A DNA stretch of 64,000 bases, from positions 1-64,000 of the IMG/VR virus record IMGVR_UViG_3300025133_000049; one strand, written 5' to 3'. This document shows positions 1-64,000 of the stretch, one piece after another. Made by a program: the position numbers and the translations under genes. How positions within the stretch are numbered: position 1 is the stretch's first letter; every line of letters begins with the position of its first letter. Origin of the DNA: a virus. Under the pieces are notes generated by a model. It saw nothing but the letters and a program-made list of their open reading frames with translations. It ran no database searches and had not been told where the DNA came from.

Positions 1-2
1 CA

Positions 3-98
3 TTTGGTGCTGATACTTTCCCTAACATAGTAGGTTTAAAGGGTGTTGTTAGTGGTGCTTTAGTAGGTGGTAATGAAAATGATTTTGTAAATATTTAA
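3..98 (+). CDS. 3' end of a CDS truncated by the window start (...FGADTFPNIVGLKGVVSGALVGGNENDFVNI*), probably a tail/structural gene
   Basis: Open frame from base 3 to TAA at 96-98, directly upstream of the 108..584 ORF. Confidence 0.55.
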   Translation, partial: FGADTFPNIVGLKGVVSGALVGGNENDFVNI

Positions 99-107
99 AA
101 TAATAAA

Positions 108-584
108 ATGAAAAATTTATTCATAGTAAAAAATATAAGTTCAGGGGAAACAAACAATCCATCAACTTATAGAAAAGACGCAAGTTTAAACGGAGATACT
201 TATTCTTTAATTAAAAAAAATGGCACAGTAATTCCAACAGGAGATTATGTGTTTCAGCTAAGTGAAAATGAATTTAAAGCTGCTTACAGTCTGCCTATTT
301 TTACAAACGTTTTTAATGGAATAAGAGAGTATAAAAGATTAGATAAAGAGTTTTGTCGTGAAGTAGAATTACAATTTGAATCAGATGCAGGTAGTCTGTC
401 TAAAAGTGATACAGACACTTTGATTAGCTTATTGGATAAAGTTACTATTTACTTAGACAGAAATAGTCCTCAGCACGTTTACTCAGAATTACAAACTATT
501 ACACCAACAGTTCTGTTTCCTCAATCTTTAAAAGACAAGTATTTACTAATCTTAGAAACATACTTGAATAAATTTCCAAGATAA
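108..584 (+). CDS. hypothetical protein (158 aa)
   Basis: ATG preceded by an A-rich leader; no recognisable motif. Confidence 0.75.
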   Translation: MKNLFIVKNISSGETNNPSTYRKDASLNGDTYSLIKKNGTVIPTGDYVFQLSENEFKAAYSLPIFTNVFNGIREYKRLDKEFCREVELQFESDAGSLSKSDTDTLISLLDKVTIYLDRNSPQHVYSELQTITPTVLFPQSLKDKYLLILETYLNKFPR

Positions 585-725
585 TATAATGGTAAAATTT
601 ATATCAAATTAATTTATAAAGGTTAAATAAAATAATGAAAGGAGCTGCAGGAGAACTTACTACGTATCATGCTTCGATTACATCTAGTTTTGGATGCTTT
701 GCTCAAGGATCAGGATGTAGCGGAT

Positions 726-755
726 AAAAAAAAACCCCCTACATTTCTGTAGGGG
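726..755 (-). terminator. intrinsic terminator at the convergence of the two arms
   Basis: Stem CCCCTACA (736-743)/TGTAGGGG (748-755) preceded by A9 (726-734), which is a U-tract on the - strand. Confidence 0.8.
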
Positions 756-794
756 ATTCTCGGGTGCAACTAATTAAATAAATCAGAATAATAA

Positions 795-1019
795 TTATCC
801 TTTTTTGGCTTCTTCCCGAAACTGAGGTAGAGCTACCTCATTGATGCATGTGATAATTGCTATCTTTGCATATTTCCCTAAATTAACTTGTTCTAGGCAT
901 TCACCTAGTTCTTTCATTCCCTCTAAAGAGATCTCAAAATTACTTGGTTGTGGTTGTGGTTGTGGTTGTGGGGCCGGTTGTTGTTGCGGAGCCTTTACTG
1001 TTTCTTTTTTCTTTGTCAT
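795..1019 (-). CDS. small hypothetical protein with a PQ repeat (74 aa)
   Basis: Has its own promoter-like site upstream and terminator downstream; (TGGTTG)4 at 945-968 encodes PQPQPQPQP. Confidence 0.7.
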   Translation of the reverse strand: MTKKKETVKAPQQQPAPQPQPQPQPSNFEISLEGMKELGECLEQVNLGKYAKIAIITCINEVALPQFREEAKKG

Positions 1020-1052
1020 GATTATAATTATTATTACGTTACTAATATGATG

Positions 1053-1083
1053 TAAAAATACACATTTATATTATCATAACAAA
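1053..1083 (-). promoter_or_regulatory. Bacteroidota sigma70-type promoter (leftward)
   Basis: - strand TTTG (1083-1080), 19-nt spacer, TATTTTTA (1060-1053); one mismatch to TAnnTTTG. Confidence 0.5.
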
Positions 1084-1104
1084 ATTTATTATGAAAAACT
1101 TTTA

Positions 1105-1136
1105 TTTGTGTATATTAAAAATAGGTTGTATATTTG
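1105..1136 (+). promoter_or_regulatory. Bacteroidota sigma70-type promoter (rightward)
   Basis: TTTG (1105-1108), 20-nt spacer, TATATTTG (1129-1136): exact -33/-7 consensus. Confidence 0.7.
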
Positions 1137-1140
1137 CTTC

Positions 1141-1223
1141 AGAATCAGGCTTGATACACCTGTTTGGAACACTTGATTATAATATATGCGAAACCCGGAC
1201 TCACTAGGCCCGGGTTTCTTTTT
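1141..1223 (+). ncRNA. candidate ~80-nt small RNA
   Basis: Lies between a consensus promoter and a strong terminator, with no credible ORF. Confidence 0.45.
1190..1223 (+). terminator. intrinsic terminator (possibly bidirectional)
   Basis: GAAACCCGG (1190-1198)/CCGGGTTTC (1210-1218) followed by TTTTT. Confidence 0.75.
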
Positions 1224-1274
1224 GTCCTCGAAATAGGTAGCGATTCTGCCCGACGACGCAATATTGTATAAAAT

Positions 1275-4200
1275 CTATGTTATAGAATATAATATCTTAC
1301 CTGTAAATGGTTGTAATATTATAGAACTGGTATAAGGAGTTCCATCTAAACCATACCAGGTACCTGTTAAACTTACACTACTCACAACCTTAGTATTATT
1401 ATAAACACACTGATGATCTGTTACTGTTACAGCACTATCATCAGTTGAATTAGCATCTTGTGAGGATTTAGTTCTCCATTGCGCCAATGTATTGTCAGAT
1501 GAATCACCTGTAACATTTAATCTTACTACTTCTGTATCTCCTATATTCCAATAATTATTATTATCAGAAGTCAGCATAGAGTAATCAGCACCATCATTAT
1601 TTGTGATGTATAGGTTAGGGGTGGCATCATTTTTAAACATATCATTTTGTGATACCTCTATATTAGCGTATGTTTGACCTATTGTGTCATTCTTTAGATA
1701 AACAGAACCTACACCACTTAAATAGAATGAATTACCAGAGTAAACCATATTGATGTTATTATGTGAGTAAGCACCCCACTTACCTCCAATAGTTACGTTA
1801 TCTTGAACAGTTATATCATGAGCATCATCATCGTTGTAGATACCATGAAAATCTCTGTCAGATTCAATGTAGTCATAATGCTTAACAATATTATTAGTTA
1901 CAGTTCCTGCTGAACCATCTCCCAACTTATTGTAAACATAGATAGCTGCTCCATCTTGTAATGACAGACCACAGTTTTCTAAGTAGTTCATATCAACATC
2001 AAAGTCTTTAGAACCTGCACTGTAAATACCATTGAATCCACAATTCAATAATTTATTATATCTTACAACTGGCCTTAAAGAATGATAAGACATATATATT
2101 CCTGACCCACTACTTCCTGATGTTGGTAAGTAGTTTTTAACCAGCCATTGATTCTCAATAACATTATCTTCAACTAAATTATCATCAGCATTTACGAGTT
2201 GTATTGCTGTTCCAACATTATTCTTGAAATGATTATTCTTGTAAACAGAATCATCACCTGATAAATTATAAAGTGCATTTCCAATACAGCCCTCAAGATT
2301 ACAATTGCTCAATGTCCCAGCTGATGAATGGAACTGAACGCCATAATTAGCGTAATCCCTTATAATTAGATTATCTAAGGTGTTGGTAGAGTACTTCATA
2401 TAGAATCCAATATCACTATTGACACAAGCACTTATCCCTGTTGGAGAACTTGTTGAGTACATATATAACTTATTAGCTGTTGAATCATAAAACCACTCGT
2501 CTTGAGTAGTCAATAAATCATAAGCATTTTGAATCCAATACTCACCTCCAACAACAATATTATAAGTTGCGTTAATATCAGCCGTTAGAGTCACTTGACC
2601 TGTTGAATTATTAAATGCTGATATTGTTTGTTTAGACCTTGTATGAGGGTTCATAGTCATCCATACAGTTGCACCAACTAAATCACCAGAACCGATCAAA
2701 GCAGCATCTGTGAATTGAGTGCTTGTGTTTTGAACTGAATCAACATGATGATAAGTTAATGGATCATCTTCTCCAGTAGCATCACTCCAGCTTGGAGTTC
2801 TTGCGTTACTTACTGGTATGTTATTTTTATACACATTGTAAATGGTATTACCCCCGTCAGAACATTCCCAAATATTACCAGATGTATTAGTCCATCCTGT
2901 CATCCCAGTACTACCTTTTAATGTAGCTTGACCTGTTCCGTAACTTGTGAATGTAATACCGTTTCTTTGTTCAAAATTTATATTACCTTCAAATTCGTCA
3001 CCACCTTTGAAACCGACTATACTGTTATCTAAAGCTGGTCCTATTTCAGATTGTAATGAAGCAAGACTGTTCCATGCCGTCGCTTCTGTTAGTCCATCTG
3101 AGTTATCCCCAGATAATGCCACATAGAAATCAGGAATTACTGGTACTTCAACCACTTCATCATCATGTTTGACACTTCCAGCAGTTGTAAGATCAGCACG
3201 TTCATTTCCGTTATAATCATCGAGAACAGTTCCTATTTTACCAAACTGAATTGAAGCGAATGCTGCTTGTGGTTCATATGATGCGTTTAAATCTGGATTA
3301 ACATCTACATAAGTATCTCCGTAAGAAGCAAAGGAGTTATTCCAAAATACTGTGTTCTTCCATGTGCCATCTTCACCTGTTGTTAATCCACCTTCAACGA
3401 TATTATTTTTAAATATGTTTCCTGTAAATGTAGTTGTGACAGTTGAAATATCATCAACATTTAATAGTGTGTTATTATAGAAATCATTATCATTTGATGA
3501 CGTTCCAGAATCGGCAGTAACAAAGTTAAGCATTGTGTCAAACACATTATTTCTAACAGTATTATTAAATCCACCTTTAGCACCGTCTGCTGAAGCATCT
3601 TCACCAGCATTATGGAATCTTACTCCCATGTTACCATTCTTCACTAAGTTGCGTTCAAATGTATTATATGAAGCTCCATCTCTGAAGTGAGTACCTATAA
3701 CCTTTACAGATTCATTAATACCTTCCATTAAATTATTACGGCCCACACAGTATCTTGTTTGAGAATGTCTAAACTCAACACCACCACGGTTATCAATGAT
3801 ATGATTACCTTCAGCTAATGAATATTCTATTACTGATGTAGGCTCGTCGTCTGCATTTGCTTTGAAAGATACCCCATGACCATTATGTGCCATCGTTGGA
3901 AATCTTCTGATATAATTATCAAGCACTGCATTATTAGTTCCTACTTCACCACCATTGATTGATATGTAATAATCAGTTCCATTGTTAGCTGTTTGTAATG
4001 TTGTAACAGCCCAAGTATCTTCTACCAAGTTATTACCGTTTCTTAGCCTCACACATGATTGATAAGGGTCTTGAGTGTAACATCTAACCACTTTTGAGTT
4101 AGAACCAAGTATGGGATCAAAGTTGTAAATACTATGTGACCCTCCTTTTATATAACAGTTTTCAATCCTTGAACCAAAGGTTCTCGCTATTTCAATACCA

Positions 4201-6932
4201 TACCCTTGAGTAGCACCTTCAATTTGAATGTTCTTCAGTATGTAGTAATCTTTTTTATTTAGTTTAATGCCTTGACCATCAAACAACGGCATGATAGTAC
4301 TATCAAACGTCATTCCGTAGGTACGTGTTCTTAGAACGTCCTTAGCGTTATTGTTATAACCCTCAATCCATATAGGCTTAGTTGCTGAACCGTCAGCACC
4401 TCCTAATTCAAGGTAGCTTGTATAGGCACCATTAAGTAACATTACTTTAGTTCCTGCTGATACCCCATTTTGAATTTGTGTTATATCCCATGCGTTAGCT
4501 TCATCGGCACCACTCTTAGAACCGGATCCACTCATTGAAGCATATTTAGTTTCAGTAGGTGTTGGTTCTGATATATTGTTTGTAATACGTTGTACAAGAA
4601 AATCATTTACCACATCGTTATTACCACCATCTTTCCTTATAAGTATCTGAGAGAAATATGTCAAGTCTGCTGACAGTGTGAAATAATTACTGGTCGTATT
4701 GACTGAATTAATTGTCACGTTATCAATCACGAAATCAGTGTGACTTATCCCATCAACAGATCCTAAAGGAGTATCAAAGTATATTCTATCTTTGTTTGAA
4801 TCACCAAACCTAAAATTGGTCATCAAAGGCTTTAATCCAGAAACTGGCACTTCAATAGCTTCATTATCATGTTTAATACTACCTACAGTTGTAGGATTAG
4901 TACGCTCACTGCTATTATAGTCATATAAAGCATCGATAGAACGCTCTACATCTATATCAGTAAAAGTAGCTTGAGGTTGATATGATGCATCTAGTTGTGG
5001 ATCAATACCTGTTATTGCACCGGTACCTTCACCAGTAAACCCATTATAAAACAAACTGTTTGTGAATATGAATGATCCTTGTCCGGATCCTATTTTGTCA
5101 TTGCAATCATTTACAATACAGTTTATAAATTCGTTAGATGAATCAAAATAATCTGGTGTAGTTCCTGACTTATAAAAATCAGGAGCATTGTCAAATGTAC
5201 AGTTGATAAATTTATTCCTTTCGTTTGGCAAGGTCACACCTCCATCGACATTAATAAATGAAGTATCAGCGTTAGAAAATATTGTGTTTATCACAGTATT
5301 GTCAGAACCTCCATTTTGATTAAGCCCTCCATCCTCAGTTGAATCAAGAAAACGCACAGAGTACTCAGCGTTATTTACATGACTATTTTCAACACGATTA
5401 AATGAAGTACCATCACGAAACATTATCGCACGATTATTTACTCCTTTTGTGTCAGAATCAATAGTAATATTTCTACCTATATTATATTTAATTGTTGAAT
5501 GTCTGAACTCAAAACCACCATTACCACAATTATTAATTGAGCAATTCTCAACTAAACTGTGTTCTAAAATACCACCAGAACCCTTAAAACCAATACCATG
5601 ACCCGTATGTGTTGCATTTATATTCCTATCGGCTGTTGAATTTCTAACACATTGACTATGCCCATCAGTACCTCCGTATAACGATATGTAGTAATCCATT
5701 GATACTGCCCCACTTGTACAAGCGTAGAAATTGTCAATCAAGTGGTGTTTGTTATATAATCTAACTCCTGAATTTGTCATATCCTTAGCGTAGCAATCTA
5801 TTAGCCTTATGCTTGTGTGAGAGTTATTGTTGGCTCTAAACCCATAATCTCCTGTCCATGTATAACAATTTTCATAAACTTGATAGCTGTTCATAGCAAA
5901 ACCAACTTCCTGTGCCCCATTAGGAACATTTACTTGAAGGTTTTTAAAGATGACATATTGGTCGTTTGTAGCGACAAACTTTCCATTAATCAATGGCAAT
6001 TCATTTGCATCCGCGTTTAAGTCTGGTGCTCTTGTCGGCATATAACTTGAACCATCACCGTGAGTTGTTTTATATCCTATTATTTTAATTGGGTTGGTTA
6101 CTGTACCACTATTTGATAAAGTAAATGTACCTGAATAAGTTCCTTCCTTGATCCATATAGTATCACCAGCAACAGCAGAACTCATCGCTGTTGTTAGTTC
6201 AGTAGCATCTGTAGTATCCCACTCAGTTCCGGTTATCGATTCTTCATTGATCGTATTGTTGATATATTGTAATGTGAAATCATGACAACCTACTGAATTA
6301 TTTGCTTCTTTTCTAATTAATATATTATCCCAATAAGTTAAAGGAGCTGACAATGTAAAATATCCTCCAACATCACTTATTTTAGTAACACTTGAAACCG
6401 TTTTACCTTGAACTTTGAAATCACTTGCAACAATCCCATCCGGATAACCTAACGGGGTGTCAAAATTAATATAAGTTTTATCAGCATTAGTGATATTAAA
6501 ATTAGTCATGATTGGCTTCAGTATTTCATTAGAAATACCTGTAGTCTGTACTTGAAATGTTGGGTAAGTATAAACCTCTCCATTATCCTGTGCAGTAATC
6601 TGCACAACAACATCATTCAAAATACCGCTAGGGACACCAGTTAAAGTTCTAGTATGCCTAAATACACCAGGCTCTGGCTCACCAGCATTATAATCATCAT
6701 TAGAAGCAGCATTCAAAACACCATTAACCCAATAACTAATCTTACACTGCTTAGTCATATAACACCTCAACTTAAATGAAGTATCAGTAATCTCAGAAAC
6801 CTCATGAGAAGTGATTTCGAACAATACACCACTACTACCAAATACTATAGTATTACCTAAATAAATTCTATTTATCTGTGTAGAACCTAAGTAAAGTCTG
6901 TTAATTCCAGTGCTACCTAATTTTATTGCCAT
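1275..6932 (-). CDS. giant right-handed parallel beta-helix protein (1885 aa, three tandem pectate-lyase-like modules); putative tail spike/polysaccharide depolymerase
   Basis: N/G/D-rich beta-helix repeats and AVAGDTIWIKEGTY-type module starts. N-terminal MAIKLGSTGINRLYLGSTQINRIYLG virion-protein-like motif. True start is likely ATG 6932 (TAATG overlap with the upstream stop) rather than 6968. Confidence 0.8.
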   Translation of the reverse strand: MAIKLGSTGINRLYLGSTQINRIYLGNTIVFGSSGVLFEITSHEVSEITDTSFKLRCYMTKQCKISYWVNGVLNAASNDDYNAGEPEPGVFRHTRTLTGVPSGILNDVVVQITAQDNGEVYTYPTFQVQTTGISNEILKPIMTNFNITNADKTYINFDTPLGYPDGIVASDFKVQGKTVSSVTKISDVGGYFTLSAPLTYWDNILIRKEANNSVGCHDFTLQYINNTINEESITGTEWDTTDATELTTAMSSAVAGDTIWIKEGTYSGTFTLSNSGTVTNPIKIIGYKTTHGDGSSYMPTRAPDLNADANELPLINGKFVATNDQYVIFKNLQVNVPNGAQEVGFAMNSYQVYENCYTWTGDYGFRANNNSHTSIRLIDCYAKDMTNSGVRLYNKHHLIDNFYACTSGAVSMDYYISLYGGTDGHSQCVRNSTADRNINATHTGHGIGFKGSGGILEHSLVENCSINNCGNGGFEFRHSTIKYNIGRNITIDSDTKGVNNRAIMFRDGTSFNRVENSHVNNAEYSVRFLDSTEDGGLNQNGGSDNTVINTIFSNADTSFINVDGGVTLPNERNKFINCTFDNAPDFYKSGTTPDYFDSSNEFINCIVNDCNDKIGSGQGSFIFTNSLFYNGFTGEGTGAITGIDPQLDASYQPQATFTDIDVERSIDALYDYNSSERTNPTTVGSIKHDNEAIEVPVSGLKPLMTNFRFGDSNKDRIYFDTPLGSVDGISHTDFVIDNVTINSVNTTSNYFTLSADLTYFSQILIRKDGGNNDVVNDFLVQRITNNISEPTPTETKYASMSGSGSKSGADEANAWDITQIQNGVSAGTKVMLLNGAYTSYLELGGADGSATKPIWIEGYNNNAKDVLRTRTYGMTFDSTIMPLFDGQGIKLNKKDYYILKNIQIEGATQGYGIEIARTFGSRIENCYIKGGSHSIYNFDPILGSNSKVVRCYTQDPYQSCVRLRNGNNLVEDTWAVTTLQTANNGTDYYISINGGEVGTNNAVLDNYIRRFPTMAHNGHGVSFKANADDEPTSVIEYSLAEGNHIIDNRGGVEFRHSQTRYCVGRNNLMEGINESVKVIGTHFRDGASYNTFERNLVKNGNMGVRFHNAGEDASADGAKGGFNNTVRNNVFDTMLNFVTADSGTSSNDNDFYNNTLLNVDDISTVTTTFTGNIFKNNIVEGGLTTGEDGTWKNTVFWNNSFASYGDTYVDVNPDLNASYEPQAAFASIQFGKIGTVLDDYNGNERADLTTAGSVKHDDEVVEVPVIPDFYVALSGDNSDGLTEATAWNSLASLQSEIGPALDNSIVGFKGGDEFEGNINFEQRNGITFTSYGTGQATLKGSTGMTGWTNTSGNIWECSDGGNTIYNVYKNNIPVSNARTPSWSDATGEDDPLTYHHVDSVQNTSTQFTDAALIGSGDLVGATVWMTMNPHTRSKQTISAFNNSTGQVTLTADINATYNIVVGGEYWIQNAYDLLTTQDEWFYDSTANKLYMYSTSSPTGISACVNSDIGFYMKYSTNTLDNLIIRDYANYGVQFHSSAGTLSNCNLEGCIGNALYNLSGDDSVYKNNHFKNNVGTAIQLVNADDNLVEDNVIENQWLVKNYLPTSGSSGSGIYMSYHSLRPVVRYNKLLNCGFNGIYSAGSKDFDVDMNYLENCGLSLQDGAAIYVYNKLGDGSAGTVTNNIVKHYDYIESDRDFHGIYNDDDAHDITVQDNVTIGGKWGAYSHNNINMVYSGNSFYLSGVGSVYLKNDTIGQTYANIEVSQNDMFKNDATPNLYITNNDGADYSMLTSDNNNYWNIGDTEVVRLNVTGDSSDNTLAQWRTKSSQDANSTDDSAVTVTDHQCVYNNTKVVSSVSLTGTWYGLDGTPYTSSIILQPFTGKILYSIT

Positions 6933-7228
6933 TATTTTTCGAGTATTAAATCTTCTATATATCCCCAACCATTATTCGCGTTTCTACGAATAACAGCATG
7001 TCTTGAAGGTTCTGCGTGGTTACCGCCACAAGCAGCAAATCTCTTTGATTGTTCATCAAATATAGATTTAATTTCTGTAGAAGATTTCTTGACTCCATCT
7101 TTAATAGCTAATTCAACAGCTAGTTCTTGGAAAGATGAAGCAGGAATTATACGAGCACCCGCACATGTCAAAAGCGGATCCTCGTACAACTCACACTCCT
7201 CTTGTATATTATAATAAAGTTCCTCCAT
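6932..7228 (-). CDS. hypothetical protein (~98 aa)
   Basis: ATG 7228 lies 6 nt after a TAACTTTG element; translationally coupled to the beta-helix gene. Confidence 0.7.
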   Translation of the reverse strand: MEELYYNIQEECELYEDPLLTCAGARIIPASSFQELAVELAIKDGVKKSSTEIKSIFDEQSKRFAACGGNHAEPSRHAVIRRNANNGWGYIEDLILEK

Positions 7229-7234
7229 AATCCA

Positions 7235-7242
7235 CAAAGTTA
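7235..7242 (-). promoter_or_regulatory. -7 promoter element TAACTTTG
   Basis: Matches TAnnTTTG in the short intergenic gap upstream of the two-gene beta-helix unit. Confidence 0.55.
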
Positions 7243-7249
7243 CTAATTA

Positions 7250-7903
7250 TTATTTTAATACAAGGTCATTTACTGATTTTGTATTCCATTTACTTATAGT
7301 ACGTTTGGCTGTTAAACCATCGGTCCAGAAATACCTGGAAGGAGTAAATGTACTGGGCCATAAATATAGCCCTTGACTCTTTTTAAATTTTATAGGATAA
7401 TTTATAACCTCATTGATATAAATCTTATACCTCTGCCATATCCACTTACGTTTAACACCAAAGGATACATCAGATCTATTGATTCCTTTGAAAGGTGACT
7501 TGACATCTATATGAGATATCCACATCACTTGATTACCTTTAGTATAGCGCTTAGCTTTAAAGTAACATTTATTAGATTTAAAGTCATTTTGATCATCAAA
7601 CAGAACTCCTTTGTATTGAGTATTCCATATGATAAATCGATCAGCAGTATATGTACAAGGCTTGTACAATATATGTTTCTTAGTTTCTAACTTTTTTTGT
7701 TCTCTCTTGGTTCCTTTATAGATAGTTCTATAAAACCTAGATTCCTCGTAGATTTCATCTGAGAGAACTATAGCTACAGGTTTATCACACTTCTTGATAA
7801 TGCCTGCTCTCAAAGCATCGGCCGCCCATAAGTCAAAGAATTGCTCCTGACTGTATGATTGGCCGATCTTGAAATTGTTGTATGACTCTAGTCCTCGTAC
7901 CAT
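7250..7903 (-). CDS. PD-(D/E)xK nuclease (DUF1064-like; candidate Holliday junction resolvase)
   Basis: YTADRF...HIDVKS motif spacing; replication-module context. Confidence 0.65.
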   Translation of the reverse strand: MVRGLESYNNFKIGQSYSQEQFFDLWAADALRAGIIKKCDKPVAIVLSDEIYEESRFYRTIYKGTKREQKKLETKKHILYKPCTYTADRFIIWNTQYKGVLFDDQNDFKSNKCYFKAKRYTKGNQVMWISHIDVKSPFKGINRSDVSFGVKRKWIWQRYKIYINEVINYPIKFKKSQGLYLWPSTFTPSRYFWTDGLTAKRTISKWNTKSVNDLVLK

Positions 7904-8271
7904 TTGATTATAGCTCCTCCATACGAATCTATACGCTCTTTACCTAGTTCGTGGATAAGTCCATCTACATTGAACTTAAGTGCACATAAATTAGTTATTT
8001 GATCTTTTTCTGTGATTAATTCCTCTCTTCTAGCCATTACATCTTGGTAATGTCTATCTAAAGAATCATAATACACATCTATCGGGATACCTTTCTTCCA
8101 GTTGGCACCATCACGGGTACTACCATCGGATTGTTTACGATTATCATGCATGTACTGTGCATAAAACCAGCGTATGACAGCTGAACCAAACTTCCACGGT
8201 GTATATTTGTTCTGTCCGGTATCTCTCGTCGCCCCTCCTTCGAAGCTTCTGATTGTTCCATTGTCTTCCAT
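7888..8271 (-). CDS. dATP/dGTP diphosphohydrolase-domain protein (DUF5664-like)
   Basis: RSFEGGATRD...K, GANWKKGIP, YYDSLDRH and LCALKFN motifs typical of the family. Confidence 0.75.
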   Translation of the reverse strand: MEDNGTIRSFEGGATRDTGQNKYTPWKFGSAVIRWFYAQYMHDNRKQSDGSTRDGANWKKGIPIDVYYDSLDRHYQDVMARREELITEKDQITNLCALKFNVDGLIHELGKERIDSYGGAIIKWYED

Positions 8272-8280
8272 ATTGTTATT

Positions 8281-8424
8281 TTATTGACTTAATATTACTT
8301 CTGATTGATTCACACTATCTTCTACTACTTCCAGTATATCATAGTTATCCTCTCCGTCCCAGAAAATAACATCATGTTCTGGTGGCATTTTCTGTAATTC
8401 TAAAATTAATTCTTTTGCTGTCAT
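8281..8424 (-). CDS. small acidic hypothetical protein (47 aa, MTAKELILELQKMPPEHDV...), not in ORF track
   Basis: Translated by hand; common phage MTxKELIxxLQxxPxD-type N-terminus; fills the intergenic gap. Confidence 0.7.
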   Translation of the reverse strand: MTAKELILELQKMPPEHDVIFWDGEDNYDILEVVEDSVNQSEVILSQ

Positions 8425-8435
8425 CTTATAAAATT

Positions 8436-8454
8436 AAAAACCCTCCGAAGAGGG
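8436..8454 (-). terminator. cUUCGg-capped intrinsic terminator
   Basis: - strand CCCTC-TTCG-GAGGG-TTTTT. Confidence 0.75.
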
Positions 8455-8462
8455 CTTAGTTA

Positions 8463-9827
8463 TTATTTCTTTTTTAATCCTTTCTTATCAAACCAAACCA
8501 CCTGTCGGGTAAAGTCATCGATACCTACTGTATGATGTTCTAATACAAAACCGGATCTACCTTTCTTGAAGTTCGTTTGAACCCACTCAGAACTAGGTGA
8601 GAATGCTGGATAGTTATTATAATCGAAATCATCAGAAGCAGCTGCATCAAATAAACATTGATGTGAGTCACCTTTACAGAATTGGATTTCTCCTTTACTA
8701 TATAGCTCCTCATACTTCAAGAACTGGTCAATCTTCTCAATATGTGCTGGTTTGATGTGTGGAGTAAATCCAAATTTCAAAGCTTCACCATCTTTACCAT
8801 GACATAAGACAAATACCTTATGATCGTGGAGATAATAATCCATAAACTTACGCATGTTCTTGATGTATACCTTCTTTCCATACTTTACCTCTAGTATTCT
8901 TTTAGCGGCTTCATTAACCATCCAACCAAAATCACCTGAATGATTGTCATCAGTTACATTGTAGCTAGCAATGTACTCATAATGAGCTACTAAAGCATCA
9001 ATTACCCAAACCTTAAAATTTACACCACATGTGAAAGCTTCTTGATTTGTCATTAGTTGCGGTAGTTTATGCCCTTTACGAACAGTCTCACCATTCAAAC
9101 CATCCATGAGATCTCCCAGGTCTTCTATATATAATATAGGCCCTGTTTGTTTCTCAATGATCTTTCTAGCCATAGTTAAAGCTCGAGCATAAATAGCACT
9201 ATCACTCCAATCAACTGGATACAAAGCTTTGCCTTTAGAATTAGGATCCATTCCAACATGAACATCCGTATAGGTTGCCCTATCCCAGTTATCCTCATGG
9301 AAAGTTTCATTAATCGTAGTAGGTACAACCTGTGCTATGGGTATATACTCAATATGACTTTTGACTAGCTCTTCCAGATACTCCTCAGTTAAATCTTCTC
9401 CTATAATAAGCTTGATTTCCTTAAACACAGTATTATAAAACGGTTTCCCAGTGTGGGTTACAGCTTTATAAGAAGTTAAATGTTTGTAAGGTAAATTAAA
9501 TTTGGTACAGTAAGCTTCAATATCTAAGTTCTGCCCAGATTCATAATCCCAAGAACTCATAAGCACTTGTCTTGCATCAGGATCTGATTCAGACGTATGC
9601 TTGGGTTTCTTAGAATACTCATTGGACGACGTGATAGTATCAGATGATACTTCAACTCCTGTCCTGTCAACTCCTCTCATGTTTACTACAGTAGCCCATT
9701 CTTCGGGGGTAATAGTATAACGTGGATTACCTGAATTATGCGCTAAGTCATACGACTCCACAGGTTTCACTGGGAGACCTAACCCCACAGCCTCCGATGG
9801 AGATAACCTTTTAGTTAATTTCTTCAT
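8463..9827 (-). CDS. calcineurin-like metallophosphoesterase
   Basis: TDVHVG, DLGDLMDG, DDNHSG, CHG and GDSHQ metal-binding motifs in order. Confidence 0.75.
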   Translation of the reverse strand: MKKLTKRLSPSEAVGLGLPVKPVESYDLAHNSGNPRYTITPEEWATVVNMRGVDRTGVEVSSDTITSSNEYSKKPKHTSESDPDARQVLMSSWDYESGQNLDIEAYCTKFNLPYKHLTSYKAVTHTGKPFYNTVFKEIKLIIGEDLTEEYLEELVKSHIEYIPIAQVVPTTINETFHEDNWDRATYTDVHVGMDPNSKGKALYPVDWSDSAIYARALTMARKIIEKQTGPILYIEDLGDLMDGLNGETVRKGHKLPQLMTNQEAFTCGVNFKVWVIDALVAHYEYIASYNVTDDNHSGDFGWMVNEAAKRILEVKYGKKVYIKNMRKFMDYYLHDHKVFVLCHGKDGEALKFGFTPHIKPAHIEKIDQFLKYEELYSKGEIQFCKGDSHQCLFDAAASDDFDYNNYPAFSPSSEWVQTNFKKGRSGFVLEHHTVGIDDFTRQVVWFDKKGLKKK

Positions 9828-9853
9828 AAATTTATTTTTTAATTACACTAGCA

Positions 9854-9861
9854 CAAATATA
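9854..9861 (-). promoter_or_regulatory. -7 promoter element TATATTTG
   Basis: Exact TAnnTTTG in the gap upstream of the phosphoesterase gene; -33 element not evident. Confidence 0.5.
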
Positions 9862-9864
9862 CGA

Positions 9865-10944
9865 CTATTTTTCATCTCTTATACATTGTCCTTTAGTTAC
9901 TTGGGCATGTCTGGGCATACCACCCTCTTTTACTGGTTTCATACCTGTGAACCGCACCCATTGCCCTACATAATCTGAAGGATCATTAAGCAGTTCTTCC
10001 TTTTCAGGATGACTCCATCCATTTAGTGATACTATAAGTTCTCTCCCGTCTTCCATTCGAACTCTAAATCCTTTACAAAACCCTCCTGGGATACGATCCT
10101 CTGCGAGTTTACTTGTAACAGATCTACCAAGTTCATTAGTAGTTTTGGGTGCACCAGGTCTAGCTACAGTGCCTTCTTCAGCATACATAACTTTACCATC
10201 AAACTCAAGCTTATTTTCTTTAGCTTTAAATGATGTCCCTGATTTCAGTGTATGTCTACCGTTCTTATAAGGTGTATCCTTATGAACACATACAAGTCCT
10301 TCATGACCATCCATAATAGCTTGATCATATGCTTGATAAAATGCATCGATATGATTTAACTTGAATTGCTTTACAGCTACAGCTACCTCAGTAGCTCCTT
10401 CTATCTCTGGGTCGGTACTAAGCGGCCACTGATCTGTAGGACGGATATCTCTAATTGCTTCATTGTACATCATATACCTATCAGCTTTACTAGCCGCAGT
10501 TGCATAATCAAATACATAAAACTTCAAGTCATCGTGCCAAGTACATAACCATTCTGGAGTTCTTCCAGGAAATGGCCATTCTTTAGTTGGATGTTGAAAT
10601 AGCTTCATCCACTTAGTATAATGCTTAGGGTCATCGATGTCTTCTACTTTAAAGAAGTGCATGATTTCACTAAACGTCATATTAGGTGAGTAAAACTCAG
10701 CTTCAAAACAACCTCCAAAGAGACCCATGTGTTGGTTGAACTCTGTAGCCATCTCTTGAATTTTAACAGATTTAAGTACTTTCATACTTCTACCTCTTGC
10801 AGGCTCCCCAGAGAACAACTCAACTCGAGCTCCATCTAGTTTGGTGGAGAACATAAATTCTTCTATAGGTTGTAACCTAGATTCCCAATCAGGTGCTTCA
10901 CCTGCTGGTTCATTAGGTAACAACTGTGGTTTAAATTTTTCCAT
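9865..10944 (-). CDS. lig: ATP-dependent DNA ligase
   Basis: STKLDGAR (motif I), FEAEF, FYVFD, HEGLV, YKNGR and FKAK motifs. Confidence 0.9.
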   Translation of the reverse strand: MEKFKPQLLPNEPAGEAPDWESRLQPIEEFMFSTKLDGARVELFSGEPARGRSMKVLKSVKIQEMATEFNQHMGLFGGCFEAEFYSPNMTFSEIMHFFKVEDIDDPKHYTKWMKLFQHPTKEWPFPGRTPEWLCTWHDDLKFYVFDYATAASKADRYMMYNEAIRDIRPTDQWPLSTDPEIEGATEVAVAVKQFKLNHIDAFYQAYDQAIMDGHEGLVCVHKDTPYKNGRHTLKSGTSFKAKENKLEFDGKVMYAEEGTVARPGAPKTTNELGRSVTSKLAEDRIPGGFCKGFRVRMEDGRELIVSLNGWSHPEKEELLNDPSDYVGQWVRFTGMKPVKEGGMPRHAQVTKGQCIRDEK

Positions 10945-10945
10945 A

Positions 10946-11470
10946 TTATATTTTTATAATTCTGTGTTCTATAAACCAATCAGCATGTGGCGCGTCAATT
11001 AACTCAGCGTCATCAGCAACCCAGTCGCCTATTAAACCCTGTAACAGGTTTCTTACTTGAGATGTTCTATCTAAGGCCTGTAATATAGGACTAGATAAGG
11101 TAAACACCCTGGATTTCTTATTGAATGGTAATGTAGAACTTTTATAAATCTTTTGTTTTGCCTCTTTACTCATATGTGAATATTTTCCTTTCACAAATAG
11201 CCTAGAGTCCTTGATGTGCTCCGACGGTATAGTAAATATTACGTATAGCTGTTCTTTTAATTCTAGTTCAGATATATAATATTTATTATGCCGATACGTT
11301 GGAGTAAGCATCTTTCTTCTGAGATGTACATATAACTTTAACCCATCCTTAGAGACCAATGTAGTTTTAAACGGTCTCCCGAATGTTTTCTTATTGATCC
11401 CTAATAATGGGAGTAAGTAGTATGTACATAAATTATCTCCTTTCGGAATAAATAAAGACATATTAATCAT
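10946..11470 (-). CDS. conserved crAss-like hypothetical protein
   Basis: YLLPLL...FVKGKYSHMSKEAK pattern; co-directional and abutting its neighbours. Confidence 0.7.
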   Translation of the reverse strand: MINMSLFIPKGDNLCTYYLLPLLGINKKTFGRPFKTTLVSKDGLKLYVHLRRKMLTPTYRHNKYYISELELKEQLYVIFTIPSEHIKDSRLFVKGKYSHMSKEAKQKIYKSSTLPFNKKSRVFTLSSPILQALDRTSQVRNLLQGLIGDWVADDAELIDAPHADWFIEHRIIKI

Positions 11471-11475
11471 GATTT

Positions 11476-12348
11476 TTAATTTAAACCGAATAGATCAGCA
11501 GCTGAAGGGCTACTCTCTTTGAATAACGAAGCTGTATCATCTACCGGTGCAACCAAGTGATTTGCATATTGATTCATGATAGTAAGGAGTTCTTTTGAAG
11601 CCTCTGCAGGCGCATAAGAATCATTTTTACCATTCAATAATCTAACCATTTGATAAGTTCGTATTGCTCGTTCTTTACCTATACGTAAACCATAGGCATC
11701 ACCATATGCTTGCATAACTACCTCAACCATCTCTTGTCTGGTTTTACAGTTTGCTAACATTTTCAATGCAGTTTTATCACCTACTCGTTGTATACCACAT
11801 AGTTCTCCTGGCATATCCGTGGGATCTCCAGTAAGAACTTGTCTGTATAAACAAAGGTCACCATAATATGGTGAAGACACTTGCCATCTATCCTCATTTT
11901 TCATATGAGCTTTAAATGGGTTATAGTGTGTACAAGGTATTTGTACCATATCCTTATCAGCAGAGACTACAACTACTTTGTCGTATCCTACATATCTGGC
12001 AAGGAATGCACATGCATCATCAGACTCTACGTGCTTGAGACCATACAACCCTGCTTCAATAAAAGCATCTATGATTGTAGGTTTCCAGCATTCTATAGCT
12101 TCTGATCGTTTTCTATGGCCTTTATACTCAGGTAAGATTTTATTTCTAAAGTTATCAAAGCCTTCTATTTGATAGAATCCTATGGTTGTTTTAGCTCTAG
12201 ATTGTTTTCTTACCTGATTTATAAAGGAGTGAACGTTACTCTTTGTTGCTTTAATGTTATCCCTGTTCCCGGCGCTAAATTGCTTATTGGCGACAATATG
12301 CAAAATAGAATCGAGATCAAGGATAGCAAGTTCATAATTAATCATCAA
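11476..12348 (-). CDS. 5'-3' exonuclease / flap endonuclease (stand-alone PolA N-terminal-type)
   Basis: ILDLDS, NFR..LPEYKGHR, ESDD, ADKDMVQIP and LTGDPTD..GIQRVGDKTA motifs. Confidence 0.9.
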   Translation of the reverse strand: MMINYELAILDLDSILHIVANKQFSAGNRDNIKATKSNVHSFINQVRKQSRAKTTIGFYQIEGFDNFRNKILPEYKGHRKRSEAIECWKPTIIDAFIEAGLYGLKHVESDDACAFLARYVGYDKVVVVSADKDMVQIPCTHYNPFKAHMKNEDRWQVSSPYYGDLCLYRQVLTGDPTDMPGELCGIQRVGDKTALKMLANCKTRQEMVEVVMQAYGDAYGLRIGKERAIRTYQMVRLLNGKNDSYAPAEASKELLTIMNQYANHLVAPVDDTASLFKESSPSAADLFGLN

Positions 12349-13480
12349 TAAGGTCTTCTAATTCATCCTCAAGTTTGCTAATAACTTCAGCTTTTTTATC
12401 GATAGCTTTTTTCATTAACTCTTTAAGTCTCTCTTCAGAAAGTTTACCATAATCAGAAGAATGATATTTACCTCTTAATTCAATGTCAGAATCCAAAATA
12501 TTATTTGGGAATAATGCATCTACTCTAATGGCTGATCCTTCACTCTGGAATGACAAGATATCAGATGGATTTACAAAACAAGTAAGTACGTGAGTACCAC
12601 ACTGTCTATAACAGTCAATATAACTTTGACCTCCAATATATAAACCACCACCACCAAAGCTATTGCTTAGGTTACGTGGAGCTTCTTCAGGAAGATATTG
12701 CATCTCACCTACTTTGTAAACATAACCTAACTGAGAACCTGAAAAGAATTTATGTCCACCACTCCAAATAGCTGGAGTAAATACCATATCTTCTTTAAAA
12801 TCAGCTTCTGGAAGTTTAGCTTCTTCAAGAATTTCACCTGTAACAGAATCCACTACTGGAGCGTGTTTAGGTAAATCTTTCTTAACTTTTGTCCAGTTCC
12901 CATATTCGTCTTCTTCCATTACATATTCCCAAGTTACTTGTTCTGCAACTTTATAGGTAGCCAATAGACCCTCATCCGTGATAGCGATATCATCAAATGT
13001 AGCTAATTCCTTAGCTGCTTCTTGAGTATATCCATCTTCTGCTACTATTTTCTCTGCCAACTCCCTATCTACGAATTTAGCATTAATATAAGTATCAAAA
13101 TAATTACCCATAACCTCGTTATATCTAGGGTTAGATAATAATCTAGCCCAAGCTTTCAATACTGGCATGAAGTCAATATCCATATCATAACTATCTTCAA
13201 TATACTTTACTAAAGCGGGAATGATTGGATGTTTAGATCTTTTATCACCTAGTTCTAGGAAATACTCCTTAGTTGATGGATTGTAGGATAGATACTCATT
13301 AGTACCTGCAATGATAGTACCTCTACTACCTTCTACATAAGCAAGAACTTCTTCTGCTGATGAGTCTTCTTCTTTAAAAGTTGATAAGGCTTTCAAAGTT
13401 TCTTCAGTTTTGGCAACGCTAAAAGGTTTCCCGTCTACTGATCCTGTAATTGTGTTTTCTAATTTTCGATAAATTAACAT
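12338..13480 (-). CDS. rIIB: rIIB-like protein
   Basis: ITDEGLLATYKV, GLYIGGQSY and VNPSDILS motifs; directly follows rIIA. Confidence 0.75.
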   Translation of the reverse strand: MLIYRKLENTITGSVDGKPFSVAKTEETLKALSTFKEEDSSAEEVLAYVEGSRGTIIAGTNEYLSYNPSTKEYFLELGDKRSKHPIIPALVKYIEDSYDMDIDFMPVLKAWARLLSNPRYNEVMGNYFDTYINAKFVDRELAEKIVAEDGYTQEAAKELATFDDIAITDEGLLATYKVAEQVTWEYVMEEDEYGNWTKVKKDLPKHAPVVDSVTGEILEEAKLPEADFKEDMVFTPAIWSGGHKFFSGSQLGYVYKVGEMQYLPEEAPRNLSNSFGGGGLYIGGQSYIDCYRQCGTHVLTCFVNPSDILSFQSEGSAIRVDALFPNNILDSDIELRGKYHSSDYGKLSEERLKELMKKAIDKKAEVISKLEDELEDLIDD

Positions 13481-15996
13481 GTCTCTTGATTTTTAAATAT
13501 GATAAATTCTTTTAATAATTCTATTGCTTTTTCATTTACACCCTGATAATGGCTAATGTCCAGCTGATTTAACAACGGTTCTATTTTGTCGAATCGTTTA
13601 AGTTCCGCTTCCAATGTATCTATGAACTCCTTGTCATAGGCTTCTACACTTAAAACGTCCTCTGTATTAAAGCATTCTTTTGCTTTAGCTGCAATTTCTT
13701 CTGGACTACCATCCGCTACTACATCTTGGAATACAGCTAATTTTTCCAAGTATGTTCTAATTTCCTCAGACACATCTGATTTCAATGCTTTCGAGAATAC
13801 CTCATCTAAATTACTATTACGCCCCTCTAAACGAGCTTTATAGTCATCTACATTAGTATTTTCTAATAACTTTTTCATCAATTGCATTTTATTAGCATAA
13901 TGTCCTCGTCCTTTTAGTAGCTTATAAAATCGATCCATTGTATTCAAGGATCTAAGCTCTTGTCCTAACATAACTTCTTTTGTTTCAGGGTTAAAGGTAT
14001 TAAAATAATCTGTAATAAATGTACAGTAAGGCGCAAAATGTTTAACAATTGGTTCAGCAACATAAATAACTCTAGTGTTAACTTTTTTATGGGTACCACT
14101 ATAATATTTACCTGCTTCAACTATCAATCCAAGATCTTTATATTTAGAGGTACATAGAACTGTTTCTATATCTTCCTTATCAAATGTTTCTCGAATATCA
14201 GCAATCTTAACTGTCAAATTACTATTCTCTCTAGAGTCTACACCATAGCTATCCATTCCAGTAATATATTTCTGACGATAGAATACCTCTTTATTCAATC
14301 TACGTAACTTAGCTAAAGCATTACCACTGGTAACACTAGCACCATCCAGGTTATCCTCATCATCAACATCTTCAACAAACTCAAATGTCATAGTATCAAG
14401 CTGTAAAGCTCTTGTATATAATAATTTATGAGTCCAAACCCCTACTTTAAATGTATTAAATTCTACATCGTTAAAAGTGACCTCATCCCTAAGTCTAGTA
14501 TTATTAGGTCTGATATATACGAAAGATTCAATATCATTATTATCCATGATACTTTGTGCTTTCTTTGGACCTAATGCAGAAGTATTAGCCTGAACTAATA
14601 TGGAATTAGCTATATTATTAAAGCTCTTTACACGGTTCTTAGAGATCCTTTTACCGTTTAATGAAACAGTATAAACATCATGCTTATAAAAGATAAGTTC
14701 AAATAACTCATCAGTTAATTCATGATTCATTTCTACGTCATCAATTGTAAACTTAGCTTTAGGCTTAATGTCTGACATATCCAAGAACTCAGAAAAGATA
14801 CGAGTAACTTTATCTGCACTTGATTTACGTAATTTAGCATACCTGTTATTGATCGATAATAAATCCTTTGCATCATCATCCTCACCTTCTAAGGCTTTCT
14901 TAGATACATGCGCTTTGGCTTCATTTTTCGCTCTTTTGATAGCTTCTTTAATAGTATCCTTAGTCTTTGAGGTCCATTTTAATGTCTCTCTAGATTGAGT
15001 AATATCTACATCAGTAGCCCTAACTCTAATAGCTAATTCACCTCGTCTTCTTTCCATTTCAAGTTCATCCCAAGAGATGTTCCCGTAACATATGCCGTCC
15101 ACTAAAATATGTGGTGCATAATATGGAGAGGATTCAGGTATAATGATATTGTCAGATTCATAATAAGGATTAGCATTCAACATTTCTGTTTTAACTGTCT
15201 TATCATAATACCCTTGAGGGTAAGTAAATCTAACTCTATCTTTAAAGTATAGGAACTGTTCTTTTACAGCACTAATAAAAGCTTGAGAATTATGCTTCTT
15301 TACTTCTAGAGTAATAGTAACTCCATTAGACTCTATAGTAGGCTCCCAGAAAATACTCCTTACTTGAGTTTCTCCATTAGCCATTTGTACTGTCCACCTT
15401 TCTTCTTTACCATCAGACTTCTCCATAGTTACTGGTTCATAATCTGTCTTATAGATCATGAATTTAGTACGGTATCCCTCATAGGTAGTTTCCATAGTGA
15501 AAAACTCTACACCTGTTGCTAGACCTGCTTTGGCACCTGCGCCAAATTTACCAATAACATCTTTCATGTTACGTTTAGAAGAGAACCCTAATTTAAAGAA
15601 TCCTTTTAATCTGGATCCACCTAGGCCAACACCTCTATCAGTCACACTAATTGTGTCTCTGTTATTCCCTTCTTTATACTTTACGTCGATAAAGTCTCTA
15701 CTTGACAAGTAGTCTCTATCGTAATACTCAACATTAAATCCCGAGTCTTTCAATAGTTTACCATCCTGTCTTTGCTCATAGTAATTCTCTTCAGGTTCTC
15801 CGTCAAGAATTTTTAGTGCAATATTCCTTTCAGTAACAGCGTCAAGGCCATTACTTATAGTTTCTCTTACGAAACTTTTAATCGGATAGGAGTACATATC
15901 CTCCTGGATAGCCTGGAAGACTAAGTCAATAGCCCCTTCGTCTATTTCCTTTTTAATCCCAACATCTCCGTTGTTAATTTGTTCTAATACTGCCAT
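13474..15996 (-). CDS. rIIA: rIIA-like protein with N-terminal GHKL ATPase domain
   Basis: MYSYPIKSFVRETISNGLDA, DRGVGL, SSKR..IGKFGAGAK and VDITQSRETL motifs. Confidence 0.8.
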   Translation of the reverse strand: MAVLEQINNGDVGIKKEIDEGAIDLVFQAIQEDMYSYPIKSFVRETISNGLDAVTERNIALKILDGEPEENYYEQRQDGKLLKDSGFNVEYYDRDYLSSRDFIDVKYKEGNNRDTISVTDRGVGLGGSRLKGFFKLGFSSKRNMKDVIGKFGAGAKAGLATGVEFFTMETTYEGYRTKFMIYKTDYEPVTMEKSDGKEERWTVQMANGETQVRSIFWEPTIESNGVTITLEVKKHNSQAFISAVKEQFLYFKDRVRFTYPQGYYDKTVKTEMLNANPYYESDNIIIPESSPYYAPHILVDGICYGNISWDELEMERRRGELAIRVRATDVDITQSRETLKWTSKTKDTIKEAIKRAKNEAKAHVSKKALEGEDDDAKDLLSINNRYAKLRKSSADKVTRIFSEFLDMSDIKPKAKFTIDDVEMNHELTDELFELIFYKHDVYTVSLNGKRISKNRVKSFNNIANSILVQANTSALGPKKAQSIMDNNDIESFVYIRPNNTRLRDEVTFNDVEFNTFKVGVWTHKLLYTRALQLDTMTFEFVEDVDDEDNLDGASVTSGNALAKLRRLNKEVFYRQKYITGMDSYGVDSRENSNLTVKIADIRETFDKEDIETVLCTSKYKDLGLIVEAGKYYSGTHKKVNTRVIYVAEPIVKHFAPYCTFITDYFNTFNPETKEVMLGQELRSLNTMDRFYKLLKGRGHYANKMQLMKKLLENTNVDDYKARLEGRNSNLDEVFSKALKSDVSEEIRTYLEKLAVFQDVVADGSPEEIAAKAKECFNTEDVLSVEAYDKEFIDTLEAELKRFDKIEPLLNQLDISHYQGVNEKAIELLKEFIIFKNQETC

Positions 15997-17035
15997 TTTC
16001 GTAATTATTAATTAATTGCTTTATATATTCAAGCACCCTAGCTTGTTGACCTAACTGTTTACCCGCTGAGTAAAAGTCTGTCGGATCTTTTTGTTTAATA
16101 TTTTCATCAAAGACGATCGGAATTAGCCAGGGATACAAATCTGTATAGCGCTTCTGTGCATTAATTCCTGCTTCGTCATTATCTAACCATATATAAACTC
16201 TCTTATACTTTTTGAATAGAACTTCCTTCATGAAATGATCACTTATATATGAGTTCTCGGAGGGTCCTGCTACGCATTCCCAACCAAAGTGTTCATATAA
16301 AAACATGATTTCCTTCATTGATTTAGTAATAATACAAAAGTCTTGTTCAAAACGCAGTTGCAATGCGCCTTCCACATAACCAGTTGCATAGTTATTTCGG
16401 AATTTGAACTTCTTATCTTCGAATGGATGATATATCTTATAGGTACCTAGAATTTCATAACTTATCGTTAAGGTTCTAGGGACTATAGTTACATGATCTG
16501 TTCCGATATAGTGCACTGCTTTAGGATTTTTACACTTATAGTACTGTCTGGTCTCAAAAGAGATATCCAGGTAATCCCAGTAGTTTAAGTAATCCTTTTT
16601 AGTTGCACCATCTGTTGTAATTGATATTGTAATAGGTTCCTTTCTAACCGGCGGCTTCTTAAGAAGATGTGGTTTGAAAGCTGCTACGTCTGCATCACCA
16701 AATCCTAAACCAAAATCAGAGTTTATCTGAAGTAAGGTTTCTCTTGGGTATGCGGGTTCTGCAACTCCACCTATCATTTGTGCGACAAAAGTAAATACAT
16801 CTCCAAAGTTACCAGTAGACTGGTCCTTGAACATGAGTTTATCTTCTTTAAATTTACTGTAAAACATAGAAAAACTAGGATCTGCATCACCTTGTCGCAG
16901 TGGGCTACTATACTTAGTATTTAGTTCTAACTCTTCTCCAATGTAAAAACTGAATATAGAGTAAGCATCTACATACTTGAGAATATTCGCCTGGGTCAGC
17001 TGGTTTTCTTCTACAAATTGTTTTAATATGTCCAT
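15974..17035 (-). CDS. dnaG: DNA primase (DnaG/TOPRIM, crAss type with cysteine-less Zn-finger-like N-terminus)
   Basis: SPLR..D..PSF...FKD..G..GDVF.FV N-domain; ITKSMKE, WLDNDEAG and KDPTD motifs. Confidence 0.85.
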   Translation of the reverse strand: MDILKQFVEENQLTQANILKYVDAYSIFSFYIGEELELNTKYSSPLRQGDADPSFSMFYSKFKEDKLMFKDQSTGNFGDVFTFVAQMIGGVAEPAYPRETLLQINSDFGLGFGDADVAAFKPHLLKKPPVRKEPITISITTDGATKKDYLNYWDYLDISFETRQYYKCKNPKAVHYIGTDHVTIVPRTLTISYEILGTYKIYHPFEDKKFKFRNNYATGYVEGALQLRFEQDFCIITKSMKEIMFLYEHFGWECVAGPSENSYISDHFMKEVLFKKYKRVYIWLDNDEAGINAQKRYTDLYPWLIPIVFDENIKQKDPTDFYSAGKQLGQQARVLEYIKQLINNYENGSIRTN

Positions 17036-17048
17036 GTTTATTTGGGTT

Positions 17049-17072
17049 AAAAGCCCCTACCGAAGTAAGGGC
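17049..17072 (-). terminator. cUUCGg-capped intrinsic terminator
   Basis: - strand GCCCTTAC-TTCG-GTAGGGGC-TTTT. Confidence 0.75.
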
Positions 17073-17091
17073 TCATTCATAACTATTCTCC

Positions 17092-17937
17092 CTATCCTTG
17101 TGCGCCGAAGAAGTCAGCTGCTGGGCCAGGGGCCGGAGCTGTCAAATCAGGTTGTGCAGTTGTAGGTTGTACAGGTGCTGCAGTAACAGGCGGTGTAATG
17201 CTCACTGCAGGTTCTACCGGAGCAGGTGTTTCTGCAACACCAAACAACTCAGCACCTTTTACGGCTTCTTCTGTGGTTGTTGTTGCTTCATCACCAGCTG
17301 CTGGATTAGGATCGTTTTTACCATTGTCAATTTCGTACTTGGTAAATGCAATCTTACTTGCTGCTTTAGGGATAGACATAGGTTCAATCCAAGTATCGAA
17401 AGAACTACGCGATATAACTGCATAATTCTTAAGTTTAGATTGTCTTAGAAACTTCATTCTAAAAGTTATACCTCCATTGTACGCATTAGCTTTAGCTAAA
17501 AAGTCTACAAACTTGTTACCAAGATTGGTTACTACTTTACCTAAAAATTCTTTATTAGTTAAAGCATTTACAGCTTTAGCCATTTGTTCAGGTGCAATAC
17601 CTAATCCGTCGAACATCTTAGTCCCACCGATGTATGAATCTACAGTTGCTTCAGGAGCATATAGCTTAGCTATAGTCATGAACTGATCTTTCATACGTAG
17701 TAAGTCTCCAGCAATATCAGCTGCAGTTCTTGGGTTGTTATTGAAATCTGTCAAGTTTGGGGGATAAAATCTAAAAGAAGACTTCATTACATCAGCAGTA
17801 GCATTAGATTGGAATGCGGCCAATAGAGCTGAATCATCCTGAATAGACTCAATAGCCAATTCCAAGGTTCCGTGCTCGTTTACTTTGGTATCACTTGATA
17901 ATTTCAAATTTTCGTGAATTCCTACTTGTATTAACAT
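17092..17937 (-). CDS. putative single-stranded DNA-binding protein
   Basis: Sits between the Sak4-like ATPase and primase; flexible P/A/T-rich tail ending in DFF; followed by a terminator. Function inferred from context only. Confidence 0.45.
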   Translation of the reverse strand: MLIQVGIHENLKLSSDTKVNEHGTLELAIESIQDDSALLAAFQSNATADVMKSSFRFYPPNLTDFNNNPRTAADIAGDLLRMKDQFMTIAKLYAPEATVDSYIGGTKMFDGLGIAPEQMAKAVNALTNKEFLGKVVTNLGNKFVDFLAKANAYNGGITFRMKFLRQSKLKNYAVISRSSFDTWIEPMSIPKAASKIAFTKYEIDNGKNDPNPAAGDEATTTTEEAVKGAELFGVAETPAPVEPAVSITPPVTAAPVQPTTAQPDLTAPAPGPAADFFGAQG

Positions 17938-17959
17938 ATATTATTATTTATTTAATTAA

Positions 17960-18676
17960 TTAATTTCCTTTATACTCGTTAATTGCATCCATTGCGGGTT
18001 TCAAATCATTCGGAATATGAATGTCATCAAAACAACCCAGTGGAGATTTAGCATGATATATACTGTTCTTGTTGGTTTGGAATACATACTCCGTACCTGA
18101 CTCAGTATCTTTCGTTAATGTATGAAAGATATACGTAAAGTAACTAGGTATATTGATAGTGTTTTCTAACAATTTACCAGGTGTTTTCAATGCGTGATAT
18201 CCTTGATCATTAATTGTAGTATGAGCAATCAAAATGACATTCAAATCCTCTCTTAGGTTTTGTAAGTCTTTAAAGATTGTGTCATATACATCTGCACCAA
18301 ACTGATTCCATCTCTGGAATGCAGCATTACCTGAATTCTGTCCCATAAACTGATTAGAGAATATACGAGCTGAAAAGTAATGAGTGAAGTCTTCAATAAC
18401 CAAATACTTGACATGTGGAACGCCTTCGGCTACTGCACGGATGAACTGCTTAATACCTACTTTCTCTTGTGGTAGTGCATTAGGGTCATCTGAGCCTCCT
18501 GTCAATTGGTTATTAATAAAGAGATTTGTTCCTCTCTTATAGTTCTTCGCATACCCTGGAAAAGGTAACGACTTCGCATTAGGACTAACTATAATAGTCT
18601 CTTGCGGTGGTAAATTTCTAAGGGAGCTTGATTTTCCTGTCCCAGATTTACCCATAATTAAAATTGGTTCTGCCAT
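17960..18676 (-). CDS. AAA_24 / Sak4-like ATPase (recombination/annealing)
   Basis: ILIMGKSGTGKSSSLRNL Walker A, LVIED Walker B, LIAH and AKSPLG motifs. Confidence 0.85.
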   Translation of the reverse strand: MAEPILIMGKSGTGKSSSLRNLPPQETIIVSPNAKSLPFPGYAKNYKRGTNLFINNQLTGGSDDPNALPQEKVGIKQFIRAVAEGVPHVKYLVIEDFTHYFSARIFSNQFMGQNSGNAAFQRWNQFGADVYDTIFKDLQNLREDLNVILIAHTTINDQGYHALKTPGKLLENTINIPSYFTYIFHTLTKDTESGTEYVFQTNKNSIYHAKSPLGCFDDIHIPNDLKPAMDAINEYKGN

Positions 18677-18696
18677 TTATTTTGATTATAATTATT

Positions 18697-19932
18697 TTAT
18701 TTTCCTTGTGCTATCTCTGCATATACTTGCATTAACTCTGGTGTATCTGGAAGAGGTAGTGTAGTAAAGTTATTCACTTCACCCATAAACTTCATACCAA
18801 AATACTTACCATCGATACCGAAAGTATTCTTCAATACATGGTAACTCCTGAATCTATTAAATCCGGAAGGTGCCATCATACCACCTGTAGTTTGATTAGC
18901 CATTATCTGATAACCACCATACAACCCTTCGGCTGAATAAGCTTTATATCTAAATGGATCAAACAAAGCAGCTACTACATCAGCATCATGTGACATCTGA
19001 CTGGAGCCTTGGAAGTCCTCTAGTTGGGGAGATAAATCTCCTCCGTGCATCTTTTGACGCGTTGAGTCTCCTAAACCTCTATTCAATTGTGACACTACTA
19101 CTGGACTAAATCCATACAGGTCTCGCGACTCTGCCAAGAACACACTAAGCTCATCAAGCTTGGATTTGTTCTCAGAGAAATTGGTTCCACCTATTAATCC
19201 TATACCATCAATTACTATAAACACAAATGTCTTAGGTTTATGTGGAAAATACATATGATCATTTTTATATAATCGATATGTCTTCTCTTTATACGTAAAC
19301 TCTAAGTACTCACGCTTACCTGTTTTAGTATCCTCCATTTGTCCGGAGAACTCTACAGTCAGTAAAGGTGAATCATCTATTAACAAGCCTTCGTCGTTAG
19401 TGTGGAAATAAGTTCCAAGCTCTCGAGCACGGGCATGTACTGTTTGTTTAATGTTCTCAATAGATTGCTTACCATCATGTATGTCTACGTATTGTAAGAG
19501 TTCGTCAATTTCCTCATCATATGAACGGATTATATTGTATCCTGTTTCATTGATAGGCCGTTTACCCCAACCCATTAGATCATCAGCTGATAACTGGTAT
19601 CCATGGTCTCGGTATAACATCCAACTTACAAACTTAGCATGCTTGAACATCTTCTTTCTCTCTAAGGAATAGTATATTACTTCCCAATGAAAGTCAGAGT
19701 CCTCTTTGTGATCTTTTACAAAACCACTCCACGGCGCCAATACATAACTGTAATCAACAAATGATGTCTTACCAGATCCAGTTGCTCCACCAATTAAATG
19801 GTAACGCGATTGCATTAGGTTATAGATATCATCTATCCTGTCTAACGGATTAGGAATGTATGTAACATCACCTCTCAGTGCTGCATCTACCTGAGTTAGA
19901 AACCCAGCTTTATATCCTTGGTTTAACCCCAT
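18697..19932 (-). CDS. dnaB: DnaB-like replicative helicase
   Basis: GGATGSGKTS, YYSLE, IVIDGIG, VSQLNR, PQLEDFQGSSQMSHDADVV and LKN motifs. Confidence 0.9.
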   Translation of the reverse strand: MGLNQGYKAGFLTQVDAALRGDVTYIPNPLDRIDDIYNLMQSRYHLIGGATGSGKTSFVDYSYVLAPWSGFVKDHKEDSDFHWEVIYYSLERKKMFKHAKFVSWMLYRDHGYQLSADDLMGWGKRPINETGYNIIRSYDEEIDELLQYVDIHDGKQSIENIKQTVHARARELGTYFHTNDEGLLIDDSPLLTVEFSGQMEDTKTGKREYLEFTYKEKTYRLYKNDHMYFPHKPKTFVFIVIDGIGLIGGTNFSENKSKLDELSVFLAESRDLYGFSPVVVSQLNRGLGDSTRQKMHGGDLSPQLEDFQGSSQMSHDADVVAALFDPFRYKAYSAEGLYGGYQIMANQTTGGMMAPSGFNRFRSYHVLKNTFGIDGKYFGMKFMGEVNNFTTLPLPDTPELMQVYAEIAQGK

Positions 19933-20450
19933 GATCCATTAGATTTACTTTGATTAGTATTTTTAAACCCTCCTGTTTGATACAAAGTATACGCCTCTAC
20001 AATCAATCCTTCGTTAACAAAGTTCTTGAATGCTTTAGGTCTCTCTGTAGTTTTATAGTAATGTTTAATAGAATTAATCAAATCTACTGGTATAATATCA
20101 TCAGAGTCAACTAGGTTACCTATAATATTTATAGATTCTTTATCCATACCACGTAGCATATATGCTCCATCCGGTGATTGCGCAGGAACTTCACATATAT
20201 TCATGAATGCTAGTCCTCGAGCTCTACCTTTGGCATCGATTATTTCAGAAGGCCAACCAGCGCCGGCTGTAGTGGGATCCATAAGCTCCTCTATATTTAG
20301 CTTAGCTTGCTTTTTCTCCTCTACTTTGACAACTGGAATTACTTCCTCCTGTTCTAGATGTTTATACTTCTCGGTTATAAAGAAACCACCTCCAATGTTG
20401 ACAATGATATTCTTGTCTTCCATTAATTGTACTATTTCATCTTTTGTCAT
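19923..20450 (-). CDS. hypothetical protein coupled to DnaB (possible loader/initiator)
   Basis: Overlaps the dnaB start; function is positional inference. Confidence 0.65.
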   Translation of the reverse strand: MTKDEIVQLMEDKNIIVNIGGGFFITEKYKHLEQEEVIPVVKVEEKKQAKLNIEELMDPTTAGAGWPSEIIDAKGRARGLAFMNICEVPAQSPDGAYMLRGMDKESINIIGNLVDSDDIIPVDLINSIKHYYKTTERPKAFKNFVNEGLIVEAYTLYQTGGFKNTNQSKSNGSWG

Positions 20451-20452
20451 TT

Positions 20453-21745
20453 TTAGTTTTCTTTAACTGTTCTATAGTCCCAGACTTGGGTATCGTCGGG
20501 TCTAATATTTGTACTCCTAATCATGTTACGGGCCCACTCAACCTGAGCAGTCTCCTGACATGTATAGGTTCCATCTCTCTCTTTACGCATGTAATAAGGT
20601 AATAGCATATAAATAGTAGCAGTTTTATCGGCTTCTAATCGCATTAACCTACCAAACCTCTGTGTAGCTTTCGTATCAGAACCGTAAAAGGATTCAAATA
20701 TACCAACATTTAGGTTAGGAATGTTAACTCCTCTATTAATTTTATCACAAACTCCTAATAATCTTGAACTTCCAGACATGAATTTTAAGTAGTTCTCTGC
20801 AGCTTTAGTCTTAGATATACCGCCGTGGTATACATAGTCATCACCTACAATTGCTGTACTTTGTTCTGTCCTTTTAGAAAATACTACAACCTTATTATCC
20901 TCATCAGATAATATAAAGTTGAGTAGATTTCTTACAATAACTACTGAAGCTTTGTTATGTAATAAGATTTCCGATCGTGCTTTAACAGCCATTTTCTCCT
21001 GGAAATCTATATGCTTAATTTGTTTTTGATAATTTGACGCGTTCATGGTACCACTCAAGCTAGCAATATTCAGCTGTTCTTTTTGTGTCTTGAACTTATC
21101 AAATTTCTTTTCATTATAATCATATGCATTACATTGTGAATTGGTGAATGATTTCTCAACACCACCTTTTTTATACGTAATTTTAATGTCTTTAGGATCT
21201 CGAGATAAGTCATACTTAATGAAGACAAAATTCATCTTGTTAAGTACTCCATCTCCCTGAGCATCATCTGCATCGTATTTAACTAACACTGGTAAGAATT
21301 CATCAAACCAAGGTTGTTTAGTTTTGGTAATAAAGCCGGTTAATCCAATTGTTCTATGAGTTGGAAATGCATGAAAGAACCTAGAAAACTTCTCGGTACC
21401 TCCTGCAAAATCCACCTCATCAGCAATTACTAATGTATCCGAATACCAATGCTGTGCATTAGTTGTTTCAGTCCACTTGTAAGCTGTTTGATAATTAACC
21501 ATTGTTACTTTATTTTGGTAATACTCCGGCATGCCCCACTCAGTAAACTCATTTCTCCACATGGTATCACGTAGATCGTCTGAGTTTACTAAGATGATGA
21601 CATTCGGTGGATTAAGCCATTTAATTAAATCAATGGCTACTTTACCTTTTCCAAAACCTGTTGATAATACGAGAGTGCATCTATGAGGATTTTTGTCCTT
21701 ATATAGCTGAATTACTTCAGCCTGCTTTTTGTCTCTAAGTGTCAT
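20453..21745 (-). CDS. superfamily 2 helicase (ResIII/UvsW-like)
   Basis: STGFGKG, IADEVD, IGLTG, VVVFS, NRGVNIP and TQRFGRLMR motifs. Confidence 0.9.
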   Translation of the reverse strand: MTLRDKKQAEVIQLYKDKNPHRCTLVLSTGFGKGKVAIDLIKWLNPPNVIILVNSDDLRDTMWRNEFTEWGMPEYYQNKVTMVNYQTAYKWTETTNAQHWYSDTLVIADEVDFAGGTEKFSRFFHAFPTHRTIGLTGFITKTKQPWFDEFLPVLVKYDADDAQGDGVLNKMNFVFIKYDLSRDPKDIKITYKKGGVEKSFTNSQCNAYDYNEKKFDKFKTQKEQLNIASLSGTMNASNYQKQIKHIDFQEKMAVKARSEILLHNKASVVIVRNLLNFILSDEDNKVVVFSKRTEQSTAIVGDDYVYHGGISKTKAAENYLKFMSGSSRLLGVCDKINRGVNIPNLNVGIFESFYGSDTKATQRFGRLMRLEADKTATIYMLLPYYMRKERDGTYTCQETAQVEWARNMIRSTNIRPDDTQVWDYRTVKEN

Positions 21746-21746
21746 A

Positions 21747-21938
21747 TCAATCTTCGTCTAACATAAATTGCAGAGAAGATTTATCAAACTTCTTAACAAA
21801 ATCGGGAAATGCTTTCATAATCTTTTCTTGATCTCCCCAACTAGCAGAAGCTAAAGCTTTACCTAAATAGTTTTCAAAACCACTTCCGTATTGCTCAGAC
21901 ATCTCTTTGACTCTCTCAATTTGTTTAAAATTTACCAT
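21747..21938 (-). CDS. hypothetical protein (63 aa)
   Basis: YGSGF..LGKA..AS..DQ.KI..AFPD phage small-protein pattern; coupled to neighbours. Confidence 0.7.
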   Translation of the reverse strand: MVNFKQIERVKEMSEQYGSGFENYLGKALASASWGDQEKIMKAFPDFVKKFDKSSLQFMLDED

Positions 21939-22350
21939 CGTTAGTCATTTTAGGTCTCAAATCTTCTATATGTCTACCGTGTTCTTTTACTATTTGAGTA
22001 AAGATATCATCCCAGTGAGGTAAACCTCCCAGGTTTCTATCATCTACATAAATAGTAGCAGAAATTTTACGGGCGTCTGATTTGAACTTCTCAACTAGAT
22101 GTGGGAAATTACAATTAACCCAATCATATTTTAATCCGTTCTCATTCATCCACTCGATAGCATTACCTAATGTAACACCTTCACGTAGCGTATTAATTAC
22201 AATACCGTATCCCATATCATATAATCGATTTATCTGATATATAGCATTATCTCTTTGATTAGCTACATTCGGGTAGGCATCCTGTTCAGTAATCGTCCCA
22301 TCGAAATCTACTCCAATGATGACGCTTGGTTCTCTATAATGTCCTTGCAT
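21925..22350 (-). CDS. HAD-superfamily hydrolase
   Basis: IIGVDFDGTI (DxD), INTLR and RKI.A..YVDDRN motifs. Confidence 0.85.
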   Translation of the reverse strand: MQGHYREPSVIIGVDFDGTITEQDAYPNVANQRDNAIYQINRLYDMGYGIVINTLREGVTLGNAIEWMNENGLKYDWVNCNFPHLVEKFKSDARKISATIYVDDRNLGGLPHWDDIFTQIVKEHGRHIEDLRPKMTNDGKF

Positions 22351-22356
22351 TCTCTT

Positions 22357-22548
22357 TTACTTTTGGTGGTTCCTCATGTAAAATCTCATAGTTGTGTCCA
22401 TTAGTACGAAATTTTGTACCTTCAGGCCAACCAAAAGGATGGTAGTTAAACGTGTGAGCTGCTCTACTGAAATGAATTGCGTCACTTCTCCATCTATTTT
22501 TACATTGATTTTACCCGAGGCTCTCCCGGATTTTTCTTTTATGTTCAT
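22357..22548 (-). CDS. hypothetical protein (63 aa)
   Basis: Fills the gap between polA and the HAD gene. Confidence 0.6.
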   Translation of the reverse strand: MNIKEKSGRASGKINVKIDGEVTQFISVEQLTRLTTILLVGLKVQNFVLMDTTMRFYMRNHQK

Positions 22549-22550
22549 AA

Positions 22551-24788
22551 TTAATGTACATTACCCCATGAGTCACCTGATGCAGCCTCGGCTCTAAGCA
22601 AAGGAAATCCTGCTAATTTACCAGCTAATTCCATGAAGTGTTCTAATTTCTCTTTAGCTAAAGTTGTATACGCCGGCCTAGATTGTACAAAGTATTCATC
22701 ATGTACAGGAAGCAAAAGCTTAATGTTATCTTGATGATTGTTTTGAATAATCCAACGTCTGAGTAATACTCCAGCTATTTTCAAGATAGAACTACCGGAA
22801 CTTTGAATAGGTGAATTATAACTAGCCCTCTCGATGCTTGCATGCTCTCTCGGGTTGTTAATTTTCCACGTATCAAAATAACGTACTCTACCAAATACCG
22901 GTTCTATGATATAACCGTTCTTAACAGCAAATGAACCAAATCGATCCATCATTGCTTGTATGTTAGGTAACTTCTCGAAGAAGTTTTTCAATATATCAGC
23001 TGCTTCACTCTGATCTATCTTAAGATTAAATGCAAGTTTAGGTGCACTAATCCCATAAATAGAACCAAATGATACTGCTTTAGATTGTCCTCTTAATATC
23101 TTATGATCAGGGCATTTACATTGTCCTTCATCTATCTCATGCTGGCAATCTGGTAATGTAGCATCTATCCAACGTTGGCCAAATATCAGCTTAGCATTAA
23201 TACTATGCAAATCTTTACCTTGAGCTACAGCATCTAACCAAACTTGTTCATCAGATAATGTTGCAGTCACTACTAGCTCTTCACCACTGTAATCTGCACC
23301 AATACAATCAAATCCTTCATCACCGATGAAACATCTTCTATATACATCTGCGTTAGGCATATTCAATAAACTAGGATTAGTAGAACTTAACCTACCTGTC
23401 GCTAGTATTTGTCTAAACCTGGTCCTGAACTTACCATCTACCTCCACATGCTTAGTGTAGAAACTCTTACCAAATGATTTAATCTGATGAGCTACCTCAG
23501 CAAACTTCAAATAGTGTGGAAATATAGGATGAGTATCAATATGTTCTGCTATGATGTCTTTACCTGATGATTCAATACTAGCATCAATTGCTTGAAATAT
23601 TTTCAGCTTTTGAGTAGGACTGGCCCAGTTAATGGTAACTTCATCTTTAGCTCTATAGAACCCGTTATCAGTTAAATAGTACATATAATTATCTATGACA
23701 AATTGATCCAAAGATTTACCAATAGTTGCTTTATTATCCTTATTTTGAGCAATAAGTAACTTAGCTACAGCAAAATGGGTGTCAAATGTTGTAGGATACG
23801 AGTGTGAGTTCCAAGCTTTACCGTTGAGCTTACCCTTAAGTTCACTAGGAAATTCAGGGTCCTTTAACTCTAACCATTGTTTTAAAGCTACTTTAGATGT
23901 GTTCTCAAAAACCTCTGAATACACCATACCTAAGATATGTTTCTTCTCTTTAGTTGATGACCATAATTTTTTAGTAACTTCATCTTCAAGCCCAATCCAA
24001 TCATTGTCTATCAGGATATCCATAAATTCAGCTCTAGCTATACTATTAAGTTCTTCCAGCTCTGCCTCATAAATAGGTCTCACTGTGTCTTCAATATCAA
24101 ACCACCTGTCTTTATTTATACGTACTCCTTCATACTCCATGTCAGCTACAACTTTAACGAACTCATTCTCCCACCACATAGTCTTCATTAGACCCCGGTG
24201 CTTTCCGAGTTTAAGTCGTTTGTCTTCAGCTTTCATTTCAGCTATTTGCATTCTCCTGATTTTACCAGAGAACACTACATCAACTGCAGCATACCTGATT
24301 TGATCATCGTCATAAGGTTCTTCGGTACCAAATGTTGTCTGCTCTTCCTTTGATATGGTATGACCAAAACGACGCTCAATAATAGCAGCTAAGCCATTAT
24401 ATCCTTGTTCCTGTCCTAATCCATTATTCAAAGTTTGTTCAGCTAACATGGTATCCCAGACTCTCTCCAGTTGTACACCTTGCTTCTTGAATACTTGGTA
24501 ATCAAAACTTACATTTTGTATAATACAATACTTCTTTTTAATCACATTTAGTAAAGCTTGTTGTTCTACTTGAGAACATGCTTCCCATTCTATTACCCAC
24601 ACAATAGATCCATCTTCATCGGCTATTGATATGACTTTAAGGTCTCGTTGGAGAATACTATCGACTACATTAGTCTCAGTATCCAGTCCAATTATATCGA
24701 TACCTTTAAGCCATTCAAGGCCGTGTCCTACAGCTACACTATCGTAGCTGCAGGAGTCTGTTCGACCTGTGAATAATATTTTAGACAT
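22551..24788 (-). CDS. polA: DNA polymerase family A with 3'-5' exonuclease domain
   Basis: GLDTET, QNVSFD and YAAVD (Exo I-III); TGRLSS, ADYSGEE (A), RGQSKAVSFGSIYG (B), VHDE (C). Confidence 0.95.
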   Translation of the reverse strand: MSKILFTGRTDSCSYDSVAVGHGLEWLKGIDIIGLDTETNVVDSILQRDLKVISIADEDGSIVWVIEWEACSQVEQQALLNVIKKKYCIIQNVSFDYQVFKKQGVQLERVWDTMLAEQTLNNGLGQEQGYNGLAAIIERRFGHTISKEEQTTFGTEEPYDDDQIRYAAVDVVFSGKIRRMQIAEMKAEDKRLKLGKHRGLMKTMWWENEFVKVVADMEYEGVRINKDRWFDIEDTVRPIYEAELEELNSIARAEFMDILIDNDWIGLEDEVTKKLWSSTKEKKHILGMVYSEVFENTSKVALKQWLELKDPEFPSELKGKLNGKAWNSHSYPTTFDTHFAVAKLLIAQNKDNKATIGKSLDQFVIDNYMYYLTDNGFYRAKDEVTINWASPTQKLKIFQAIDASIESSGKDIIAEHIDTHPIFPHYLKFAEVAHQIKSFGKSFYTKHVEVDGKFRTRFRQILATGRLSSTNPSLLNMPNADVYRRCFIGDEGFDCIGADYSGEELVVTATLSDEQVWLDAVAQGKDLHSINAKLIFGQRWIDATLPDCQHEIDEGQCKCPDHKILRGQSKAVSFGSIYGISAPKLAFNLKIDQSEAADILKNFFEKLPNIQAMMDRFGSFAVKNGYIIEPVFGRVRYFDTWKINNPREHASIERASYNSPIQSSGSSILKIAGVLLRRWIIQNNHQDNIKLLLPVHDEYFVQSRPAYTTLAKEKLEHFMELAGKLAGFPLLRAEAASGDSWGNVH

Positions 24789-25695
24789 TAGGTGCCCCTA
24801 AAGAGTTAGCCCAATCGTCTCCCGGATCAGCTGCAGGTGCTACATCGGTTGGAATACCTGGAATAGCAAAAGTTTCAGGTGCTTCTGTTGGCGCCTCATC
24901 AAATGTTACCGGTTCCTTAACTTCTTGTACAGGATCAGGAGTAGTAAATGGATTAGGTGTAGTTGGTACTACAACTTCCGATGCTACTACCTCAATTGCA
25001 TTTGCTGTATCAGTGTCTGCTTTATCAACATCAACTTCTCCATACTCAAAGTCAGTTCTTTTTATATCATTAGATCCTACCTCTTCAGCTTTAGCTTCAG
25101 CATTCATTTGAGCATCATCAGCTAGAACTAAAGGACAAATAGAGATATTCTTTCTTGTTACATAAGACATCTCACCTTTACGTGCTCCACCTGATATTAT
25201 TTTAGGTAAATGATATACACCATTATGTGATGTTATTACATTTTCAACAGCAAAGTTTAAGTCAACATAATCTTCAACTACAATACCGTAAGTAGATTCA
25301 ACTAAGGCAAGTAACTCTTTACCACCTTTACCACCACCTTGAGTCATTACATCTGATTTGGGTGTATTATCCTCATTAAAGGTACATGATCCGAATAAGG
25401 ATACCTTTGGGGCACTTTTTGGTACCAATGCTACAAATAATAATTTGGTTGGGATTTCTCCAATCATACCCCAATCATCAGAACTGAAGATATCAAGGCC
25501 ATTGCCCGGAACTTCAGATCCTTTGTTAGCATACTGTAAGTTCTCAGTAGCTACTAAAGTTTGACTTGGATATACTTTTCCATTTTTGTACAGTCTTAAA
25601 TCTGCACTTTCAGGGTTCTTTGATACTGTAGATCTCACAGGAGCTGCTTTAGCTACAGGTGTAAGTTCTATGTTGTTTAAAAAATCTAGATTCAT
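24781..25695 (-). CDS. hypothetical protein with acidic, Pro-rich disordered C-terminus
   Basis: 304-aa ORF overlapping the polA start. Confidence 0.8.
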   Translation of the reverse strand: MNLDFLNNIELTPVAKAAPVRSTVSKNPESADLRLYKNGKVYPSQTLVATENLQYANKGSEVPGNGLDIFSSDDWGMIGEIPTKLLFVALVPKSAPKVSLFGSCTFNEDNTPKSDVMTQGGGKGGKELLALVESTYGIVVEDYVDLNFAVENVITSHNGVYHLPKIISGGARKGEMSYVTRKNISICPLVLADDAQMNAEAKAEEVGSNDIKRTDFEYGEVDVDKADTDTANAIEVVASEVVVPTTPNPFTTPDPVQEVKEPVTFDEAPTEAPETFAIPGIPTDVAPAADPGDDWANSLGAPNV

Positions 25696-25710
25696 AATAT
25701 AGTTATTTAA

Positions 25711-25923
25711 TTATTTTTTTTGTTTAAAAATAGATTTGTTGTGTCTACTTTCTAATAAATTTGTTAATACTTTCTTAAGAGAACTATTTGATTTGACTAA
25801 AACATCCATGCGTTGTCTTGGTACGTGGTACCAACGGCCTACTGTTGTTTTATGCCCTTTCTTAGCCTCTTTCAAGTCTCTGTCTAATTGCTCTTGTAAG
25901 TTATACTTTCCTACTCTATCCAT
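25711..25923 (-). CDS. small basic hypothetical protein
   Basis: TAATG-coupled to the upstream ORF. Confidence 0.65.
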   Translation of the reverse strand: MDRVGKYNLQEQLDRDLKEAKKGHKTTVGRWYHVPRQRMDVLVKSNSSLKKVLTNLLESRHNKSIFKQKK

Positions 25924-26306
25924 TAGCTAAATATTTTCCTCCACCAAGGTTTACTTTTACAATTCTCATACAACTCTACAGCACTCGAAGCAACCTCTTG
26001 AGCACTCGAAGCAACCTCTTGAGCTTCTTGAGCTGTTCTAACTAATCTAGCAAAATTTTCATTTTTACTATCATTAGACTCCTTAAGGAATTGAATTGTA
26101 TCTTCTAATTCAGCTATATGCATAACTTGCGCACTAATAGTACGGTTTAAAGCTTTAATTTCTGCCTCTAGCTTCAGTGTACTTAAGTTCTTTTTGCCTA
26201 TCTCTTCAATTAACTCGTCGTTTAATTCAAAAGCTTTTGCATTTTTTCTAACCACCTCCTTATGCGAGGTGATTAGATCTTTCTTCAACATTTTTGTGTA
26301 GTTCAT
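25923..26306 (-). CDS. coiled-coil protein with C-terminal KPWWRKIF motif
   Basis: Heptad pattern; amphipathic WW tail. Confidence 0.7.
   Translation of the reverse strand: MNYTKMLKKDLITSHKEVVRKNAKAFELNDELIEEIGKKNLSTLKLEAEIKALNRTISAQVMHIAELEDTIQFLKESNDSKNENFARLVRTAQEAQEVASSAQEVASSAVELYENCKSKPWWRKIFS
25980..26021. repeat. exact 21-bp tandem duplication (one heptad, AQEVASS x2)
   Basis: AGCACTCGAAGCAACCTCTTG occurs twice in tandem. Confidence 0.9.
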
Positions 26307-26312
26307 CTCTTA

Positions 26313-26597
26313 CTATTTAGTAGGGAACAACTCCTTATTAAGTTCTTTCAAGTCTTTGATAACTTGTTTACGCTCAGCAACCATAGCTTTGCAATCAATA
26401 ATTGCCGGCCCATTGATGATCGGTGAGTTCAGCTGGTCTTCCAGACAGCTTTCTTCTTTTAATAATTGAATCTCGTTGGCGTTTATGTCTGCCTTTAATT
26501 GTAATTGATTCGCATTTGATTGTAGATCGATCTCTTTTGAGGCTACTGATCCGTCCTTCACTGCTTGTTGTCTTTGGATGTACGATTGTTTTTTCAT
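26313..26597 (-). CDS. helical/coiled-coil hypothetical protein (94 aa)
   Basis: A-rich leader; ends ELFP as in similar Bacteroidota phage proteins. Confidence 0.75.
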   Translation of the reverse strand: MKKQSYIQRQQAVKDGSVASKEIDLQSNANQLQLKADINANEIQLLKEESCLEDQLNSPIINGPAIIDCKAMVAERKQVIKDLKELNKELFPTK

Positions 26598-27201
26598 TTT
26601 TATTTGATTTAGAATTATTATTATTATTATTTATTATTTCAATATTACTGTTACCATCTAGGTCTGTAAACCCTAAGTCTGTATCTCTTTTGGCATGCAT
26701 TACACTTGATTCGTATTCACACATACTACTCCATAATGTAGTGGACTCCCCTGTTCCGTATCCTACTGTAGGATGCACCTTTGAAAAGGGACTACCATTA
26801 TAATACCCAAACCACTTAGGGTAGCTTATAATCTCATTCTCCCAAGTTTTAGCTACCCTACAATCATGCTTTCGCATAAGTTTAACAAAATCCTGGTAAT
26901 CCTCCTCATCCTCACAACGAACTAAGAAGTTATCCTCGGATAATAGCTTAGGTTTATAAACGTACTCTAAGTAATTGTCTACTTGAGTCCATTTCACTAT
27001 ATTCTTAAAGGCTGAGTTCCATTCTTTATTCACTACAGTATTAAGATGATACTTGAATCTTCCGTCTACTAGTCCTACCCAAAGAGGCTCACCGTGTATA
27101 CGAGCTTCTCCTGAACATCTTTGTAATTCAGGGAAAGTAGCATTTACATTTTGGAGATCTGTAGTAGATACGCATTTTACTAAAAAATCTTTATTTTTCA
27201 T
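26395..27201 (-). CDS. hypothetical protein with duplicated FLV(K/R)C domain and overprinted basic tail
   Basis: Probable start ATG 27201 (ACAC leader); DFLVKC/NFLVRC repeats; last 203 nt overlap the next gene. Confidence 0.7.
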   Translation of the reverse strand: MKNKDFLVKCVSTTDLQNVNATFPELQRCSGEARIHGEPLWVGLVDGRFKYHLNTVVNKEWNSAFKNIVKWTQVDNYLEYVYKPKLLSEDNFLVRCEDEEDYQDFVKLMRKHDCRVAKTWENEIISYPKWFGYYNGSPFSKVHPTVGYGTGESTTLWSSMCEYESSVMHAKRDTDLGFTDLDGNSNIEIINNNNNNSKSNKNEKTIVHPKTTSSEGRISSLKRDRSTIKCESITIKGRHKRQRDSIIKRRKLSGRPAELTDHQWAGNY

Positions 27202-27216
27202 GTGTATATATTTTAA

Positions 27217-27352
27217 AAGCACCTCGTTTCCCCTCAGAAACTCTATTAATATTTAGTTTTAGTTATTAAAAGATGATGAGGTGCTTAAGTGTAAGTTGAC
27301 GCTTGATTAAATTAAATAACCCTAAACCACTTTGAAATACAAGCGCCAACTT
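27217..27352. repeat. two adjacent intergenic inverted repeats
   Basis: AAGCACCTC (27217-25)/GAGGTGCTT (27278-86) and AAGTTGACGCTTG (27293-305)/CAAGCGCCAACTT (27340-52). Confidence 0.75.
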
Positions 27353-27353
27353 G

Positions 27354-27920
27354 TTAATCGTTAAGTATTGGGTGTTTCTCTATTGCTTTGGTAACTTCGT
27401 CTTTACCATGAAACAATATTTCTTTACGAGCTGCTTTGATTGCTCGTTCTGGTGTGTTTATGTTCTTCTCGATTACTGCTATACCTCTTGTATACTCTGA
27501 TACAGTGTAGTAGTCTCCTGAATAGTTCAAATGCACATAGAACTGAAAACCATAGTATTTGAATGCCTGTTTAGCTTTACGTGAGAAGTTCTCTACCTTA
27601 TTACCACTTAATATTATATCTGTAATGAAGGTACTATCTACAACTAATTGTTCTTTGAACTCTTCCCACAAACCACCCACATCTTGCACTGTGATTGACT
27701 CTCCAATATATAGTTCTGTTAACTGGCCTACATCTTTAGCATCACTTAAGCTATCAAAGAACTCCTTAGCTTGCTTTGGTGTCATACCATGTTGTGCAAG
27801 GGTTTTGGATCCTTGTGTAATTACTAAGTATACCCCTATTTGATATAGTTGTGTACTTACAGTGTACATAGTACCATCTGCGGTATATGTAGCTGATTTA
27901 GGGTATGTTATTGTTTTCAC
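27354..27920 (-). CDS. hypothetical protein (188 aa)
   Basis: GTG start abutting the upstream stop. Confidence 0.75.
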   Translation of the reverse strand: MKTITYPKSATYTADGTMYTVSTQLYQIGVYLVITQGSKTLAQHGMTPKQAKEFFDSLSDAKDVGQLTELYIGESITVQDVGGLWEEFKEQLVVDSTFITDIILSGNKVENFSRKAKQAFKYYGFQFYVHLNYSGDYYTVSEYTRGIAVIEKNINTPERAIKAARKEILFHGKDEVTKAIEKHPILND

Positions 27921-27921
27921 G

Positions 27922-28227
27922 TCATAAAAATTTATCCTGTGTTAAATATTTATCTCTTGCCCACTGATAGTCTTTATCAGTATCATATATTAGAAATCCT
28001 CTCCATTTTGCATATCTATCACCTCTCCATAAGAATAATGTAGCAGGTCTTTCAAATACTTTAAAGCTATATTGTCCAGGTGATAGATCAAGTTTTTCAC
28101 TAAAACAAAATATGTCATACCCGAGTTGAGTTTCAAGTTCTCCATGAGCATATGTACCTTGTAATCTATTGCCTTCGTGATACATACCAGTATCATCCTG
28201 TGCTGAGTATATTTTTATTGTTTTCAT
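27922..28227 (-). CDS. hypothetical protein (101 aa)
   Basis: Coupled ORF in the early cluster. Confidence 0.7.
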   Translation of the reverse strand: MKTIKIYSAQDDTGMYHEGNRLQGTYAHGELETQLGYDIFCFSEKLDLSPGQYSFKVFERPATLFLWRGDRYAKWRGFLIYDTDKDYQWARDKYLTQDKFL

Positions 28228-28571
28228 TATGTTTTAGCTTTAAATCCTTTATAAAGTTCTTCCAATCCTAGATACCCTACACCTGTAAATGAATGACTGG
28301 TACCACTGTCTTCATCAGCTCCGTAATTATATTGGAACCTAATTACAACTTCCCCAGTTTTTCTTGTTTTGAAGTGATTAAACTTACTAAATCCTACAAT
28401 GTTTGGGCTTATGATATTTTCAGCTGTATTAAATGCTTCTATATCTTCTTCTGTCCATTTACTCTTGTCTGGATATTGATACCCTTCATTCTGAAAGGTT
28501 AATGCCGAGAATCCTTTTTGGATTAGCACTAACTGATCATATTGTTCTTTAGTTATTAAATCTATTGTCAT
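28227..28571 (-). CDS. hypothetical protein (~114 aa)
   Basis: Likely start at MTIDLIT (ATG 28571) rather than 28610. Confidence 0.65.
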   Translation of the reverse strand: MTIDLITKEQYDQLVLIQKGFSALTFQNEGYQYPDKSKWTEEDIEAFNTAENIISPNIVGFSKFNHFKTRKTGEVVIRFQYNYGADEDSGTSHSFTGVGYLGLEELYKGFKAKT

Positions 28572-28697
28572 AATTCCTCTATGTATTTTAAAGTTACCTC
28601 TGCTTGGCACCTAACACCATTCCAATAATGATAATCTGTGCTATGAATATTTAAACTTTTGCATATCTTCTCAGCTTGATCCTTGTCATTTTGTATT

Positions 28698-28910
28698 TTA
28701 ATTTTTATTTCTTCCATCTTTGTTGTTTTTAAATGGACTAAGCCCTATTCGTACAAATTTTCCGCCTTTACACCCAGGAAAGCCTGTGTATTCTACAGAG
28801 CTAACGGTTCCCCATATTTTAGTACCGTCAGGTTTCCAAAAGAACATCTTGTTGGTTAAATCTGGACATCCCATTTTTCTATACACTTCAGTACTAAATT
28901 TTCGTTTCAT
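28698..28910 (-). CDS. small basic hypothetical protein (70 aa)
   Basis: Shares a 20-bp leader with the upstream ORF. Confidence 0.6.
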   Translation of the reverse strand: MKRKFSTEVYRKMGCPDLTNKMFFWKPDGTKIWGTVSSVEYTGFPGCKGGKFVRIGLSPFKNNKDGRNKN

Positions 28911-29067
28911 CTCTATTGTTTTTGGTTATTCAATCCATTCAATGTGATTCCATAAATAAATCAGCAATCTGCCAATCCAATATAAAGCAAAGGCTAATGC
29001 CATGCCTATAATTATAAACCACGAGGCTAAACCTCTTTCACCGTTTGTCATCTCTATTGTTTTTGGT
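28908..29067. repeat. 20-bp direct repeat spanning two consecutive start codons, enclosing a ~41-aa membrane ORF
   Basis: TCATCTCTATTGTTTTTGGT at ~28907 and ~29048; enclosed ORF is MTNGERGLASWFIIIGMALAFALYWIGRLLIYLWNHIEWIE. Confidence 0.75.
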
Positions 29068-29121
29068 GGTTCTATTATCATAATTCATAATTTTATTTTT
29101 AAAATGTTTAATAATCCGTAC

Positions 29122-29181
29122 TGTTTACAACAAAGTGTATAGCACATTAAAACGATGCCATACACAAACCGTTAGCAAACA
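29122..29181 (+). mobile_element. attC-like recombination site (left)
   Basis: AAC (29129-31)-N6-TAT...ATA-N8-GTT (29171-73); inner stem GTGTATAGCA/TGCCATACAC. Confidence 0.7.
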
Positions 29182-29497
29182 TTACTTAGTCTGCTCTATT
29201 GCTTCAGAAATTATTGTCTGCCAACCTTTACTTAACGATGCAACACATCTAAGTTCTTGACTTTCTGATAGTTTGAATCCGTCAGTATTAATAATTTCTA
29301 CTACTGTTGTATAATGGTAAACTGTATCGTGATGTTCTAATGGCTCATCATTAATATTATCCCATAAAATAAAATCTTCTTTACTAATATTTTTCATTTT
29401 AAAACGATTTGCTAACACAACCTATACACCATAAAGCGTGATATTGAAGTGTTAAGATTAAACATTGTACTACGCTTTACGGTGCATAGCCAAACTG
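29172..29497. mobile_element. integron-type gene cassette (326 bp, G|TT to G|TT)
   Basis: Cassette start (G)TTAGCAAA is the perfect complement of TTTGCTAAC at the start of its own attC; contains a single promoterless ORF. Confidence 0.65.
29182..29397 (-). CDS. cassette-borne hypothetical protein (71 aa)
   Basis: ATG 29397 (MKNISKEDF...); the track's extension to 29418 runs into the attC-like site; stop abuts the left site. Confidence 0.7.
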   Translation of the reverse strand: MKNISKEDFILWDNINDEPLEHHDTVYHYTTVVEIINTDGFKLSESQELRCVASLSKGWQTIISEAIEQTK

Positions 29498-29503
29498 TTA
29501 TAA
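29408..29503 (+). mobile_element. attC-like recombination site (right)
   Basis: AAC (29414-16)-N6-TAT...ATA-N8-GTT (29497-99); 18-bp stem CTATACACCATAAAGCGT/ACGCTTTACGGTGCATAG. Confidence 0.7.
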
Positions 29504-29510
29504 TTCATAC

Positions 29511-29708
29511 CTATTGTTTTTTGGTTACTGTTCCTTTTACTGGATCCAGAATAAAACCATCTGCATCGGCATTCATCGATAGTTTTGTCATTTCTTGTTG
29601 AGCTGCATTGAATTTATCCACAATTGCAGTCATTTTGTGGAGGTATTTCTCACCGAGTTCTTCTCGCTTTAATACCCAAGTATTGTCTTTTCTATGAACT
29701 ATTTCCAT
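29511..29708 (-). CDS. hypothetical protein (65 aa)
   Basis: ACAC-ATG leader. Confidence 0.7.
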   Translation of the reverse strand: MEIVHRKDNTWVLKREELGEKYLHKMTAIVDKFNAAQQEMTKLSMNADADGFILDPVKGTVTKKQ

Positions 29709-29721
29709 GTGTTTATTTAAA

Positions 29722-29940
29722 TTAAAGTATACACCTCGACTTGTGAGGGTTCATCTATGAGCAGCGACCCGTTATTCCTTCTTACTTGCTGATTTTGACG
29801 AGGTGGTATACTTAATCGGATCCGTCACGGCTCAATCCGAAGATGGCTGGTAGATCCTACATTGCAATGATATTGTTATACTGTATTTAACTGGTACCAG
29901 CTTACTCACGCATTATGCTTTCGGCTGGATTTACCCCTTA
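29722..29940 (-). ncRNA. candidate structured RNA (~220 nt)
   Basis: Several GC-rich stems in an ORF-free gap; internal loop with AGUA opposite GAA on the - strand. Confidence 0.5.
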
Positions 29941-29951
29941 ACAATATTATT

Positions 29952-30266
29952 TTATTTGTCTAACGATCTAAAGTATCTGATTGATGAGTGTAAATTATTC
30001 TGGTCTTGTAATATACTTATTACTTGAGCAATTGTAAATTTATGACCCATTTCTTCAGTAATTGTCTTAGCTATTGCTACTCCAAACTCTCTTTTATATT
30101 TCTCTGCTTCTTGAAAATTAATATCTCCATCGAGCTTCCGGTAATTATCTTGTATAGCTGACCAGTTGGACAACTTAAGAATATCTCTACCGGAACCATC
30201 GATGAATGTATTACTGTATGAATCAAAGATGAGTTCTTTCTTGATTGTATCCTTGATTATGCTCAT
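29952..30266 (-). CDS. hypothetical protein (104 aa)
   Basis: Co-directional early-cluster ORF. Confidence 0.7.
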   Translation of the reverse strand: MSIIKDTIKKELIFDSYSNTFIDGSGRDILKLSNWSAIQDNYRKLDGDINFQEAEKYKREFGVAIAKTITEEMGHKFTIAQVISILQDQNNLHSSIRYFRSLDK

Positions 30267-30267
30267 A

Positions 30268-30555
30268 CTATGAAATTATAAATAAGTAACCGGCTATAAA
30301 TGTAATACAAATTGAATACAATACAGCTACAGCTAGTTTATTTGTTGTAGATTTCACCTTTGCTTTATGATGATCAAGTGAATATTTATTCTGAGATGCT
30401 TTTTGTCTTAGGTCGTTGTTTTGTTTTTCTAAACCTTCACTATAGGACCTTAAACTAGAGGAATATACTTCTAATCTATCTCTATCCGTGCGTAACTGGG
30501 ATGCATAATTAAATAAATCTTTCTTTAATAATTTTTTCATTTCTGATGGTGTCAT
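30268..30555 (-). CDS. coiled-coil protein with C-terminal transmembrane anchor
   Basis: Hydrophobic C-terminus LAVAVLYSICITFIAGYLFII. Confidence 0.7.
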   Translation of the reverse strand: MTPSEMKKLLKKDLFNYASQLRTDRDRLEVYSSSLRSYSEGLEKQNNDLRQKASQNKYSLDHHKAKVKSTTNKLAVAVLYSICITFIAGYLFIIS

Positions 30556-30573
30556 ATCTTTAATTTTAGGTTA

Positions 30574-31005
30574 TTATTCTTGTTCTCTTCTTGCATCGTA
30601 ATCCAGGTCAAAATCATGTCCGTCAGGATACAAATTTTTATCTGGTAAATGAGTGAACCTAGTTGGTTTAAATACACCCAAATCTACTCTAGTATCACTA
30701 ACATCCTCATCAAATGGACAGCCTTGTACAGGCCTGTTCTTATCAATATCAAAGTCAGATCCTTTAGGTTTTTCTTTACCTAACCCTATTTTTAGATGCA
30801 TTGGTTTAATTATATATACTGCATATCTAGCTAATCCTAGAACTGCTGCAGGTATTAGTAAGAAACATACTATTGCATACAATACTATCTTTAACCCTAA
30901 CATACTATCTAGGGTTATGGCTCCGATCAGTAATCCAATACATACTGAGTTCATTATAACTATGAATGCATAGTCTTTCGCGTATTCTTTATAATCTTTT
31001 TTCAT
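30574..31005 (-). CDS. membrane protein (2 TM) with acidic tail
   Basis: Two hydrophobic segments at the N-terminus. Confidence 0.7.
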   Translation of the reverse strand: MKKDYKEYAKDYAFIVIMNSVCIGLLIGAITLDSMLGLKIVLYAIVCFLLIPAAVLGLARYAVYIIKPMHLKIGLGKEKPKGSDFDIDKNRPVQGCPFDEDVSDTRVDLGVFKPTRFTHLPDKNLYPDGHDFDLDYDARREQE

Positions 31006-31007
31006 AA

Positions 31008-31139
31008 TTATACATTTATAGCCATCATAGGCATGGTTAATTTTCTATATCTATTGTAATACTTTGACCATCCTGCTCCATATACTTCTTTATACTTTGC
31101 AATATTACGGTCCTCTTTGTTAATCATTCGTGGTCTCAT
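31008..31139 (-). CDS. small basic protein (43 aa), not in ORF track
   Basis: MRPRMINKEDRNIAKYKEVYGAGWSKYY...; ACACAC-ATG leader. Confidence 0.55.
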   Translation of the reverse strand: MRPRMINKEDRNIAKYKEVYGAGWSKYYNRYRKLTMPMMAINV

Positions 31140-31234
31140 GTGTGTTTTTTTAATTATTTAATATTTATTGTGTAATCTAATCCGGTTCAGTAGCCATAGT
31201 GCGAAACATATGACTACTGTTATTAAAAATATAT

Positions 31235-31390
31235 TTATTGCTCCCATATTCTTGTGTTATTTACTTTAGAATGTGTTTCTAATGCCTCTATTCTATTTGT
31301 TATTTCATCATAGATTTCATCAGCATCGTAATGTAAATCCTTTTCAGCACTCTCTTCGAGCCATGCTGCTAGTTTCTTTAGTTCGTCCAT
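31235..31390 (-). CDS. small acidic helical protein (51 aa), not in ORF track
   Basis: MDELKKLAAWLEESAEKD...; TAATG-coupled. Confidence 0.55.
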   Translation of the reverse strand: MDELKKLAAWLEESAEKDLHYDADEIYDEITNRIEALETHSKVNNTRIWEQ

Positions 31391-31665
31391 TATTTTTGAA
31401 GTGTTGTTACGATTAAATATTGTTCAGATAGTTTAGCAAGAGCTTTAAGTTCATTAATACTAAATCTAGCATCCTCAGATGCATATAATAATGTATTACC
31501 ATCATCAATAACTTTGACGTATCCTTCAGTTCTTAATACTTTCATTGATCCAGAGTATGAATCAGTTGTTTCAGTGTTCCAAACTGCAAATGCTAGTGAT
31601 ATAATTAGTATAATACCTAGTATTGTACTAAAGTGATCAAATATAAATTGTTTAAATGTTTTCAT
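31390..31665 (-). CDS. single-pass membrane protein (91 aa)
   Basis: N-terminal TM segment; TAATG-coupled. Confidence 0.7.
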   Translation of the reverse strand: MKTFKQFIFDHFSTILGIILIISLAFAVWNTETTDSYSGSMKVLRTEGYVKVIDDGNTLLYASEDARFSINELKALAKLSEQYLIVTTLQK

Positions 31666-31874
31666 TATCCTAATCTTATGTTGTTAATACTATTAATTGT
31701 TAAGTGTTCTGCTAATCTTGTTGTGTATATTTTACAGCTCACTGTATTGTTAGCCTTTTCAGGTGTCCAAGTTCTAATGTGTTCAGTTATATCTTCGAAT
31801 GAACTAAATGTTTGTTCATCCGTAATAATAAGATTTGCAGGTGTTTGCCATTTATGTATGAGTAAATACTCCAT
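31665..31874 (-). CDS. hypothetical protein (69 aa)
   Basis: Coupled ORF. Confidence 0.65.
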   Translation of the reverse strand: MEYLLIHKWQTPANLIITDEQTFSSFEDITEHIRTWTPEKANNTVSCKIYTTRLAEHLTINSINNIRLG

Positions 31875-31877
31875 AGT

Positions 31878-32153
31878 TTAACGTGTTATTTGTTCTATTG
31901 AAACTGTTTCCTCATTAAATAGTACTCCATCTTCATTATTATATGACCAAGTGACAGCATAACCTTTATGAATAAAGAAGCCAACATATCTAGTTAACCT
32001 ACGTGTAGGATAATTATCATGATTACTATATTCCCAGGCTTTTGTTTTTTGTTCTGGTGTTTGATTTGGTACTAATAATGCTTTAATTTCAACCACTGCA
32101 TCCTCATCTTGAGGAGCAGTAGTTTTGTTTAGTTCTTCTGTAAGTTTTCTCAT
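31878..32153 (-). CDS. hypothetical protein (91 aa)
   Basis: ACACACAA-ATG leader. Confidence 0.7.
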   Translation of the reverse strand: MRKLTEELNKTTAPQDEDAVVEIKALLVPNQTPEQKTKAWEYSNHDNYPTRRLTRYVGFFIHKGYAVTWSYNNEDGVLFNEETVSIEQITR

Positions 32154-32248
32154 TTGTGTGTTATTTATAGTTGTCTAGAACATCACTACATGTGCCTACT
32201 ATCCATCCAACTAAAATTATTACTAATATTACTCCAAGTATTATCATA

Positions 32249-32395
32249 TTACTCTTCTTTGTGTACATCGAGAACACTAGGCATACATACCTTGTCCCTT
32301 AATATACTGATTGCTTGTTTTGTTGAATTAGCTTTGATCATTGTTACGTGATGATGAGCTGTACTATCGATGATGTATCTTAATGTGTATACCAT
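32249..32395 (-). CDS. small hypothetical protein (48 aa, MVYTLRY...)
   Basis: ATG 32395 with ACAC leader; the track's start at 32437 lies within a hairpin. Confidence 0.55.
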   Translation of the reverse strand: MVYTLRYIIDSTAHHHVTMIKANSTKQAISILRDKVCMPSVLDVHKEE

Positions 32396-32475
32396 GATTG
32401 TGTTATTTAGTGTGATTTGTAAAACCAAGGCCAACACATTACATGTTGACCTGGTTTACACACACAAATTATACT

Positions 32476-32646
32476 CTAATCTAATTTATTTAAAATGTCA
32501 TTAATAAACCCACCCTGTTGGGTACGTCTATTTTTACGCTTTACTTGTCGTTCAATCTTGTGGTCTTGTATATCACGGTTAAACTTACTCTCTCTGTATA
32601 GATAGTGAAGTGTTGCTAATACAATTCCAATGGCTAAGGGTGTCAT
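32476..32646 (-). CDS. small membrane-anchored basic protein (56 aa), not in ORF track
   Basis: MTPLAIGIVLATLHYLYRESK...; A-rich leader. Confidence 0.5.
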   Translation of the reverse strand: MTPLAIGIVLATLHYLYRESKFNRDIQDHKIERQVKRKNRRTQQGGFINDILNKLD

Positions 32647-32684
32647 TTGTTTGAAATTTAATTAATAATTCAGTGTGTTATTCG

Positions 32685-33200
32685 ATAACCTAGGTTAATG
32701 TGTGAGCACAACAGTCGCAACTGCCTAGGGTTTACATATTTTAAAAACTCTTCAGCTTTCATGCAGGACTGCTCTGTGTTTGTTTATCTTCAAGCTGAAG
32801 AGTTAAAAGGTAAAGCCCACAACACGCCAAACAGTTGTGGTAGTACTTGGATAATGGTATTGCCTGCTCGATTACCATTGTTTAATACCTGCGTATACAT
32901 AGCAGTCCGAGGTATCCTATTTGAGTACTATTGAGTGATTTAGGCCTACTCAAGCTTTATAGTATTTTACAGTAATACTATACTGTGTGAGTTAGCTAGG
33001 ACTCTTAGAACCACATAATGGTCTTATTTGAATGCCTTTATATGCTTGGCCTAGCTATTAGTTCTCCAGGTGTTATTTAGTTGTCAATCTGCAGTGAGCT
33101 ATATATCATGAGGTGCTATGCTCTTGAGTCTATTACCTGAGAGTTGTGAGTGTTTGTATGATCTTAATTCATGGGCGATAACACTCTAACCCTTACGTGC
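32685..33200 (-). ncRNA. candidate large structured RNA (~515 nt) with kissing-loop
   Basis: At least eight stems of 6-13 bp and an 8-nt loop-loop complementarity; no - strand ORF. Strand assigned from context only. Confidence 0.55.
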
Positions 33201-33203
33201 AAT

Positions 33204-33446
33204 TTACATTGTAATGAATAAGTAGATAGCTCCTAACCATATTGCCAGTGTTATCAATATAACCAGTAGGCAACCAATGTTAGCGCCTACTACTCTATCT
33301 TGATACTCTTGTATTTCGTCTCTTTTATTTTGTAGTTCTTGATACTTATTAGTATGTTCTTGATATTTACTTTCTTGTTCTTGGTATTTATGTACTAGTT
33401 CTGGATCTTTACCAATAAGATCAATTAGTTTATCGTTATTTTTCAT
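33204..33446 (-). CDS. KYQE heptad-repeat coiled coil with C-terminal TM anchor
   Basis: KYQEQES/KYQEHTN/KYQELQN repeats; hydrophobic tail. Confidence 0.7.
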   Translation of the reverse strand: MKNNDKLIDLIGKDPELVHKYQEQESKYQEHTNKYQELQNKRDEIQEYQDRVVGANIGCLLVILITLAIWLGAIYLFITM

Positions 33447-33643
33447 GGGTGTGTGTTTAATAAATGATTCATTGCTTGCTCTTTACTATTAAAATATCTT
33501 GACTCTCTTGTGTATGGTCCTTCATCACACATTCTACCAACATAATATCCAGCGTTGGATCTTAATACTTGTAGTTCCGTGATACCTGTTACACCTTCTT
33601 CATCAGTGTAAATGAACGTTGATCTTAATTTATCTAGTTTCAT
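33443..33643 (-). CDS. conserved small phage protein (66 aa)
   Basis: LQVLRSNAGYYVG...PYTRES.YF motif. Confidence 0.75.
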   Translation of the reverse strand: MKLDKLRSTFIYTDEEGVTGITELQVLRSNAGYYVGRMCDEGPYTRESRYFNSKEQAMNHLLNTHP

Positions 33644-33742
33644 AGTTGTTTAGTGTTATGGTGTTGGTAAACTAAAACTATTACTCCGGATATCATTAAA
33701 GTTATTCCTATGATTAGCATTATTGTAGTTTCCATTGTGTAG

Positions 33743-33889
33743 TTATTTATTGTTCTTGTACATCAATACCAGGAATATTACTGCTAATATTGCTACTGGT
33801 ATTAATGCTATTGGTCCAAACATGTATGCTACGATACATGCTAATATGGCTGCTTCGCCTCCTCCTGTTGATCTTATTGGTCCTAACAT
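33743..33889 (-). CDS. small hydrophobic membrane protein (48 aa), not in ORF track
   Basis: MLGPIRSTGGGEAAILACIVAYMFGPIALIPVAILAVIFLVLMYKNNK. Confidence 0.55.
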   Translation of the reverse strand: MLGPIRSTGGGEAAILACIVAYMFGPIALIPVAILAVIFLVLMYKNNK

Positions 33890-33891
33890 GA

Positions 33892-34152
33892 TTAGTGTCT
33901 TAAAGCATTTTCACTTACTGTATCATTTACAAATGCAAGTGCATCCCATATTGATACTATGGCTTGATCGTGCATTAGTTCTTTAACACCATTAACTTGC
34001 CTAATGTAAGAATAATATACTAATACTGAAGGACTACCATTGCCCTTATGTCCTTTATACTTTATAGTTCTCCAATATTTAGGCTTTACTTCATTAACTA
34101 AGTATTGATGTAATAGCTTATCCAAGTGGGTTTTAATATTATCTTGTTCCAT
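33892..34152 (-). CDS. hypothetical protein (86 aa)
   Basis: ACACA-ATG leader. Confidence 0.7.
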   Translation of the reverse strand: MEQDNIKTHLDKLLHQYLVNEVKPKYWRTIKYKGHKGNGSPSVLVYYSYIRQVNGVKELMHDQAIVSIWDALAFVNDTVSENALRH

Positions 34153-34162
34153 TGTGTATGAT

Positions 34163-34315
34163 TTAAAATGTTGTTTCTACTGGATGATTACGAGCATCAA
34201 GCTCATCTTCCATATCTAGGTCCATTTGTAGTCTATTCATCATTTGTACAGACTCTTCAGATACTTTTAGGTTATCATATAACCATTGTTTCAAGTGTGA
34301 TTGTTTGTGTTGCAT
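34163..34315 (-). CDS. small hypothetical protein (50 aa), not in ORF track
   Basis: MQHKQSHLKQWLYDNL...; ACACACA-ATG leader. Confidence 0.6.
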   Translation of the reverse strand: MQHKQSHLKQWLYDNLKVSEESVQMMNRLQMDLDMEDELDARNHPVETTF

Positions 34316-34334
34316 TGTGTGTGATTTAATGTTA

Positions 34335-34815
34335 TATTAATAAGACAAGGTAGGCTAGCCTCTGTATACCTAAAACATCGGACGGACTAGCTCTATTAAA
34401 CCTTATCTTGTATTAATGTAATGCTAACTTACGTGCTAGTCAATTAGGCTTACGGTTCATTACCGGATTACAAGCATTACATTATGTACTCTGTTACTGT
34501 TATTAAATATTAATTAACCATAACCTCCGTAAAGGTATCATTCACTCTAAGTAGTATATTCCAAGTCATCATGTGACAAGTTAGATAGTTGGTTGGTGTA
34601 TTCCGCACCTACTCTTAGTGTTAATTAATGTACTTCTGTTATGTATGGTCAAAGTGTACCATGTATTGTTTATGTAATATAAATGAGGCTAAACTAGTGC
34701 TAGCGTACTATCACTAATATGCCTAATATGTGGGTGAGGTGACTGTCACCCTTCCTCCATCTCACTTATCGTACTAATGAGTTAGGCCTGTCGTACTAGG
34801 CTGTTTGGCCTAAAC
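34335..34815 (-). ncRNA. candidate structured leader/ncRNA (~480 nt) with repeated UAGUACG loops
   Basis: Consecutive multi-branched stems; G-U wobbles in the 34335-34418 stem favour the - strand; ORF-free. Confidence 0.55.
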
Positions 34816-34818
34816 AAT

Positions 34819-34836
34819 AAAGGGTCCGAAGACCCT
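34819..34836 (-). terminator. cUUCGg hairpin after the first early gene
   Basis: - strand AGGGTC-TTCG-GACCCT-TTATT. Confidence 0.7.
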
Positions 34837-34841
34837 AATTG

Positions 34842-35270
34842 TTATACTTCATTAACGTTAGTTACCCTAAAGCGACCTTCGCTTTTCTTGACAGCTTGCT
34901 TCCAATTGCTAATGGCTTTGATACCATTATCATTGTCCTTGTAGGCATCCTTGACCTCGTCAAGATCTAATCCAACAGGTTCCTGTTTTGCTAAGTCGAC
35001 AGTAATGTCGTCTTCAGGTGCGTAAGCTCCGCCTGTAATCTCTTCATACAATTCATTGCTTATGGTTCTACCTAAGCGCATACCGTTAGGTGTTTCTACC
35101 ATGATATGAAATCCATTACCACTCTTATTCTCGCGGATGACCGCAGGGAATCCTTCGAGAGTTGCTACTGTTTCCCATAGCTTTAATCCTCCTTGTTCAC
35201 TATTAGTTCCTTCGAAGAACGCTTTGTGTTCTTTCGTGAACACCATTGTTGTTTCTTTTAAATCTGACAT
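34842..35270 (-). CDS. first gene of the leftward arm, hypothetical (142 aa)
   Basis: Clean ORF with its own upstream hairpin and downstream terminator. Confidence 0.8.
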   Translation of the reverse strand: MSDLKETTMVFTKEHKAFFEGTNSEQGGLKLWETVATLEGFPAVIRENKSGNGFHIMVETPNGMRLGRTISNELYEEITGGAYAPEDDITVDLAKQEPVGLDLDEVKDAYKDNDNGIKAISNWKQAVKKSEGRFRVTNVNEV

Positions 35271-35305
35271 GATTATTATTATTTAAATTATTAATTTATT
35301 TATAG

Positions 35306-35340
35306 CCACCCTAGTGTGCCGATATGATACACGGGGGTGG
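35306..35340. promoter_or_regulatory. GC-rich hairpin at the strand-switch point
   Basis: CCACCC-TA-GTGT...ACAC-GG-GGGTGG, ~35 nt upstream of the first leftward ATG. Confidence 0.5.
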
Positions 35341-35414
35341 TGTTACTATGTGGTCCCCGCTCAAAATAACCCGGATATATTATTGTGATAAGGGTACAAA
35401 AAAATATAAAAAAT

Positions 35415-35470
35415 TTTGGTACACTAGAGATTTATAGTTATCTTTACCTCATGATAAACAAGTGTACCAA
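35415..35470 (+). promoter_or_regulatory. rightward promoter bracketed by a TTGGTACACT inverted repeat
   Basis: TTTG (35415-18)-N20-TATCTTTA (35439-46); TTGGTACACT (35416-25)/AGTGTACCAA (35461-70). Confidence 0.55.
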
Positions 35471-35544
35471 TCTAATGCGTAAATGATACTATACTGTATA
35501 TCTTTTACCGATTGAAATGGTACACCTTTAAACCCGCATAGAAT

Positions 35545-35739
35545 ATGGAAAGTTACACAATAAGCTACAAATACAAAGGAAAGTGGCACAGAGCTATTCA
35601 CTTCGAAGGAGACTTCACTTTAGATAAGGCTAGAGATGACGCAGATGCTATAGCAGAAGAACAACCCGGCAGACCAATACAGTTAAAGCTTAGGTATTAT
35701 CCAGAGCCAAAATTATCACCTAGAAGTAAACTAGTATGA
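35545..35739 (+). CDS. hypothetical protein (64 aa)
   Basis: ATGA-coupled to the next gene. Confidence 0.65.
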   Translation: MESYTISYKYKGKWHRAIHFEGDFTLDKARDDADAIAEEQPGRPIQLKLRYYPEPKLSPRSKLV

Positions 35740-36569
35740 AAGTAGCAGCAGGACAAATAAGAGCTAATCAACCAGGTGAATTCCGCACAGGATTTTTCTA
35801 CGAGGATATTGTAGATGGTGCTACGTGGGGTGAAGCAGCAGAGGTTACTACACCTACAGGTACAATAGAAAAAGTATTAATACTAGATCAGGTACCAATT
35901 AAGATCCCGTATATGCAGGTGTACTATGCGCGTAAAATCAAAGGGATTAAAGACCCATTCATAGCAGAGGTTCTTAGGGACTTTATGTTTTTCAATGAAG
36001 GGATAGACCAGGCTGGTATTAGTAAGTTGGTATCTTTTATAGTGAGATACTTGTGCTTACCAGCAGCAGGAATTACATATGAAACTTTATACCCGGTAGC
36101 TTATGAAATGATACCACACTTACCAGACCCAGAACTACTGTATGATCAGGTTATCTTATTTCAACGTGGTAGTTTGTTGCCGGCCAAAGAAAGAAAAAGC
36201 ATGAGCCTGCAAGTACGAGGTATGAGGAACAGTTACCTCTTTGGGGAAATCATTCATAATGCAACCTTAGCTGCAATTGACAAAAGTCACCCTAAATTGA
36301 AGATCACCAAATTTAAGGTTCTGGAAGAAACAGCCTCTAGTGGTAGAGAAATCAAATCTGTCAAAACATTAAACGTCCATATTAAGGAGGAAACAGAGCA
36401 TGTTTTAGACGTGGCTAATTCACACAGGCATTTTACTACAGGAAAGTCTTTGAATAAATATAAAAAATTCTTAGCTTTACCACCTATGTCGGTGCGAGAT
36501 ATGAGCGCTACATTAGGGGTTAGTAAATCAACTGTAATGAAATACCGCGAAGTACATGACCAAGAATGA
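35736..36569 (+). CDS. DNA-binding protein with C-terminal helix-turn-helix
   Basis: MSVRDMSATLGVSKSTVMKY HTH signature. Confidence 0.7.
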   Translation: MKVAAGQIRANQPGEFRTGFFYEDIVDGATWGEAAEVTTPTGTIEKVLILDQVPIKIPYMQVYYARKIKGIKDPFIAEVLRDFMFFNEGIDQAGISKLVSFIVRYLCLPAAGITYETLYPVAYEMIPHLPDPELLYDQVILFQRGSLLPAKERKSMSLQVRGMRNSYLFGEIIHNATLAAIDKSHPKLKITKFKVLEETASSGREIKSVKTLNVHIKEETEHVLDVANSHRHFTTGKSLNKYKKFLALPPMSVRDMSATLGVSKSTVMKYREVHDQE

Positions 36570-36679
36570 TATAATAGTAACAACATTATGCCACTACCCA
36601 ATGTTCGATGGAGTAGTCGAAGTGGATCAAAACTACAATGGAACAGTAATTAAAATAAAAGTACATAAATACGAAGATT

Positions 36680-36988
36680 ATGAGTAAAAAAGGAGAAAAG
36701 AAGTTAGTTGATGATAAGCTAACTGAGAAGGACGTTAAAGATGCAACCGCTGAGGTGGGTGCTATTGAGGACAAAGAGGAAGAAGAAAAGCCTGAAAAGG
36801 TATATGTACCCAAAGTTCTTTTTACAAAGAAATGGGGTAAGCACTTTCCAGGCGACACAAAACAGGTTCACATAGAACTTATAAAGGAAGCCAAGCAGTC
36901 AGTTGATCAATACCATTCGGGCCAACTTGGAGTATTCACCAGTAAAGACCAGAAAGGAGGGTTTGTATCTAAGGTTCTAGCGTTGTAG
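36680..36988 (+). CDS. hypothetical charged protein (102 aa)
   Basis: A-rich leader; terminator downstream. Confidence 0.7.
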   Translation: MSKKGEKKLVDDKLTEKDVKDATAEVGAIEDKEEEEKPEKVYVPKVLFTKKWGKHFPGDTKQVHIELIKEAKQSVDQYHSGQLGVFTSKDQKGGFVSKVLAL

Positions 36989-37034
36989 TTTCGGTCCCAG
37001 ATGGGGCACGAAAAACAACATATCTTGAAATTGC

Positions 37035-37056
37035 GAGCGCCCTAGCGGGCGCTTTT
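37035..37056 (+). terminator. intrinsic terminator
   Basis: GAGCGCCC-TAGC-GGGCGCTT-TT. Confidence 0.7.
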
Positions 37057-37099
37057 GTATTTAATAACAAAAATTGTTTCGTATTATAATAATTTTTAT

Positions 37100-37107
37100 T
37101 ACCTTTG
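37100..37107 (+). promoter_or_regulatory. -7 promoter element TACCTTTG (packaging operon)
   Basis: Consensus match right after a terminator; followed by the AACAACAAAAG leader also seen at 44131. Confidence 0.65.
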
Positions 37108-37129
37108 TCAGAACAACAAAAGATAAAAT

Positions 37130-37729
37130 ATGGACATCCTACAAAACAAGACAGTCGTGATCCCTATACAAGCTGGATCAGGAGAACTGCTCAAGACTTA
37201 CTTGAGGATATTTCTCGCGAAGATACGACTAACAGAAAATCAATTAGATGTCGCAAGTGCTTTAATCCCTAGATACGCTCAGTATGTAAATGATGGGGTA
37301 AGAGAACCTTACGCATCAACCTTATTATTCTCTACCAAAAACAGAAAAGATATAGCTAAGGAGCTTAAAATATCACAGGCCCATATGAACAATACGTTCT
37401 CAGCCCTGTTGGATAAAGGTATCCTAGCTAAAAATACAGATATTGGATACATGTTAGATCCGGGATTAGTCCCATGTAATGAACTTATATTTAGGTTCTC
37501 AACAGAAGAGTATGAAAAACAAAGACAAGATACTCCGAGAAGTGTCGAAGAAGTTGAACCTACCCCTGAACCAAGTAGAGCAAGTAGTATTGAGCCAACT
37601 GAACCTGGCGCGTACAACAATGATGAACAAAACACAGAAGACAGTGTATCTGAGGAAAGTGGGTTATTGGATACCGACATCGATCAAGAAGAATCTTTAC
37701 GCCCAAAGATCACAGACCATTATGAATAA
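37130..37729 (+). CDS. winged-helix DNA-binding protein (RepL-like) with acidic overprinted tail
   Basis: RKDIAKELKISQAHMNNTFSALLDKGIL...YMLDP wHTH pattern. Confidence 0.65.
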   Translation: MDILQNKTVVIPIQAGSGELLKTYLRIFLAKIRLTENQLDVASALIPRYAQYVNDGVREPYASTLLFSTKNRKDIAKELKISQAHMNNTFSALLDKGILAKNTDIGYMLDPGLVPCNELIFRFSTEEYEKQRQDTPRSVEEVEPTPEPSRASSIEPTEPGAYNNDEQNTEDSVSEESGLLDTDIDQEESLRPKITDHYE

Positions 37730-37775
37730 CAAACAACAATCAATTATAAACGAGGATGATCCTCTAGAATTTTAA
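37512..37775 (+). CDS. IHF/HU-like DNA-binding protein (87 aa)
   Basis: KILREVSKKLNLPLNQVEQVV...TVYLRKVGYW HU-fold pattern; ATG 37512. Confidence 0.65.
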   Translation: MKNKDKILREVSKKLNLPLNQVEQVVLSQLNLARTTMMNKTQKTVYLRKVGYWIPTSIKKNLYAQRSQTIMNNKQQSIINEDDPLEF

Positions 37776-37778
37776 ATT

Positions 37779-38531
37779 ATGAGTAAAGAAGCTAAATTAG
37801 TATTTGACATTACAAGTTTACCTACAGGATTATCACCAGCAGACTTTGTAAGAATGTATGACCAACATGGGCTGGTGTTTTGGGATAGTGAGAAAAACGG
37901 CATTAAACCCAAACTGTTCACAGGACCTGACCCATCAAAAGGAGAAGAAACAATTATTGTAGATACCAAAGGGAAAGAACTTGATCTAGAAACTTTCAAT
38001 AAAGAGTTCGTTGACCACGAGAAGTGGGATAAGGAATTACACTACTGTTTAAATTCAGCGGTTTATTATTGGAATAATTATGGATCCCCTGCTTACCCGG
38101 TCACTAGAGATAGTGAAGCAGCCTTCCTAAAGTCTCTCAATCTTTCAGACCTGTCCGATGTGAAGGACTCTGATGATGCGGCGAAACTTTGGGAAGCTCA
38201 GAAGGGTAAGGTAAAAGAAGCTCTAAAGCATGTAAACAAAGAACATCTTCAAGAAAGAGCTGTGGTTATGGAAGCTATGAAAGGAGCTTATTATGAAGAG
38301 GTGACTAAGATTGAAAAGGTTCTAGCTGATAAGGTAAAACTTCATGATAAGAATGGAGATAAGCTTATTGAAATTGAAGCTATCCAAAATATTGTAGGGA
38401 AAATTAAAACAGTTTCCCCTATCCCAGAGGAATACAGTAAGTATAGAAATAGAAAAATGAAGTGGGATCACCATATGTTAATAGCTACTGATTATGCAGT
38501 TCTATTAAATATAGCTTATAAATTACTTTAA
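37779..38531 (+). CDS. hypothetical protein (250 aa)
   Basis: Co-directional ORF in the packaging operon. Confidence 0.8.
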   Translation: MSKEAKLVFDITSLPTGLSPADFVRMYDQHGLVFWDSEKNGIKPKLFTGPDPSKGEETIIVDTKGKELDLETFNKEFVDHEKWDKELHYCLNSAVYYWNNYGSPAYPVTRDSEAAFLKSLNLSDLSDVKDSDDAAKLWEAQKGKVKEALKHVNKEHLQERAVVMEAMKGAYYEEVTKIEKVLADKVKLHDKNGDKLIEIEAIQNIVGKIKTVSPIPEEYSKYRNRKMKWDHHMLIATDYAVLLNIAYKLL

Positions 38532-38551
38532 TATGGTGGTAGTAAAAATTC

Positions 38552-38587
38552 AAACAGGTATGGATATCTTAGGTATCCAGCCTGTTT
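38552..38587 (+). terminator. intergenic hairpin / possible terminator
   Basis: AAACAGG..TGGATATC/GGTATCCA..CCTGTTT. Confidence 0.5.
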
Positions 38588-38605
38588 ATGTAACACATTA
38601 TTTGT

Positions 38606-39244
38606 ATGAGCATTCAACGACATCCGGTAGATAGCTATGATAAAAAGCTAAATTTTTGGGAGGAATTTCCTGACTATAAAGTTCACCGACAATTCGGCGA
38701 CTTCTGGAGGAACAATAAAAAGGCAGGCCAATTACAAAATAGTTCACTATTTATGTGGGCTTTGTCTTTGTGCTATGATAGGAAGAGTGTATTTTTTGCT
38801 CAACCGGAATTAGATAAATGGGAAGTTGTAGGAGAAGACCTCTTTCAGGATTCAAAATTTCTTCGTAAATTAGCCGAGGATCCAGAAAGTGCTGAACTGG
38901 TATTTGTACCAGGCGGGCACATAAGGGATCTAGTGTTAGCTTTCGAGGAAACAATTGATACTCCTCTTGGGATTTCGTTACGTAATATGGAGAGGAAGTT
39001 TGCAGAAAGAACTAAGTTCATGATGGAAACAGATTATTCCATGGACTATTATGAAACTTCTGAGCAAGGTCGTAAGTTCTTGGTTAAAGGGACAGCGGAT
39101 CAATTGGACAAGATGTTTGTTAACACAGATAAAATAGATAATTTATTAACTAAAGCTCTAGACGCATTACGCGCGGCTGAAGGATCTGGTACTGCTAAAG
39201 GTGGCGCTCAAGAAAGTTTAGCAGACGGAGACGCTGATTTCTAA
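38606..39244 (+). CDS. conserved protein upstream of TerL (candidate terminase small subunit)
   Basis: TAATG-coupled to terL; helical; ends AKGG.QES. Function inferred from position. Confidence 0.5.
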   Translation: MSIQRHPVDSYDKKLNFWEEFPDYKVHRQFGDFWRNNKKAGQLQNSSLFMWALSLCYDRKSVFFAQPELDKWEVVGEDLFQDSKFLRKLAEDPESAELVFVPGGHIRDLVLAFEETIDTPLGISLRNMERKFAERTKFMMETDYSMDYYETSEQGRKFLVKGTADQLDKMFVNTDKIDNLLTKALDALRAAEGSGTAKGGAQESLADGDADF

Positions 39245-41550
39245 TGGCTACACCTATCCACGATGACATGTGGATCTTGTATAAAAACAAGATACCAACA
39301 CACCTAGTAAAACTAGCTACGAAGATACCTGTGATGAACCCGCTAGGTATCAAGTATAAGCGTTGGTGGAAAAGAGAAAAACGGAAATGTATTGAGGGTT
39401 TGTGGGTTAATCATGACGGAGTTCACAAACACGTCTCTGGCCCTCTTTACTATTTCGTTAATTTTCATCATATACTTCTAACAGAAAAAGGATCGCGTAC
39501 CATGTCAAAGAGACAAGGGTTACCGATGCTCAGAGATTTAGAATGGATCAAATCCTTTGTATATGAGGAAGCCAGAGGGTTCTCGGGGTTTGAGAATGAT
39601 GATAAATATTCTTGTCATAGAATACTGGGTGAGGTAGATCCAAATAAAAATCCTGAAGAGTTCGAAAGTTTACTCATGGAATATGGGGCACCTAAACTGG
39701 TTAAAACATCTATCACTAGGGCAGACGGGACCTTCAAAAAATATAAACCTGCTCGGGAGTATCTGTATGAATACCAATCGGAAGACTTAGGTAAACCTAT
39801 GTATTTCAATATGATGTCAAATGTAGCTGATATGGAATCCAGGGGTGGAGGTAAATCCTATTGGGGTTCTGCTATGTTAGACCATAACTTCTTATTTGAT
39901 GGAGCCAACAACTACGAGGATTACCTCGAGTACAAAGCAGCAAAAGTTCCACTATCTTCGGAATCTTTAGTTGGTGCAATTGATACAAAATATTCTAATG
40001 ATGTTATAGCCAAAATGAAGCTAGCCTTGGAGAACTTACCAGGTAAAGTGACTATTGGTAAAACAACATATCCTTCCCCTTTCCATAGAGAATATCATGG
40101 TGATTGGAAATCCGGTGGTACTATTATAGCTGGTTACGATAAAAAGATAGGAGGTACTTGGATTAAAGTAGGTACTAAATCTAAAATACAACATAGATCT
40201 TTCAATAGTAATCATACGGCGGCCAATGGTACCAGACCTTCTTTTTCACTTATTGATGAGGTTGGTTTTATGAATAATCTTATTGCAGTTCTAGGACAAA
40301 TGAAAGAAGCTGCAGCCGACGGTACCGTAAAATCCGGGTGTATCTGGATGACAGGTACCGGTGGGGATATGATAGGTGGTGCTACAGAACAGGTAAAAGA
40401 TGTTTTTTATTCTCCGGAATCTTATGATTGCTTAGCATTTGATGATGAATTTGAGGGATATAAAAACAAAATAGGATTCTTTGTACCAACCTGGATGACA
40501 TTAAATCAGTTTAAAGATGATCTAGGAAATACTGATTGGAGAAAATCTACAGCTTATATTGAAAAGAAAAGAGCTATATTGAAGAAAAATGCTAAGAAGA
40601 AAGATGTATATGAAAATGAAATAGTACAGAGACCTACCACGCATAGTGAGGTATTCTTGTTAGCAAATAACAGTATCCTACCTACAGTGGATCTGAAAGA
40701 ACACATGGATCACTTACTTACTATGCAAGATGAACCTGAGATAAAAGGTATGCATGGTTGGATGGTGCTGGATGCAGATGGATCCCCTAAATTTAAGTTT
40801 GATTCTACTACATATAAACCTACAGATTATCCGGTTAAAGCCTCCGATGAAAATACAGGAGCTGTAGTTATTTGGGAGCATCCGGAAGAAGGTAGTCAAT
40901 ATGGGTGGTATGTAGGAGGTAATGACCCGTATGATTTTGATATAGCTCCAAACTCGGTATCATTAGGATCTACATTTATAATAAAAAGAGGTACACCCCT
41001 TAACGGTGGGGCCGATAGAATAGTAGCCGAGTATACAGGAAGACCTCAACTAGCTTCAGATTTCTATGAACAAACCAGAAGACTAGCAGCTTACTTTGGT
41101 AATGCTCCTATATTATATGAAAATGAAAAACAACAAATAAAAGAACACTTCAAAAAGATGCATTCACTTGCATTACTTGCCTATACTCCAGGAGTTCTCA
41201 AAGCAAATGAGACATCTAAGACAGCTGCGACGAGGGTTTACGGTCAACATATGAGTACACAAATAAAAGATGAGTGTGAAATTTATTTGAGAGAATGGCT
41301 TTTATCTCCAATTGGTGACGGAAAATTGCAATTACATACAATAAAATCCATACCTTTGCTAAAAGAACTGATTTCTTACAACGTTGAGGGTAACTTTGAT
41401 AGAGTTATCGCTCTGATGTTGGGTATCATTCAATTAATACAGATGAGGTCAGTAGTAGCAGAAAAGAAAGAAGAGGTTGTTAAACAGGATCCCTTTTTTA
41501 CAAGAAAACTTTTTGCAGGTAATATGCGAAATAATAATTCAATATTTTAA
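39244..41550 (+). CDS. terL: terminase large subunit
   Basis: ESRGGGKS Walker A, LIDEVG Walker B, TGTGG, GGNDPY, YTGRP, YENE and GNFDRV motifs (crAss type). Confidence 0.95.
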   Translation: MATPIHDDMWILYKNKIPTHLVKLATKIPVMNPLGIKYKRWWKREKRKCIEGLWVNHDGVHKHVSGPLYYFVNFHHILLTEKGSRTMSKRQGLPMLRDLEWIKSFVYEEARGFSGFENDDKYSCHRILGEVDPNKNPEEFESLLMEYGAPKLVKTSITRADGTFKKYKPAREYLYEYQSEDLGKPMYFNMMSNVADMESRGGGKSYWGSAMLDHNFLFDGANNYEDYLEYKAAKVPLSSESLVGAIDTKYSNDVIAKMKLALENLPGKVTIGKTTYPSPFHREYHGDWKSGGTIIAGYDKKIGGTWIKVGTKSKIQHRSFNSNHTAANGTRPSFSLIDEVGFMNNLIAVLGQMKEAAADGTVKSGCIWMTGTGGDMIGGATEQVKDVFYSPESYDCLAFDDEFEGYKNKIGFFVPTWMTLNQFKDDLGNTDWRKSTAYIEKKRAILKKNAKKKDVYENEIVQRPTTHSEVFLLANNSILPTVDLKEHMDHLLTMQDEPEIKGMHGWMVLDADGSPKFKFDSTTYKPTDYPVKASDENTGAVVIWEHPEEGSQYGWYVGGNDPYDFDIAPNSVSLGSTFIIKRGTPLNGGADRIVAEYTGRPQLASDFYEQTRRLAAYFGNAPILYENEKQQIKEHFKKMHSLALLAYTPGVLKANETSKTAATRVYGQHMSTQIKDECEIYLREWLLSPIGDGKLQLHTIKSIPLLKELISYNVEGNFDRVIALMLGIIQLIQMRSVVAEKKEEVVKQDPFFTRKLFAGNMRNNNSIF

Positions 41551-41553
41551 ACG

Positions 41554-44046
41554 ATGGCTTACGACGTATCAATCAATTCAGGAAGTTTAGGCTCTGGCGA
41601 ACACAAGAGTAATTCAATGCCTCCCCAACGTATTCATTCTACGAAGAAAACTCCTAAATGGGGTATTAGGTGTTTAATGGCTATAAAAGGGATGTCTAAT
41701 TCGGTAGATACCCAAGGAAGAAGTTCTAGGGAAAACAAAGAAGAAAATTATGATTTAGTTAATTCAATATTTCAGGAGTCCGATTTTGATTATGTGCTAA
41801 ACCCTATGGGAATTGATATAGGGAAGTATGGAGGGACACCTACTAAAATGCAGAACTATAATATTATACGTTCAAGATTAGAAACCTTAAGAGGTGAAGA
41901 GATGAATTCTCCACTAAACTTCTTTGTATACGCAGCTACGGGAGATGCTGTATCAGCCAAAAAACAAAAGAGAAATGAGATGGTTAAGGAGCTTATGAAA
42001 GCTTCTATTAAAGTTACATTAAATTTAGATGAGCAAGCTACAGCTTTAGAACAACAAATGGCAGAACTTCAACAGGTTATGTCAACTTTAAAAGATCAGC
42101 AACAATACCAGGAGATGCAACAACAAATGCAACAACTCCAACAACAACGTAACTCTATGCCTGATATCCAGGCTGAGATGAAGAAATTCAATTCAAGTTA
42201 TGTTGATCCAACTGAACAAACAAACAATAAAATATTAAAGTATCTCAAACGTAATGATCAATTAGCATTGAAATTTAACCAAGGTTGGTTTCACGCTCTT
42301 GTGAGTTCTGAGGAAATTTATTATACTGGGATTTCCCAAGGGCACCCAACAGTAAGAGTAGTTAATCCTTTGCAGATAGATTATGATAAAGGCGCTAATA
42401 CAACTTTCATTCATGAAGGTAATTGGGTCAAAGAAGAATATTGGTTACCAATTGGTGAATGTATTCAGGAGTATGGAGATGTATTAACAGATGCTCAAGT
42501 AAAGAAAATTGATGAAGGTCACGCGGGAAACACGTATATGATGGGAGGTATGGAGCAAGGTTTTGCCTATTCCAATGATGGAGGACAAAGAAGAAGTTCT
42601 AGACATAATGGAGTTTCTACTCACGCATACATTATGAAAGGATGTTGGAGATCATTTCAGAAAATAGGAACACTCACGTATCCTGACCCAAGAACAGGGA
42701 AGATGGAAACTGTAGAGGTTGATGATACTTTCAAAATGACAGATGAACTTAAAGCTTCCGGGGCACAGATATCTTGGAGTTGGGTTACTGAAATTTGGGA
42801 GGGTACTCAAATAGGTTCTGACATCTTTGTAAATATTAGAAGAAAATCTAACCAAACAGGGAATCTTCCTTATGTTGGTTATGTATATAATAATGTTAAC
42901 TCGATCTCTACCTCAATGGTAGATTTAGTTAAAGCGCACCAGTACACGTATATCATTACTTGGTGGAGATTAGAACAAGAACTTGCCAAAGCTAAAGGTA
43001 AGAAGTTCGTAATGGATATGGCTCAGTTACCTAAATCTCAAGGATGGGATGTAGATACTTGGATGTATTATTTCGAAAATGTAGGGGTTGCTTGGATCAA
43101 CTCAAAGGAAGAAGGTCGCCAAGGAGATCCTAGTTCTGTATCTCAATTCAACCAATTTACAAATATTGATATGTCACTTAGTCAAGTGGTAGGTCAATAT
43201 ATGGAAGTTCTCAACAAGATCGAAGCATTAGTTGAGGATATCATGGGGGTATCCCCACAGAGGATGGGGGATATCAAAGCTAGTGAAACAGCTACAGGAG
43301 CCCAAACATCAATCGCAAGATCTACTAACGTAACTAAACCATGGTACTATTTCCATGATTTAGTTAAGGAAGCAGTTCTTGGAGAGCTTCTAGAACTAGC
43401 CAAGTTGGCCTATATTGATGGTAGAGAACTTGAATTAGTTCTGGATGAAATGGAAGTGGAAACATTGAAGATCAATGGAGATAAGCTTAATGCTTCTCAA
43501 ATGGCTTGCTTTGTAACTAACTCCTTTGAGGATCGAGTTAAAAAAGAAAAAGTTGATGCATTACTTACCATGGCTGTACAGCAAGGTAAAGCAAGTCTTG
43601 TAGATGTTGCAAATGTAATTAACAATGATTCTATGAGTTATACTATTTCTGCCCTTGATGCTGCTGAGAAATCTAATGCTGAAAGAGAGCAAGCTGCCTC
43701 TAAAGCTCAACAAGAAGACAATGCTGCTCAGAGAGAGGAGCTCAGAAAAGAAAAAGAACTTGATAGATCACTTACTAAAGAGATGAATGATGATAATATA
43801 GAGAAAGATATTCTTCTTAAGAAAATGGATATTGGAGCTGCCCCTGGACCACAGGGGGATTCTCCTATCGATTCAATGAGAGCTGTATCTGAAGTATCTG
43901 ATAAAGAAGAAAGGTTAGCTTTAGATAAGGAAAAAGAAGAAAATAGAGCTGCTGAAAAGAACAGAGAGCTAGATATTAAGGAGAAAGAAACAAAAATTAA
44001 ACAACAAGTTGCAAATAAACCTACACCTAAACCTGCGGGTAAATAG
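41554..44046 (+). CDS. portal protein
   Basis: Follows terL; ENYDL, NYNII...L.GEE, WEGTQIG and GVSPQRMG motifs. Confidence 0.9.
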   Translation: MAYDVSINSGSLGSGEHKSNSMPPQRIHSTKKTPKWGIRCLMAIKGMSNSVDTQGRSSRENKEENYDLVNSIFQESDFDYVLNPMGIDIGKYGGTPTKMQNYNIIRSRLETLRGEEMNSPLNFFVYAATGDAVSAKKQKRNEMVKELMKASIKVTLNLDEQATALEQQMAELQQVMSTLKDQQQYQEMQQQMQQLQQQRNSMPDIQAEMKKFNSSYVDPTEQTNNKILKYLKRNDQLALKFNQGWFHALVSSEEIYYTGISQGHPTVRVVNPLQIDYDKGANTTFIHEGNWVKEEYWLPIGECIQEYGDVLTDAQVKKIDEGHAGNTYMMGGMEQGFAYSNDGGQRRSSRHNGVSTHAYIMKGCWRSFQKIGTLTYPDPRTGKMETVEVDDTFKMTDELKASGAQISWSWVTEIWEGTQIGSDIFVNIRRKSNQTGNLPYVGYVYNNVNSISTSMVDLVKAHQYTYIITWWRLEQELAKAKGKKFVMDMAQLPKSQGWDVDTWMYYFENVGVAWINSKEEGRQGDPSSVSQFNQFTNIDMSLSQVVGQYMEVLNKIEALVEDIMGVSPQRMGDIKASETATGAQTSIARSTNVTKPWYYFHDLVKEAVLGELLELAKLAYIDGRELELVLDEMEVETLKINGDKLNASQMACFVTNSFEDRVKKEKVDALLTMAVQQGKASLVDVANVINNDSMSYTISALDAAEKSNAEREQAASKAQQEDNAAQREELRKEKELDRSLTKEMNDDNIEKDILLKKMDIGAAPGPQGDSPIDSMRAVSEVSDKEERLALDKEKEENRAAEKNRELDIKEKETKIKQQVANKPTPKPAGK

Positions 44047-44093
44047 TTATGAATCAAGACATTATATTTATTTAAATATTTTTCATAATAATT

Positions 44094-44126
44094 TTTGTTA
44101 TGAGTCATAATTTTGTAGTATATTTG
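44094..44126 (+). promoter_or_regulatory. Bacteroidota sigma70-type promoter of the capsid operon
   Basis: TTTG (44094-97)-N21-TATATTTG (44119-26). Confidence 0.7.
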
Positions 44127-44150
44127 TAGCAACAACAAAAGTATATAGAC

Positions 44151-45302
44151 ATGAGTGAATTTGCCAGTAAAATGTGGGGAGACATTAGTTTTGGAAAGAA
44201 ATCCGATCCTATAAATCCTCCAGAAGAAAAGAAAGAAGAACCTAAACAGGACGAAGATGATCCAAAGCCTATTGATAAAGTTGATGATAAGGCTCCGGAT
44301 TCAGAAGAAGACGATCCTAAAGGTAATTCTAAAGAAGAGGATGATCCAGTTGAAGATCCAAAAGTTGACACCACTGAGAAGAAGGGTGATGACGAGGAAG
44401 ATTCTAAAGGAGATGAAGAAGACGAATACAAGTTTACACAAGACGATGTGGATAAGGCGTTTACCATGTTGGATGACGAAGGGGTGTTAGATATCCCTGA
44501 AGACGCAGAGTTTGATGAAGGAGCCAAAGGGTTAGCAGATGCTATAGCCACAACGGTTCAAAACAAACTAAGGAAGGAAATAGAAAAAATTCCTCCTGTT
44601 GTACAAGAGCTTTATGCTCATGTAATGAGTGGGGAGGATGCAAGTTCTTTTAAAATAACGACCAATGCAACCAGTTGGAAAGATGCTACTCTTGAAACAG
44701 AAGCACAACAACAAGGAGCACTCATGGCCCATTTGAGACTGCAAGGATACAGTGCTGAAGAAGCTCAAGATGAAGTAGATGAAGTTACTTCAGCTGGTAG
44801 GTTAGAAGCCAAAGCTAGAAGAAGTATTGGAGTTCTTGTAAAAACAGAGAAAGCTCAAGAAGAAGCTGCAGCCAGAGATAAAGCTAAGGCTGATAAAGAG
44901 GCTAATGATAGAGCTAAAGCGGAAAGAGCAGAAATGGAAAAACTAATCGATGATTCTAGTGAAATCGCCGGTTTTGTTTTAGATGATAAAAGAAAGAAAG
45001 CTTTCAAGAACTATATCTATAAAGTAGATCCTAGAACCGGGAAGACTCAAATGCAGAAAAATCTATCTAATGCAGATAGAATCAATAGGATTGCCTTTAT
45101 GGATTTCCTTGATTTCAACAAGGAGGATTTCACAAAAGCAGTTACTAGTGAAGTTTCTAAAAAGAATAAAAAGAAAATGTCCAGATATACTAGCAAAAGT
45201 GTTAAAGGAGCTAATGCTTCTCAAAGTGTAAAAACTAAATCAGATGCTAGAAAAGGACCAATTAAGTTCCACTCTATTTTTGGAGCAGGAGACGATGAAT
45301 AA
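44151..45302 (+). CDS. scaffolding-like protein
   Basis: Highly acidic N-terminus and coiled coil; lies between portal and MCP. Confidence 0.7.
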   Translation: MSEFASKMWGDISFGKKSDPINPPEEKKEEPKQDEDDPKPIDKVDDKAPDSEEDDPKGNSKEEDDPVEDPKVDTTEKKGDDEEDSKGDEEDEYKFTQDDVDKAFTMLDDEGVLDIPEDAEFDEGAKGLADAIATTVQNKLRKEIEKIPPVVQELYAHVMSGEDASSFKITTNATSWKDATLETEAQQQGALMAHLRLQGYSAEEAQDEVDEVTSAGRLEAKARRSIGVLVKTEKAQEEAAARDKAKADKEANDRAKAERAEMEKLIDDSSEIAGFVLDDKRKKAFKNYIYKVDPRTGKTQMQKNLSNADRINRIAFMDFLDFNKEDFTKAVTSEVSKKNKKKMSRYTSKSVKGANASQSVKTKSDARKGPIKFHSIFGAGDDE

Positions 45303-45329
45303 GATAATCATTAAATTAAATTAAATATT

Positions 45330-46781
45330 ATGTTTCAAACAGATGTATCACCATTACAGTTGCACAAATTACGTGCACTTCCTGCGGGTATGACTGAATC
45401 AGATCACCTTTCCCAGGCCTACCTAACCGAGCCTGAAAAGATGGATTCTGTTTTAGCGTATGCCTTTGGGACACAAAACGAAACTGTTCTGTCAATGTTG
45501 ACAGGCGGTATCGGTAACACTAGATTCGTAAGCAACCGAGAATATACTTGGGATCTTCACGGACAAACTGAAAGAGCTATTGTTGTTTCAGGTGCTTTGG
45601 CTAACCCAGCAAGTGCTGGTTTGAATGGCCAACCTTTCCGTTTTAAAATGGAAGAAGGTATTTTCCAGATTTCAGATAACTTAGTTTCTGATGACGGTAC
45701 TCAATGTAGAGTTTCTAATATGGTTTCTAACGGTATTGACTATATCTACACTGCAGTTCTTACAGATCCAGATCCTAAAAAATTCATCGCAGCTAGTCAA
45801 TTAGCAGCCGGTGCACGTTTCTCTAAAGATTTCTCTACTGTTGAGGAGTTCTCTGACAAAGGTGGTGGAACTGATTTCGTTGCTCCTATGACTTTGAAAA
45901 ATCAATTAACTACTTTACGTAAGCATTATGCAGTATCAAGATCTGCAGCTACTGACGTTATGGTTATTGAGCTTTTCTCTGAAGACGGGCAATCTACAAA
46001 ACTTTGGACTAAATTGGCTGAGTGGACTGCACTTGCACAATGGTACAAAGAAATTGACAGATCATTTATCTATACAATCTATAATAAAGATTCTAAAGGT
46101 GAAGTGAGATTACAAGGTAAAAACAAGCGCCCTGTTTATCATGGTGCTGGTATCAGACAACAAATTTCTCCTGCTAATAAGTTATACTTAGCTGAATACA
46201 CTTATGATGTATTGGATGAATACTTGTTAGATTTATCATATAATGCAGACCGTTGGGGTGGAGATTACAATTTTGTAGCCCTTACAGGTAAGATGGGTAT
46301 CAGAGAGTTTAATAAGGCTGTCCTTAAGAAACAAAGTGATATGGGAATTACTGTTACAAATTCAGGTACTTTTATTACCGGTTCAGGTAGTAACTTGACT
46401 TTAACAGGACATTTCAAAAAAGTAGAATTCCTTAATGGTATTTCTCTTACAGTAAAAGAATTTTCTCCTTATGATGATAAGGTGAGAAATAGAACTTTAC
46501 ATCCAGTATCTAAGAAACCTCTTGAGTCATACAGAATGACTATTTTGAATTTCGGTACTGTTAAAGGTAAAGCTAATATTAGAAAGGTAGCGAAGAAAAA
46601 CTCTGAAAACGCCATGTGGTATGTTGCAGGTTCTACTACTCCTTTCGGTGAAGTTGCAAACTCATTGAACGTTTTACGTTCTAATGGTGTTGATGGATAT
46701 GAAGTACATATGCTTGCAGAAGTTGGTATTCAAATCCAAGATCCTACTTCTTGTGGTGAAATCATCATGAGATTAAACTAA
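45330..46781 (+). CDS. major capsid protein (crAss-like HK97 fold)
   Basis: Size and synteny; REYTW, NQLTTLRK, GAGIRQQI and TGKMG..EF motifs; strong codon bias. Confidence 0.9.
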   Translation: MFQTDVSPLQLHKLRALPAGMTESDHLSQAYLTEPEKMDSVLAYAFGTQNETVLSMLTGGIGNTRFVSNREYTWDLHGQTERAIVVSGALANPASAGLNGQPFRFKMEEGIFQISDNLVSDDGTQCRVSNMVSNGIDYIYTAVLTDPDPKKFIAASQLAAGARFSKDFSTVEEFSDKGGGTDFVAPMTLKNQLTTLRKHYAVSRSAATDVMVIELFSEDGQSTKLWTKLAEWTALAQWYKEIDRSFIYTIYNKDSKGEVRLQGKNKRPVYHGAGIRQQISPANKLYLAEYTYDVLDEYLLDLSYNADRWGGDYNFVALTGKMGIREFNKAVLKKQSDMGITVTNSGTFITGSGSNLTLTGHFKKVEFLNGISLTVKEFSPYDDKVRNRTLHPVSKKPLESYRMTILNFGTVKGKANIRKVAKKNSENAMWYVAGSTTPFGEVANSLNVLRSNGVDGYEVHMLAEVGIQIQDPTSCGEIIMRLN

Positions 46782-46892
46782 TGTCCAAGGGGACACGTTT
46801 CCCTTGTCTTTTGGTTGTTGTTGTGGAGGTCCTTAATTGGGCCTTCACTTAACCAAAGGAAAAATTTAATTACAACCAAAAAACAATTAAAA

Positions 46893-47780
46893 ATGGAACA
46901 AACATTTAACACACCTATTCAATCTCTAAAAGATGTTGATAGGACTAAACCAGTACAGTTCAAGCAGATTTTTTCTGATGCTTTGATCAAGATGAAAAAG
47001 TATAATGAGGCTTACACTATGATAGGCCCCGGATTATCTAAATCTGGACTCCCAGCTACAGGATTAACTGAAGATAGACAGTATAGGGATGCTAAAGGTA
47101 AAATACAAAACATAATAGGTACTCGTAAGGAGATGGAAAGAGAACTAGATATGACCGAAGGTTCATTAAAACCTAAGTCTGTTTTCTGGTTAACTTTCAA
47201 TGTTAGAGTAGACTCTGATACACGTACCTTAGATTTACAAGATCCACAGGACTTGTTAATATATTTATTCTTGTATGCTCAATCAATAGTGGCAAACAGC
47301 CTTAAAGAGATAGAGACTAACTCCAAAGCTGAATATGTATTGTTCTCAGAAGAACAAGAAGCAGCAATTAAAGTTAAAGCAAGACGTTCATTGAAAGAAG
47401 CTTATAAAGTATCTATGGAATTAGATCTAGAAACTAAAATTAATATTCTATCTATTAAAGGATATAATGCAGATGCTACATCACCTGCTTCTATCGATAA
47501 TAAGTTAGATGAGATTGCAGAAGAGGATCCAGCAGCATTCCTAGAATTAGTTGAGGATAGTAACTTAGTCTATAAATCTTTAATCACAAAGGTTCTGGAT
47601 AAAGGAATCCTAACCATTAAAGATGGAGCTATACATCACGGAGAGGTGATCATAGGTATTGATGTTGAAGAGGCAGCAAAGTCTGTAGCTAATAACAAAA
47701 AGCTTGAAAAAATATTGAAAGCTAAACTTTCAGGTGATTTGGATTTATTAAAAGAATCCTTAGAGTCTGATTATAAATAA
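46893..47780 (+). CDS. conserved crAss-like protein downstream of MCP
   Basis: Start at MEQTFN (46893); FW..F...LDL.DP.D motif; the track's upstream extension crosses hairpins. Confidence 0.75.
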   Translation: MEQTFNTPIQSLKDVDRTKPVQFKQIFSDALIKMKKYNEAYTMIGPGLSKSGLPATGLTEDRQYRDAKGKIQNIIGTRKEMERELDMTEGSLKPKSVFWLTFNVRVDSDTRTLDLQDPQDLLIYLFLYAQSIVANSLKEIETNSKAEYVLFSEEQEAAIKVKARRSLKEAYKVSMELDLETKINILSIKGYNADATSPASIDNKLDEIAEEDPAAFLELVEDSNLVYKSLITKVLDKGILTIKDGAIHHGEVIIGIDVEEAAKSVANNKKLEKILKAKLSGDLDLLKESLESDYK

Positions 47781-47785
47781 AAAGT

Positions 47786-48400
47786 ATGACAGGAGCTGAG
47801 TTTATTACATATATAAAAGCCAAGCTGAACAGGTTAGATACCTCAGCTTATGAGGATATTAGACCAGAGGAGGTTTTATTATTCGCGAACGAGGCACTTA
47901 AAACTTTAGTCCTTGAATTCGATAAGGGTAGATATTCCGCCCTTATCGATGAAAAGGTTATAGGAGGTTATCTAAATACTTTAATTGTAACAGAACCAGA
48001 AGCTGATATAACGAACAATGAATTTACTTATCCTTCAACTGTTCTCAAGTATAGAGATATAGATGCCTATGTTGTTGCAGGTGATGAAGAAGCTTGGAGA
48101 CCAGCTGACGACAAAAGCCGCACAAACAAAGCAGATAAGGAAGACAACCCAATGACAAAATCTTACCCTGATCGTCCTGATTATAGAATTGAGGATGGTA
48201 AGGTAAAGTTCGATGTAGATGATACCTTTAATGTAACTAAGTATGCAAGTACTTATCTTAAATTTCCAGATATAATACTATCTGAAAGTACATTAAGCTA
48301 TCCTTTTATGACGGAGTTAGAAAATAAAACAGTAACTTTGTTGCTAGAAAACTTAGACAGTAGGAGATTAGAAACCCAACCGACTGTATCTAAAATGTGA
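47786..48400 (+). CDS. head-tail connector / ring protein
   Basis: PEEVLLFANEA, YLKFP; synteny. Confidence 0.6.
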   Translation: MTGAEFITYIKAKLNRLDTSAYEDIRPEEVLLFANEALKTLVLEFDKGRYSALIDEKVIGGYLNTLIVTEPEADITNNEFTYPSTVLKYRDIDAYVVAGDEEAWRPADDKSRTNKADKEDNPMTKSYPDRPDYRIEDGKVKFDVDDTFNVTKYASTYLKFPDIILSESTLSYPFMTELENKTVTLLLENLDSRRLETQPTVSKM

Positions 48401-48426
48401 TTTATTAATAATTAAAATTTAAAAAC

Positions 48427-49359
48427 ATGAGAAATTATGTATCAAAAGTATTAGTTGGTAGCGGATTAGCTAACGCTAATACAACAGATGACGTCCAACC
48501 CGAAGATTTAACGGAAGGGCAAATTATCGTTCTAGATGCAGATACAGGCGATGGCCTTGTAGCTGGTTCAAAGAACATTCAGTTTGCATTAGGTACAGCT
48601 GTATTAGGAGAACCTGTTCTCTCTGCTGTTATTGCAAAATCTGGAATCGAATCTTATAACACTAACGCTTATCAAGCGGCTCAAAAGAAAAAGCAAACTT
48701 TGACAGTAAGTGCTGTTCCTACTGCTGGTGAGACTGTAGTGTTTAAAGCTATTTACCATGATAACCATAGTATTATTCCTAATCAAATTAAGCAAACTGC
48801 AGTATCTGTTACTTGTGCTTTATCTGGGGAAACTACTACTACATTTGCCGCAAAGATTGCTGCAGCCTTTAATCTTCAAGAATTTAAGTTTGTAGCCGTA
48901 ACAAGCGCAGCAGCTGTTGTAACTTTCGAAGGAATTGTCCTTACATCTGAAAGTTCTTATAATAGCATCGACAGACCTGAATCAGTTAATTTTGAAGTTA
49001 ATGCACCAACAGGTGAAAAGTCAGGTACATATGCTGTAGCAACTACAGTAGCGTTACGTCTTGGTCAAGGATCTCCTGCTAAGATTGCATGGATGGAAGA
49101 ACAAGCTCAAGGGCGAAGAGGTTTTTCTGACCGAAGAATGTGGAATGATACTAAGAAATTCCAATCAAGTGCAGATGCCGGATCTACTTATGATGTAGGT
49201 GTTATCAGTGCTCAGGACTTAGTTGCAGGTGAAATGCAAGGAGTAAGAAGTAATCCAATTGGAGTTATTATTGCTGCTAAAGTTGGAACTATTGCTGCTA
49301 TCAATACTAATTTAGCTACTGCTGGAATTAGCCCTGTGGTTATTCCTCCTTCTAGTTAA
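48427..49359 (+). CDS. abundant structural protein (auxiliary capsid protein-like)
   Basis: A/T/V/G-rich composition, followed by a terminator; synteny. Confidence 0.6.
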   Translation: MRNYVSKVLVGSGLANANTTDDVQPEDLTEGQIIVLDADTGDGLVAGSKNIQFALGTAVLGEPVLSAVIAKSGIESYNTNAYQAAQKKKQTLTVSAVPTAGETVVFKAIYHDNHSIIPNQIKQTAVSVTCALSGETTTTFAAKIAAAFNLQEFKFVAVTSAAAVVTFEGIVLTSESSYNSIDRPESVNFEVNAPTGEKSGTYAVATTVALRLGQGSPAKIAWMEEQAQGRRGFSDRRMWNDTKKFQSSADAGSTYDVGVISAQDLVAGEMQGVRSNPIGVIIAAKVGTIAAINTNLATAGISPVVIPPSS

Positions 49360-49385
49360 GAAGGACAATAATATAATAATTAAAG

Positions 49386-49422
49386 AAGCCTGGCTATATG
49401 TCAGGCTTTTTTTATACCTTTA
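49386..49422 (+). terminator. intrinsic terminator immediately followed by a TACCTTTA -7-like element
   Basis: AAGCCTGGC/GTCAGGCTT plus T-tract; TACCTTTA at 49415-22, ATG 5 nt later. Confidence 0.7.
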
Positions 49423-49427
49423 CAGTT

Positions 49428-50105
49428 ATGAAAGCAAAAGAATTTATTTATAACCTACGTACTAACTTTACGTCTGTAAAAAGCCAAATTACAGAGGCTA
49501 CAGACCAGCATGTGTTATTTATGTTAGATGAAGCTAGAGCAATTCTTGCTGCACAAAAAATGGATAATCGCATTAATGTAGAGTTGATGTCCCAACATAT
49601 TGATGTTAAACCGGTAATAGCCGACTCACGCATATACGGGGATGTGGGGGAAACTGAGGTGATGGTAGTGTCCATACCTCCTGTAATTAATTATAATAAT
49701 GGGGCCGGTATCTTTACCGTAGGAACTCAAGATGGAGTAGAGAGTTTCACCAGGATATCTTTCTCACAGATAAGAACAGCACTTAGTAGAAAATATACAT
49801 CACTATCACCAAAATGGTTTTACTTAGAGGGTAAAATATATATCATCAATATACCTATTGAGAGTTCTTCTAAGGTTAGGGTGAGGGGTATATTTGATAA
49901 TCCAGTTGAAATTATTAAATTAAAAGGGGAATATAAAGTATTGGATCCTTTTAATTGGGATTACCCTTTATCTGTAAAAGATGCTAAGACAGTATATCAA
50001 ATAGCAATGTCTGGTGATCTTGGATGGGGTGATAACGCTGTTGGTGCAGTTAATAAAGCAAAAGAAGAAGCTGATGAAAAAGCAGCTAGGAAACGTAAAA
50101 AATAA
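49428..50105 (+). CDS. tail ring protein
   Basis: VRGIFDNP...DYPL motif; start MKAKEF at 49428. Confidence 0.65.
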   Translation: MKAKEFIYNLRTNFTSVKSQITEATDQHVLFMLDEARAILAAQKMDNRINVELMSQHIDVKPVIADSRIYGDVGETEVMVVSIPPVINYNNGAGIFTVGTQDGVESFTRISFSQIRTALSRKYTSLSPKWFYLEGKIYIINIPIESSSKVRVRGIFDNPVEIIKLKGEYKVLDPFNWDYPLSVKDAKTVYQIAMSGDLGWGDNAVGAVNKAKEEADEKAARKRKK

Positions 50106-50584
50106 TGCCAAAGTATGACAGAAATCAGTATCTACTGAAGGATGTTTACAAGCACTATAAAAGCAGAGTAGATGATCCAGTAGATTATAAAACGCATAAA
50201 CTAATACTAGATACCTGGGGAGATGTAGTTGTAAGGTATTTAATGGAAGGCCGAGACGTACAACTCCAAGAAAGATTGGCCAAAATAGGCATTCGAAAGA
50301 ATGAGTGTAAAGCAGTAGTAGATTACCCGGAGTCTAAAAGACAGCAGAAGAGAGTTCTAAGGTCTAATAGTCATTCGGGCTTTTATGCAGCTAGACTATA
50401 CTGGAACTCACATGGGACTAGATTCAACTCAAAAGGTTGGGTATTCCAGGCTTCCAGGAACTTAAAAGCTGAACTGTTCAAAGTGATGTCAAAAATAGGT
50501 GGGCATAGAACCTTTTTAAAAGTGTCCGGAAAACATAACACTGGTGCTAAAAACGCTATTAGAACTAAACTATTAAAAATATGA
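50105..50584 (+). CDS. IHF-like basic protein of the crAss tail module
   Basis: EGRDVQL..LAKIGIRK, F.ASR motifs; synteny. Confidence 0.6.
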   Translation: MPKYDRNQYLLKDVYKHYKSRVDDPVDYKTHKLILDTWGDVVVRYLMEGRDVQLQERLAKIGIRKNECKAVVDYPESKRQQKRVLRSNSHSGFYAARLYWNSHGTRFNSKGWVFQASRNLKAELFKVMSKIGGHRTFLKVSGKHNTGAKNAIRTKLLKI

Positions 50585-51207
50585 ACTACGATAATATAGA
50601 AGTTGTACTTGACATGGTAATACGTACATTCAAATTACGAGAATGGCAATATGACATAGAGGATTGGGTAGAAGATGTAGCAGAGGCTTTACGATTTATT
50701 GGAGCATCATCTGTTTATGAGGAAGCTATTTTAGATGTTGAAGTAAATAACTTCGCAGCTAAGATTCCTATTGACTGTATTGCTATAAAATATGTAGATG
50801 AACCTAGTAAACCTTGGAAGAAATCAGGAAGTTTTATTCAAGTAGATGATGTAGACGGTACAATGGTTCAGATAGTTTACACTAAAATGCCGGTAGATGT
50901 TAGAGGATATCCACTAGTTCCGGATAATGAAGTTGTTAGAAAAGCTATAATGTGGTATATAGTGTGTAACTTAGTTCTACAGGGGGAAATAAAAACTATC
51001 AATTATCAATTAGCAGATAAAAAGTGGAACTGGTATTGTGGGTCCGCTAGAGCTGATTTAAATTCACCTTCCCTTAATAGTTGGGCCGGCACTGCTAGAG
51101 ATTTCAGAAGACTTAATCCAAGCAAGGATCAACATAGTTTGAATTATACAGGCGTAGGTAAACGCAACTCCATCAACAGAGATGGTAAAAGACAAGATAT
51201 AAGATGA
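50581..51207 (+). CDS. tail tubular / ring protein
   Basis: EALRFIG, Y..MPVD.RGYPLVPD and AIMWYI motifs. Confidence 0.75.
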   Translation: MNYDNIEVVLDMVIRTFKLREWQYDIEDWVEDVAEALRFIGASSVYEEAILDVEVNNFAAKIPIDCIAIKYVDEPSKPWKKSGSFIQVDDVDGTMVQIVYTKMPVDVRGYPLVPDNEVVRKAIMWYIVCNLVLQGEIKTINYQLADKKWNWYCGSARADLNSPSLNSWAGTARDFRRLNPSKDQHSLNYTGVGKRNSINRDGKRQDIR

Positions 51208-54200
51208 AATTAGATTTTTCAAAAGGTATATATACGCATGCTAGACCTATAAATACCCCACCTGGGTATTACTCTGATGCAGAAAATATTAGAACTAGTG
51301 GAGCAAGTAGACGATCTGAAGAGGGTACAAGCCTTACATCAGTTCCTTCGAACATAAAAATTTGGGGAACATGTGTTATTGGGGACGAAACCATTATACT
51401 TGGAGAAGCTTCTGGTAAAAGTGTGATAGGATCCCTAACCAGGGAAGGTACTTGGTCTGCGTTAGTTCACAGATTAGGCACTAATGTTTTACAAATTAAT
51501 GGACCTACCCAGGTAGAGGGGAGAAAGAACTGGGCAGGAGAAAGGGTAATCTATTTTGCTAACTCTACAGGTGCCCGTAGAATCAATCTTGATGTAGAGA
51601 TGCCTGCAGGAGATACGGACTTTGATAAGATAACCTCTCTATTTTTAGAGTATGATTTACCTAAAGTAACCTATGTAGGTGAAAGAACTACAGGACAACT
51701 AACCACAGGAGTTTATCAATTAGCCGCTAGATTGCTTACCGACTCAGGTGCAGCTACTTCTTTTGGTATAAATACTAATCCAATACCTGTAGTACAAAGT
51801 AGTTTACAATCAGCTAGACAAGACGTAGTAGGTAATCCTCCTCAAACACAAACCTCAAAATCAGTTGAAGTACAAATATCTAATATCGATACATCCTTTA
51901 AGTATGTTCAGTTAGGTATACTTACATATGTTGGGGATTCTAATACCCCTGTTTTTACAGTTACTAATAGAATAACAACCAATGGAGCATCCTCTCTTAA
52001 CTATACTTATAGAGGTGCCCCAGATGATTCAGAAAATATAACTACCGGAGATTTTGTAGCTTCAGGTATCCAATACTCTACAGGTGAGTTTGTAGCTCAA
52101 AAAGACGGAACCTTACTTTTAGGATCCCCGGCTGAACAAGAACTACCTGATATAGATTGGAATAGGGTAGCCCAAGGTATTACAGCTAAATATACTATAA
52201 AAGAAATACCATATGCTGAAAATATATCTTGTACTGCTGAGAATTTTGATGATATAGAAAATTATAGTTTAATAGAAACCTCATCCAGTTCTATGGATCA
52301 AGGTTATAAAAACCCCGTTACTTGTGAATTATACAAAGGTTATCGAAGGGATGAAGTATATAGTTTTACTTTTACTCCTGTATTTACTTCTGGCGTTCAT
52401 GGGCCTACCGTCCATATTCCTGCCCCTCACTCATCCAACACATCAGCTACCGGAGGAAACTTAGGAACATACATCTCAGAAGAGAAGTATCCGGATGATA
52501 GATACGCTGGATTACAAGGATTAGGTTTGAGACTACATAAGTTTCCAACAGCTGTAGAGGAACCTATAATATCCGGAAATGTTACTACTAGTAATTGTAA
52601 ACTAAGAGTTCTTGGGGTTAAATTTGAAGATATAGCACTACATGCATCCGAGACTCAATATGCTACTCAGATAGCTGGATTCATTATAGGTAGAGTAAAT
52701 AGAAAAGGAAATGAAACACAGTTAGCTCAAGGTATAGTTAGACCTCATACAAACGTTAAGTTTCTGAAGGATAACACGCATGCAAGATGTTCAATGCTTG
52801 GAGATGGTTATGTTACATGGCATACATCAATAAGGGACAGTACAGCTTATTATACCAATGAACCTTCAGGTACCCCTGATATGTCCGACTTTAATTTTAT
52901 TGGTCCAGACCTTATCCATAACTTATATGAACCTGGAGATGCAAGTCATATACATCAACACTCTATATACTCTGCAGATCCATATATAGCTAATGTTCAC
53001 AATACTATTTTAGTAGATGCTAAGTATGATCAGAACAACTTTGGTATGCCGAGAGTATTCTTCAAGAATGTTGAGGGTGCTAATACACAATACATTAACC
53101 AAACTAAAACAGAACTTGATGGATTGAAAGTTGAAGTAACTCCTTTTGGTGTTCCTTTAGCTGATTTTGAACAAGGAGGTCAGAGAGAAACAACTATCCT
53201 TAAAGGATCTAAATCTCTTAAGATGGCCAGCTCAGATGGATTCGTTTGGATGGGTACTGTTAATGATGTCAATATACAATACCACAGAGATCATCAGCAT
53301 TATTATAATTCATATTGCTATGCTGCTAGGGATGATAGTGGGGATACAAAAATATATATGAAACCTAGTTTACCTTTATCTTCTAAGGTTGATTTTGTGT
53401 TACATACTTTATCTAGACAAGACACCAAACAATATGGAGCGTTAGATCAAATGGTATCTATGTTTACACATTACCAGGAATGGCAAGGGTTCACTGGAGA
53501 TGTAGAATTTTATAATGGGGATACCTTTATTTCTAAATATGGATTAACTATTAATGATGAATCTAATCATTCTTGGCCACCTGATGGAGGTAATGTTTCT
53601 TTTGTAGAAAACGTATATCCTTCTTCTGCTAGTGGTGTTGTTAATATGTTTATAGAATCTAGTAATAACTATGATTATAGACATTATATTCAACCTACAT
53701 CTTTCAATGAAGATAACATTGATTCAGTTAGTGGATCAGTTCCATTTTTCCCAGCTTATAAACAATTAGCTAGTACGTCTAGTCCTCTAGGTATACTAAG
53801 TATGAAGGCTCCGGGGTGGACTAGACCAGGTTATGCAAGGCAATATAACAATCAATATTCAGCACAACCTACAATTAAACCCTATGCTATAACTCCACCG
53901 GAGGATGTTGAACGTAAACAATCATTAGTTAACAGAATAGCTTATTCAGTTGGATCTGTACAGGGAGAAAAGAATGATGGGTATCAGATCTTCTTACCTA
54001 ATAACTATTATGATTTACCATTACAATACGGAGAACTGACTGATCTATATGTTAATCAAGAGTTGTTTGCCTCTACTGCACAGGTACAATGGAGGTTATT
54101 CTATAATACATTAGCTACCCAAACAACCTCAGCAGGAGAGATAGTTCTTGGTACAGGTGGTGCATTTAATAGACCGGCGGAGCCTTTAGCTACAGTTGAT

Positions 54201-55064
54201 GGAGGATATGGTGGAACGTCTCACTGGACTCACGCTATTAATACAGTATTCGGTAGGGTTATTTTAGATAAAAGGCAAGGTAAGTTGTTTATGCTGCGGG
54301 AAGGTTTGGAACATATCTCTTCTGATTTAGATGATATGGCTCGAGTAGATATACAAAGTTTAGATGATTCTGTGATTAAAATAGGATCAGAACCTTTGAG
54401 AGAGCGAGCTTACATTAGATTAGGGGATGATATGTATACTTATAAGTTACCAGATAAAACCTTTATAAGTAGACATACATATAAACCTAGATGGTTTTTC
54501 ACCCACGGACCTCTAATGTATTCAAATGTTCAGTCTGCTTTAGAAGGTATAGTAGGAACTCACTTACATAGTAATGGACCTACAGGTATGTTCTATGGAA
54601 ACTTACACCCTTCTAGCATAACATTAGTGGCTAATCAGAAAAATGATATTTCTAAAATATTCAGTAATATAGAACTAATTACAAGAAAGACTACTGAGGC
54701 TGGAACCAACTTACCTTTTGATACATTTGATCAGTTGGAAGTTTGGAATGATGAAAGATATTCAGGTAAAATAAAGCTTACAACTAAAACATCAGCTTTC
54801 CAACAGGCTGGTATTCTGGAAGAACTATCAAATAAGGTATCTGATTCTTTTAGAATTGATATGCCTAGAGATATTGTTATTGATCCAAATATTAGTATCT
54901 TTGACGTTAGTAACCATAAACAAAGATACAGTGATGTAACACCAGCTCTATGGTTGCCTAAGATGAGAGGTAACTTTATAGAATTAAAATTAACAACAAA
55001 TAACACAGATGGCCCATTATACTTACATAGTGCTAAGTTAGGGGTCAAAGAAAATATAAGATAA
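51204..55064 (+). CDS. tail stabilisation / muzzle protein
   Basis: 1286 aa; DAENIR, GYRRDEVYSF, GDTFI and MRG motifs; synteny. Confidence 0.8.
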   Translation: MKLDFSKGIYTHARPINTPPGYYSDAENIRTSGASRRSEEGTSLTSVPSNIKIWGTCVIGDETIILGEASGKSVIGSLTREGTWSALVHRLGTNVLQINGPTQVEGRKNWAGERVIYFANSTGARRINLDVEMPAGDTDFDKITSLFLEYDLPKVTYVGERTTGQLTTGVYQLAARLLTDSGAATSFGINTNPIPVVQSSLQSARQDVVGNPPQTQTSKSVEVQISNIDTSFKYVQLGILTYVGDSNTPVFTVTNRITTNGASSLNYTYRGAPDDSENITTGDFVASGIQYSTGEFVAQKDGTLLLGSPAEQELPDIDWNRVAQGITAKYTIKEIPYAENISCTAENFDDIENYSLIETSSSSMDQGYKNPVTCELYKGYRRDEVYSFTFTPVFTSGVHGPTVHIPAPHSSNTSATGGNLGTYISEEKYPDDRYAGLQGLGLRLHKFPTAVEEPIISGNVTTSNCKLRVLGVKFEDIALHASETQYATQIAGFIIGRVNRKGNETQLAQGIVRPHTNVKFLKDNTHARCSMLGDGYVTWHTSIRDSTAYYTNEPSGTPDMSDFNFIGPDLIHNLYEPGDASHIHQHSIYSADPYIANVHNTILVDAKYDQNNFGMPRVFFKNVEGANTQYINQTKTELDGLKVEVTPFGVPLADFEQGGQRETTILKGSKSLKMASSDGFVWMGTVNDVNIQYHRDHQHYYNSYCYAARDDSGDTKIYMKPSLPLSSKVDFVLHTLSRQDTKQYGALDQMVSMFTHYQEWQGFTGDVEFYNGDTFISKYGLTINDESNHSWPPDGGNVSFVENVYPSSASGVVNMFIESSNNYDYRHYIQPTSFNEDNIDSVSGSVPFFPAYKQLASTSSPLGILSMKAPGWTRPGYARQYNNQYSAQPTIKPYAITPPEDVERKQSLVNRIAYSVGSVQGEKNDGYQIFLPNNYYDLPLQYGELTDLYVNQELFASTAQVQWRLFYNTLATQTTSAGEIVLGTGGAFNRPAEPLATVDGGYGGTSHWTHAINTVFGRVILDKRQGKLFMLREGLEHISSDLDDMARVDIQSLDDSVIKIGSEPLRERAYIRLGDDMYTYKLPDKTFISRHTYKPRWFFTHGPLMYSNVQSALEGIVGTHLHSNGPTGMFYGNLHPSSITLVANQKNDISKIFSNIELITRKTTEAGTNLPFDTFDQLEVWNDERYSGKIKLTTKTSAFQQAGILEELSNKVSDSFRIDMPRDIVIDPNISIFDVSNHKQRYSDVTPALWLPKMRGNFIELKLTTNNTDGPLYLHSAKLGVKENIR

Positions 55065-58000
55065 TGGGTAAATTTGCAGATTTCACAGACAAGACTAAAG
55101 GATTCATAGAAGGTCAAGAAGGAGGTATTGGTGGTATAGCTGATAATGTTATGGGTGTGGTTGGTCAAGCTACTAAAATGATTGATGATGTTAAAACACC
55201 TCTAGGAGAAAGAATGGATCGTAGAGGTAATATTACGCATGAAGTAGACGCAGCTGGTAATGTTATGGGTGGAGCTGCAGCTGGAGCGAAGGCTGGAGGA
55301 ATGTTTGGACCTTGGGGTCAACTTATAGGAGGTGTTGCAGGAGGTATTGGCGGAGGTATTGCAAGTATACTAGATCAAAATGCGCAACCAGATATGTTAG
55401 ATCAGGACTCAAGATATCAGCAGTTCATGTTAGAGAACCAGGTATCTACTATTCGCCCTGAAGCTGCATTTGCTCAACAACAACAAATGGCTGAAAATGG
55501 ATTAGATGTGAAAGGAAACACTAAACAAATAGAAGTAGAAAGAGATGAAATCGTATTACGTAAAGTTGGTAAAACATTTAGAAAAGTTGCAGACTTTAAA
55601 GGAGGTAAACCTCACGAAATGGGAGGCGAGCAATTTGTTGCAGAAGAAGGGGACATTATATTTCCTGGGAAGGATAGGAGACGGATCACTAATCTCGTTA
55701 ACAATAAAAGATGGTCAGCTATTGAATCAGCTAGACAGCAGCTCCCTACAGATGTTCCTACTGGACGGGCTGAATTAGGTTTCGATAATACCGATCCTAT
55801 CAAAAAGAAATACGGTCAAAAGGATGTAGATGATATTAATGCACAAGGAGGGTTAAGTGGTAACATGCTGGCACAAGATGGTGGTTCAGATGTTATGAAT
55901 AGACTACTTAAAAAGAAATATGAGTATGATCCAAATAATGCATACTTAGGTAAGTACGGGGATTCCTATGCGGATGCAGAAGGGTTTGCTACTAAAGGCG
56001 GAGGTATGTATAAAACACAGGATGGATATATTACACCATCAGGTAATCGTACATATAATGCAGCAGACACAAAGAACTATCTCAAAAAGATAGCAGAACT
56101 GCCTGAAAATAAAGATAGAACAATTATGTATAAAGATTCAAAAGGATCCGAACCTTTTAGACAATACTCTAAACAGTATGCAGAAGGAACCAAAGGGATT
56201 AAAACAGGGTCAGCAGGCCCAGCTAAAGATGGGATTGAAGATAAAATTTATAGTAGATTAAGAAAGGAAGGATTCAGCGAGCAATCTGCTCTTGGAGTTA
56301 TAGCTAATTTAGCTTGGGAGACAGATAACTTTACAGCTTGGGAGGAGTATAAAGAGAATATATATGGTACAAAAGGAGGCGGTATTGCTATGTGGACTAA
56401 TAACCCATGGACTAATCGAAGAGACATGTATGATTCTTGGATGAAAGAGAATAATAAAGATGTTTTAAACGTCGACCATCAGCTAGATTACCTCTTGCAT
56501 GAAATATATAATGTAAAGGAAAACATGGCTACTGGAAAGAGGTTCAAAATAGATAAGTTAAAAAAGATGGACTCTATTGCAGGAGCTGCTGATTATTTTA
56601 TGAAAGGTTTTGAAGGACCTACGGACCAAAGTAAAGAGCATTTACAGAAAAGGTTAAATCTTATAGCAAACTTTACACCGGAAAAGTTAACAGAGGCTAA
56701 ATCAGAGTTAGCCCAAATTAAAAAAGATAAACCTCTGGTAACTAAACAGGATGTAAAAGGATTTGTCAAGCAAGCCAAAGATGTAGTAAAAGGTATTTTT
56801 GAAGCTGGAGGTAATTCCAATAAAGAAAGAATCAAAGCAATGCAAAAAGCTGGGTACTCTGAAGAGGAGATTCAACAAGCTGAAGGTCCAGAATCTAAAA
56901 GCATACTAGCAGAGATTAATGAAGCTGGAGGTAATTCAAATAAAGCTAGAATCAAAGGAATGCAAAAGGTAGCCTCAACACCTTATGACGAAGATGGACT
57001 CAACCAAGATTTATTAGGTAGAATGAGAAGAAGTCAGAAGGACGGACTAGCTGCAGATAAAGCTAGAACGTCTGAGAATAGACGTATATTAAGTGACACT
57101 ATTAAAAAGTATATAGTTAATGACGGTACTAAATTAAAGATTCTGAAGGATATACTGGCAGGGGGCCCTATGGGTATAAATGCTGCAAGTGTTCCTACAA
57201 ATATTATTGCGGATATTTATGAAGGAGAGATGAGGAAGGGTAATATAGATAAATCCTTTGATGAAGCTTTTCCAGATGCGGAAGAAACACCAGCTCCAAC
57301 TAATCCACAAAATAGTTGGGAAATCCCTTCAGGTATGAGTACCGGAGATGCTGCGGATGCATTAGGAATAAACTCTATTCCAGAGCGTACGGCTCATGAA
57401 GAACAGTCAGTTATTCCTCACATTAAAAAAGCAGGAACTATTGCAGGATATGAACCAACTACAGGTTCGGGTGCTGAATTGCCAGCAGGCGCTACAACCT
57501 CTACTGGAGAACAGGCAGTAGTTAATGCACAAATAGGAAAGACAACTGAGTCAATTAAATCTGGAGCTAGTATGTTAGGGGGAGCATTCGAAAGCCTTGC
57601 AGCATATGCACCAGCTATTTACAATTTAGCTAAAGGATCAGAAAAAGCAGAGAAGGTTAATAGAAATTATGTTAATCCTATGATGAGATCCTTTCAAGAT
57701 AGAGGTCAAGCAGATAGAAACGAAATAGATAAAGCATTTAGACAATCAATGGCCAGTGCTAGAAACCTATCTGGAGGTTCTCAGGGAAATTATAGAAGTA
57801 ACTTAGAACAAGCATGGGCTAATAAGATAGATAGAAACGCACAGGTTAATACAAGAGAAGCTTCTAGAGCTGATCAAGTTGCTGCAGGTAACGTAGCTGC
57901 TATCAATCAAGCAGATCAGATCAATACACAGATGGAGAACAAAGCAGATATTATGGATATGCAATCTCAATCTGCTACTGATTCTTTCATGGCTCAAGGA

Positions 58001-58123
58001 ATGCAAGATATAGCTAACATCGGAGCGGTTAGACGTAAAGATTCTCAGATGGAAGCTAACCAAAACATGATATTAAAGTACATTAAATCTAACCGTCCGT
58101 TTGATACTGACGATTTAGGATAA
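55064..58123 (+). CDS. virion cargo/ejection protein with internal phage tail lysozyme (Phage_lysozyme2-like) domain
   Basis: Gly-rich hydrophobic N-terminus, EVE.DE..G..HE.GG motif; GFSEQSALGVIANLAWET..GIAMWT..RR..QLDYLLHE..FEGP. Confidence 0.75.
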   Translation: MGKFADFTDKTKGFIEGQEGGIGGIADNVMGVVGQATKMIDDVKTPLGERMDRRGNITHEVDAAGNVMGGAAAGAKAGGMFGPWGQLIGGVAGGIGGGIASILDQNAQPDMLDQDSRYQQFMLENQVSTIRPEAAFAQQQQMAENGLDVKGNTKQIEVERDEIVLRKVGKTFRKVADFKGGKPHEMGGEQFVAEEGDIIFPGKDRRRITNLVNNKRWSAIESARQQLPTDVPTGRAELGFDNTDPIKKKYGQKDVDDINAQGGLSGNMLAQDGGSDVMNRLLKKKYEYDPNNAYLGKYGDSYADAEGFATKGGGMYKTQDGYITPSGNRTYNAADTKNYLKKIAELPENKDRTIMYKDSKGSEPFRQYSKQYAEGTKGIKTGSAGPAKDGIEDKIYSRLRKEGFSEQSALGVIANLAWETDNFTAWEEYKENIYGTKGGGIAMWTNNPWTNRRDMYDSWMKENNKDVLNVDHQLDYLLHEIYNVKENMATGKRFKIDKLKKMDSIAGAADYFMKGFEGPTDQSKEHLQKRLNLIANFTPEKLTEAKSELAQIKKDKPLVTKQDVKGFVKQAKDVVKGIFEAGGNSNKERIKAMQKAGYSEEEIQQAEGPESKSILAEINEAGGNSNKARIKGMQKVASTPYDEDGLNQDLLGRMRRSQKDGLAADKARTSENRRILSDTIKKYIVNDGTKLKILKDILAGGPMGINAASVPTNIIADIYEGEMRKGNIDKSFDEAFPDAEETPAPTNPQNSWEIPSGMSTGDAADALGINSIPERTAHEEQSVIPHIKKAGTIAGYEPTTGSGAELPAGATTSTGEQAVVNAQIGKTTESIKSGASMLGGAFESLAAYAPAIYNLAKGSEKAEKVNRNYVNPMMRSFQDRGQADRNEIDKAFRQSMASARNLSGGSQGNYRSNLEQAWANKIDRNAQVNTREASRADQVAAGNVAAINQADQINTQMENKADIMDMQSQSATDSFMAQGMQDIANIGAVRRKDSQMEANQNMILKYIKSNRPFDTDDLG

Positions 58124-58136
58124 AACAATATAAGAT

Positions 58137-59714
58137 ATGGCATCATTATTTGACAAACCAGTAGCAGCTAACCCGCAAAGTACCTTTGCTGCATTACCAT
58201 TACAGTATATATCTCAATCTTTAGATAGGAGACAAGCTCAGTATGAACAAAACAAAGCTCAAGTGGAAGCTCAGAGAGACGAGTTCCTTAGTACTAGAGC
58301 TGTGGCTGGTGATGTAGAAAGACAACAGGCCCTTATATCCGAGTGGGATACTAAGCTAGATGATATGATAGAAGCTGCTGATGGAGATTACTCTAGAATC
58401 AGAGGAGGTATAGATAGAATGACTAGGGATATTAAGCAAGAAAAAGCTTATGGTGAACTAGGAGCTATCGATAGGAACTTCAAAGGTGCTGTTAAAGACA
58501 GAGAAAACTTAGATAAGTTGTATCAAGCAGGTAAGATTAGTGAGGCTGGATACAATAAAGGGCTCAGTGCAATGCAAAACTTTAAAACTACATTGGGGGA
58601 TAACCAACAATGGAGTACGTATAGAGGGTATATGCCAAGTAATATTACAGATGTTCAAAAGAAATTAAGCGATGTAGTAGATGAAATCAATGCTAAGTAT
58701 GATGAATCAGGACAAAAGTATTTAAGTTCTGAGGATGCACAGACAGCACTCACAGGAGCAGTCAAATCTGACCCAGGTATTCTTAAAGCAATGCAAGAGA
58801 ACTGGGAAGCTTTAGGATCTCAAGGAACATTCGGTGAATATTATAATAGTACATTAGGTAATGTTATAGCTAATAAGAAGTATCATCAAGTTCTTACTAA
58901 AAAAGAAGGTGGTGGAGAAGGATCAGGTGTAGGTCAGATACTTACAAATGTAACTATGCCTAGTAGAGGAGGTAGTTCTTATACCGGAGGTAGTGCAAGT
59001 AGCCTTAAAGCAATAGTCCAAAGTGTTTCAGGAAGAGATACTTTCAAAGAATTCAATGATTGGAGAGGATCTGAGCAAGGTAAATTAGATATTAAATGGA
59101 TAGAAGCTAAAACAAAAACTGATATGCCTAAGAATCCTTCTGATGCTATTGATTGGATAGAGGATCATTTAGAAAAAACATACACAGCTAGCGTAGAAAC
59201 AGAGGTAGTACCTAAACATTTACGAGGTAAAGTCATTAGTGACAAAGGTGAGATACTTACTCACGGTGCCTGGTACAATTCAGCAGGTGAACTTATTGAT
59301 GCAGTCGACATTGAGGACCTACAAGGAGAAACTGAGGACGGTAAAGTAACTCAAGTTCTAGGTGTAGTTAAATCAGGTGGGGCATATCCTAAAGGAACCT
59401 ATCATATATTAGGTAAAGATGGTGAGGAGTACTTCCAAGAACCTACAGATGTTAGAACACTTAGTAGTCCTGAATATGTTAAGAGTGTAATCAACACTGC
59501 TAAGCATGCACCAACCGGATCATCCACTGCAAATTTAAGTAGGGGTTTGATAGGTAATGATGGAAGTATGATTATTCAACCTGGAAATTATGAAACAAGA
59601 GCGTCAAGTCAAGGAAAAGGCGTAGCTTTGTATCAAAATGGAGAATTGATGTATGTACTTCATGCAACTCCTGATGCGACTGGTAATGATATTACCGATT
59701 ATACTCAACAATAA
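58137..59714 (+). CDS. virion cargo/ejection protein 2
   Basis: Helical N-terminus; synteny upstream of the giant gene. Confidence 0.65.
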   Translation: MASLFDKPVAANPQSTFAALPLQYISQSLDRRQAQYEQNKAQVEAQRDEFLSTRAVAGDVERQQALISEWDTKLDDMIEAADGDYSRIRGGIDRMTRDIKQEKAYGELGAIDRNFKGAVKDRENLDKLYQAGKISEAGYNKGLSAMQNFKTTLGDNQQWSTYRGYMPSNITDVQKKLSDVVDEINAKYDESGQKYLSSEDAQTALTGAVKSDPGILKAMQENWEALGSQGTFGEYYNSTLGNVIANKKYHQVLTKKEGGGEGSGVGQILTNVTMPSRGGSSYTGGSASSLKAIVQSVSGRDTFKEFNDWRGSEQGKLDIKWIEAKTKTDMPKNPSDAIDWIEDHLEKTYTASVETEVVPKHLRGKVISDKGEILTHGAWYNSAGELIDAVDIEDLQGETEDGKVTQVLGVVKSGGAYPKGTYHILGKDGEEYFQEPTDVRTLSSPEYVKSVINTAKHAPTGSSTANLSRGLIGNDGSMIIQPGNYETRASSQGKGVALYQNGELMYVLHATPDATGNDITDYTQQ

Positions 59715-59725
59715 AAGATATTACT

Positions 59726-62700
59726 ATGGCCATAGATCAAGATGCTACTAAAGATTTAAAGATGATTAACCCGGAACCGTCTCCAAGTGATTCGGCTTTT
59801 GAGGCCATGTTTGATTCAGCAAAGAGAACAGGAAGTTCTAGACCTGTTCCTACAAGTGCAGCCGCACAACAGAAAGCTATTAAAGGAATGCAAGCAGATA
59901 TCTTCTTTGATCAATCAGTTCAAGAGGGTAGTAGAGATCAGAAGCTAGATAAGTATGCTTCTTCTTTCGAAGATAAGAATGCAACCCGAGCTAGAAACCA
60001 AAATGAAGCTATCAAAGGTATCAAAGCTATTGGTGGAGGTTTAATTCAGGGTGGGCTTATCGTAGGTGAGCAGTTAGGTTATGTAGCAGATCTAAAGAAT
60101 ACTGCCAAGATGTTCAGTGATGCTGAAGATATGTCAGGTAACTGGTGGTCTAACATGTTTAGAGATGCTCAAGATAGTTTGAGAGAATCTGATACGTTTA
60201 AAATTTACGAGAGTGGTACTGACGAGAACAGTATCCTATCTCAGATATTCAAGTGGAGTTCATTAGAGGGAGCTATCTCGTCCGCCGTAGGATTCGGTGT
60301 ATCAGGATTAGGGGCAGCTTCCGTTGTTTCTAAGCTAGGTGCTTTAAAACAATTTGGTAAATTAGCGGCTATGACTGATAAGGTCATGGGTAATGTTGCA
60401 GCTCGAGGTTTAACTGGGGTCAAAGCAGCTAAGGCTATGCAAGGTGCTGTAGGATCAACAAGAGCGTTTACAGGTCCTCTAGCATCTTCAGCTATGTCTA
60501 ACTTCTATATGGGTCAGTTAATGGCTACAGATACATACACTCAATCAATGGATGCCATTAGAGGTAAGATTGATTCAGGTGAGATATCTGAATTAGATGC
60601 TCAGAAGATAGCAAATGAAAATGCAAAGAATGTAGTTGGATTGAACATGGCTTTGGCCACTACTTCTTTCCTACGATTTGGTAGTATATTTAAAAGAGGT
60701 GGTAGACTAAAAGGATTGGTAAAGGATCCTACTGCAATGGCGCAGTTAAAAGATATGGTTATCAAAGGTTCTCCTACAGCATTCGGAGAAAACGTTTACC
60801 AGGAGATGATTCAAATGGAACAGATCTACAAGACTTCATTAGAAGCCGGCGTAGCATCTAAGTATGGTTCTGGTTATTGGGATAGAATGACTCAACTAGC
60901 TTTATCTAATCGAGCAATGCATGCAGGTGCTCTAGGTGTAGTAGGTGGGCCTATCCAATTTGCTATTATCCAAAAGCCTTTGATGAGAGAACAGCACAAA
61001 CAACAAAAAGAAACGTTTGACAATCAACAAGCCTCCCGGAAGTATCACGCTACTATGGTAGAGAATTTAGTTAAAGGTGATATGACTGCTTTCATGGAGT
61101 TCGACAAAGCTAGAAACGAAGCCATCATTGCTGGTGACTTTGAAGCAGCTGCTCTTGCAGAAGATATGGGATTGATTCGTGAAGTAGTTAAGTCAAATGA
61201 ATGGGGAACAATAGATTACCTAAGACGAGATATAGAAAATGAATTAAAGCACAAAGAAACTCCAGAGGGATACGATGCTAACTATAAAGAAAATGGACAG
61301 AGAGCATTAGAGATGTTGGACAAGGTTGAAAGTTATAACTATGCATATAGTCAGTTTGAAACTAAGTCAGATTTAATCTATACAAATTTAGCGATAGATG
61401 CATTGAACTCGAAGAGAGTAGAGAACAATCAGAAACTTGTAGCCTCTGCGCAACAGGTTCAAGCCATGGCTGTACTAGAAGGTGTTGAAGTTAACTTCGA
61501 TACTGACACAGGTAGGTTTACAAAAGTAAAGAGAGATAAGAATAGATTCGAAGGGTTATCAACTAAAGAAGCAGTAGCTCAAAGAAACCTCGAGAAGACT
61601 CAGGACAAAGCTTATGACAAGTTCATGGAGAAGGCTGAGGATATAACCGGATACAAAGATGCAATCAAATCTGATGTTAAGTATACAAACTTAGGTCAGA
61701 AGTTATTAGATAAGTATTCTTATTTAAAAAGTGATAAGGCTCAAGAGAAGGCCCTCAAGATGAAGAAGGATCAGTATGATAATGCTAAAGAGAATATCAA
61801 AAAAGCTGACGCTGAAGATAAAGCTGCAGCTACTGAAAAGAAAAACTCAGGCTTAACTCCTTTCTCAGTTGTTAAAGCAAGAGCTAATAAAGAAACTGCT
61901 GAAGAGAAGGCGGTTAGAACTAAAGCTTGGGATGCTGAGGTGCAAGGTGTTAACACTCCTAGAGAGGGAAACACATTTACATCTAGAGATCAACAAGGTG
62001 TATCTAGACTTTATAGTAAGGGGGATATGTTGAGATCTAATGATGGTAGATATTTTAAAGTAGATACTCAAGCCGGCGCTGCTAAGAATGCTAACCTAGC
62101 ATCTTATGCTATGCCATTGGTATATGAAGTTACAGCTGAAGGTAAGAAACCTGGAGGTAAAGAGGATAGATGGATTAGATTTATTCCAGAAGATAATACA
62201 TTCTTCAGACCAGAGGTTAAACAAGCTCATTATAATAGCAAAACTAAATCTTGGTATCATAAAGGTAACACACCTTTTGCCCCTTACGTAGATGTTGACT
62301 CAGCTTTTAAACCAAACAATGAGTTAGCTCAGGAAGCTAGAAGACAAAAAGCTGCAGATGGTATTGCTTTAAGTGTAAATAATTTTGAGTTAGAAGCTAA
62401 CCAACCAGGTGAGGGTCAACAAATTGTTGAAACAGAAATGGCTGCGGAGTATGACTTGAAGTCTTTGAACAATCCGTTGTTCCCAGGTGAATCCTATGAA
62501 GTTACTTTTAAATTAAATAAGCAACCTAATGGACAAACATTTGTTGATGTTTATAGAGGAGATAGTAAACTTACAAGATTAGATAGACACTCTAACTTAA
62601 ATCATCAAGTGATAGCACAAGCTTTACTTAAAGGTGAAGTTGCGGGATCTGTTATAGGTCACTACAGTAGTTCTAACAATCTGGTTAAACTTAGAAATGA

Positions 62701-64000
62701 AGATGGTACTTTTGTACAAAGTAGTATAGCTGAACTATCTAAAATGGATTCTAAGTATCTAGTTAACGGTAAGGTTCACTTTGCTATCAACCCAGGAGAG
62801 TATGCTCAGAAAGAACCTGTAACGATGGCAGAAGATGGTACTATCATTACAGATAACAGAATAGAGCATACAGATGCAGATGGCGTTAAACATTCATTGA
62901 GCATTCCATATAGTTCTATGAAAAGTCCTGGAGATACTTACATGTTAATCATAGGGCCAGGTGGTCATATTATTCCTATAGCAACTAGAGGTAAGAAGCT
63001 AGCTGAGCTTGATAGTATGTCAGGAGAAGGAACTAGAGCTGATGATATAGTTAAAGAGGTTGCCCAGGTAACAGAAGAATTCATCACAGAGGATATGTTA
63101 GAAGGTATGTCTGAATCTGAGTTCGATACAAACCTCAGAGCTACAATAGCTGTATCAAATAAATCTAGTCATGAACAAGCTCAAGAATTTAGAAATCAAA
63201 AGATAGCTAAGCTTGATGAGCATTGGAGAGATTTCTCTAAGAAGATGGAGGAAACCATTTATCAAACAATTAAAAAGGACGGACGTAAGTGGAACTCTAT
63301 AGGAACTACTCAGTCTGGTGAAAACATTTATCAAGCTACAGAATCCGGAACTAGAATTGTTAATCCTAACATGTTTAAGATTGGATTGTATGTAGATGAA
63401 AATGGAAAGTTCACTCCACAAATTCAAGAAGGAACTGGAACTACTAAAGTAAACTATACAAACCTATCTGAATCTGCTACTGAATTTACATTAGCATTAG
63501 GAGATCGATTTGATAAAATAAGTTATGACAGATTCCTAGATTCGGGAGATGCTGCTACAAACAAAACTAATGCGGAGTATATATTAAATGAATCCGGATT
63601 ATCTACTGATTTAAATATCAGAAGACCTTTTGCTGGATCCTCAGCCACTATTAAAGTAGATGGTATGGATATAGCTGTTGAAGGAGCTGCAGTAGCAGAC
63701 AAACATTTCACTAAGCATGACAGAGGTTCTATCGAAGCTATAACTAAACCTGCAGACGAAGCATTTAAGAAATCAACTATCGAAGAACTAGATACATTTA
63801 CTTCTTTCGAATCTACAGATGCTGACAGTATTGGTCAGTTGATGGGTGAAGAAGCTGGAGATGCTATATCTCATGTACTAGCATTCCTTGGAGATCTTGG
63901 GTTAGCTAACATGCCTAAAGTCAATAAAGAATTTAAAGACTTTATCAATAAAGAAGTTGAGGTAACTGAATATCAAGACAGTTTAAAATATGCTGAGGCC
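59726..64000 (+). CDS. giant virion protein, 5' part (>1425 aa, truncated); likely first subunit/N-terminus of the crAss virion RNA polymerase locus
   Basis: ATG 59726 (MAIDQDATKD...); same frame at the window end (...KYAEA); absent from the track because it has no stop. RARNQ then Gly/Ala-rich helices. No catalytic motif seen in the window. Confidence 0.75.
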   Translation, partial: MAIDQDATKDLKMINPEPSPSDSAFEAMFDSAKRTGSSRPVPTSAAAQQKAIKGMQADIFFDQSVQEGSRDQKLDKYASSFEDKNATRARNQNEAIKGIKAIGGGLIQGGLIVGEQLGYVADLKNTAKMFSDAEDMSGNWWSNMFRDAQDSLRESDTFKIYESGTDENSILSQIFKWSSLEGAISSAVGFGVSGLGAASVVSKLGALKQFGKLAAMTDKVMGNVAARGLTGVKAAKAMQGAVGSTRAFTGPLASSAMSNFYMGQLMATDTYTQSMDAIRGKIDSGEISELDAQKIANENAKNVVGLNMALATTSFLRFGSIFKRGGRLKGLVKDPTAMAQLKDMVIKGSPTAFGENVYQEMIQMEQIYKTSLEAGVASKYGSGYWDRMTQLALSNRAMHAGALGVVGGPIQFAIIQKPLMREQHKQQKETFDNQQASRKYHATMVENLVKGDMTAFMEFDKARNEAIIAGDFEAAALAEDMGLIREVVKSNEWGTIDYLRRDIENELKHKETPEGYDANYKENGQRALEMLDKVESYNYAYSQFETKSDLIYTNLAIDALNSKRVENNQKLVASAQQVQAMAVLEGVEVNFDTDTGRFTKVKRDKNRFEGLSTKEAVAQRNLEKTQDKAYDKFMEKAEDITGYKDAIKSDVKYTNLGQKLLDKYSYLKSDKAQEKALKMKKDQYDNAKENIKKADAEDKAAATEKKNSGLTPFSVVKARANKETAEEKAVRTKAWDAEVQGVNTPREGNTFTSRDQQGVSRLYSKGDMLRSNDGRYFKVDTQAGAAKNANLASYAMPLVYEVTAEGKKPGGKEDRWIRFIPEDNTFFRPEVKQAHYNSKTKSWYHKGNTPFAPYVDVDSAFKPNNELAQEARRQKAADGIALSVNNFELEANQPGEGQQIVETEMAAEYDLKSLNNPLFPGESYEVTFKLNKQPNGQTFVDVYRGDSKLTRLDRHSNLNHQVIAQALLKGEVAGSVIGHYSSSNNLVKLRNEDGTFVQSSIAELSKMDSKYLVNGKVHFAINPGEYAQKEPVTMAEDGTIITDNRIEHTDADGVKHSLSIPYSSMKSPGDTYMLIIGPGGHIIPIATRGKKLAELDSMSGEGTRADDIVKEVAQVTEEFITEDMLEGMSESEFDTNLRATIAVSNKSSHEQAQEFRNQKIAKLDEHWRDFSKKMEETIYQTIKKDGRKWNSIGTTQSGENIYQATESGTRIVNPNMFKIGLYVDENGKFTPQIQEGTGTTKVNYTNLSESATEFTLALGDRFDKISYDRFLDSGDAATNKTNAEYILNESGLSTDLNIRRPFAGSSATIKVDGMDIAVEGAAVADKHFTKHDRGSIEAITKPADEAFKKSTIEELDTFTSFESTDADSIGQLMGEEAGDAISHVLAFLGDLGLANMPKVNKEFKDFINKEVEVTEYQDSLKYAEA

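Follow-up and report, generated by a model that had tools for sequence, protein, structure and literature searches.

Can a crAss-like phage carry a mobile gene cassette of the kind that integrons exchange? The question is raised by an ORF of 71 aa that lies between two imperfect palindromes in a 64-kb stretch of viral DNA (64,000 nucleotides; hereafter, the window), the first part of the 94,787-bp viral record IMGVR_UViG_3300025133_000049 (G+C 36%; CheckV completeness estimate 65%). Integrons count as devices of bacteria, and the mosaicism of phages is generally credited to illegitimate or homologous recombination. The major capsid protein of the record is ~40% identical to the capsid proteins of crAss-like phages. 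The − strand carries genes from 1275 to about 35500, and the locus is situated among small ORFs of this strand. Near and distant DNA searches and tblastn against the phage collection returned no relative of the locus. An earlier reading of the letters alone (the sequence-only reading) had taken the palindromes for attC-like sites and proposed that the DNA between them is an integron-style cassette.

Read along the coding (−) strand, the locus consists of two sites 238 nt apart (29123-29179 and 29408-29505) with the ORF in between (Table 1), and it is the only cassette of this marine crAss-like phage, confined between 29123 and 29505. The 9-bp arms GTTAGCAAA and TTTGCTAAC were found to be exactly complementary, as the sequence-only reading had claimed, and all of its coordinates were confirmed. 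It had also credited the two sites with identical geometry. Both hairpin sites are real, but site 2 has spacers of 7/5 nt and site 1 of 5/3 nt, the TAT/ATA triplets fall at unequal stem depths in the two sites, and the match is partly coincidental. The cassette delimited here, 29171-29496, corresponds to the 29172-29497 proposed earlier, the 1-nt offset arising from the ambiguity between G↓TT and ↓GTT (↓ marks the point of exchange). Comparison with other contigs suggests that hairpin 2 is the cassette's own folded site, which moves with the ORF in three of them (L017, L018, and L027), that the tail TGTTTGCTAAC is the end of the mobile unit, and that the left outer box AATTATAAC is probably the remnant of a resident or upstream site. 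The hairpin 1 site was either resident in the phage or imported together with the cassette. A 10-bp direct repeat, TATGAATTAT, at 29500-29509 and 29081-29090, brackets the entire two-site module and overlaps AATTATAAC.

Table 1. Features of the two-site module in the order in which they are read on the coding strand; positions are those of the window.
Feature	Position	Strand	Remarks
Left outer box (R''-type) AATTATAAC	29505-29497	−	Predicted crossover directly after AAC (29497)
Spacer AGTTTGG	Between AATTATAAC and hairpin 2	−	
Hairpin 2 with spacers	29417-29496	−	18-bp arms 29489-29472/29439-29422, 2 G.T pairs, 32-nt loop
Spacer GTTGT	Between hairpin 2 and GTTAGCAAA	−	
R'-type box GTTAGCAAA	29416-29408	−	Exact complement of 29171-29179
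Leader TCGTTTTAAA and 71-aa ORF	29407-29182	−	Putative cassette cargo
71-aa ORF	29397-29182	−	ATG at 29397, TAA at 29184-29182
Tail TGTTTGCTAAC	29181-29171	−	TG and R''-type box TTTGCTAAC (29179-29171); predicted crossover after AAC (29171)
Spacer GGTTT	Between TTTGCTAAC and hairpin 1	−	
Hairpin 1	Arms 29165-29156/29144-29135	−	10 bp, 1 G.T pair, loop TCGTTTTAATG
Spacer TTT, then R'-type box GTTGTAAAC	Box 29131-29123	−	
Hairpin 1 site (spacers, hairpin, box GTTGTAAAC)	29123-29170	−	Member of the hp1 family
Inferred mobile cassette, 326 bp	29171-29496	−	Hairpin 2, GTTAGCAAA, leader, ORF, TTTGCTAAC

The 71-aa ORF is a real gene. Its family comprises 44 protein clusters of 70-71 aa, with 14 invariant residues in the alignment; neither the ORF nor its neighbors gave a Pfam or PHROG match. 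Folding of the sites as single-stranded DNA yielded −9.3 kcal/mol (z −3.3) on the − strand against −6.1 (z −1.5) on the + strand for site 1, and −14.8 kcal/mol (z −3.6) against −10.0 (z −1.4) for site 2. These energies and z-scores agree at both sites with the earlier claim that the − strand is the preferred folding strand. The ORF lies on this same strand and is hence inverted with respect to the integron convention, as had also been pointed out. The RNA folds of the two intergenic regions follow the same direction (−24.4 against −17.0 and −33.7 against −26.5 for the − and + strands), and in the inner stems of the family sites described below, G.T pairs outnumber A.C pairs by 25 to 10 on the coding strand. 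Strand-selective folding, a hallmark of attC sites, is thus observed in the z-scores, in the G.T/A.C balance, and in the bit scores of the site model R1 (see below).

The pattern AAC-N6-TAT...ATA-N8-GTT, by which the sites had been described, matches eight stretches of the 94.8-kb genome, only these two of which enclose a hairpin. In the window, near-matches to the 9-mer GTTAGCAAA numbered 28 with 22.8 expected, which is no significant enrichment. The genome contains 19 GTT-led 9-bp inverted pairs, and genome-wide such pairs are swamped by the AT-rich background, with only a twofold excess of GTT...AAC over AAC...GTT. The 9-bp inverted repeat by itself is within chance for an AT-rich genome; the 9-mer is significant because of its position beside the hairpins and its recurrence in other genomes. 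A scan of Rfam, which itself has no attC model, gave no match. No terminator was called, and a simple intrinsic terminator fits neither of the hairpins. No promoter stood out and there was no promoter excess at the locus; the early promoters of the crAss-like phage phi14:2 are without a known motif.

About 50 loci encoding the 71-aa ORF were gathered and compared with the window by blastn. Most have only 29397-29171 in common with it, i.e., the ORF and the 11-nt tail TGTTTGCTAAC, a tail that is also present behind other genes. The common block is longer in two contigs, extending over 29501-29171 at 98.8% identity in L017 and over 29500-29170 at 96.7% identity in L018. In both, the flanks are unrelated and the block consists of hairpin 2, leader, ORF, and tail, with nothing else of the window in common. 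The predicted cassette, 29172-29497, is thus to within 1 nt the only DNA common to the window and these two contigs, the block being equal to it with the addition of the GTT/AAC bases found in all sites. In L027, the hairpin 2-ORF unit recurs at 87% identity and is followed by a hairpin that has the loop of hairpin 1 and a different, compensated stem. Homology with all three contigs begins at or just before the AAC of AATTATAAC. In L018, a different upstream gene ends in TAATGTTTGCTAAC right before hairpin 2, and the full site is contiguous there; its two-tier hairpin fold has an outer stem of 10 bp (−18.1 kcal/mol).

At the other end, homology stops at AAC↓ (29171) in at least 10 unrelated contexts. 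The boundaries had been predicted at G↓TT, and the homology breaks do coincide with AAC↓ of the coding strand (↓GTT when read on the + strand). With block ends at 29171 and 29497-29501, the alignments point to attC-like boundaries (G↓TT, or AA↓C on the folded strand). In many other contexts of the 71-aa ORF, the break coincides with its ATG or stop codon and not with a site. The bottom strand of an integron site is cut at AA↓C. The folded coding strand, 5'-xxxAA↓C-spacer-hairpin-spacer-GTTxxx, has the layout of the integron bottom strand, and the breaks at AAC↓ would therefore fit integron chemistry. Crossover at G↓TT has been restated for phage-borne attC sites (PMC9892861).

If a cassette had split a resident site, the uninterrupted site should read TTACAAC/GTTATAA on the + strand, i.e., TTATAAC...GTTGTAA on the − strand, as the sequence-only reading had anticipated. 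Such a site was found in two contigs (L058 and L074), where hairpin 1 lies uninterrupted, at 97.7% identity, between two other genes. It reads TTGTTTATAAC, GCATT, hairpin, GTT, GTTGTAAAT and has the form TTTATAAC-hairpin-GTTGTAAA, the outer boxes TTTATAAC and GTTGTAAA pairing with one G.T. With its left junction AATTATAAC↓, the window can accordingly be read, on this comparison, as a resident TTATAAC...GTTGTAA site split after AAC by the cassette. Entry of the whole two-site module by microhomology at TATGAATTAT would equally fit, and the availability of this repeat weakens the case for a split resident site. The genes upstream and downstream of the locus have no useful relatives in IMG/VR, and the searches turned up no syntenic relative of the window phage. 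Excision would leave the empty allele AATTATAAC↓GGTTTGTGTATGG in the window phage, and the 326-bp circle would carry the junction TTTGCTAAC↓GGTTTGG.

The slot between the two 9-bp boxes is found both empty and with other cargos. The box GTTAGCAAA and the following TCGTTTTAA form an 18-mer present in 79 viral contigs; in exact-pattern scans of IMG/VR, GTTAGCAAATCGTTTTAA was recovered from 79 contigs and TGTTTGCTAACGGTTTG from 23. The two halves abut in about 60 contigs as a 29-nt hairpin, GTTAGCAAA-TCGTTTTAATG-TTTGCTAAC, which represents the empty slot. Loci behind hairpin 2 were also retrieved without bias through the 5' arm of this hairpin. In these loci and in the remaining contigs, hairpin 2 and its box are followed by N1-3 and then by the ATG of unrelated ORFs, with lengths of 43, 44, 68, 81, and 82 aa, along with three further ORFs. 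Alternative cassettes at the same slot had been predicted, and at least nine other, unrelated ORFs occupy GTTAGCAAA...TTTGCTAAC behind hairpin 2, most of them ending in TAA-TGTTTGCTAAC. The boxes on the two sides of the ORF vary in concert (GTTAGCAAA with TTTGCTAAC, GTTAGCATTA with TAATGCTAA, GTTAGCAACA with TGTTGCTAAC). Ahead of hairpin 2 itself, about 20 other loci all have an xxAAC, the sequence of which varies. Two other interpretations of the 29-nt palindrome were rejected: a classical 11-7-11 double-strand core site, as occupied junctions are without hybrid full sites, and a Bacteroidota TAnnTTTG promoter, for which the spacing is 1-2 nt off. Nor does the tail ATGTTTGCTAAC open a conserved ORF downstream, since its frames stop after 9-12 codons and are not conserved.

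The same architecture is widespread. That homologous sites should occur elsewhere was borne out in more than 100 other phage contigs and in the Polaribacter phage P12002L. At more than 150 related loci, ORFs lie between cassette-specific GTTxxxxxx...xxxxxxAAC repeats, with covarying hairpins in between. The perfect flanking repeats measure 9-12 bp, and those of at least 9 bp number 65 compared with 12 for randomly paired flanks; about half of the repeats flanking ORFs start with GTT. The same hairpin core is found with differing left boxes across contigs, homology beginning directly after AAC. The homology between L142 and L019 ends at GTTA, and isolated islands of homology between otherwise unrelated loci often begin with TAAC↓G. 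Methyltransferases and Mom are frequent neighbors in the related loci. Among ~185,000 species-representative genomes, the GTTAGCAAA-TCGTTTTAATG-TTTGCTAAC element occurs in 12, mostly on short Bacteroidota MAG contigs. The Lutibacter holmesii chromosome has one empty-slot element ~10 kb from a weak integrase match, and this locus is possibly a prophage.

Alignment of 37 distinct sites of the hairpin 1 type (hp1) showed AAC, GTT (37/37), and the loop to be invariant. The inner stem was 85% paired, with compensatory changes at eight of its 10 pairs, and the covariation score of 0.424 compares with 0.183 for shuffled alignments (0/500 reach it) and with at most 0.15 for slid partners. This covariation, together with the two-tier folds of site 1, L018, and L058, matches the bulged two-tier hairpin of attC, in which structure is better conserved than sequence; a bulged T occurs in some sites. 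Pairing at the outer box positions reaches only about half in linear arrays, as is expected if adjacent boxes belong to different units. These positions often depart from RYYYAAC/GTTRRRY (TGCTAAC/GTTAGCA, TTATAAC/GTTGTAA), and some are canonical (CACCTAAC, GTTAGGT). Loops often hold leaders and start codons, and TCGTTTTAATG contains a TAATG stop/start overlap. Model R1 was built from these 37 sites and gave the hairpin 1 site, a member of its own training set, 75 bits on the − strand against 12.6 on the + strand. A scan of the window with R1 revealed no further site; hairpin 2, of another loop and length, was not recognized.

The sequence-only reading had called for an integron-like tyrosine recombinase. 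No tyrosine recombinase (PF00589) was found in the 94.8-kb record (65% complete by CheckV) or in two other cassette-bearing records that were searched, so that an IntI-type integrase in cis, as integrons have it, is missing from the window genome. The proposal fared better in the related contigs. Six of ~100 loci (L065, L096, L104, L126, L147, and L149) encode a tyrosine recombinase, that of L104 being 279 aa long (PF00589, E = 1.6e-38). Its best NCBIfam matches are the XerA, XerD, and IntI models, all below their cut-offs, with 165 bits on the IntI model TIGR02249 against a cut-off of 265. Judged by these scores, the enzymes are best described as Xer-like and not as IntI. In all six contigs (6/6), the recombinase gene has the orientation of the cargo genes, and 15-58 nt separate it from the last ...AAC box ahead of it. 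The last box before it is followed by TA(G/C/T)TATAT, and the resulting conserved junction, AAC↓TAGTATAT, looks by analogy like an attI site. In L017, with no recombinase within 3 kb, the 71-aa cassette lies exactly at such an AAC junction (GAGCATAAC↓cassette↓TAGTATATATAAAC), where an integron would put its newest cassette.

Similar to integrons, the system consists of single-ORF units with folded imperfect palindromes, ...AAC and GTT... boxes, a two-tier stem, and unpaired spacers; folding favors one strand, each ORF stands between complementary core and inverse-core boxes, exchange appears from the alignments to take place at the AAC/GTT position, and arrays in some contigs end beside a tyrosine recombinase and a conserved junction. 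There are deviations as well. In an integron cassette, the ORF is read from the top strand and its own attC comes after it, whereas the ORFs here lie on the folding ('bottom') strand and the co-travelling hairpin is upstream of the ORF. The enzyme of the related contigs is a 279-aa Xer-like protein, below the IntI cut-offs and co-oriented with the cargo. In contrast to classical attC, it is the loops that are conserved and the stems that vary; the outer box positions deviate from RYYYAAC/GTTRRRY, and the system is spread through phages instead of bacterial chromosomes. Integrase-less clusters of attC sites have been reported in virulent phages, including the Polaribacter phage P12002L, and several of these sites recombine with IntI1 (Qi et al., 2023, PMC9892861). 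P12002L_attC1, predicted by HattCI only, was alone among six tested sites in giving no verified IntI1 recombinants (PMC9892861). This site, the sequence of which appears in the primer table of that study (PMC9892861), shares with site 1 of the window both the layout and the loop, TCGTTTTAATG, and has a methyltransferase gene on either side; it is the sole family member to have been tested with IntI1. The same phage carries at least four more family sites. Provided that the sites count as attC-type, the locus also has the composition of a CALIN, i.e., two or more close sites and no integrase.

The closest homology-driven analogue is provided by the PeSL cassettes of T4-type phages, which shuffle ORFans and can form mini-circles (Arbiol et al., 2010, PMC2839356; Comeau et al., 2014, PMC4122927). 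In both systems, conserved intergenic stem-loops flank small ORFans in early or hyperplastic regions and are exchanged in modules, and mini-circles of one element and one ORF could result. A PeSL, however, is a sigma-70 promoter combined with a terminator stem-loop, present many times per genome and exchanged by homologous recombination within the element, whereas the window genome has only two sites and no promoter/terminator signature, the junctions fall at one nucleotide with ~5 nt of common sequence, and a recombinase is encoded in related contigs. Strand-specific imperfect hairpins also serve as substrates in the folded Xer sites (CTX-phi attP) and the ends of IS200/IS605 and PATE elements, where insertion is beside a short fixed sequence with no target duplication. 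The present sites differ from the CTX-phi attP type in having no dif-like target, and from IS200/IS605/PATE, which combine a Y1 HUH transposase with matched left and right hairpin ends, in having one hairpin and box pair per unit. IS200/IS605-type ends were rejected for the locus, as the two hairpins differ in stem, loop, and length and the enzyme of the related contigs is a tyrosine recombinase.

It is therefore proposed, at a probability of about 0.6, that the region is a mobile gene cassette of an integron-like system endemic to Bacteroidota phages, in which recombinase-mediated exchange would take place at folded coding-strand sites and in trans. It is not a classical integron, for there is no IntI, the ORFs are inverted, the sense strand folds, and the box consensus is only partly followed; it would work like one. 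Each site would be a two-tier hairpin of the coding strand, with outer AAC/GTT boxes, unpaired spacers, and a variable, covarying inner stem. A cassette would comprise one hairpin followed by a GTTxxxxxx box, a short leader, a single small ORF, and, at its end, the complementary box xxxxxxAAC, and in the circular unit, the two boxes would close the hairpin into a complete site. The coding strand, in its folded form, would correspond to the integron bottom strand, with strand exchange directly after its AAC, most likely catalyzed by a tyrosine recombinase of the Xer/IntI superfamily such as some related phages encode. The comparisons establish how the sites are built, their strand bias and covariation, where the cassette ends, that several cargos use one slot, and that the recombinase adjoins the junction in related contigs; catalysis, a single-stranded substrate, a circular intermediate, and the direction of the event are what we infer for this exchange. 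Since the window phage is without a recombinase, the cassette would have been delivered in trans, e.g., during co-infection, and may either have inserted inside a resident hairpin 1 site or have arrived within a two-site fragment.

The hairpins might alternatively act at the RNA level, as intercistronic elements of an early polycistronic mRNA concerned with processing, stabilization, termination, or translation control, their conservation channelling ordinary or microhomology recombination with no dedicated recombinase. An RNA role predicts folding of the sense strand, and it is the sense strand that folds, G.U being tolerated there only. Conserved loops (TCGTTTTAATG) above covarying stems are seen in protein-bound RNA hairpins, leaders and start codons lie within the loops, most contigs are devoid of the recombinase, and the PeSL elements are a precedent for regulatory cassettes that shuffle ORFans and yield mini-circles (PMC2839356). 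This explanation, the main rival, is nevertheless considered unlikely. At the left junctions, only ~5 nt (xxAAC) are common to the donor, too little for homologous recombination, and yet more than 10 independent junctions coincide to the nucleotide; the recombinase, moreover, stands beside the conserved terminal junction in six contigs. No simple intrinsic terminator fits, no promoter stands out, and two sites in the window genome do not amount to its general regulatory signal. The integron-like and RNA-signal readings are not mutually exclusive, as leaders and start codons sit in the loops.

The sites could also be a piece of a Bacteroidota chromosomal integron array captured by the phage, i.e., a classical CALIN dependent on a host IntI. 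The AAC/GTT boxes and two-tier hairpin do resemble attC, and CALINs are known in virulent phages, a Polaribacter phage included, with several sites active with IntI1 (PMC9892861). Such an origin is improbable, as the family extends across more than 150 viral loci while the empty-slot element is in just 12 of ~185,000 species genomes, the ORFs are inverted, the adjoining recombinases are Xer-like by the IntI model score given above (TIGR02249, 165 bits vs cut-off 265), and P12002L_attC1 was not recombined by IntI1 (PMC9892861). Ordinary mosaicism is already largely refuted and can be given hardly any credence. It would attribute the locus to unrelated terminator-like hairpins, a chance 9-bp repeat, and illegitimate recombination with selection for intact genes. 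Such a view accommodates a 9-mer that is not enriched in a genome where chance 9-bp inverted pairs are common, the many ORF contexts that break exactly at the ATG or stop, and the TATGAATTAT repeat flanking the module. It does not account for the same boxes, loops, and covarying hairpins in more than 100 contigs, identical boundaries in unrelated contexts, nine cargos in one slot, or the excess of flanking repeats (65 vs 12).

A wider form of the integron-like reading, to which we would give even odds, is that Bacteroidota phages own a platform, made up of the Xer-like recombinase, the attI-like AAC↓TAGTATAT, and coding-strand hairpins, that moves single-gene cassettes in trans between unrelated lineages upon co-infection, with the sites doubling as translation or RNA signals. 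This double use would explain the inverted orientation of the genes. The cargos would be small ORFs, DNA methyltransferases, and Mom; the reach would include crAss-like podoviruses, siphoviruses, and prophages; and genomes without a recombinase, like that of the window phage, would be recipients. The proposed widespread integron-like gene shuffling in Bacteroidota phages has hardly figured in the literature. If the proposal is true, the published attC sites of virulent phages would turn out to belong to a phage system that has an enzyme of its own, which would explain the failure of P12002L_attC1 with IntI1. The system has testable components, namely the recombinase, the hairpin site, the attI-like junction, and the empty cassette, and it would provide a concrete mechanism for the fast turnover of small early and anti-defence genes across distant phage families, the crAss-like phages among them.

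The module of two hairpin sites and the intervening 71-aa ORF, ∼410 bp in all, was found to be enclosed by a 10-bp direct repeat, TATGAATTAT, and a mini-ORF beginning ATG AAT TAT starts at each of its two copies (2/2). The repeat pair may record that the module entered by a microhomology-mediated route. Several of the tightly packed early genes are preceded by a conserved ACCAAAAA(A)CAATAG(A/G)(G/T)ATG, which is probably the phage's own translation-initiation context; the ORF listed as 28926-29081 probably has its true start at the ATG at 29051, encoding 41 aa. The early region also has long ORF-free intergenic islands that are strongly structured (-50 to -122 kcal/mol, RNAfold); these are unrelated to the cassette sites. 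Elsewhere in the window, TAATAAC abuts a 10-bp hairpin that includes a G.T pair, and CCGGATTAG comes next. With its AAC, its hairpin, and, downstream, the ACGGATT motif known from related loci, this stretch resembles a decayed family site.

Coordinates of the features in the window, related viral loci (L-numbers), and a flavobacterial genome (G001)
Feature	Location	Strand
10-bp direct repeat	window 29500-29509, 29081-29090	
Pre-start sequence	window 28910-28927, 29052-29070, 29510-29530	-
TAATAAC, hairpin, and CCGGATTAG	window 31140-31234	-
ORF-free structured intergenic islands	window 29709-29951, 32879-33203, 34316-34841	
29-nt empty cassette	L054-L157 loci, e.g., L084:2428-2507, L120:7672-7734	
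ORFs within inner-stem-type repeats	L099:2446-2577	-
	L118:2312-2443, L027:1729-1911	
Methyltransferase/Mom-like cargo	L109, L151, L167 (P12002L 29248-32126, 37305-38816)	
Empty-slot element, Lutibacter holmesii CCUG 62221	G001:C2:263217-263239	

In the related loci, the empty cassette GTTAGCAAA-TCGTTTTAATG-TTTGCTAAC (29 nt) is present as one strand-specific copy per locus, often with a second hairpin of identical loop on its 3' side; L120 carries successive hairpins with this loop at a spacing of ∼35 nt. Some ORFs lie between inner-stem-type repeats (GTATAACAGTA...TACTGTTATAC) instead of GTT/AAC boxes; therefore, a gene can sit in the loop of either hairpin tier. DNA methyltransferases and Mom-like proteins are frequent cargo of the related arrays, N6_N4_Mtase being found in 14 loci with a maximum of four in one locus, and hence the cassette system seems to traffic anti-restriction genes.

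The empty-slot element is also carried by a cultured flavobacterial chromosome, that of Lutibacter holmesii CCUG 62221, with a weak integrase match ∼10 kb away. The locus is probably a prophage and could be used as an experimental handle.

Follow-up and report, generated by a model that had tools for sequence, protein, structure and literature searches.

What, if anything, is made from more than half a kilobase of gene-free DNA in a phage genome that is otherwise tightly packed with genes? This question is raised by an island in the window, that is, the 64,000-nt (64 kb) stretch of DNA analyzed here, which is taken from a 94.8-kb IMG/VR record (94,787 bp). A preliminary description of the island had noted an unusual ORF-free gap containing a series of stems and a potential kissing loop, and had proposed a large multi-domain or ribozyme-like RNA as its product. 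Judged by its sequence, the phage is a divergent marine member of the crAss-like group: three of its proteins (large terminase, portal and major head protein) fall into crAss-type PHROGs, its capsid protein is ~40% identical to those of known Crassvirales, and its best cultured TerL match (32% identity) is the Cellulophaga phage phi14:2. Few viruses are as abundant in gut and marine samples as the crAss-like phages, yet to our knowledge little is understood of what happens in the first minutes after they infect a cell.

Genomic setting and coding status of the island

Leftward replication genes start at ~27.9 kb and rightward structural genes at 35.7 kb, and the small ORFan genes between them form an array that also reads leftward, which is how the early block of a crAss-like phage is laid out. 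When the same codon-usage gene criterion is applied throughout, 93% of the window is coding, and its two biggest non-coding gaps, the island and a sister island (Table 1), are both located in the early block, confirming that the gap is an unusual one. Among 5.8 billion protein clusters, the 80-aa protein encoded next to the island has just one twin (99%), which is carried on a 1.9-kb contig. On the minus strand, the sister island opens with a GC-rich UUCG hairpin (34821-34836) and contains a 12-bp stem (34414-25/34473-84); as a whole it has a z of -1.97 on the minus strand, no Rfam match and no sequence in common with the first island. Elsewhere in the window, a 174-aa ORF of the replication block (10946-11470, minus strand) is alone among the long genes in not satisfying the codon-usage criterion, and may represent a recent acquisition or a gene of atypical composition.

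Table 1. Coordinates of the island, its neighbors and the sequence elements discussed in the text (window numbering; z, folding energy relative to dinucleotide shuffles)
Feature	Position	Strand	Remarks
Non-coding island	32647-33203	- (strand from context)	557 nt, the largest gap of the window, between the 80-aa and 56-aa leftward genes
Upstream early gene	33204-33446	-	80 aa, ORFan; codon score 0.24
Downstream early gene	32476-32646	-	56 aa; codon score 0.21
Canonical terminator-like hairpin 3' of the 56-aa gene	32428-32452	-	11 pairs and a U-rich tail
Stem of a CCTAGG palindrome pair around a small hairpin	32689-32729		z -0.97 (-), -2.4 (+), post hoc; weak
U-rich tract directly 3' of the 13-bp hairpin	32741-32747	-	UUUUU then AAAAU
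13-bp perfect hairpin, 33-nt loop	32746-32758 / 32792-32804	-	Inverted repeat read from the sequence
Loop 8-mer of the 13-bp hairpin	32766-32773		Complementary to 32901-32908
Partner 8-mer, proposed kissing loop	32901-32908		Complementary to 32766-32773
Right third of the island	33063-33203		z +0.24 (-), +0.63 (+); no structure beyond chance
Second non-coding island	34316-34841	-	Directly after the first early gene

Coding potential was assessed with a codon log-odds score trained on long genes, for which the null distribution has a mean of -0.10 and an sd of 0.18. Every tiling early gene scores 0.16-0.40 per codon, and the ORFs scored in the island (78 aa on the plus strand; 39, 36 and 30 aa on the minus strand) score -0.13 to +0.07 per codon, within the null range. 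With background codon usage in all of its internal ORFs, the island is truly non-coding, as had been proposed. A hidden gene, consisting either of two minus-strand micro-ORFs (39 aa, 32759-32878; 30 aa, 32670-32762) or of the plus-strand 78-aa ORF, is extremely improbable. The two micro-ORFs are joined by a shared ATGA overlap, the ATG of the 39-aa frame follows an A-rich TTAAACAA leader like those of the neighboring genes, and the neighboring early genes are themselves as small as 31-56 aa; however, scores of -0.13, -0.08 and -0.02 place the candidate frames inside the null and under all accepted early genes, and the 39-aa frame runs across the 13-bp hairpin described below. Reading TAG as Q and TGA as W opens no substantial frame in the island either. 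The plus-strand ORF, whose conservation and translation would have counted against the preliminary description, matches nothing except itself among 1.84 billion protein representatives, and this objection therefore fails.

Folding of the island and its 13-bp hairpin

The complementary segments listed in the preliminary description are present in the sequence: the 13-bp repeat and the 8-nt complement lie where they had been placed (Table 1), and the other short stems recur in the predicted folds. However, structure beyond chance is confined to the 13-bp hairpin. A perfect stem of this length is reached in none of 300 dinucleotide shuffles of the island, every other perfect hairpin in the 114 tiles of the window is shorter, and its z is -3.4 on the minus strand and -2.9 on the plus strand, making it the only statistically supported structure in the island.

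The idea of a large, globally folded multi-domain or ribozyme-like RNA, made from either strand and held by a kissing loop of 8 bp, has in its favor the MFE of the whole island on the plus strand, which has a z of -2.16 against dinucleotide shuffles, with 3 of 100 shuffles folding equally well; on the minus strand, the z is only -1.38. As an internal control, all 150-nt windows of the 64 kb were folded on both strands and their MFE was regressed on composition. By its mean residual, the island ranks 107th of 1269 on the plus strand and 201st of 1269 on the minus strand, corresponding to the 8th and 16th percentile, and many coding stretches fold better. The island thus has only a slight advantage over shuffles, and its folding does not stand out from that of the coding sequence of the genome itself. 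Several short hairpins in 32685-32918 have z of about -2 to -3.6, including the AATGGTA hairpin on the plus strand (-3.6), and the short hairpins of this part reach only about -1 to -2 on the minus strand; these segments, like the central domain (-1.8 on the minus and -0.8 on the plus strand), were cut at predicted domain boundaries chosen after the fact, which biases their z towards good scores. The CCTAGG stem is weak, and the right third of the island adds no structure (Table 1).

The kissing loop fares no better. The island contains 10 complementary 8-mer pairs, 6 of which are forced by the 13-bp stem, and the 4 that are left correspond to the chance level given by shuffles (3.5 +/- 2.5); in addition, the loop 8-mer is partly taken by competing local pairing in both MFE folds. 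The GC content of the island is slightly over that of its flanks (37.5%, compared with 33.5% in the early block and a window mean of 36%), which is consistent with a structured RNA, but no large-RNA or ribozyme family of Rfam matches at E<=10, and overall a large fold of this kind is very improbable. Of the preliminary interpretation, what survives is an unusual non-coding island that matches no known RNA family, and what finds no support is the multi-domain kissing-loop fold.

On the minus strand, the 13-bp hairpin is followed by the tail TTTAAAATAT after two stem T's, and on the plus strand the tail is A-rich; because the U-run is on the minus strand, the terminator-like signal has a direction. 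Read in this direction, the hairpin looks like a terminator or a 3'-end stabilizer. It resembles intrinsic terminators in its perfect 13-bp stem followed by U5, on the minus strand and between two genes, but its loop, at 33 nt, is longer than the 3-8 nt usual for such terminators. A terminator scan of the region does not call it. Canonical terminator-like hairpins are present nearby at 32428-52 and 34821-36, and the former falls within the 150-nt window that is the most structured of all on the minus strand of the early block (residual z -4.0).

The minus-strand order of island, hairpin-U5, 56-aa gene and strong terminator would also suit a cis-regulatory leader, in which the island would serve the 56-aa gene as a long 5' UTR, the hairpin-U5, which ends ~95 nt ahead of the start codon of that gene, would work by attenuation, and the terminator at 32428-32452 would close the unit. 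Such a leader is improbable: no anti-terminator alternative is evident, the 8-mer partner pairs with the loop and not with the stem, no riboswitch or leader family of Rfam matches at E<=10, and 460 nt would be extravagant for a 56-aa ORFan.

Known RNA families, homologues and the gaps of related phages

At gathering score, no Rfam family is found anywhere in the window, and at E<=10 the island and the whole early block give only meaningless eukaryotic snoRNA and miRNA matches. The earlier judgment that the island is not a tRNA, tmRNA, RNase P or intron is borne out by Rfam and ARAGORN, the latter of which detects no tRNA or tmRNA in the whole 94.8-kb genome; several relatives carry both in the early block. 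Neither tmRNA model (RF00023, RF04321) matches the genome of this phage or, at E<=10, the island, and the island has no T-arm (by a T-arm scan), acceptor stem or tag frame. Self-cleaving ribozymes (hammerhead including RAGATH-1, twister, pistol, hatchet and HDV-like) give no cmscan match at E<=10, and GOLLD, ROOL, HEARO, OLE and group I/II introns give no covariance-model match. The shared CUGAAGAG word sits within the 13-bp stem and, on inspection by eye, is not placed as a hammerhead core. At the DNA level, the absence of direct repeats or iterons from the island argues against a replication origin, the Bacteroidetes promoter motif has 0 matches in it, sigma-70-like promoter matches occur in it at shuffle level only, and it is complementary to other parts of the phage genome over no more than 14 nt, which is the chance level.

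No homologue of the island is found by blastn in INPHARED, the exact hairpin pattern has no match in IMG/VR, and blastn and nhmmer searches against 17 IMG/VR, 16 JGI and 2 GTDB loci collected through TerL return chance matches only. Similarly, an all-against-all comparison of the gaps from different phages yields none related to the island, and the early regions of phi14:2 give no significant blastn match to it. TerL identity to the window phage does not exceed 65-71% in its nearest relatives from IMG/VR, JGI metagenomes and GTDB MAGs, and the relatives are either ~99.5% identical to each other or ~65-70%, with no intermediates. Synteny with the relatives is kept right of 35736, the early block to the left of this position is not alignable, and the 80-, 277-, 142- and 143-aa early proteins have no close relative in IMG/VR. 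Because no homologue is found even at 66-71% TerL identity, there is no sign of selection on the island sequence.

Gaps of the same kind are nevertheless present in related phages. L023/L004 and L022 (TerL 66-68% identical) each contain two ORF-free early-block gaps of 400-490 nt. Those of L023 lie ~1.3-2.8 kb upstream of a conserved 277-aa gene, similar to the window phage, and the first of them comes after the first early gene. Where this first gap ends downstream, just ahead of the next gene and on the early strand, L023 has a RAGATH-1 hammerhead (RF03152; 3974-4035, minus strand) that scores 56.2 bits compared with a gathering score of 56.3 (E 9e-8), which suggests that the early transcript is cut there and that such gaps may give processed RNAs. 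In addition, early-block gaps of the related uncultured crAss-like phages L006 (1681-1890, minus strand; 66.3 bits) and L013 (3555-3907, minus strand; 68.3 bits) hold permuted, two-piece tmRNAs (RF04321) on the early-gene strand; for that of L013, ARAGORN predicts a tag ending in RLAA. The early block of L006 also contains a 108-nt match to the tRNA model (2872-2979, minus strand; 45 bits) that is not called by ARAGORN and possibly represents a tRNA interrupted by an insertion or intron. Like the island, the gaps of L022, L008 and L010 are unclassified, as is the early region of phi14:2 other than the tmRNA-bearing one described below.

These relatives bear on a further explanation, in which the island would be a functionless, fast-evolving spacer, made for example of decayed ORFan genes or a decayed RNA gene, in a hypervariable early region, reached by read-through transcription only, with the hairpin as an ordinary gene-end stem-loop. 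Conservation of the island is detected nowhere, even the relatives show no conservation of the early block to the left of 35736, and folding is close to the genome background, all of which a spacer would account for. However, 93% of the genome is otherwise coding, relatives have the two large gaps at equivalent positions too, gaps of this kind hold real RNA genes there, and neither codon scores nor tblastx against the relatives detects a remnant of a coding frame, making a mere spacer somewhat unlikely.

Proposed role and comparison with known systems

The preferred reading, to which roughly even probability is given, is that the island is an untranslated segment of the early operon that is probably transcribed and possibly yields a stable ncRNA ending at the hairpin. 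Its transcription, strand, 3' end and any function are inferred, whereas its non-coding nature, its significant hairpin and the equivalence of its position to the gaps of relatives are shown by the analysis. The minus strand is probably the transcribed one, because the gene array is co-directional and the RNA genes in the gaps of relatives are all on the early strand. Most likely, the island would be co-transcribed with its neighbors on this strand, and may give an ncRNA of ~460 nt that extends from 33203 to ~32741, or merely a long UTR. The 13-bp hairpin and its U-run would set or protect the 3' end of this RNA ~95 nt before the next start codon, and the remaining RNA would be A/C-rich and only locally paired. 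Read in this way, the island would correspond to the RNA islands in the early blocks of relatives, which comprise tmRNAs, a hammerhead ribozyme and unclassified abundant lncRNAs.

A further-reaching proposal is that both islands of the window are orphans of a fast-evolving class of abundant early lncRNAs, made right after injection, similar to the unexplained g004-g005 RNA of phi14:2. Such RNAs would serve host takeover, perhaps by decoying RNA-binding or ribosome-rescue factors of the host, in the same niche that tmRNAs and ribozyme-processed RNAs occupy in relatives; this is offered tentatively and is considered unlikely. If early-block gaps regularly yield stable RNAs, the first transcripts of these phages would be partly devoted to RNA-level functions spanning tmRNAs, ribozyme-processed RNAs and unclassified lncRNAs. 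The island is one more unclassified example that shows little by itself; what makes it of value is the pattern seen across relatives, together with the probable contribution of a tmRNA to the lncRNA signal of phi14:2.

Among known systems, the permuted tmRNA gaps of L006 and L013 (RF04321) share the niche and strand of the island, each being an ORF-free gap among early genes, but the island lacks the tmRNA hallmarks given above. The RAGATH-1 gap of L023 (RF03152) likewise differs in holding a hammerhead, whereas the island has no match to a self-cleaving ribozyme at E<=10.

The closest parallel in a cultured phage is phi14:2, in which an injected virion RNA polymerase transcribes an early-gene array of this kind. 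Two long early intergenic regions of phi14:2, at the g004-g005 and g005-g006 junctions, are more strongly transcribed than most genes, in the direction of the early genes, and their RNAs persist late and were named lncRNAs of unknown function (Drobysheva et al., bioRxiv 10.1101/2020.03.07.982082). The phi14:2 genome (L019, NC_021806) contains an unannotated tmRNA at 4031-4500 on the plus strand, with an ARAGORN tag of GSSVQKLAMVA and a match to Rfam RF00023 (46 bits, E 2.6e-16). From the feature table of the record, we infer that the region bearing it is the g005-g006 junction; part of the lncRNA signal is thus probably the phage tmRNA. The phi14:2 regions and the island have no sequence similarity and are linked by position only; one phi14:2 region holds a recognizable tmRNA and the island holds none. 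Both phages, however, are crAss-like and have two to three ORF-free stretches of 500-700 nt in an array of small early genes, which in phi14:2 are co-directional with the genes and highly expressed.
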